Below are positions 1 through 26,136 of a stretch of 26,136 nt of DNA, piece by piece. How positions within the stretch are numbered: position 1 is the first letter of the stretch; every line of letters starts with the position of its first letter. This stretch comes from Octopus sinensis. Its lineage: Eukaryota. The notes under the pieces were generated by a model. The model did no database searches and was not told the DNA's origin. It saw nothing but the letters and a program-made list of their open reading frames with translations. Location of the stretch: positions 1 to 26,136 of the forward strand of contig NW_021835644.1 of assembly GCF_006345805.1 (NCBI RefSeq). Direction: 5' to 3'. The position numbers and the translations under genes are program-made.

Positions 1-270
1 AATCTCATACTGAGATTTAATTATGCTTACTGTTCGTTTTTCGACATCAGTGGCAGACGCCATTAGTGTAAAACATCTCATAGTGTGATGGATTTTAGGT
101 ACACTGACGTCCAAACTGTGATTTGACAGGTAAAAGTATGTACATGAAAAATGAAAAAGTAAAAGAAAATATATACAAAACAAGAAACTAAAAACAAGGA
201 AAATAAGAAGAAAAAATAGGAAGATTAATAAAAAATATAAAATTAATAATAATAATATGAAAGATATAAT

Positions 271-350
271 GGTTTCTGTATCTGGATGCCCTTCCTCTAA
301 CAAACCACTTAACAGCAAATACTGTGTTCTTCTTGTCATGACACCAGTAC
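271..350 (-). mobile_element. Degenerate 3' tail fragment of an RTE-type LINE or RTE-derived element
   Basis: Minus strand reads AGTGGTTTGTTAGAGGAAGGGCATCCAGA, matching the better-preserved copy GAGTGGTTGGCGTTAGGAAGGGCATCCAAG near 23186-23215. Confidence 0.5.
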
Positions 351-419
351 TAGTGTGAGATCATCATGTAGCTTGCAAAACTACAAACTCTGAGTGTGGG
401 CTTTATGTTAGAGATGTTG

Positions 420-1030
420 GGTTCATGTATGAGGGATGGGGGAAAGAAGTTTATTTTAAATAAAGGGTTAAAATATGAAAGAAGGGGCTAGTGCAGAATA
501 GGTTTTTGCTGTATAGGAGTTATATGGCTGCTCAAACTTTAGAAGATGGAGAGCAGGTGATTGGGGTGGAGCTGGAAAGTAATCAAAATGATAATGAAGT
601 GTCCATATGGATAGAAATGAATGGAGCAGAAAAACTGGGAGTGTGGATAGGTAGTGGTTGCAAGAGTAAACGGATGAGTGAGAGATGGGAAATGAGTGAA
701 GGGGTGAATAAGGAACAAGTGTTTAATGGATGATAAGGGAATAGGTAACAACTGTAGGAATTGGTAAGTTGAAGCAAGAAAGTAGTGAATAGTCGACTAG
801 ATGTGGGGGATTGAGCAACGATACATGCAGGTAATGAGTATCAGAAGAGTAAAATAGTAATGCTGGTTCAGAAGACAGAGGAAGGATGAAAGAGTATGAA
901 GTAGGGAGAGGCAGTTGTAGCATTTGGAGAGAGTGAGAGCTATATGGTGGTGGTGGAGGAGGAGAGATCATAAAATGTTGATAGAGAAGACAGTATTAAG
1001 AATGAAGGATGGATATCAAGGGAAATGGTG
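420..1030 (-). mobile_element. Very old Penelope-like element remnant (C-terminal RT/linker region)
   Basis: Strong purine skew on + strand, as in the clear PLE at 15205-17570. Broken minus-strand translation gives PFLDI-like (needs a 1-bp indel) and 'THP...YPHSQFF', resembling PLE 'SHP...IPYSQFL'. Heavily decayed. Confidence 0.35.
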
Positions 1031-2186
1031 TCATTAAAATCAATACATGTAATACATGTGTGTATATGTATACACAAAATTATTTTGTTTTATAACTCCA
1101 AGTAGTAACCAGTGAAGATTGTTCCAAAATCTTGGCCTCAACTTCATTGTGTTATCTCTCCTGCTGCACATGTATCCTCAACATAGCCAAATTGTATCAC
1201 AAACGCCATCATCTTCAGTGTCAGAAAATATTCCTGTTTCCAACAACTAGCGACCCTCTACAAAGTTTAAGTGATCCAATGTTATGCTGCTCTCGCATCT
1301 GGAAGTATGCTGCAATTGCACACGTTATCATCTTTGGTTACATTGAAAGTCCACCTGACTGATTGAGATGAAGTTACTCACCAACATTCTCCCAATCTCT
1401 GGCTTAAATGTACTGTGTCGGCTTTGCCTTCACTGCTGCTATACAGTAGCTTCTACTCAGAGTTGGTTGAGCTCATGTCACTCCTACTCAAGTTCTTGAT
1501 GCACTTGTCTCATCCCATCTTTTGTATATATTCCCTCACCACAAGATCCACACTAATCAGTATACCAACTCCTTACTCTCCAGAATACTTTCTGCACTAC
1601 CCATATTCTTTTCAGGATGGAACATTAAAAAAAAAGAAAAAACTTTGAGCCTATGAAGGGCCTATGGAAGCTATGGAGGCATTCTTCCACTAAACCAATA
1701 AAAAAAAAAAAATGGATTTCTTCTCATTACACTATATTCAAGTTAAACTCCTCAGTTCAGATTTTTCTCCAAAATAAACCCATGTCTTTTTATAAAATGA
1801 AGCCTATGTTAATTCCCATTATCTGTGTACTGTTGATTGAGTCTCATGAAATTTATGTTAATTATTTTTCTTGAATTGTTTTTAAGAAAGTGTTTCAAAC
1901 AATCAAGAGTTTTCTTTTTGTTATCTCAGTTTGTTTTCCAGTTTTTGTTTATATTTAAGCTTTGACATGTAATTGATTGTCTTCCATATACCAACAATTG
2001 TTTTCTGTTTTGTTTCTATCAAATAGATCACTGTCGGCATCATCTCTATAGGTCTTGTTAAATATAAATATAAATCTGCTTGGAGCTATAGTTGTAAGAA
2101 TAAAGTGACTTCCTCTTAAAACAGTTCATAAAGTACACCTTTTAAGTATTCATATACTTTGTTCTCCTTGTCCATGATACACGTGT

Positions 2187-2452
2187 TACAAAGTGTTCAG
2201 GCTAAATTTAACAGTTTGCATTAAAATGTTTTAAAAAAATATCAGCTAGATTATGGTTGGAAGATAACAGTTTACTCAAAAGTAGCTGCCTTCAGACCAC
2301 CACAGCCTCAACATGGCTCCAGAACCTAGTGCATGCATTCCTTATTGGGAAGATCTTTGAACACCTGCTTGACCTTGGCCATCAGCTCAACCTTGGTGTT
2401 GAAAACAGAGCAGTTGGTGTTTTTCTCAACTGCACTCCACATAGAGTAACAA
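2187..2452 (-). mobile_element. Tc1/mariner-superfamily transposon, 3' fragment (transposase C-terminus plus probable right TIR)
   Basis: Minus-strand translation YSMWSAVEKNTNCSVFNTKVELMAKVKQVFKDLP, then after frameshifts CTRFWSHVEAVV..EGSYF-E*, is a typical Tc1/mariner C-terminus. The end reads TA-CAAAGTGTTCAGG on + strand at 2187, resembling a TA-flanked CAGGGTG-type TIR. Confidence 0.7.
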
Positions 2453-2459
2453 CTACAGC

Positions 2460-5400
2460 AGAAACAAAAAAGGTTGAATAAAAAATTTCGAGGAAAAAAA
2501 AGTATTGTGAACACAAATGCAAAGCGAGGCACAAAAAGAAAATTTGTCTCTATAAAAATAATGTGAATACAAGACTACAATTGGACACAGGTAGTGACAT
2601 CACAATTATCAACAAGGATACATAGAAAAAAATAGGAAGGCCTACTTTGAAAAAATATTGTGAAAATGGTGAGAGGCATCTCAGGAAAACAATTAGGATT
2701 TTTGGACAAAAAGATTAGTGAGGTAACATTTCGTGGGAAAACTTTGGAAGCTAAAGTTTTTGTATCAAAAAATATGATGAACCTTTTTGGATAGAATTGT
2801 TTAATTTATGGAACCTCCCCATAAATAATTTTTGCAACAATGTAAACAGTTATAACGCCAGTAAATAAGGCATTGGAAGATTTAATAAAGAAATTGAAAA
2901 TGAATTTTCCTGATGTTTTTTCAGAAGAATTAGGTAGATGTACCAAGACAAAAGTAAAATTTCAAGTAAAAGAAAACTCCATACTTTAAACCGAAGAGAG
3001 CATTGAATCAAGTCAGTGAGGGATTAGATAGGCTAGAAAATCTGGGAGTTATAGAAAAAGTTGGCTATTCAGAATGGGCAGCACCAACTGTTTATGTAAA
3101 GAAAAACAATAACAAAATATGAGTATGTGTGAACTTTTCAACAGGTTTGAACGAATGTTTAAGGACAAGCCCAGAGGAAATTCTTGCGAAATTCAAAGGA
3201 GGAAAATTTTTCTCAAATTGGACTTGTCAGTTTTACAGTTACAAGTCAAGGAAGAATGTTTGAAATTATTAATGATAAACACTCATAAAGCTTTATATAA
3301 ATTCAATTCACTTCCTTTCAGGATAAAGGTGGCACCTAATATTTTCCAACAGGTGATGGGCATGATGCTTGCAGATATGGATTTTGCTGTAGCATATTTG
3401 GATGACATTATCATAAAAAGTGAGTCTAGGAACATGTTAAAATGGTTTTTGAGAAGATAAAGGAGTATGGATTCAAACTTAGCAAGAAAAAATGTGAATA
3501 TTTCATGCCAGAAATAAAGTATCTTCGGCAAGTTATCAATAAAAATGGTTACAGGCCAGATCCTTCCAGATTGACAACAATAAAAATATGCTTACCCCCA
3601 AAAATATTACAACATTACAAGTGTTCTTAGGGCTCGCAAACTATTTCCAAACATATATACCAATCACGCATGAGCTAAGTGCATCCCTAAACAACCAAGT
3701 GAAAAAAGGTGTTAAATGGTATTGGTCAAACAGGTATCAAAAAGAGTTTGAAGAAATTAAAAAAAGTTTTAACATCAGAACTGTCATTATTGCACTTTGA
3801 TCCAAATTTAAAAATAGTAGTAGTATCAGATGCTAGCAAAAGTGGTATAGGAGTGATAATTTTACACAAGTATGAAAATGGTAGCGTAAAACCCATTGCT
3901 TATGCTTCACATTCATTGTTGGCACTGAAAAAAAAACTACAGCCAGATTGAGAAGGAGGCATTAGCCATTATTTTTGTAGGGAAAAAATTTCATAAATTC
4001 ATACATGGAAGGGAATTCAGTCTGCAAACAGATCGCCGCCCATTATTCTCAATTTACAGATCAAAAAAAGGGTATCCTCACACATACAGCCAACTGATTG
4101 CAGGACTGGGGGATGATCCTGCTAAATCATGATTTTAAGATGGAATTTCTACCATTGGAAAAATTAGGACATGTGAATGGGCTGTCAAGATTGATTCCTA
4201 AATACGGTGAACCATTAGAGGACATTGTAATAGCAGCATTAAAAGACAAAATCGAAATAAAAAATATACTCTGCAATGTAGTACGTGAACTGCCTGTCAC
4301 TTTAGAAGAAATAAAAACTAAAGCAGAGAAGGATACATTCATAATAAAAATGGGAAAAAATAGTGAAGTTTGAAACAAATACAAAACTCATGTAACCAAG
4401 TGCAACACAGTTTTGAAATGGTATTCGATATGTGACAACATACTTCTGTATGCTCAGAGGGTTGTAATACCTGTTTCTTTGCATAAGAATTCAACGAGAA
4501 TCACGAGAATGAAAGCATTGATGCAAAGCTATGTTTACTGGCTGAATATGTATCAGGATTTTAAAAAAGTTAAAAGTTAAAAAAATATGTATCAGGATAT
4601 TAAAAAAGTTGCTGAAATCCTTCAGGGGTTGTACCCTGGCAGCAAAAGCATCACTTGTAAAAATTCAACCTTGGCCCAACAGTGACGTACCTTGGTCAAG
4701 ATTACACAGACTTTGCTGGACCATTAAATGGAGTGTATTGTCTAATAGTTGTAGATAGTTAAATGAAATGGCCAGAAATATGTAAATGTAGGAAGCTGAT
4801 CTCCAAAGTAATGATGGAATTTCTGGATGAAATTTTTGCATGATATGGCATCCCCAAACACTATAGTGTCTGATAATGGAATGCAGGTATTGTCAAAGGA
4901 AATTAATAACTTTTGCAAAATGCATGCATCTGAGATTGAATGGACTAGTGGAACGTTTTGTAGACATGTTTGAGGGCACTGAAAAAATCTAGTAATGAAC
5001 TACTAGCTGATACTGCATTAATGCAATTCTTAAGTGTCTACTGAATACCACCTATCTCCAACATCACATCATCTATGTTGCTGGCTGAACTAATGTTTGC
5101 GAGAAAGTCAGGTTAGTGTTTGACAAATTACTGGGAAGAAAAGAAAAGAAAAAAATAGAAACACTGAAAATAAGATGAAATACTTCAAAATTGCTGACAA
5201 GGCCTTTTAAAAAATATAGAGAAACAGAAAGAAAAGTTGGAAAGAAGGTATAATAAGTAAACGTTTAGGAAAAATAACGCACATGGTAAAAGATCATACA
5301 TGGGAATGCAAGAGGCAGTAATCAAACCAATGAGTACAGCGACTGGGATAAGAGAGCAAACAAAACTTTTGCACGTAGATCCAAAACAAAAGAAATATTC

Positions 5401-5503
5401 CAATTCCCGGTGAGTTGAAAAAAAAAACAAACAATGGGGGAGAGGTGGTTAATAAAGATAATAAATAAAGGAAAAATATTGACCTCTAACAAAGGTCAAG
5501 CTC
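2460..5503 (+). mobile_element. Decayed Ty3/Gypsy LTR retrotransposon pol region (protease-RT-RNase H-integrase), 5'-truncated, many stops and frameshifts
   Basis: LDTGSDITII (2581-) protease; SEWAAPTVYVKK (~3070) and YLDD (3395-3406) RT; VVSDASKSGIGV...PIAYASHSL and EKEALAIIF RNase H; MKALMQSYVYW, PW..DFAGPLNG, IVSDNG and GLVERFV integrase. The PR-RT-RH-IN order is diagnostic of Gypsy. Confidence 0.93.
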
Positions 5504-5855
5504 AAAAAGGGGAGATGTAGTGAAATCCTGACACCGCTGTGGGATAGCAAGTCAACTGTTTTAACCTGTATTAAGGTGCATGTGCACAGGCGCTTTATGA
5601 AGATAGTCATAGAAGTTGTAGAGAAGAGATATCATTTGTTACATGTTGTTTCTGATTGATATTTGTATTGTTATAATCTAAGTCCACGTTATAAAGTGGC
5701 ATATGCAATGAGTTCAAAGAAGGACTTAACAGTGTCCATGTTGTTTCTGGTGATTCTCTGTGAAATGAAATCAAGTTAGAAACAAATACTCTTATATTCT
5801 TGAATGAAAGAATTCTTTATTGTATCTAAACCAAATATTAGCCATATACTTAATA
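5504..5855 (+). mobile_element. Polypurine tract (5504-5515) and 3' LTR of the Gypsy element
   Basis: AAAAAGGGGAGA is followed immediately by TGTAGTG at 5516, just downstream of integrase. The right LTR boundary (~5855) is approximate because no clean terminal CA is visible. Confidence 0.65.
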
Positions 5856-6079
5856 AGGTTTATAGTTGAAGCATTAATGTTGGAGGCAGTAATCTTCAAA
5901 TACTCATTGAATTGCCTTCTTGCCAAGAATCTGTGTGTGTGTGTATTATCATTTATTTGTTTAGCTTGGTATTTTTTTTTATCAGCTATGAAGAAAAGTT
6001 TCAATTTAAAAAATTATGTAATATATGCTCTGCTTTGGAAAACCAACCTTCTAATATATTTTGTATTTAATTTTTACAG

Positions 6080-6211
6080 GAGAAAAAAGGTAGTTCTTCA
6101 TCTTTAGCTGGAGATACCAATAAACCTCGTCAAGTAACAGTGACTACTCCTGGCCAAAAAGGGGCAAAACCAACAGTACCATCCAAGCGGCCCTCAGTAA
6201 AGGCTGATTTG
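6080..6211 (+). CDS. SHOC2: SHOC2/Sur-8 leucine-rich-repeat scaffold, internal coding exon (44 codons, phase 0/0): EKKGSSSSLAGDTNKPRQVTVTTPGQKGAKPTVPSKRPSVKADL
   Basis: Acceptor tttttacag| and donor |gtaagt; 132 nt open. Joins in frame to the next exon to give KADL-DVSKEFNKC, like Drosophila Sur-8 [13 protein letters not shown] (recalled sequence). Confidence 0.85.
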
Positions 6212-6433
6212 GTAAGTTCTGATACTTTCATACTTTACTTGTTGATGTCCTTTAGTCATCATTAACTCTTTAGCATTTAAACTGACCATATCTGACCAAA
6301 ATAATCTGTTTTATCTTCAAACTGATCAGATCCAGCCTCTCATGCTTATCTTACAATATTATTCTGAAAGGAAACAATCACATCATTGAAAGCTCAAAGT
6401 TACCAGGTAGGGTATAACAAATGTGAATAAGTA

Positions 6434-6458
6434 GGCATAGGAGTGGCTGTGTGGTAAG
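6434..6458 (+). mobile_element. tRNA-derived SINE copy A, 5' head (interrupted by the L1/Tx1 fragment)
   Basis: GGCATAGGAGTGGCTGTGTGGTAAG matches the heads of the intact copies at 12958 and 20639. Confidence 0.85.
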
Positions 6459-7377
6459 GGGACTGGCAATTGGAGTGCTGCCAGGCACTTCAGCTACTCT
6501 CTCGGGCGGGCAATGCCGAATTTCTATAGTGGGTTAGTGGAGGTTAAGTCCGAAGACGCCTTGGAGGAGACCCTGGGCTATGAGAAAAATCAGTTAATCA
6601 ACCTGTTCTGGAGAACTTTCGGGTCGAGGTATCTGGACAATTACCAGAAATCTCTGGCTTGGCAGTGCTTCTGTGTGGCGTTACCTGTTTGTGATAAACT
6701 GTCAAGGCACGGAAGTGCCGTCTAGCCGACATGTCTGAGGTGCGGGCAGAACAGGGAAACCGTCTTGCATGCATTTGTGGAGTGTCCGGAATTAACGAGA
6801 CTGATAGTTTTCGCAGAGCAACTGTTGTCATCGATGGGAAGAGTACAGCTATCAGCTGAATCTATCATCGAGATTGTGCCGCCTCCTTCCCTTAACAGGA
6901 AAAGGAAGGCTTGCTTATTCTGCATAGTAGCCATACTGAAAGAAACAGTATGGAAGACGCGTGTGAGAGGCATAGTGTTGGGTACCTTTGTATCCGGCTA
7001 GGGGTTGGTTAACTTTTTTAGTTACCACCTCAGTAATAAGATCAGGCTGGAGAAAAGGTACCTGTCACGAGACAGATTCATGAGAAGATGGAAGCCTGTG
7101 GCGAGGAAGCTGGGAGTGTTTGGCACCAGGTAAGTGGAAGCCAAAAACAGGAAAGAAAAAGCAATGGTGGTCGGATGCCTATCCTTCAGAGAAGCCATTA
7201 CAAATTTCATTTGTAATGAGCAACGCTTAAGTCAAAATTATAAACAAATTTATTAAATTATTGTATTTTTAAATTGTAAATATTTAATCACTATAGCTAC
7301 TTCACCCTTTTATGTTTGTCTGTTCTTGTTCGTCTTCTCTTTGTAATGCCTTCATGGCAAATATTTATGAAATAAAA
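6459..7377 (+). mobile_element. L1/Tx1-clade LINE, 5'-truncated 3' fragment (ORF2 C-terminus with zinc-binding motif, 3' UTR, AATAAA)
   Basis: One frame from 6513 to 7133 with two TAG stops: LAWQC...LPV.DKL.RHG...CLRCGQNRETVLHAFVEC...KETVWKTR...FMRRWK. This is the CxxC..H...C motif of the L1/Tx1 ORF2 tail. Ends ATGAAATAAAA. Confidence 0.8.
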
Positions 7378-7514
7378 TAGCTTGCTTCCCAACCACATGG
7401 ATCTGGGTTCAGTCCCACTCCGTGGCACCTTGGGCAAGTGTCTTCTATTATAGCCTCGGGCTGACCAAAGCCTTGTGTGTGAATTTGGTAGACGGAAACT
7501 GAAAGAAGCCCATC

Positions 7515-7568
<54 letters not shown>

Positions 7569-7757
7569 CTGTCCCTGCAACATCGCTTGAGAACCGATGC
7601 TAGTGTGTTTACGTCCCCGTAACTTATTGGTTCTGCAAAAGAGACCAATAGAATAAGTACTAGGCTTACAAAGAATAAGTCCTGGGGTCGATTTGCTCGA
7701 CTAAAGGCGGTGCTCCAGTGTGGCCACAGTAAAATAACTGAAACAAGTAAAAGTAAG
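7378..7757 (+). mobile_element. tRNA-derived SINE copy A, remainder, with internal (TA)n at ~7517-7558
   Basis: Resumes TAGCTTGCTTCCCAACCACATGG...GGTTCAGTCCC (B box) and is collinear with copies 12958-13350 and 20639-20987 to the CTGAAACAAGTAAAAG end. Confidence 0.92.
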
Positions 7758-10199
7758 TAGTACATTTGACAGAGAAATCTGAACTCTGAAGGGTTAAACT
7801 TTTTTATAAGGAAAAACAAAAAGAAACAACATGGATCATAACTTAGTTGATAACAAAATATTTTTGTAATATTTGAAATGGTATACATTCTGGAGTTTTT
7901 CCTGAAAATTTTATTAAAATTTGACCAAAATTGAAGGTGGGGTGTTTAATAGTTTGATATATTCTATTGTAATCAGCTGCACTAGTTTACCCCACATCCC
8001 TAGACCATCTCAGCAGTCCATGGACTAATATCATGTATGATTAACAACTCCTGTATATACACCATATTTAAGATTTTAGCTTTTTATCGCTCTGCTAGAG
8101 AACCCACTGAATGTTTTGAGTACCAATCACTTAAACTGAGTTAAGTGAACATAGGAGTTTAATCTGAAGAACTGTAAAGAATAGAAATGAGTTGAGAACA
8201 CCTGCCTATATATCAACTTCAAAAATATACTTTCAACCTTACTTTGCTAAAATCATATACAAATCTTGATACAATTTTGAGGAACTGTTTAGCTTCAGAA
8301 GTGTACTAGTTATTCAGCATCAATCAAATTACTACGTGAAATCGTCTGAAGATTAACAAAGTCAAGGTACAGTTGTTATTAGTTATGAATGTATATTGTT
8401 AGGTCTCTCTAGAAAAAGATAGTCTCATGTTCTGTTTTTTGGCACAAACTGCCTCTTATTCAAGCTAAACATAAGCTAAATTAATTTCACAAAAAAATTG
8501 ACTAAGGTGGTGTCTGCATTGATGTAGATACTATTATCCTTATTACTCCTCTTTCTCAACTGGATATCAATTAGTTAGAGGATAATAATTAGTTTCATTT
8601 TATACTATGTTCTTTCATTCTTTGTGATTTGTTTAGTGAATTTCTTCAAATTTTTTTTTCCTTCAATTTTCAAGCATCATGAGAACCTCATTTTATACCA
8701 TGTGTTTTATTTTTTGTTTTATCAATTGGATATCCTTTGATTCTTTTCTTCCTTCAATATTTGAGTACCATAGCAGTTAATACCTCAATTGGTGAGTTAG
8801 AATATGCTGATGTTATATATTAACAATTTACTTGTCATTATTTTATTAATAGATAAAAGAGAGCTTGGAGAAAATAATTAAAGTGATATTTCTGTGTCAT
8901 TTGTATTCACAAGTGATATAAAGTGGTATTAGGATTTGTTGATTCTGAGCAATAGGTGATCATGTAATTGATCATCTCATCAATGTTTCCATAAGTGATG
9001 TGAGCCCTACAAAACTTTTGAATATGAATCCGAAGCCCATTAAGTAGTTTCTTCAATTTTTCTTGAAAAACTGTTTGTCTAGAATGAGTGATCCCAAGGT
9101 ATGCACATCATAAGGAGAAGTAGGACTTTCTCAGAATGCTTTTCCTGATTATAGTTGTGCAGCTTCTAAGTTAGAGTGACTACTAGAACATATATTCATT
9201 TCTGAGATATGAAACTGATGCACAAGAATTGATATTTTGTAAATATATGCGAAAATATCTATACGTAATCAACCCACCCATATTCATCCTACATGGGCAG
9301 GTGAAAGTGATATATCATCAGGCAAAAAATCAACAACAGCAACCATTACATCGTATCATATCAGCAAGTTTCAGCCGAATTCTTGCAATTGTTATATTTT
9401 CATGATTTTTATTATGGACTAACTGCATTTCATTAAAATTTCTATTTTCCAACAATATTGGAAGAGAAAGTGCTTTGGAAATTTAAGAGTCAAATCATAT
9501 TTATCTTGAGCTCTTTCCAATGTTTTCATATTCATTGATATTAACACTCACAAGATTTTGTGGCTCTTGCAATCGCCCCATATTGATATAGCTAGTTCAG
9601 AAACTGAATCATTTATGTTATCTGTTTGCATCATCTGGTCTCATTCCTTACATGTACCCCACACTGACAACTTTAATATCTTTCTCATCTTCGACTTTGA
9701 TATCTTTCTCACTTATCAAACACTAACTGTCTGTACCCATAAAGTCTTTGCAACTACACAATGCACATCTATATATGATATAGTACTCCTGCACCCTATG
9801 GCAATTCAGGATAGCCACCTCTACCAGTTTTGTCAACTTTTGCAGGTGGCATATGTGCTTCACTCTTCAGCTATCTTATACCACTGGACATGTAACTGAA
9901 GCTGTCTGTTTAGGCATGTCCCACATCCAAGAAAAACTCAATACCTAAGTGGTTTTCTCATAGCTGTGTTGAAGCTTTTCAGGCAAGTAACAAAAACAAA
10001 GTGTACAACATCTCAAGGAACATCCACCTATAAAACAAGAGCAGCATTTTGCTAGCAAGAAACTTGCATGAAAGAACACATAAGTCTCTGACTTATTCTC
10101 TATCTCCTTGCTACTATTTCATTTTTGTTGTTTTCTATTTCATTTGTGATTTACAAATAATTATATAAATTTATGGAAGTTTTATTCTTTTAATTGTAG

Positions 10200-10268
10200 G
10201 ATGTAAGTAAAGAATTTAACAAATGTAAAGAAGAAGGTGCTGAGAGATTAGACCTCAGTAAGTCTCAA
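10200..10268 (+). CDS. SHOC2: SHOC2/Sur-8 internal coding exon (23 codons, phase 0/0): DVSKEFNKCKEEGAERLDLSKSQ
   Basis: Acceptor tttattcttttaattgtag| and donor |gtaagt. Peptide matches human SHOC2 [23 protein letters not shown] and fly [23 protein letters not shown] (recalled). The next expected exon (I..LP..IKEL..L.ELYLY.NKL) was not found in the window. Confidence 0.9.
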
Positions 10269-10432
10269 GTAAGTATAGTGATAAATTATAATTTCATGTA
10301 AATTTCAGTAAATGAATTTTTACTATAGTCTTTGAAGACGCTAGCTTATTTGTCTCTGCTGTAACTATATGTGTGTTTGATAATTGTGTAACATAGCTCT
10401 GATTGAGGCAGCTTGCAAATAAGTTTAGTGTG

Positions 10433-10600
10433 CAGGCATTTTGTGGTTGAGAAGTTTGCTTCTCATGTAGTATCAGGTTCAGTCACACTGTTCAGCACCT
10501 TGGGCAAATGAATTCTACTGTTTCTCCTGACTAAACAAAGCTTTGTGAGTGAATTTGGTAGACATAAGATGGAAGAAGCCCATCGTATACGTGTGTGTTT
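10433..10600 (+). mobile_element. tRNA-derived SINE copy B, old and degenerate, 5' part only
   Basis: GGTTCAGTCAC...GCACCTTGGGCAA...AAAGCTTTGTGAGTGAATTTGGTAGAC...GAAGCCCATCGTATA aligns to the SINE body. Confidence 0.75.
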
Positions 10601-11699
10601 CCTTATTTTGACATTACAAGGTGGTTGTAAATGTGAACCACTGCCAAACAAGTGATATTATTCACTTCCTTGAGAAACATGTCTGGCTGAGGGTTGGTGA
10701 CAGAAAGTGCATCTGGTTGCTGAAAAACGTCTTAACAAATCCTGTGTAACTCATTGATACATTAAACATTCATTATGTGTTGTAGCTGTTATGAGGGAAG
10801 GAGAGTAGTGGGTAGTGAGAGGGGGGAAAAATCAATATTATGTTAATGTCATATGGTACCCACATGCCACTGTTAAACATTTTTCTTCTTTTGGTCATGC
10901 TATAGGAATGTGGAAGGAGGAAGCAATGGCTGTCCTGAGAGAGAGAAAGTATAATAAATTTATGTGGTTGAGAAAGATAAATAGGTAGCTAAGAGATTTA
11001 CAGAGTGGAAGAGAGACAAAAAAGCAGTCACTCAGCAAAGGATGACAGGCAGAAAAGTGACTAATCTAAAGATATTTATGGGAGAAAGTTTTCAAATATT
11101 GTATGTTTTAGTAGCAGTAATTGTGGAGTAACAAACTCTACTGAGGAGTCTTCCCTCTATTAAATAATTAATGTACTAGTAATGTTCTGGTGTTCTTGAT
11201 TCAGTCAGTTAAACCCAATGGTGGAAATGGATATCAAGAACTAGGGATACACAAAGGTCCAAGAGGTTGACATTGTGAAGATAGGACTAGACACTAATCT
11301 ATCTTTCTCAATGAGCTGCAAAATGGGTGTATATCAAATTCCCTGCAGAGTCCCTCATTTCCATCTCTCGTTATACCCCACCACTTGAATATTCGTTTTC
11401 TAATCAAGGAATTAGTATAATGCATACATTTTATTGTTGCTGATGTAGGTTAAAGAAAAAAAATGATAAATGTTGTAAATTGGACTAGCAACAGTAACTA
11501 GAGGTTAAAAAAATTGCATAATTTTTTTTATAGTAATGACAAAGACGTTAATTTTATTTGAGTGTTATTTATATATGTAGAATAAGTGTGAAAATAATTC
11601 TTATACATATCTATAATAATCCAACAGCTGATACTATTTAAAAAAAAATTATTTTGGTACTTTGTGTTACAGGTTGTATGCTTGATGCTATGTTACAAA

Positions 11700-12400
11700 T
11701 TTGTTGATTAATGTAAAATGCCTCTCCCAAACATGTTTCAATACAAATGGAAAAGAAATTAGAAATATTGGTGGGGATATAAATAACATTGTAAGGAACA
11801 TTAAGCTGGTAAAAAATGTTGAAAAAAATATTGGGGTAAAATGAATAAAGAAAAGTAACTGGAAAAGATGACTGAAAGATAAATGGGGTACATGAGAATG
11901 TAAGGATATTGAGAGTTTGTAAAAATTATGAATCAAGAAAAAGACAGTAAAATGAATGGGAGTTAGAGACTTAGAAAAACTAGAAGCCTAGATATGAAAG
12001 GAAATTTGGATAAAATATAAATGAAGTAATTGAAATAAGACTAATGATAGGAAGATGTGTAGAGCAAATGAAAGAGTGTGATAATATTAGGGTACAATAT
12101 CAGGTGACAGCAATGATAATGAAGGTATTGGACATAAATATTGACACAGGTAACCAACAGATGGTATAAATAAAGTGGGATTGATGGCAGATATAGTTGT
12201 AATGTCGAAAATATTAGGTCCTGAAGCCAGCCATGATTCTGTAAAGTGTATATATACCACAAGTTACAGTGGTTCTGATAGTGGCAATAATAATGAAGTC
12301 ATTGAAAAACTGGGAGTGGGGCAATTGTAATGACAATGATGGTTAGGATAACGGTGGGGTGGGCAATGACTATCATTGGTAAGAGTGATGAATGTGCCTA
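11700..12400 (-). mobile_element. Very old Penelope-like remnant related to 420-1030
   Basis: Same purine skew. Shares the exact 15-mer GAAAAACTGGGAGTG with the 420-1030 tract; on the minus strand both read PHSQFF. Confidence 0.35.
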
Positions 12401-12957
12401 TGACTAGAAATTTGCATTCAGGTTACTGCTATTCTGTTTGGAGATAGAATTCATCTGGGGAAGGAGAATGTTTAAATACTTGTTGACTGAATTTTCATGC
12501 ATGTAGGCAGGAATCAAATGTCTCCTGACTTGTTTAGGAGGTTTGTTGCAGATAGGATATGCAGTTTTTCAGTTACTCACAGATTACATCTTTTGCCATG
12601 ACCATTATAGGTATTTGCTTTAGCTTAAATGCTCCTGGTGGGGTTGCTAGTTTAGTTGCTGACGACCAGACCATGGAACAGGTTATACTGGGCTACATGG
12701 TATCAGTAGCACTCGAGAGTGACTTGACTAATGTCAGGTCGCTCTCGAGTGACCTTGGTGAGGTGGGTGCTTGTTGAACACCCTATGGGACAAAAAGTAA
12801 GACCTGTCAAAGGGCAGAGGAACTGCAGTGTAGTCAATGGCCAGTCAACTATGTGTGTTTGTGGAGTGCTTGTGTATTGTGTATGTTGCATTTTGGACTC
12901 TGTGTGTGTGTATTGTATATACTGTGTTCTTTTTTTTTTTTTAATTGTATATATATA

Positions 12958-13350
12958 GGCGCAGGAGTGGCCGTCTGGTAAGTAGCCTGCTAACCAACCA
13001 CATGGTTCCGGGTTCAGTCCCACTGCGTGGCATCTTGGGCAAGTGTCTTCTGCTATAGCCCCGGGCCGACCAACGCCTTGTGAGTGGATTTGGTAGATGG
13101 AAACTGAAAGAAGCCTGTCGTATATATGTATATATATATATATATGTATGCGTGTGTGTGTTTGTCCCCCTAGCATTGCTTGACAACCGATGCCGGTGTG
13201 TTTACGTCTCCGTCACTTAGCGGTTCGGCAAAAGAGACCGATAGAATAAGTACTGGGCATACAAAGAATAAGTCTCGGGGTCGATTTGCGTGACTAAAGG
13301 CGGTGCTCCAGCATGGCCGCAGTCAAATGACTGAAACAAGTAAAAGAGAG
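12958..13350 (+). mobile_element. tRNA-derived SINE copy C, full length (octopus-type; family name needs Dfam/Repbase)
   Basis: A-box-like TGGCCGTCTGG, B-box-like GGTTCAGTCCC, CCTTGGGCAAG-type core, internal (TA)n/(TG)n, GTCGATTTGCGTGAC hairpin remnant, and a LINE-like 3' tail ending TAAAAGAG. Confidence 0.93.
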
Positions 13351-13479
13351 AATATATCGTATGGGCAGTGAGCAGGTCCTTCTGGTCCTGTACAGGTAGT
13401 GAGACGTCCCCGCCCTCCAAGAGTCTTCTGTTGACTTGCAGGTAAGTTTTTTTGGTTAATCAAAAGCTAGGGAGTAAAC

Positions 13480-14675
13480 TGTATCCAAATCCGGAGTGGA
13501 GCCCCTAAGGTGGTTAGGTGATGAAGTCCATCATCTCTCCAGCAGCGCCTGCAATCCAGTTGTGGCTAGGATGTGTCATCCTGCGTCCCTCCTGGCTAGA
13601 TTGGCTGGACTGAGAGGGGGGTCTTGGGCTTGGGCAACCAAGGCCTCCATAGTTCTCTTGCCCAGGATTCAGTGACTCCACCCCGTCTACTTCTTCTTCT
13701 TCTTCCAAGTCCTTAGGCGATGGGCGAGTGGTGACAGTGGCAGGTGCAGGATGGCGCTGGGAATGCTTGCCATGGACCTGCACTCAGGTGGTCAGGGCAG
13801 AAGGGTCGTTCTGCAGCCTACCAGAGCAAGAGCATAGTTCGGCAGCCACTCTGACGACGGAGCAGCCCTCTTCAGGGATAGCACTGCTCCTCCACTGAGA
13901 GGGGAGGGTCTAGAAAAGGTGACCTAAAGAAAGCTCGCTTCATCTCATCCTGTCAGCATACCGCAGCTGACTGGTCATCTACCATGTGGTCGAAACTTGA
14001 AGGAAATACAAAAGAAGAACCCAAAATCGTCCTGCCGGAAAATCATTTTATGTGTTGGAGCCTGGAACATCAGGACACTCATGGGCAACCATAACTGTGA
14101 CAGACCAGAACATCGAACAGCACTTGTGGGTCGTGAACTGTAGAGATACAGTATTGATGTTGCTGCCCTCAGCGAGACACTCCTTGCCAACACTGGGGAG
14201 ATCACCGACGCTGGAGCTGGATACACTTTCTTTTGGTCAGAGAAGGCACCGGATGAAAGCAGGAGTTGGCTTTGCCATTCGCATCACCCTCGTGAAGAAC
14301 CTGGAGTCACTTCCAAGAGGAATCATCGACTGCCTGATGGTGATGAGAATATCTCTCCATGGTAAGATGCACCTGACACTCATCAGTGCTTATGCCCCCA
14401 CTGCGACCTACACTCTGGAGCATAGAGATCTGTTCTATCTACCTGGATGCACCCAAGGTCCAAAGCTTGTCAGGATTATCAAGTCATTTCATGATGGCAT
14501 GATGGGTCACATTGTGGAAAATGGAGATGTCTCTGATCCATTCTCGGTCTCCACTGGTGTGAAGCAAGGCTGTGTGATGGCTCCCACACTCTTCAACCTC
14601 ATGTTTACCACCACGCTCTTCCGTGCCCTGTCAAAGTCTGCTGTTGGTGTCACTATTCGCTAGAGATGTGACGGC
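13480..14675 (+). mobile_element. RTE-clade (BovB-like) LINE: 5' region, endonuclease N-terminus, large internal deletion, short RT segment
   Basis: VGAWNIRTL (14057-), IDVAALSET, GYTFFWS, AGVGFAI and LISAYAPT are APE motifs. After ...DLFY (14438) the frame jumps to PKLVRIIKSFHDGM...STGVKQGCVMAPTLFNL (RT). The 5' boundary is approximate. Confidence 0.88.
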
Positions 14676-15204
14676 CGATTCTTTGTGCGTGTATGTATGA
14701 GTATTTTGTGTGAGTGGGTTCATTTGCATATGCATATGTGTGAGTGTATGTGTGTGTACATGTGTATATGTGTGCGTGTGTATTTTGTGTGTGTGTGCAT
14801 GTGTATGTGTGTGAACGAGGAGTATATGTGTGCTTCCTTGCACATGTATGCATGTATGAGTGCATGTGTGTGGGGTTGTGAGTGTTAGGTATGTGCATGT
14901 GTGTGTATGTGTATGTAGGTATATATTGTGTGTGCATGTATGCGCATGCATATGTGTGCATTTGTATGTGTGCGTATGTGTCTGCATGTATGTATATATT
15001 GCGTGTATGTCTATATGTGTGTGTGAGTTTCTGTATGCGTGTGTGCCTGGAGTTTTGTGGTGGTATATGTGCGTTTCAGTGTGTGTGTGTGCTTATGTCC
15101 ATGTGTGTGTATCTGTATGAGTATGTTGTGTGTGTGGGAGGTATATGTGCATGGATGTGTATGCGTGTGGATGTATGTGTGTGTGTGTATGTATGTATGC
15201 ATAA
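14676..15204. repeat. ~530 bp imperfect compound (TG)/(TA)/(TGTA) microsatellite tract
   Basis: Directly visible. It is the source of the THTH/CVCV-rich ORFs in the track. Confidence 0.95.
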
Positions 15205-15922
15205 GTAAATTGGAGAGAGGAGTGGAATTTAGAGAGGAAAGAGATGAAGTGGCAGAGTTGTTCATGGTAGAGGGAAATGGCACCTATACAGTCGTTTCTA
15301 TAGCGATTGTATAGCTCTGGGGTTTGCCCAGAGAATTGGGTGAATACTTGGGCCTCAGTGTAACCAACATGGGGCCCATTCTTGTTCCCATCACGACCCC
15401 AGATAACATTGGTAGGTTTGTCCGGTGAACGTAAAGCAGTTGAGGGTGAGGATGAGTTCTGCCAGACTAAGAAGGATGGATGTGCTGGGTATGGGGTCAG
15501 GGTGATGGTCGAGGAAGTATTGGGAGAGCTTGGGGAATCACTGTATATAGGGATTTGATGTTCAAGATGAAGAGGAGGTGTTAGGAGCCAGGAAAAGGAA
15601 TTTAAGAGGCGAAGGGCGTGATTAGTGTCATGTATGTGAGATGGGAGGGCAGCAACTAAAGGGGACAGGATGCGGTCAAGGTATTTGGAAATGAGTTCAG
15701 TAGGGCAATTACAGGCAGAAATAATGGGACAGCCAGGGTTGTTGGGTTTATGTATTTTGGAAAGGAAATAGATGGTGGAAGTATGGGGTGTTCAGACGAT
15801 GAGGTTGGTGGCAGTGGGGAGAGAGCAGAAGAGGTCATGGATGGTGGACACGTGATGCTGGTTGGATGAGGTAGGGTTGGAAGAGATAGCCTTGAATTGG
15901 CTGAGTGCTTCCTCTCTGTTAC
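15205..15922 (-). mobile_element. Penelope-like element, reverse-transcriptase core fragment
   Basis: Minus-strand translation EALSQF...LPPTATNLIV...IYFLSKIHKPNNPGCPIISACNCPTELISKYLDRILSPLV...HDTNHAL...MGTRMGP...ELYNRYRNDCIGA...FHSSLQFTY. These are PLE RT motifs (LPKIHK, GxxMG, YIDD decayed to YRND). Confidence 0.88.
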
Positions 15923-16701
15923 CCTGCTATGTATTTGAAACTAAGAACAAAGTATCACTTAATAACTATGCTTGTGTGTTGGTTAATCTTTACTGGTATT
16001 CCAGCTTTTTTTATTTTCTTCTTTATTAGAGTTGATGAGCGCTCAGTTTATGTAGACTTTAAAAATAAGCAACACTCTTTATTACATATGAAACTATATC
16101 TGTTCTACCACCATCTCCTCCATTGTTGCCGCCGTCCTTTCATATTACTTTGACCGTGCTACCTTTTTTTACCATCCTTTCACCCTTTTCTCATTGATAT
16201 ACACCATCATCATCGTGATTTTGAGAAAAGAGTGGTTTCCTCATCAAACTTTTCTGTCGCTGCAAGAGATAAAAAAAATAATTAAAATAAAAAAAGTAGG
16301 GGACAGAGACAAAACAATAACTGGTTTACTGGCGACACAGATTTCATTTCATTGCCATGGCTCAAGATGAAGGCCAGCAGCAATCAGATCAGTTGGGAGA
16401 GAACTGCCTAAACAATTTCGAGAGTCAGTGCCTCCAAACACTGGATGCTGAGCCTAACATGGAGGAGGGATTGCAAACAGAAAGAGAATATGCTGCTCAA
16501 AAACTTGGGTTGGCTTTTCAGAATTCGGCCACTGCTATTGCTCACATGTATCAAGATGGACACCAAGGCTGTACTTTATGGGGTCCATTTCGAAATGTAG
16601 CTTTAGCAGTTACTGATATGTACAAAGATATGTTCTGAAGCTGTATTGATGTTGGTGTGCAGTGTGGTCAACAACACAGACCAAAGGATATTATTGCTTG
16701 G
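15923..16701 (+). pseudogene. HAPSTR1: Intronless, 3'-truncated copy of HAPSTR1/C16orf72 (upstream/5'UTR-like sequence plus N-terminal CDS, ATG at 16357, in-frame TGA at 16636-16638)
   Basis: FESQCL...QKLGLAFQNSATAIAHMYQD...TLWGPFRNVALAVTDMYKD MF* SCIDVGVQCGQQHRPKDIIAW aligns with recalled human WERQCL...QKLWHLFQNSATAVAQLYKD...SLWVPFQNAATAVTNLYKE...SFDIGIQIGYQRRNKDVLAW. Kozak context gccATGg. Homology stops at W (16699-16701). Left boundary approximate. Confidence 0.85.
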
Positions 16702-17570
16702 ACTCCACTTTTGTCTGCTGGCTTGAAAATGATGTCATTGTGGTGACAGAGGTTGCCAAGGGCAATCAATTCAGCACAGGTGAGGTTGGCCCAGAGAAAT
16801 CTTTTTTTGAAATTGGATCAGTCGGCCACTGCATTGCAGTCATGCACGAACAAGTCTAGGCTATGGAATTGGCCTGGAGGTAGCATGCAGTTGGATGGGT
16901 GCTGCTCCAGCTCTGAGAAGCAATCCCGATTGTTGTGACGCTGTGCAGACCTATGGAAAAATGAGCATAGTTTGATGCAGTGCAAGAACCGGCTGATGTT
17001 GGTGTGGGTCTCAAATTTGTTACATTGAGAGGCATGAAGTGGAGACCTCTGCTGGGAGTGAACGCTCAGCAGCGGACAGAGGGAGGTTGGGTGGTATAGT
17101 GACAACAGTGTGTGGGAGCAGAGTGGTGAGGTTGGGAAGAGGGGGTGCAGAGGTATGGAGGTGAGGGTTGGAATGGTTGGGTGGGGATGGGGGTAGGGGT
17201 GGGAATGTTCAAGACAGGGGCATCTGGGTGCGTGCAGGGGGTGTGGTGGATGCAGGAGGGGGAGTAGGCAGGTAGCTGAAGGGGCGGGTGTTGGAGTGTG
17301 TGAAGGGTTGAGGAGGCAGTGGAATTTTTTGTTTTTGTGTGTGTGAGGAAATTGTGGAGTTGGTGGTTGAGATTAAGAAGGAAGCGGAGAATATGTTGGG
17401 TGAAGAGCTGAGGGCAGAGGGAGGAGAGGTGGGCGTAATAAGCTACATTTAGACATAAAATACTTAAAATCTGGTGCAGTGGAACAAAAGTTAAGAGAAA
17501 AAGTGTATAGACCAAACTGGTTGACTGATAAGTAGTAATGCCTGACAATGACACTTTGAATCCACACCAT
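16702..17570 (-). mobile_element. Penelope-like element, N-terminal ORF part (same element as 15205-15922)
   Basis: Minus strand: LCPQLFTQHILRFL...Pro-rich linker...VVTIPPNLPLSAAERS...GLHF.P...ALGNLCHHNDIIFKPADKSG. In PLE ORFs the KPADKG motif directly precedes the EAxRQL segment found at ~15900. Confidence 0.85.
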
Positions 17571-17725
17571 TCTTTTAATTTTGATTAGGAATTATTATAT
17601 TGATATTAATATGAAGGAGCAATGTTAAAGGAATATATTGGTAAAGGTTTCATAACATTTTATCCATTGGAACTTAATTCTCAAATTTTCACCAATTTTT
17701 GTGTGATATTAAAGGCACACTACTC

Positions 17726-18254
17726 AGGCATAACTACAAACTTCTGCCATCTCTGAATTTGGATGATCATAACTTTCAGAAAAACGGATATTTTTTAGTG
17801 AAATTTTCTAGAAATATGTGTTACATCATCATGTAGATTCTGAATATACAAAATTTTGGAGGGAAGTGTTTTAGAAGGGGTGGGGTGGAGAATTTCGGAA
17901 AATTCATCTGAGTTCACTTCAGTTCATGTTAGCTTTCAAGAAAATGGTTATTTTTAATGAAATCCTCTACAAATATACCTCAGACTATGTAGATACCAAG
18001 GACATAGGAATTTTTTAGGGAAAATTGGGGGAAAAGTTCTCAGAAAGAACCCCTAATTGGGGAACAGTTCTCAAAAATAACCCCCAATTGTTTTCCCCCC
18101 AAATTCCTATGTCCTTGGAATCTATATAGTCCGAGGTATATTTGTAGAGTAACCCCTCCCCCCATTATTTGTAGAAAATTTCATTAAAAAATATCCATTT
18201 TTCTGAAAGTTATGATCGTCCAAAGTTGGAAGGACAGAAATCTGTAGTTATGCC
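17726..18254. mobile_element. Foldback MITE with ~85-bp imperfect terminal inverted repeats and 8-bp flanking direct repeat (hAT-like TSD)
   Basis: GGCATAACTAC...GATCATAACTTTCAGAAAAA...AAATTTTCTA (17727-~17812) is inverted at ~18168-18254. CACTACTC flanks both ends (17718-17725 and 18255-18262). Confidence 0.75.
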
Positions 18255-18789
18255 CACTACTCTTTTATGAACTAAACTATTTCTTAGGTGCACACACAAC
18301 AAAAAATAAAAGACAACACAAATTGATACAAAGAGTTCTAAGATTTATTTTCATTAGTCTAAATTATTTTTTATAAAAAATGAAATTTTTTGGCTCAATT
18401 TTTTTGTAGTATGGCTTTTTAAAGTTCATTTTTGAATAAAGTATTTTAATAACAAGATTATTTAATAAAATATTTTTATGTTTTTGATTTTGTCTCTATG
18501 AGCAGTACTGAATCATGTAGTTCAGCAAAGGCAAATGACAAAAATGCAAATATTTTAACAGTCAGTTTTCACTATTTAAAAATTTTCAAGGATGGAGTTA
18601 TTTGCATGCTAAAAATGACTATTTATAATTTATTTATCAATTTTATTGTAAAAAGAATATGATTATTTGTGGCTTTTTCTCTATAAGCAGTACTGGTCTG
18701 TAGTAAGGCAAATGCTACTTGTAATTATATTCTATTCAATTTTAATTTAATTTAATTTATTTAAAATAAAATCATTTGATTAAATTTGT

Positions 18790-18980
18790 AATTTATTAAA
18801 ATTAGAGCTTAGAATATTGCTGTTAAAATTAAAAATTATTTTATTAATTCATTTAGTACAAAAAATTAAAAAGGAAAAGTGAAATTAATTGAATTTAAAA
18901 AAAAATATGAAAAAGTACCTAAGAGGTACTTTTTAATTTTAATTTTAGCAGCAATATTTTAAATTCTAATTTTAATGAGT
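18790..18980. repeat. AT-rich imperfect inverted repeat (~43-bp arms) enclosing a perfect 11-bp hairpin
   Basis: ATTAAAATTAGAGCTTAGAATATTGCTGTTAAAATT pairs with AATTTTAGCAGCAATATTTTAAATTCTAATTTTAAT. AAAAAGTACCT-aag-AGGTACTTTTT lies at 18910-18934. Confidence 0.7.
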
Positions 18981-19109
18981 TTTTTCTTATACTCTACTTT
19001 TCCAGGTTTAATTGTTAAGAATATTGTTTGTTAGTATGCATCCCATTTTTCATTGGCTAGTACATATATGTATTTATTTTATTTTCTCTCTGTGTTTATT
19101 TCTGTGTTC

Positions 19110-19145
19110 CTTTCTGTTGAAGAGCGTAGGCTTGAAACATAAAAG
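19110..19145 (+). ncRNA. Degenerate minimal type-I hammerhead-ribozyme-like motif, probably in a Penelope terminal-repeat fragment (~19060-19240)
   Basis: CTTT-CTGTTGA-A-GAGC(GTAG)GCTT-GAAAC-ATA-AAAG: stem I CTTT/AAAG, stem II GAGC/GCTT, core CUGuUGA...GAAAC. It deviates from the canonical core at A6, has an extra A, and reads AUA rather than GUA at the cleavage site. Confidence 0.35.
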
Positions 19146-19260
19146 ACTTTCTCACTTATAGAGTGTTAAACTAATAGACCTGTTTGTTGTTTTCACACCT
19201 GTCTTTGTCTTTTGTTTTTTTTGTAAATTCCAACTATGTATGTATATACATGTATATGTA

Positions 19261-19452
19261 AGTGTGTCTGTGTTTGCCCCCCTCCCCACCATCACTTGAC
19301 AACCGATGTTGGTGTGTTTACGTCCCTGTTTGGCAAAAGAGACTGCTAGAATAAGTACTAGTCTTACAAAGAATAAGTCTTGGTGTTGATTTGTTCGACT
19401 AAAAGTGATGGTCCAGCATGGCTGCAGTCAAATGACTGAAACAAGTAAAAGA
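19261..19452 (+). mobile_element. tRNA-derived SINE copy D, 3' half only
   Basis: CTTGACAACCGATGTTGGTGTGTTTACGTCCC...AGAATAAGTACTAG...CAGTCAAATGACTGAAACAAGTAAAAGA matches the SINE 3' half. Confidence 0.88.
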
Positions 19453-20638
19453 ATATATATATATATGTTTGGCCAACCATCTTTCTACATTTAAATATAT
19501 TCATGAATGTAATACTACAGATCTTAGTCAACTAATTTGACATCTGAAAGACTATAATAAACAATTTTCTTTAGATTGAGAAATTTTGTCAACATCATTT
19601 CCCTATGATAAAGGGAAATCTTTTGGGTTTTGTTGTACGGACGATCAACTATTTATCCTTTTTCCCAAACATGCACTGGTCAACACCTATAAAGAACATG
19701 TTTACAGGTGTTTACATTGGTAAAAACACATTTTCAGCTATTTCAAATAATATCTGCCCCCTTACCTAATATTATCTGTAATATACACTTTTTGCTTCTC
19801 ATTCCATACCCCCTATTCTTTCCTTTATCTTTTCTATCCATTTGTCATTCACCCTGTATTTGTTTATACCACTGTTACTCCTCTAATTCTCTTTCTCTCC
19901 TTCTTCTCTTCTTCTTTGACGTCAAATTTCTTAAGTTTTTTCAAATTACTAGCGTTCCCTATCCACTTTTGTTTTCCATATATATTATAGTTTCTTGCAT
20001 CTGTAAAAATGACTTATTGGTGAGCTCTGTTGTTTATAATCTCTTCCTTGATGAAATTGATACATTTTTCCACATTATTCTTCCTCTCAGATTTATTTTA
20101 ATGTATCAGTCAAAACATATGTCGGTGATATGGTGAATTATCACCCATGCAAGTGGAATTACTAATTTTGTAGTCGCTTATGTGACATTTCGGTCCCCTG
20201 GTAAATATTCCTCTGAATCTTTCCTTGTAAATTAAACATTTATATATGTATATGTGTGTGTGTGTGTATGTATGTATACCTATATAGAAATGAGAATGTG
20301 CCTCTGTCTGTCTGTGAATCCCTAATACTCAAGAACTACACAACTGATTTCATTCAAATTTTACACATGCCAGTGTCATGGGCTAAAACAATTTTCAACT
20401 TCTTGCATAATGCGAGCCCAGAGCAGTCTCTTATCTCTTACACTATTTCAGTATTACGTGTCAAACGGGAAACAATAACATCTCTACATTGTAATGTGTG
20501 ATACTTTCAGTTTAATACTTTCACTATTAATAGTAAAACTATTAATGAAACTATTATCTCATATATATCTCACATGTATATACATACATACATACATACA
20601 TACATGTATATTATATATATATATTATGTACGTATATA

Positions 20639-20987
20639 GGTGCAGAAGTGTCTGTGTGGTAAGTAGCTTGCTTACCAACCACATGGTTCCGAGTTCAGTC
20701 CCACTGTGTGGCACCTTGGGCAAGTGTCTTCTGCAATAGCCTTGGACCGAACAAAACCTTGTGAGTGGATTTGCTAGACGGTAATTGAAAGACACCTGTC
20801 GTATATATATGTGTATGTGTGTTGGTGTGTTTACGTCCCTGTAACGTAGCAGTTTGGCAAAAGAGACCGATAGAATAAGTATTAGGCTTACAAAGAATAA
20901 GTCCCAGGGTTGATTTGTTTGAATAAAAAGGCATGCTCCAGCATGGCCACAGTCAAATGACTGAAACAAATAAAAGAATAAAAAAGA
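20639..20987 (+). mobile_element. tRNA-derived SINE copy E, near full length with an internal deletion
   Basis: GGTGCAGAAGTGTCTGTGTGGTAAGTAGCTTGCTTACCAACCACATGG... to CAGTCAAATGACTGAAACAAATAAAAGAATAAAA. Confidence 0.92.
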
Positions 20988-20988
20988 A

Positions 20989-21021
<33 letters not shown>

Positions 21022-21784
21022 GTTTACATACATAAGAGAACAAGATGTACGTTACGCCGCAATAATATATGTATAAAAAGTATATATAAAAATACAAAAT
21101 GGCACAAGAACGCAAAACACTCAAAGAAACGACACAAGAAATGGACGGGTCATTCGAAGCCTCTAATCTTCAGTCAAGAACCGCATCATCCTTGCAATTT
21201 CGACTGATTAATCTTGAGATCGCTCCGATCCGGCCAGCCTCAAGGAAAAAACTAAGCTACGAGCATTAGATTTCTTGGAAAAAGGATCAAATGTATATGA
21301 AGCAAGGACAGAAAACGGATGATGCCACACGAATATAAATACAAAAAACAATAATAGTAATAACAGGACGAAAACAGCAGGTGCCTTACGACTTTAGATA
21401 GTTCAACTTAGCTTAGCTGGCGTATTTGGAAAAAAATGCCTTTTTCGGCAGACAAAGAAATCGATGTTGTCGTAGCGGTGGTCAGAAGCCAAAAGCTAGT
21501 TGACTGGCGGTCACGTGAGAGGAGAAGAGAGAGAAAAAAGGAGGCAAAGGAATCAAAGAGAGAGAGAAAAAAAGAGGGACAAAGGCACCAAAGGGGAAAG
21601 AAGAGAGAGAAAGAAGGAATTAAAGAGGGGAGAAGAAAGAGAGCGTGCCAAGGATTGGCTTGGCGACAGAATCAGTGTGGTGCAAAGTGAGAAAGACAGA
21701 GAAATGTGAGAGAGTGGGGGAGGAGGAGATCAAAGAATCAGAGGTGAGAAAAGAGAAAGACAGAGACTAGTGAAGTATAGAGAA

Positions 21785-21786
<2 letters not shown>

Positions 21787-21826
<40 letters not shown>
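21787..21826. repeat. (TG)n(TA)n microsatellite; similar tracts at ~7517-7565, 13121-13160, 20575-20625, 20988-21020, 23390-23465
   Basis: Directly visible dinucleotide runs, mostly inside or at the ends of SINE and Helitron copies. Confidence 0.9.
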
Positions 21827-21827
<1 letters not shown>

Positions 21828-22569
21828 CATTAAAGACCCGTCGTTGCCGGGTCATAGTGCTAGTGCATGTATATATGTGTATATATATATGTGTACATAT
21901 TACATGTACATCTATATATATACATCTACATACAAAATACAAAGTTATATCTTGATATCGCTAGTGATAACAATACTCAAAATATATAACAGACTGGAAT
22001 TGCTAGCCCGTCTCTTGTAATTTTGATCAATTGTATCTTGTCCTCCCTCTTGTATAGAAGTGTGGCTCCAATCCAGCCTACCTCTACTTCTGGGGGTGGG
22101 GTGGGGGGCATTAAAAATTTTTATCCGGGACGTCCTACGTCCCAGATATAAAGGTGAAAATAATATATTTCCACTTTGCAAGGTTCGAGTCGAGTACTCC
22201 CTTGGACGCTCCGTTGACTCGAACCTTGCTTCTATTGTGGCAAATTTACCGCCTCTGATTAGATATCTTTCATAGTCGCACCAAGACACTTTTCGAAGGT
22301 GCTTTCCTTCATGTGTTCAAATCTTTTTTCTCTACATTGTATACTTTATAGACAATAGTCTTTTCTTAAATTTAATTTTTTATTATCCATCTGGACTATT
22401 CCATTTCTGCACGCTAATTTTATTTTTAATTTATTCCCATTCATGTGAAACCCCTTATTCAAGTTCAAGTCATTGATGCAATTTTATACCAATTGCTATT
22501 TTTACTTTTGTTATGTGACGATTATATTATACTTTAGTTTGATTTTAATTATTACTTACTACATATAAT

Positions 22570-22860
22570 TCAATTGTTATTATTATTTTTATTGTTAAAG
22601 TGAAAGTATCTGACATAAAATAGAGAAATGTTTTTGTTTTACTTTTAACACATAATACTGAAATAGTGGAGAAGATATGATATTGCTATGGGCTCGCTCT
22701 CGGCAAGAAGTGGGACATTTTTTTTGCCCATTGTAACTACATGGACCCTAAGTAAGGCATGTGTAAAATTTGAATGAAATTGGTTGTGTAGTTCTCAAGT
22801 TTTAGGGAAACACACAGACAGACACACACACACACATTCTCAGTTTTATATATATAAAGA
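22570..22860 (-). mobile_element. Second Helitron-like copy, 5' part, inverted relative to 20279-20545
   Basis: Minus strand begins A|TCTTTATATATATAAAACTGAGAATGTGTG..CTGTCTGTG..GAGAACTACACAACCAATTTCATTCAAATTTTACACATGCC, collinear with 20285-20545. An A|TC start fits Helitron 5' termini. The 3' end was not located. Confidence 0.65.
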
Positions 22861-22929
22861 TAATGTCCATATATCTGTATACATTTGCACATATGTATGT
22901 GTATATATATATAGATATAGATGTATATG

Positions 22930-23335
22930 TAGAGTGACCCGCTGTTCTTGAGGAGACGTACTGAGTCAAGTACGTGAACATAAAAAAAAAATCAAATGGA
23001 AATTGTAGTTAAGATACCCGTGCTGGTGACACATAAAAAGCACCGTCCAAACGTGGCAGATGCCAGCGCTGCCTGACTGGCGTCCATGTCGGTGATACGT
23101 AAAACCACCAATCGATCGTGGCCATTTGTCAGTCTCCCTCTGGCCACTGTGCTGGTGGCACGTAAAAAACACTCACTACACTCACGGAGTGGTTGGCGTT
23201 AGGAAGGGCATCCAAGTGTAGAAACACTGCCAGATCAGACTGGAGCCTGGTGCAGCCTACTGGCTTCTCAGGCCCCAGTCGCACTGTCCAACCCATGCTA
23301 GCATGGAAAACGGACATTAAACGATGATGATGTAT
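22930..23335 (+). mobile_element. 3' UTR/tail of an RTE-type LINE or RTE-derived non-autonomous element
   Basis: Three ~60-nt-spaced repeats of GTGCTGGTG(G/A)CAC(G/A)TAAAAAGCAC-like sequence, GGTTGGCGTTAGGAAGGGCATCC, and a terminal ATTAAACGATGATGATG ((GAT)n tail typical of RTE). Confidence 0.7.
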
Positions 23336-23394
23336 AGATGTATGTGTATATATATAGATTTATATGCTTATATATGTATACATAAAAATTTATG

Positions 23395-23433
<39 letters not shown>

Positions 23434-23468
23434 ATAAATATATGTGTATAAATATATACATATATATA

Positions 23469-26136
23469 TTTATTTTATTTTATTTTATCTAGTTTCAGCT
23501 CACGAGCTGTGGCCATGCTGGGGCACCGCCATTTGGTGTTGCTACATGATTTTACTTCACGAATGCTTTTTAGCAATTGCTATTTGGTGCATGAGAGAGT
23601 TCGATGCACCTCCTGCCGTGAATTTGTTCATATTGGTCACCTGACAGGAAAAGATCCAGTTTTATTTTAAAGACATCTGCATCCACCCCATGCAGGTTTC
23701 TCAGGTCTTTCGAGAGGATATTGAAGAGCTGTGGGCCTCAAGCCCAGGCTATCACTTGTCCTACATCTTGATGGCAAATTTGGAGTCCTTGGCACTATGC
23801 AGTGGCACCCAAATTTAGTATTTGTGTAACTCTCGATGCCAAAGTTTGGGACAAGTCCTTCCAGGATCTTCCAGATGTATATTATGGCAGATCTTTCTCG
23901 CCTACGCTCTAAGGAATAGAGTCTTAATCTCTTGAGTCTTTCCCTGTAGCTTATATGCTGCACAGAGGCTATCTTGTTTATGTAACTTTGTTGGATCGCC
24001 TCAAGTTCTGTGATTAACTTGACACTGGATGGTGACCATAGCTGAGAGCAATAGTCAAAGTGGCTTCGGACAAGTGTCCTCCAGAGGACCCTCATGGTTT
24101 CCTGGTCTCTTGTTCTAAAGGTTCTAAGAATCCATCCGTCAGACGCCTACATTTCATTGCTAATTTAGTAACATGCACATGAAAGGTTGCATCATCACTC
24201 ATGTAAATACCCAGGTCTCGCACTAATTGTGCCTCTGGGATCGCAATCCCTGCTGGTCCAGTGTATTTATTGGGTATTGCATTTAGTTTTGCATGCTGAT
24301 AGCACAAAGCTTGAAACTTTTCAGCATTGAACTGCATGCTATTCTTTTCAGCCCACTTGTATATTTTGTCCAGCTCACATTGCAGGTGCATAGTGTCTTC
24401 AGGGTTCTGTATTACCTGTGAAACTTTTGTATCATCTGCATAACTTGTGATCGTGGCTCTCTGCGTGGCTGAGGGTATGTCTGAGAAGGCCATTATGAAC
24501 AGTAGTGGTCCCAAAACAGTGCCTTGTGGAACACCGCTCACTATTTGCGTGCTAATGGAAGTGACCCCATTGGCTACTACCACCTGACTTCTATCCTTCA
24601 GAAAGTCATGAAGCCATTCTCCCAGTTTTCCAACTATGTTGAGATCACGCAGTTTGTGACATATCATTCCATGATCGACTTTATCAAAGGCCTTTGCAAA
24701 GTCGAGATATATCACTTCCACATTTGAGTGGTTGAGCAGTCGTTTCAGCACCCAGTCATTGTGTTGTAGGAGCTGAGTTAAGCAGTTTCTCCCTGGTCGG
24801 AAACCATGTTAGGTGTCAGGCAGCAAGTCATTTTCTTCAAGGAAGGTGATTAGTTTCCTTCTGACTATTCGTTCCATGACCTTGCTGATGTGTGAGGTGA
24901 GAGAGATAGGTCTGTAGTTCTTGGCCTCTGCTCTTCTACCTCCTTTATGAATAAGGCATATTTTACCTTCCTTCAGTTTTCTTGGAAGTTTGCCAGCTGC
25001 AAGGAAGCTCTGAAAGAGGAACTGCAGTGGTCTTGCTAGGACTCTCTTACATACTTTTAGAATGATTCCTGGGAATTTATTGGGGCCAGTTGTTGAGTTT
25101 ATTTTCATTTCATCTATAGCCTTTATTACATCGTCTTCCCTTATATTGATGTAATCAATCATTGCTACCTCTGATTTTATATCTGCTGTAGTAAAGAAGT
25201 CAGTGGGATTGCTGACTTGAAAATACCATAGAGGTGGAGTGAAAATACTCTTGAATTGCTCATTGGATTTCCTGTGAGTGTACCATCTTTTTCAAGGAGT
25301 GGCCCTATCCTACGGTGCACCGTAGCTGTTTCTTTGGCATACCCGTAGAAAGCTCTGGGGTTAGATTTTTTGTTGTCTATAGCCCAGGCTTCTTTGTCTG
25401 CTCTTTCCTTTTCATGGGAGAGTTGCAGACATTTTTCAATTTCCAACAGTTTTATTTTCTGGCAGAACTTTTCACTGCTTTCAATTTGTTTGTTTAGGTG
25501 ATTTGAAATTTTTGTACACCGTCTCATTAAAATTTTCCTCTCTCTGGGGATTTTGTTCTTGTGTACAGTGGCCTTTCTCTCTGGGACACATTTGTAGCAT
25601 ATGGCTTGCATTACAGACATGAATTGTTGAAGCTTCACATCGATGTCTGGCGAGGAGAGACATTTAGGCCAGTTTTGTTTGAGGATCTCTTTCTCAATTT
25701 GTTTCGAGTTTGCCTTATGGAAGTTCAAGCTGGAAAGATTCTGAGGGTTTCTTGTAGGCTGCATGTCCATGCTTTCCTTTGGCCCGTACATGGTCAGCTC
25801 TACCATGTTGTGATCCGAGAGTAGTGTCGGTGTCACTTTCACATTATGGATGAGATCCATATTATTTGTGAAGCAGAGATCCAGTGTGTTACCTGCCCTG
25901 GTTGGTTGGAGTATTACTTGCTCCATGTACAGGGTATTGATGAGGTTCAGGAGGGACCTTGCCTGTCCTCGTTCACATCTTGTCATTCCTGGGAGAGAAA
26001 GGCCCTCGGGCCATCTGATATTGGGTAGATTGAAGTCTCCCATAGAAGTACACTTATGTGTTGTTCTAATGTGATTAGAACTTCTTCTATTTTATAAGGC
26101 AGTCTTCAAACTTGCTTACATGGCTGGGGCATCTGG
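23469..26136 (-). mobile_element. CR1-group (Jockey superfamily) LINE: ORF2 from APE C-terminus through RT to 3' UTR and (TAAAA)n tail; continues beyond the window
   Basis: MGDFNLPNIRW, GNTLDLCFTN (APE); NYRPISLTSHISKVMERIV, YLDFAKAFDKVDHG, GVPQGTVLGPLLF, YADD (RT); YSLERRRER (C-terminus). Long ORFs 25177-26043, 24809-25162, 24092-24751 and 23667-24095 are broken by a few stops and frameshifts. Confidence 0.95.

What the first reader, a model, noticed from the sequence alone, without database searches (positions are those of the whole stretch)
15900..16720. HAPSTR1 gene fragment embedded antisense inside a Penelope ORF, without poly(A) or TSD
Seen: the PLE ORF breaks after KPADKSG (16702) and resumes at about REEALSQF (~15922). 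Only about 10 codons of the usual AVVVW... segment are missing, so the ~780-bp insert replaced a small piece of target. The insert carries ~430 nt of upstream sequence and ~115 uninterrupted HAPSTR1 codons, and stops mid-domain at KDIIAW with no A-tail. Established: ordinary LINE-made retrocopies are 5'-truncated and polyadenylated, the opposite of this; mammals independently evolved the HAPSTR2 retrogene. Inference: either RT template switching or RNA-templated break repair, a DNA-level copy of a large first exon, or cargo carried by a PLE subfamily. The last would be host-gene transduction by a Penelope element.
Basis: partly seen in the sequence, partly recalled or inferred. Interest (0 to 1): 0.75.

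Follow-up and report, generated by a model that had tools for sequence, protein, structure and literature searches.

The report
HAPSTR1 cDNA fragment inside dead Penelope
About 780 bp copied from a spliced HAPSTR1 messenger RNA, cut off at its 3' end, sits backwards inside a decayed Penelope-like retrotransposon of an unidentified (probably molluscan) genome; it is most likely a one-off scar of DNA-break repair with reverse-transcribed RNA, a known kind of event and not shown to be gene capture by the element.

Summary
On the minus strand, a decayed Penelope-like element (PLE) reading frame stops right after its DKG motif (KPADKSG, 16724-16704) and resumes at (N)REEALSQ (15920 downward). Between 8 and 11 codons (24-33 bp) are lost. 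In between, on the plus strand, lie 434 nt of leader-like sequence and 115 HAPSTR1/TAPR1 codons (PF15251, E=7e-26). All HAPSTR1 matches end at 16701, in mid-domain. There is no poly(A) and no target-site duplication.

One correction: the 115 codons carry an in-frame TGA at codon 94.

New result: the fragment is spliced. The closest relative I could find has a phase-1 intron after codon 66 (G|GTAGGT, longer than 2.7 kb) and a second phase-1 intron before exon 3 (...TTTTTCAG|AT). The window reads straight through both positions and ends inside exon 3. This shows an RNA origin and refutes a DNA copy of a large first exon plus promoter.

Best explanation (0.45): a 3'-truncated cDNA was used as a patch at a break in an already resident PLE copy (class-2 templated insertion / endonuclease-independent retroposition). 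Rivals are an ordinary retrocopy later trimmed by a deletion, RT template switching, a DNA copy of an older retrocopy, and PLE cargo. Copy number and relative age could not be tested because the source genome is not in any collection. The locus is an ordinary pseudogene.

The parts
16702..17112 (-). PLE reading frame, N-terminal part, from TVVTIPPNLPLSAAE to the DKG motif (KPADKSG). It has one frameshift (about 17056/17033) and one in-frame stop.
   Evidence: tblastn with P0003/P0004/P0007 gives frames -1 then -2; alignment A1; the DKG motif is diagnostic of PLEs (PMC8557442).
17113..17560 (-). C-rich, G-poor low-complexity stretch upstream of the recognisable PLE frame. It may be the decayed 5' part of the element; its extent is uncertain.
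   Evidence: 162-aa P/T/S-rich ORF; 7.5% G on the sense strand; no match to the N-termini of homologues.
15201..15922 (-). PLE reverse-transcriptase part, from (N)REEALSQ to RYRNDC (decayed YIDD) and FHSSLQFTY. It has at least 3-4 frameshifts and one in-frame stop. It is cut off at a microsatellite; the thumb and the GIY-YIG endonuclease are absent.
   Evidence: tblastn frames -2/-3/-1/-2; translation.
15923..16356 (+). 434 nt between the PLE and the HAPSTR1 start codon. It is a presumed mRNA leader, but only the proximal part is weakly similar to the relative's upstream region. 15923-16113 is of unknown origin. An A-rich run lies at 16272-16299.
   Evidence: There is no repeat elsewhere in the window. 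The only Rfam match was below threshold, and I take it as chance (20 bits against a gathering score of 60, E=0.1).
16357..16555 (+). HAPSTR1 exon 1 coding part (codons 1-66 plus the first base of codon 67).
   Evidence: 79% nt / 78% aa identity to exon 1 of L001. L001's exon ends ...TAT CGA G|GTAGGT at the matching base.
16556..16627 (+). HAPSTR1 exon 2 equivalent (72 nt, codons 67-90 plus one base), joined to exon 1 and exon 3 with no intron.
   Evidence: 45 exon-1-only ORFs from different 50%-identity clusters break at ..YK/R-G. Vertebrate exon-2 ORFs are bounded as |DRVCQQ...NLYK|G.
16628..16701 (+). First 25 codons of HAPSTR1 exon 3, ending at KDIIAW in mid-exon. An in-frame TGA lies at 16636-16638.
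   Evidence: In L007 (same sample as L004) the acceptor is ...TTTTTCAG|ATAGT... and exon 3 continues past TGG with GCCAAAAAGAAACGG for about 70 more codons. The last 60 nt are 85% identical.
16699..16704 (.). Junction between the truncated 3' end of the HAPSTR1 copy and the PLE. There is no poly(A). At most 1-4 nt could belong to either side.
   Evidence: reading of the codons TGG|ACT against the PLE's gga gtc.
15918..15930 (.). Junction between the far end of the leader-like sequence and the resuming PLE frame.
   Evidence: The PLE similarity is clear from aac aga gag gaa gca (15920 downward).
14660..15200 (.). Impure (CA/TG)-rich microsatellite that ends the PLE copy. A LINE fragment follows at about 13990-14663 (+).

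Best explanation
This is a dead, one-off retro-insertion. A spliced HAPSTR1 mRNA was reverse-transcribed from an internal point in exon 3 towards its 5' end. The resulting cDNA of about 780 nt (exons 1 and 2, 25 codons of exon 3, plus leader) was joined into a chromosomal break inside an already resident Penelope-like element copy. The break had lost 24-33 bp. Because priming was internal and joining was by end-joining rather than target-primed integration, there is no poly(A) tail and no target-site duplication. The piece then decayed: a stop at codon 94 and radical replacements at conserved Trp and Gln residues.

Shown: spliced RNA origin, 3' truncation in mid-exon, small target loss, and absence of a tail and of a duplication. 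Inferred: that the break came first and the cDNA was a repair patch, that the PLE copy was already in place, and which reverse transcriptase made the cDNA (unknown; LINE and PLE RTs both exist in this genome).
For: (1) The insert is spliced. The window runs through intron position A, which in the closest relative reads CGA G|GTAGGT with no exon 2 in the 2.7 kb that follow. It also runs through intron position B, the acceptor TTTTTCAG|AT in L007, which comes from the same sample as L004. Position A is shared by 45 exon-1-only ORFs from distinct clusters.
(2) The copy ends in mid-exon 3. All HAPSTR1 matches end at 16701, whereas the relative's exon goes on for about 70 codons.
(3) There is no A-run and no flanking direct repeat.
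(4) Only 8-11 PLE codons are missing and the flanks are collinear.
(5) This set of features (no TSD, no poly(A), microdeletion, templates that include spliced cDNAs) defines class-2 templated sequence insertions, which are likened to endonuclease-independent retroposition (PMC5110952).
(6) The antisense orientation rules out simple RNA-to-RNA template switching during first-strand synthesis (logic from the sequence).
(7) dN/dS against the relative's exon 1 is 0.06 with pS 0.70. Most of the divergence therefore arose under selection in the parental gene, and the copy's neutral phase is short.
Against: The order of events is not shown. Decay of the PLE and of the insert cannot be told apart. At positions conserved in at least 90% of homologues, the PLE has 13 of 78 changed and HAPSTR1 has 1 of 13. 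The PLE has at least 5 frameshifts in about 1170 nt and the insert has none in 345 nt, where about 1.5 would be expected.

The exact junction bases, and so any microhomology or filler, cannot be read without the PLE family consensus and the parental mRNA. The origin of 15923-16113 is unknown. A two-step history (normal retrocopy, then a deletion) gives the same end state. The source genome could not be searched for further copies.
Confidence: 0.45

Rival explanations
1. Two-step history. An ordinary polyadenylated retrocopy made by a LINE, with a target-site duplication, landed in the PLE copy. A later deletion removed its 3' part, the poly(A) tail, one duplication copy and a few tens of bp of PLE.
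For: It gives the same end state. The neighbourhood has clearly been reshaped: the PLE lacks its 3' half, and a microsatellite and a LINE fragment abut it. An APE-type LINE with long ORF pieces lies in the window. Canonical retrocopies are far commoner than break-repair patches, at least in mammals (my own knowledge).
Against: It needs a deletion of a kilobase or more whose far end fell only about 30-45 bp beyond the retrocopy, which I estimate at a few per cent. LINEs outside the L1 type usually recognise their own 3' ends and make few processed pseudogenes (my own knowledge). No remnant of the 3' part is in the window.
Confidence: 0.2
2. Template switching while this PLE copy was being made. 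During second-strand synthesis the polymerase left the PLE cDNA, copied HAPSTR1 mRNA up to its 5' end, and returned to the PLE template about 30 nt further on. The chimera would then have been born at integration.
For: The antisense orientation and the 5'-ward extent fit second-strand synthesis. Non-LTR RTs are known to jump between templates (PMC8857657, listed; not read). A purified PLE protein cleaves and extends both DNA strands in vitro (PMC11167929). The decay levels of the PLE and the insert are not distinguishable.
Against: It needs two precise switches, out and back to nearly the same point on the same template, on a DNA-to-RNA-to-DNA path. No such PLE chimera was found in the literature searched. 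In vitro, PLE reverse transcription starts at defined sites in its own RNA. First-strand switching is excluded by orientation.
Confidence: 0.1
3. A DNA-level copy of an older processed HAPSTR1 pseudogene located elsewhere in the genome. A DNA fragment was captured at a break, or replication-based template switching occurred, and some of that pseudogene's flank came along.
For: It would explain splicing without a direct RNA step. It would also explain why 15923-16113 resembles nothing upstream of the relative's gene. Class-2 insertions also use DNA templates.
Against: It requires an extra, unobserved locus. The copy begins upstream of the start codon and runs 5'-ward for 434 nt, as expected for a cDNA run to the mRNA end.
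Confidence: 0.1
4. The HAPSTR1 piece is cargo of a PLE subfamily (host-gene transduction), carried along in many copies.
For: None beyond the physical linkage. It could not be tested because the genome is not available.
Against: The insert is internal rather than terminal, and it is antisense. It removes the conserved A.VVW segment just after the DKG motif, so the carrier cannot encode its own RT. There is a single copy in the window. No junction match turned up in the one collection that could be scanned.
Confidence: 0.03
5. A DNA-level duplication of the parental first exon with its promoter.
For: The fragment starts upstream of the ATG and lacks a tail.
Against: It reads through two intron positions that are occupied in the closest relative and are widely conserved.
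Confidence: 0.02

Closest known systems
Class-2 templated sequence insertions / endonuclease-independent (ENi) retroposition at DNA breaks (Onozawa & Aplan, PMC5110952; Morrish et al. 2002 as cited there)
   Same: No target-site duplication, no poly(A), a small deletion of the target, and a template that can be a spliced cDNA. The insert is a fragment, not a whole transcript.
   Different: Those were described in human cells and human polymorphisms. Here the host is an invertebrate, probably a mollusc, and the event is old. Junction microhomology or filler could not be read. At about 780 bp the insert may be on the long side (my own knowledge; not checked).
LINE-made processed pseudogenes (canonical retrocopies)
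   Same: An intron-less copy of a host mRNA that is dead on arrival.
   Different: Canonical copies keep the 3' end with a poly(A) tail, have target-site duplications and tend to be 5'-truncated. This one is the reverse.
Mammalian HAPSTR2 retrogene (PMC9834230)
   Same: The same parental gene family, and an origin by reverse transcription of a HAPSTR1 transcript.
   Different: HAPSTR2 is preserved and functional in mammals (abstract of PMC9834230); that it encodes a whole protein is my own knowledge. This copy is independent, covers only profile positions 1-100 of 249, carries a stop codon, and is in an invertebrate.
Chimeric retrocopies made by RT template jumping (for example U6-L1 or mRNA-L1 chimeras; from my own knowledge)
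   Same: Two unrelated transcripts end up joined in one insertion.
   Different: Those chimeras join the parts head-to-tail in the same orientation, at the 5' end of the first template, and keep a poly(A) and a duplication. Here the host piece is antisense, internal, and flanked on both sides by the same element.
TE-mediated gene capture and transduction (L1 3' transduction, Pack-MULEs, Helitrons; from my own knowledge)
   Same: A host gene fragment physically inside a transposable element.
   Different: Transduced or captured fragments are carried in multiple copies and lie at or between element termini. No second copy is known here, and the fragment disrupts the element's RT.

Membership tests
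Penelope-like element (the host of the insert) | RT related to PLE RTs, with the N-terminal DKG motif | tested here: met
   E=2.6e-75 to proteins of PLE architecture. KPADKSG aligns with KPADKGG. The DKG motif is named as diagnostic in PMC8557442. RT motifs are recognisable but decayed (YIDD has become YRND).
Penelope-like element (the host of the insert) | C-terminal GIY-YIG endonuclease with two Cys between GIY and YIG | tested here: not met
   It is present in the homologues: P0048 scores 22.7 bits against a cut-off of 22.6, P0014 scores 21.8, and the motif reads VIYCITCTLC..LYIGETG. It is absent from this copy, which is cut off at about 15201. The copy is a truncated relic.
Penelope-like element (the host of the insert) | pLTR / hammerhead ribozyme motif | tested here: not met
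   No Rfam family reached its gathering score anywhere in the window. The terminal parts of the element are not preserved.
HAPSTR1 / TAPR1-like (PF15251) | Match to the family profile above the curated cut-off | tested here: met
   91.9 bits against a cut-off of 27, E=7.2e-26. The best full-length relative is 54% identical, in a cluster whose named members are HAPSTR1-like proteins of Saccostrea.
HAPSTR1 / TAPR1-like (PF15251) | Complete, open reading frame | tested here: not met
   It covers only profile positions 1-100 of 249, has a TGA at codon 94, and ends at 16701.
Processed (mRNA-derived) copy | Absence of the parental introns | tested here: met
   Two intron positions that are occupied in the closest relative are read through. 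The source species' own gene could not be examined.
Canonical LINE-made retrocopy | 3' poly(A) tail and target-site duplication | tested here: not met
   There is no A-run at 16701/16702 and no bracketing direct repeat.
Class-2 templated insertion / ENi-type break repair | No TSD, no poly(A), microdeletion of the target | tested here: met
   The target lost 24-33 bp.
Class-2 templated insertion / ENi-type break repair | Microhomology or non-templated bases at the junctions | not testable with these tools
   This needs the PLE family consensus and the parental mRNA of the source species. With the relative as a proxy, at most 1-4 nt at 16701-16704 are ambiguous.
TE cargo / transduction | Several copies sharing the same TE-cargo junctions | not testable with these tools
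   The source genome is absent from all collections. There is a single copy in the window.

The most novel reading that the evidence does not exclude
The Penelope machinery itself made the insertion. Either a PLE endonuclease cut a resident PLE copy and the PLE reverse transcriptase, priming from the cut end, copied a host mRNA; or the RT jumped onto the mRNA during second-strand synthesis of this very copy. That would be a first documented case of host-mRNA capture by a Penelope-like element, and the chimera might have spread as a non-autonomous subfamily.
Probability: 0.1. Interest if true: 0.6.

Novelty: new member of a known kind. Interest (0 to 1): 0.25.

Why it matters
The practical result is that the fragment is a pseudogene and should not be annotated as a HAPSTR1 gene or exon. 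It is also not evidence that Penelope-like elements transduce host genes.

It is a clean invertebrate example of a 3'-truncated, tail-less, spliced cDNA insertion. Such insertions are documented mainly in human cells. A genome-wide count of them in this species would show how often reverse-transcribed RNA patches breaks outside mammals, and which reverse transcriptase supplies the cDNA. If the PLE machinery proved responsible, that would bear on how these telomerase-related elements prime and switch templates.

Tried and rejected
(1) Looking for the source genome, the parental gene or further chimeric copies. Exact look-ups of three window ORFs found nothing. The 5.8-billion-protein search found only a relative's exon 1. 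Two exact-pattern scans of metagenome contigs, one with the junction 24-mer and one with a conserved exon-1 23-mer, found nothing. Copy number and the parental 5' end therefore remain untested.

(2) Naming the relative's species from its run accessions in the literature gave no hits.

(3) Relative age of the PLE and the insert from changes at conserved residues. A first estimate with 10 homologues (24 of 87 changed) looked higher than for HAPSTR1. With 36 non-redundant homologues it fell to 13 of 78, against 1 of 13 for HAPSTR1. The test is inconclusive. Frameshift counts are likewise underpowered.

(4) Homology of the 434-nt leader to the relative's upstream region. The proximal 257 nt rank 9th of 132 controls and the distal 177 nt show nothing. 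BLAST gave only low-complexity hits.

(5) A small-RNA partner such as U6 in the insert. Rfam in E-value mode found nothing credible.

(6) The idea that the fragment ends at an exon boundary was rejected. The relative's exon 3 continues about 70 codons past KDIIAW.

(7) G-to-A hypermutation as the cause of the G-poor PLE strand was rejected. The strand is C-rich, not A-rich.
Full report
WHAT IS THERE. The window is AT-rich eukaryotic DNA full of decayed transposable elements and microsatellites. On the minus strand, 17112-16702 and 15926-15201 encode the two halves of one reverse-transcriptase frame. A search with a frame-corrected translation found 78 homologues. The best has E=2.6e-75, 43% identity and 97% coverage. 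The longer ones combine RVT_1 with a C-terminal GIY-YIG domain: P0048 scores 22.7 bits against a cut-off of 22.6, P0014 scores 21.8, and two cysteines lie between GIY and YIG. That is the architecture of endonuclease-bearing Penelope-like elements (PMC8557442).

In alignment A1 the window reads ...NDIIFKPADKSG | REEALSQ..., where the homologues have KPADKGG-A.VVWR.DLY(Q/K)-(Q/K)EA.RQ. So the frame breaks directly after the PLE-diagnostic DKG motif and 8-11 residues (24-33 bp) are missing. The copy is old. It has at least five frameshifts, two in-frame stops and a decayed catalytic YIDD (now YRND). It has no thumb or endonuclease part, because it is cut off at about 15201 by a microsatellite followed by a LINE fragment.

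THE INSERT. Between the two halves, on the plus strand, 16357-16701 translates to 115 codons that hit Pfam PF15251 (TAPR1-like, that is HAPSTR1/C16orf72) with E=7.2e-26, covering profile positions 1-100 of 249. An exhaustive search of 1.84 billion representatives gave 174 homologues. The best full-length one is 54% identical and belongs to a cluster named 'HUWE1-associated protein modifying stress responses-like' in the oysters Saccostrea cucullata and S. echinata. From this I infer, weakly, that the source is a mollusc or another lophotrochozoan.

All HAPSTR1 queries stop matching exactly at 16701 (KDIIAW), and no other piece of the gene is in the window. There is no A-run at that end and no direct repeat brackets the insert. 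First, the codons are interrupted by an in-frame TGA at 16636-16638 (codon 94). Second, the HAPSTR1 origin of the 434 nt upstream of the ATG is not established.

THE KEY TEST: SPLICED OR NOT. The only close relative in the 5.8-billion-protein collection is P0001, an 88-residue ORF found on 13 contigs from several sequencing runs. It is exon 1 of a genomic HAPSTR1 gene read into its intron. At the DNA level the match to the window is 79% over 181 nt, and it ends at ...ATG TAT CGA G|GTAGGTTTCC, a textbook donor in phase 1. No exon 2 lies in the 2.7 kb that follow. The window continues at that very base with AT GGA CAC CAA GGC..., which is the next part of the protein.

The intron position is not a quirk of one species. 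Among the representatives, 45 short ORFs from different 50%-identity clusters match only up to this point and continue '..LYK/R-G' plus unrelated residues. That is what a G|GT read-through gives.

A profile search with the second half of the fragment then found P0269. It comes from the same run (ERR3431203) as one of the exon-1 contigs. It is exon 3 of the same gene, again read through on both sides. Its DNA shows ...TTTTTTTTTATTTTTCTTTGCTAAATTTTTCAG|ATAGTATAG..., a polypyrimidine tract and acceptor, again in phase 1. The exon runs on past ...ATTATTGCTTGG with GCCAAAAAGAAACGG... for about 70 more codons to a CAAG|GTCAGT donor. The last 60 nt of the window's copy are 85% identical to it.

The window therefore carries exon 1 (16357-16555), a 72-nt exon 2 (16556-16627) and the first 25 codons of exon 3 (16628-16701). 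They are joined without introns, and the copy stops in mid-exon. It refutes a DNA-level copy of one large first exon plus promoter. One caveat remains: the gene of the source species itself could not be examined, so the argument rests on the closest relative and on wide conservation of the first intron.

AGE AND STATE. Against the relative's exon 1, pS is 0.70 (saturated) and pN is 0.11, giving dN/dS = 0.06. Most of the divergence therefore arose under purifying selection in the functional gene lineages. The copy's own neutral phase is comparatively short, below roughly 0.1 substitutions per site.

The copy does show relaxed constraint. Two conserved Trp are replaced (W17C and W50G), and PFQN has become PFRN. 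The TGA aligns with an AGA (Arg) codon of the relative, so it is one substitution away. The copy is also 9 nt shorter at the start of exon 3. The relative has an AG exactly 9 nt inside the exon, so an alternative acceptor or a lineage-specific indel would both explain the difference.

I tried to date the insert relative to the PLE from changes at residues conserved in at least 90% of non-redundant homologues. The PLE has 13 of 78 changed and HAPSTR1 has 1 of 13. The frameshift counts are at least 5 in about 1170 nt against 0 in 345 nt, where about 1.5 would be expected. Neither difference is significant, so the order of events is not settled by these data.

THE LEADER. 16300-16356 shows scattered matches to the relative's sequence just upstream of its ATG (AACAATA.C, CTGGCG, AGATT). 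The proximal 257 nt as a whole score better against the syntenic segment than most control segments, ranking 9th of 132. 15923-16113 resembles nothing. There is no repeat in the window, no credible Rfam family and no match in the relative's contigs. With synonymous sites saturated, no conservation of untranslated sequence is expected, so this neither supports nor contradicts a 434-nt leader. An A-rich run at 16272-16299 leaves open that the distal part comes from a second RNA.

MECHANISM. The features are: a spliced template, truncation at an internal point of the mRNA, extension towards the mRNA's 5' end, no tail, no duplication, and loss of a few tens of bp of target. Together they match class-2 templated sequence insertions. 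That review describes them as lacking duplications and poly(A), as showing microdeletion and microhomology, as using spliced cDNAs among other templates, and as resembling endonuclease-independent retroposition at a double-strand break (PMC5110952).

In that reading, the minus-strand 3' end at about 16702 primed on, or was ligated to, a cDNA of the mRNA, and the far end was joined at about 15922.

Orientation matters. Because the host piece is antisense to the element, a switch between two RNA templates during first-strand synthesis of the PLE is excluded. Only a DNA-to-RNA-to-DNA excursion during second-strand synthesis would fit, with a return to the same template about 30 nt further on. That is possible but less economical.

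A normal tailed retrocopy could have been trimmed later by a deletion that happened to end 30-45 bp into the PLE. The region has clearly been rearranged, and an APE-type LINE with long ORF pieces lies 7 kb away. But the required coincidence is of the order of a few per cent.

A DNA-level copy of an older retrocopy located elsewhere would also fit, and it would explain the unmatched distal leader.

Cargo of a PLE subfamily has nothing in its favour. The piece is internal and antisense, it destroys a conserved RT segment, and only one copy is seen.

My estimates are: break-repair patch 0.45; retrocopy plus deletion 0.20; template switching 0.10; DNA copy of an older retrocopy 0.10; cargo 0.03; exon-plus-promoter DNA copy 0.02; the rest for assembly error and unforeseen histories.

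WHAT IS KNOWN, AND NOVELTY. HAPSTR1 has given rise to a preserved, functional retrogene (HAPSTR2) in mammals (PMC9834230). The copy here is independent, partial and dead.

PLE biochemistry is only beginning to be studied. A purified Poseidon-clade protein cuts and extends both strands of a PLE-derived target, and it starts reverse transcription at defined internal sites of its own RNA (PMC11167929). This keeps a PLE-driven origin conceivable, but it gives no sign that foreign mRNAs are used. A literature search for PLE chimeras or template switching found nothing relevant.

I file the locus as a new member of a known kind, a break-repair-type or otherwise truncated processed pseudogene. It happens to lie in a dead Penelope-like element.

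LIMITS. The source genome is not in any collection available here. Copy number, the parental gene, the transcription start, the PLE consensus and the empty site all remain to be checked. These checks are listed as next steps and would settle the choice among the explanations.

Noticed in passing
window 7375-7753, 12946-13347, 19235-19466, 20627-20999, 10476-10598: A SINE-like dispersed repeat of about 380 bp occurs in at least five copies (70-84% identical). ARAGORN finds no tRNA and Rfam finds no family, so its family is unknown.
   Followed up: partly
window 23667-26043 (-): An APE-type LINE with long ORF pieces (Exo_endo_phos_2 at 25177-26043; RVT_1 with E=4e-19 at 24092-24751). It is much less decayed than the PLE and is a possible source of reverse transcriptase in this genome.
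   Followed up: partly
window 13990-15200: A LINE fragment on the plus strand (weak RVT_1) abuts an impure (CA/TG)-rich microsatellite of about 550 bp. The microsatellite ends the PLE copy after RT motif 5. The PLE thumb and GIY-YIG parts are nowhere in the window.
   Followed up: partly
window 3119-3460 (+): An RT fragment with a YLDDIII motif (RVT_1, E=6e-7), probably from an LTR-type retroelement.
   Followed up: no
window 15200-15922 and 17106-17560 (-): The sense strand of the PLE is strikingly G-poor and C-rich (G 12% and 7.5%, C 36% and 42%). The insert between the two stretches is not. Many changes at conserved codons are of the CpG-decay type (R to H, R to C, D to N). The cause of the skew (family composition or low-complexity expansion) is not resolved.
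   Followed up: partly
window 16272-16299 (+): An A-rich run (ATAAAAAAAATAATTAAAATAAAAAAAG) lies 57 nt upstream of the HAPSTR1 ATG. It could be part of the leader, or the tail of a second RNA picked up by an end-to-end template jump.
   Followed up: partly
window 16628-16650 (+); L007 915-947: The start of exon 3 is 9 nt shorter than in the relative. The relative has an AG exactly 9 nt inside the exon, a possible tandem acceptor. The window's TGA aligns with the relative's AGA codon.
   Followed up: partly
proteins P0144, P0148, P0154, P0302-P0314, P0127: HAPSTR1 intron positions differ between lineages. Read-through ORFs of mammals, and one of a spider, run from the start codon past the first position and break only after ..NLYK. 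Other ORFs, which resemble the mammalian protein but carry no source names, are bounded on both sides as a separate 27-codon exon 2, as in the mollusc-like relative. This suggests loss of the first intron in some lineages.
   Followed up: no
protein P0254: A 102-aa 'DUF4588 domain-containing protein, partial' is labelled Listeria monocytogenes in NCBI, on a 309-bp contig. It is almost certainly eukaryotic contamination of a bacterial assembly.
   Followed up: no

What the first reader, a model, noticed from the sequence alone, without database searches (positions are those of the whole stretch)
23469..23530. SINE and CR1-group LINE share a 3' tail with compensatory changes in a terminal stem-loop
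Seen: 26 nt after the inferred ORF2 stop, the LINE ends GGCGGTGCCCCAGCATGGCCACAGCTCGTGAGCTGAAACTAGA(TAAAA)n. SINE copy C ends GGCGGTGCTCCAGCATGGCCGCAGTCAAATGACTGAAACAAGTAAAAGA (13299-), giving 22/24 identity in the first block. Both then form a 5-bp stem with 4-nt loop: CAGCT-cgtg-AGCTG in the LINE, CAGTC-aaat-GACTG in SINE copies C, D and E. Two base pairs are swapped but pairing is kept. Established: stringent-type LINEs (L2/CR1 group, e.g. eel UnaL2/UnaSINE) recognise a 3' stem-loop shared with partner SINEs. Inference: this identifies the LINE lineage that mobilises the dominant SINE here and pinpoints the RT-recognition element. The true partner may be a sister subfamily with the AAAT loop. 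Whether the pairing is already published needs checking.
Basis: partly seen in the sequence, partly recalled or inferred. Interest (0 to 1): 0.7.

Follow-up and report, generated by a model that had tools for sequence, protein, structure and literature searches.

The report
Octopus SINE and LINE share 3' tail
A decayed octopus LINE and the common SINE around it end in the same about 40-base two-hairpin RNA module, which is native to a whole group of octopod LINEs, so this is a well-supported new example of a known way that SINEs borrow a LINE's copying machinery.

Summary
On the minus strand, 23530-23488 reads GGCGGTGCCCCAGCATGGCCACAGCTCGTGAGCTGAAACTAGA, followed by (TAAAA)n. It lies 26 nt after the homology-supported ORF2 stop of a frameshifted EEP+RT LINE. 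Four SINE copies in the window end in the same module.

Seven other LINE copies, at 58-73% protein identity and including two from the Argonauta hians genome, carry the same module 1-46 nt after ORF2. It is therefore native to the LINE and not an inserted SINE fragment.

- Hairpin 1 is GGY-G-GUGC[NCCA]GCAU-G-RCC. Its third pair covaries (C-G, U-G, U-A).
- Hairpin 2 is CAGCY[3-6 nt loop]RGCUG.
- An invariant AAAC and lineage-specific 5-8 nt repeats follow.

Of all pair cells, 96.5% are paired, and four pairs change on both sides. The module is 86% identical among the LINEs, against 64% for the adjacent coding sequence.

The window's LINE is the least SINE-like of the eight tails. L006, L008 and L003 are the closest, and none has the SINE's CAGUC-AAAU-GACUG hairpin. 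The family is identified, but the exact partner is not. Recognition by the reverse transcriptase is inferred, and the CR1 clade assignment is untested. This is a new member of a known kind.

The parts
23557..26043 (-). Decayed LINE ORF2 (apurinic-type endonuclease plus reverse transcriptase plus C-terminal domain). It has at least 4 frameshifts and 1 in-frame stop. The homology-supported stop is TGA at 23559-23557. The 5' part is missing or outside the window.
   Evidence: Pfam PF14529 and PF00078. Three-frame translation. tblastn of P0001 and P0003 covers 26043-23601 across frames -1, -3, -2, -3. The best homologues are octopod, from Argonauta hians.
23531..23556 (-). 26-nt linker between the ORF2 stop and the conserved tail module. 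It is not conserved among LINE lineages.
   Evidence: The 40 nt upstream of the module are on average 41% identical among 8 LINE copies, which is about random.
23511..23530 (-). Hairpin 1 of the LINE tail: GGC-G-GUGC[CCCA]GCAU-G-GCC. It has 3 bp, a G.G mismatch, 4 bp and a tetraloop.
   Evidence: Predicted in all 8 LINE tails and in the SINE. Pair 3-18 covaries as CG:6, UG:3, UA:2.
23496..23509 (-). Hairpin 2 of the LINE tail: CAGCU[CGUG]AGCUG.
   Evidence: The outer 3 bp are invariant. The 4th pair is C-G in the LINEs and U-A in the SINE. The 5th pair is U-A here and C-G in six of the other seven LINE tails (L001 has an unpaired C.C there) and in the SINE.
23488..23495 (-). Invariant AAAC followed by TAGA, between hairpin 2 and the terminal repeats.
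   Evidence: CTGAAAC is invariant in all 12 aligned tails.
23469..23487 (-). Terminal tandem repeat (TAAAA)n of the LINE. It runs into TA/CA microsatellite.
   Evidence: The other LINE lineages carry different 5-8 nt units at the same place.
12946..13357 (+). SINE copy C. The tail module is at 13299-13337 (hairpin 1 at 13299-13318, hairpin 2 at 13320-13333, AAAC at 13334-13337), followed by AAGTAAAAGAG.
   Evidence: It is the best hit of covariance model R1, at 68.3 bits.
7341..7764 (+). SINE copy with tail module at 7706-7744. Hairpin 2 has decayed to CAGUAAAAUAACUG.
19235..19462 (+). 5'-truncated SINE copy D, with tail module at 19404-19442.
20627..20986 (+). SINE copy E, with tail module at 20929-20967, followed by AAATAAAAGAATAAAAAAGAATA.

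Best explanation
The window comes from an octopod genome. On its minus strand lies a decayed, CR1-like LINE with an apurinic-type endonuclease and a reverse transcriptase. Its very short 3' UTR consists almost entirely of a conserved RNA module of about 40 nt:
- Hairpin 1: GGY-G-GUGC[NCCA]GCAU-G-RCC.
- One spacer base.
- Hairpin 2: CAGCY[variable 3-6 nt loop]RGCUG.
- An invariant AAAC.
- A lineage-specific 5-8 nt tandem repeat.

The module is native to a group of octopod LINE lineages and is under purifying selection for both sequence and pairing. The abundant SINE in this window carries the same module at its own 3' end. Its body looks CORE-like and its head has box A- and box B-like motifs.

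The most likely mechanism is the 'stringent' mode of LINE retrotransposition. The LINE ORF2 protein binds the hairpin module on its own RNA and primes reverse transcription on the terminal repeats. SINE RNA that carries the same module is copied in trans.

Shown here:
- The module is shared between LINE and SINE.
- It is native to the LINE.
- It is conserved, and its pairing is kept by compensatory changes.

Inferred:
- Binding by ORF2 protein and mobilisation in trans.
- That hairpin 1 (nearly invariant) gives general recognition and that the hairpin 2 loop (lineage-specific) gives cognate specificity.
- Which LINE lineage is the SINE's actual partner.
For: - Sequences and coordinates were verified. 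The shared block is not a chance match, with 0.00 expected in shuffles.
- The LINE has EEP and RT domains, and its closest proteins are from Argonauta hians.
- Seven further LINE copies carry the module 1-46 nt after the ORF2 stop: L001, L002, L003, L004, L006, L007 and L008. Their protein identity to the window copy is 58-73%. Each has its own terminal repeat unit.
- RNAfold gives the same two hairpins for all 8 LINE tails and the intact SINE tails, also within 80-100 nt of context.
- On alignment A2, 96.5% of pair cells are standard pairs, against 19-46% when partners are slid. Four pairs change on both sides. No shuffle out of 500 reached the observed covariation score.
- The module is on average 86% identical among the LINEs. 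The last 300 nt of ORF2 are 64% identical and the 40 nt just upstream are 41%.
- Covariance model R1 finds exactly 5 instances in the window, 4 in SINEs and 1 in the LINE, and one in each related LINE locus.
- Known precedents: UnaL2/UnaSINE tails (PMC1636434); ZfL2 ORF2 binding its cognate stem-loop, with the stem read generally and the loop specifically (PMC4176376); CR1-derived SINE tails with a hairpin plus 8-nt microsatellite (PMC5729268); a bivalve SINE paired with CR1 (PMC4758252).
Against:
- None of the 8 sampled LINE lineages has the SINE's hairpin 2 (CAGUC-AAAU-GACUG). The window's LINE is the least similar to the SINE tail, at 30/39.
- The window LINE's own U-A fifth pair rests on one decayed copy. 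Two chance transitions cannot be fully excluded for that single pair.
- The structure was derived from the same sequences on which it was counted, which inflates the contrast with the slid controls (caveat stated by the tool).
- ARAGORN and Rfam do not recognise the SINE head as a tRNA.
- Target-site duplications are not resolvable, because the flanks are TA repeats.
- CR1 clade membership was not tested phylogenetically.
Confidence: 0.75

Rival explanations
1. The shared sequence is an accident of this locus. A SINE, or a SINE 3' fragment, inserted at or next to the LINE's end, so the LINE family itself does not end in this tail.
For: Only one copy of this LINE is in the window. Retroelements are densely packed here, and another element lies tail-to-tail with the LINE.
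Against: - Seven independent LINE copies from other lineages and another genus end in the same module right after ORF2.
- The SINE-specific sequence upstream of the module (…GATTTGCTCGACTAAA) is absent from all the LINEs, whose upstream 40 nt are unrelated to one another.
Confidence: 0.02
2. The tail is LINE-derived, but the SINE is mobilised by a different, unsampled sister lineage that has the CAGUC-AAAU-GACUG hairpin, or by the L006, L008 or L002 types. The window's lineage plays no part in SINE amplification.
For: - The SINE tail is 34/39 identical to L006 (20/20 in hairpin 1, and the same U in the loop). It is 34/39 identical to L008, whose loop AUAU compares with the SINE's AAAU.
- It is only 30/39 identical to the window LINE.
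- The SINE's terminal AAGTAAAAGAG / AATAAAAGAATAAAA resembles L002's AGAGTAAAAGAG and L006's (TAAAAGAA)n, not the window's (TAAAA)n.
- In ZfL2 the loop is read specifically by the cognate ORF2 (PMC4176376).
Against: - No LINE with the SINE's hairpin 2 was found among the 8 sampled.
- The SINE may have evolved its own compensated stem while still being recognised through hairpin 1 and the conserved outer stem.
- Sampling is very thin.
Confidence: 0.5
3. The conserved two-hairpin module serves something other than template recognition by the reverse transcriptase. Candidates are 3'-end formation or stability of the transcript, or export or translation control. On this view the SINE keeps it as an inherited relic, or for RNA stability.
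For: Nothing here distinguishes binding by ORF2 from other RNA-level functions. Conservation and covariation only show that the folded RNA matters.
Against: - The position at the extreme 3' end, directly before short tandem repeats, is the layout shown experimentally to be the reverse-transcription initiation signal in stringent LINEs (PMC1636434, PMC4176376, PMC5729268).
- A non-autonomous element retaining exactly this module, and nothing else of the LINE, is what trans-mobilisation predicts.
Confidence: 0.1

Closest known systems
Eel UnaL2 / UnaSINE1 and zebrafish ZfL2 (L2-clade stringent LINEs and partner SINEs)
   Same: [quoted passage not shown]
- The stem is kept while its sequence can vary.
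- A non-canonical position inside a stem is conserved: G.G in hairpin 1 here, and a bulged C and U-U mismatch in UnaL2 (PMC1636434).
- Lineage-specific loops are present. In ZfL2 they are read by a variable tail-binding region (PMC4176376).
   Different: - There is no sequence similarity, and no Rfam family matched the tail at E<=1.
- Here there are two short adjacent hairpins instead of one long one.
- The ORF2 C-terminal motif looks CR1-like rather than L2-like (from memory, untested).
- There is no functional evidence here.
Amniote CR1 and CR1-mobilised SINEs (TguSINE1, PittSINE, tortoise Pol III/SINE)
   Same: - ORF2 has an apurinic-type endonuclease and a reverse transcriptase.
- The 3' UTR is very short, with a putative reverse-transcriptase-binding hairpin followed by a microsatellite of about 8 nt.
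- SINEs carry that tail (PMC5729268, PMC3747384).
   Different: - The microsatellite is not AUUCURUG. It is a lineage-specific A-rich unit of 5-8 nt.
- The hairpin sequences are different.
- There are two hairpins.
- The host is a cephalopod.
Bivalve Vhc_1 SINEs with CR1-1_CGi / CR1-14_CGi (Crassostrea gigas)
   Same: This is a mollusc SINE whose tail matches the 3' ends of CR1-clade LINEs, proposed as partners from sequence alone (PMC4758252).
   Different: The class (Bivalvia), the SINE superfamily (V domain) and the tail sequence all differ. No hairpin covariation was reported there for the tail.

Membership tests
Stringent-type SINE/LINE pair with a common 3' tail (Okada model) | The SINE 3' end is homologous to the 3' end of a LINE in the same genome. 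| tested here: met
   The LINE and SINE match at 22/24 in hairpin 1 plus the first three stem bases of hairpin 2, and at 30/39 over the module. Chance expectation is 0.00.
Stringent-type SINE/LINE pair with a common 3' tail (Okada model) | The tail is native to the LINE family, present directly after ORF2 in independent LINE copies. | tested here: met
   Seven other LINE copies, two of them from the Argonauta hians genome, carry it 1-46 nt after the ORF2 stop.
Stringent-type SINE/LINE pair with a common 3' tail (Okada model) | The tail folds into a stem-loop that is maintained by compensatory substitutions. | tested here: met
   Two hairpins appear in all tails. 96.5% of cells are paired, and 4 pairs change on both sides.
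Stringent-type SINE/LINE pair with a common 3' tail (Okada model) | The element ends in short tandem repeats rather than a plain poly(A). | tested here: met
   The repeat units are (TAAAA)n, (TTAAA)n, (TACAAGA)n, (TAAAACAT)n and (TAAAAGAA)n in the LINEs, and AAGTAAAAGA... in the SINE.
Stringent-type SINE/LINE pair with a common 3' tail (Okada model) | The SINE has a small-RNA-derived head with an internal pol III promoter. | tested here: inconclusive
   Box A-like (TGGCTGTGTGG) and box B-like (GGTTCAGTCCC) motifs can be read in the alignment. ARAGORN finds no tRNA, and Rfam gives no tRNA hit even at E<=10.
Stringent-type SINE/LINE pair with a common 3' tail (Okada model) | Mobilisation of the SINE by the LINE's ORF2 protein depends on the tail. 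| not testable with these tools
   This needs a retrotransposition or binding assay.
CR1 clade of non-LTR retrotransposons | ORF2 has an apurinic-type endonuclease followed by a reverse transcriptase. | tested here: met
   PF14529 at E 2.9e-07 and PF00078 at E 4e-19. Full-length relatives of 984-986 aa have PF03372, PF14529 and PF00078.
CR1 clade of non-LTR retrotransposons | The RT domain falls inside the CR1 clade in a phylogeny, as opposed to L2, Rex1, Jockey and others. | not tested
   No named reference LINE proteins are available in these tools. The only leads are the C-terminal motif ...SYRERLKRLRLYSLERRRERSAIIY..., which resembles CR1 from memory, and the fact that CR1 is listed among recently active O. 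vulgaris LINE groups, alongside RTE, Dong-R4, L1-Tx1, Hero and R2 (PMC13282606).
CR1 clade of non-LTR retrotransposons | The 3' UTR has a hairpin followed by a microsatellite of about 8 nt. | tested here: met
   The architecture is met. The amniote unit AUUCURUG is not present.
UnaL2-type LINE 3' element and other curated RNA families (Rfam 15) | The sequence matches the family covariance model. | tested here: not met
   cmscan of the whole window at E<=1 gives only low-complexity microRNA-like hits and nothing at 23469-23530 or at the SINE tails.
CORE-SINE superfamily | The SINE body contains the CORE domain. | not tested
   The body sequence CCTTGGGCAAGTGTCTTCT... resembles the CORE/MIR core from memory. 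No reference sequence could be obtained, because the SINEBase supplements are not held. The literature says octopus SINEs are mainly tRNA-Core and tRNA-Deu (PMC8967140).

The most novel reading that the evidence does not exclude
The module is a two-part address label. A nearly invariant hairpin 1, with its G.G mismatch, is read by all ORF2 proteins of this octopod LINE group. The hypervariable loop and inner pairs of hairpin 2 act as a lineage-specific code that keeps co-existing LINE lineages from copying each other's RNA. The SINE, which makes up roughly a tenth of octopus genomes, carries a hairpin 2 variant (CAGUC-AAAU-GACUG) seen in no sampled LINE. Either it is tied to one as yet unsampled LINE lineage, or it has evolved a 'master key' that several lineages accept. 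That could explain its exceptional success in octopods.
Probability: 0.25. Interest if true: 0.6.

Novelty: new member of a known kind. Interest (0 to 1): 0.42.

Why it matters
SINEs are the largest repeat class in Octopus genomes: about 11.6% of the O. vulgaris genome (PMC13282606) and about 40% of the transposable-element content (PMC8967140). They are enriched in brain transcripts (PMC9115989). No paper that could be searched here names the LINE that copies them.

Tying the SINE to a specific LINE group through a defined two-hairpin tail of about 40 nt has three uses:
- It gives a concrete, testable handle on how the octopod SINE expansion happened.
- It gives a marker for sorting the many 'unclassified SINE' families.
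- It provides an invertebrate system for comparing tail recognition with the fish L2 and amniote CR1 models.

The mechanism itself is textbook, so the gain is in annotation and in making the question testable, not in concept.

Tried and rejected
- Rfam scans of the whole window and of one SINE copy gave only TA/TG low-complexity microRNA-like hits. There was no LINE 3' element and no tRNA.
- ARAGORN found no tRNA.
- Exact-pattern scans for the tail found nothing in JGI metagenome contigs or IMG/VR viral contigs.
- An exact look-up of a window ORF, meant to identify the source assembly, returned no record.
- The target-site duplication search for SINE copies was inconclusive, because the flanks are TA repeats.
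- A search of paper texts for the tail sequences returned no papers.
- The SINEBase supplements are not held, and the Albertin 2015 paper is not held.
- Distant LINE relatives were checked (L005 from a Logan run, L009 from a crab, L010 from Clytia). They show a small hairpin and/or 7-9 nt repeats after ORF2 but not this module. The covariance model gives only non-significant hits at their ORF2 ends, at E 0.19 and 0.91, so the module as defined is octopod-specific on present sampling.
- My own first reading of the ORF2 stop, TAA at 23572-23570, was rejected after comparison with homologues.
Full report
**1. What is at the coordinates**

The finding lies on the minus strand. Read 5'->3', positions 23530-23488 are GGCGGTGCCCCAGCATGGCCACAGCTCGTGAGCTGAAACTAGA. 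Positions 23487-23469 are TAAAATAAAATAAAATAAA, which run into a TA/CA microsatellite.

Upstream on the same strand, from 26043 down to about 23557, lies a decayed LINE ORF2.
- Pfam finds the endonuclease-reverse transcriptase domain PF14529 and RVT_1 PF00078.
- tblastn with two homologues covers 26043-23601 in frames -1, -3, -2, -3. There is a further shift into the final frame and one in-frame stop.
- In the frame that matches the homologues' C-termini (...ASNSLMHQIAIAKKHS*), the stop is TGA at 23559-23557.
- My first reading, TAA at 23572-23570, was in a shifted frame.
- The best protein matches are from the octopod Argonauta hians and from unnamed metagenome contigs, at 58-73% identity. The window is therefore octopod DNA.

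**2. The SINE**

The repeat finder and an alignment show four copies of one SINE of about 400 nt, plus a head fragment at 10476-10589. The copies are at:
- 7341-7764
- 12946-13357
- 19235-19462, which is 5'-truncated
- 20627-20986

All four end in the tail:
- 13299-13337: GGCGGTGCTCCAGCATGGCCGCAGTCAAATGACTGAAAC
- 19404-19442 and 20929-20967: the same hairpin 2, with decayed 5' bases
- 7706-7744: a decayed stem

The 24-nt shared block is not a chance match. It gives 3 hits at up to 3 mismatches, against 0.00 expected.

**3. Is the tail native to the LINE?**

I fetched the DNA around seven related LINE ORF2 genes:
- L001, L002, L006, L007 and L008, from ENA metagenome assemblies
- L003 and L004, from the Argonauta hians genome

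Every one carries the module 1-46 nt after its ORF2 stop, and each is followed by its own short tandem repeat. The pattern is GGYGGTGCNCCAGCATGRCC-N-CAGC(C/T)-loop-(G/A)GCTGAAAC.

The sequence just upstream of the module is unrelated among the LINEs and unrelated to the SINE body. None of these is therefore a SINE insertion.

The module averages 86% identity among the eight LINEs, variable loop included. The last 300 nt of ORF2 average 64%, and the 40 nt immediately upstream average 41%. It is a sharply bounded conserved island.

**4. Structure**

RNAfold predicts the same two hairpins in all eight LINE tails and in the intact SINE tails. They persist as both MFE and centroid structures in 80-100 nt of context, with z-scores from -1.2 to -3.9.
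The two single G's face each other as a conserved G.G mismatch, and the only variable loop base is the first.

On alignment A2 (8 LINE and 4 SINE tails), the count of structure pairs gave the following:
- 96.5% of cells form standard pairs, against 19-46% when the partners are slid.
- Four pairs change on both sides.
- No shuffle out of 500 reached the observed covariation score.

The informative pairs are:
- Hairpin 1, pair 3-18: C-G in 6, U-G in 3, U-A in 2. The U-A state occurs in L004 and L008.
- Hairpin 2, pair 4: C-G in all LINEs and U-A in the SINE.
- Hairpin 2, pair 5: U-A in the window LINE and C-G elsewhere.

Three caveats apply:
- The structure was derived from these same sequences.
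- The sample is small.
- The window LINE's U-A pair rests on a single decayed copy.

A covariance model built from A2 finds exactly five instances in the window, four in SINEs and one in the LINE. It finds one instance in each related LINE locus.

**5. Which LINE is the partner?**

The SINE tail compares with the sampled LINE tails as follows:
- L006: 34/39, including 20/20 in hairpin 1.
- L008: 34/39. Its loop is AUAU, against AAAU in the SINE.
- L003: 34/41.
- Window LINE: 30/39, the lowest fraction of the eight.

The SINE's terminal AAGTAAAAGAG / AATAAAAGAATAAAA resembles L002's AGAGTAAAAGAG and L006's (TAAAAGAA)n rather than the window's (TAAAA)n. No sampled LINE has CAGUC-AAAU-GACUG.

So the LINE group is identified, but the mobilising lineage is not.

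**6. Mechanism**

The layout is a very short 3' UTR with a hairpin module and short tandem repeats, shared with a non-autonomous element. This is the layout of 'stringent' LINEs.
- For UnaL2, the shared tail and a mismatch and bulge in its stem are required for retrotransposition (PMC1636434).
- For ZfL2, the ORF2 region between the endonuclease and RT domains binds the cognate stem-loop. The stem is read generally and the loop specifically (PMC4176376).
- CR1-derived SINE tails in birds show a hairpin plus an 8-nt microsatellite (PMC5729268).

By analogy, I infer that ORF2 protein of this LINE group binds the two-hairpin module and primes on the repeats, and that SINE RNA is copied in trans. 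It is a hypothesis, not a result, that the invariant hairpin 1 gives general recognition and the variable hairpin 2 loop gives lineage specificity.

**7. Comparison with what is known, and novelty**

- The tail matches no Rfam family.
- 'CR1-group' is plausible from three lines: the domain architecture, a C-terminal motif recalled from memory, and the listing of CR1 among the recently active O. vulgaris LINE groups (PMC13282606). I could not run a phylogeny.
- Ohshima's 2013 table of SINE/LINE pairs contains no mollusc.
- A bivalve SINE/CR1 pair was proposed in 2016 (PMC4758252).
- Recent octopus repeat papers report tRNA-Core and tRNA-Deu SINEs, or largely unclassified ones, and name no partner.
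- No held paper contains the tail sequence.
- Repbase and Dfam could not be consulted, so the pair may already be catalogued there.

I rate it a new member of a known kind. It is solid and useful for annotating octopus repeats, and it makes the question of how the octopod SINE expansion was driven testable. It is not conceptually surprising.

**8. Dead ends**

- DNA scans of metagenome and viral collections for the tail found nothing.
- The source assembly could not be identified.
- The SINE head is not recognised as a tRNA by ARAGORN or Rfam.
- Target-site duplications are unresolved.
- Distant relatives from a crab, a hydrozoan and an unnamed Logan run show only the general layout of 'small hairpin and/or 7-9 nt repeats after ORF2', not this module.

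Noticed in passing
window 22990-23332 (+): This is the 3' end of a different retroelement, lying tail-to-tail with the LINE across about 150 nt of TA/CA microsatellite. It ends in a perfect palindromic hairpin, CCATGCTAGCATGG, then AAAAC, then GGACATTAAAC, then (GAT)n. The 'hairpin + AAAC + short repeat' layout is the same as in the LINE/SINE tail, but the sequence is different. It is a single copy in the window.
   Followed up: partly
window 23511-23530 (-) and columns 4/17 of alignment A2: Hairpin 1 of the tail has a G.G mismatch in the middle of its stem, conserved in all 8 LINE tails and in two of the four SINE copies (the other two are decayed). This recalls the mismatch and bulge 'hinge' that UnaL2 needs for retrotransposition (PMC1636434).
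   Followed up: partly
window 7516-7570, 13119-13160, 19235-19275: The SINE body contains an internal (TA)n/(TG)n microsatellite. Its length differs greatly between copies and it is nearly absent from the copy at 20627-20986. It produces spurious microRNA-like Rfam hits.
   Followed up: no
window 12990-13110 (SINE body) and the equivalent region of the other copies: The SINE body downstream of the box B-like motif (…CCTTGGGCAAGTGTCTTCTRCTATAGCC…) looks like the CORE domain of CORE-SINEs/MIR. This rests on memory only, since no reference sequence was available. The literature reports tRNA-Core SINEs as a main octopus class.
   Followed up: no
window 20289-20493 and 22616-22838: Two arms of about 200 nt are 78-80% complementary and lie 2.1 kb apart (I1/I2). 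They are probably two copies of another repeat family in opposite orientation. Similar short ORF translations occur on both arms.
   Followed up: no
window 17758-18224: There are nested near-perfect inverted repeats: 17758-17816 with 18166-18224 at 93%, and 17965-18013 with 18101-18149 at 94%. This suggests a foldback or MITE-like element (I3 and I6).
   Followed up: no
L005 3929-3990; L009 1290-1335; L010 1578-1620: Distant relatives of the LINE end ORF2 with a very short 3' UTR. They come from a Logan run (ERR10705273), the crab Petrolisthes cinctipes and the hydrozoan Clytia hemisphaerica. The first two have a small hairpin, and all three have 7-9 nt tandem repeats: (TGAAAGTA)n, (TATCAAG)n and (ATCAAAAGT)n. 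The general tail layout is therefore much older than the octopod-specific module.
   Followed up: partly
window 21436-21709 (+): There are overlapping ORFs of 69-84 aa made of Arg/Lys/Glu-rich low-complexity sequence (…RERRRERKKEAKESKRERKKEG…) from a purine-rich stretch. This is probably not a gene.
   Followed up: no
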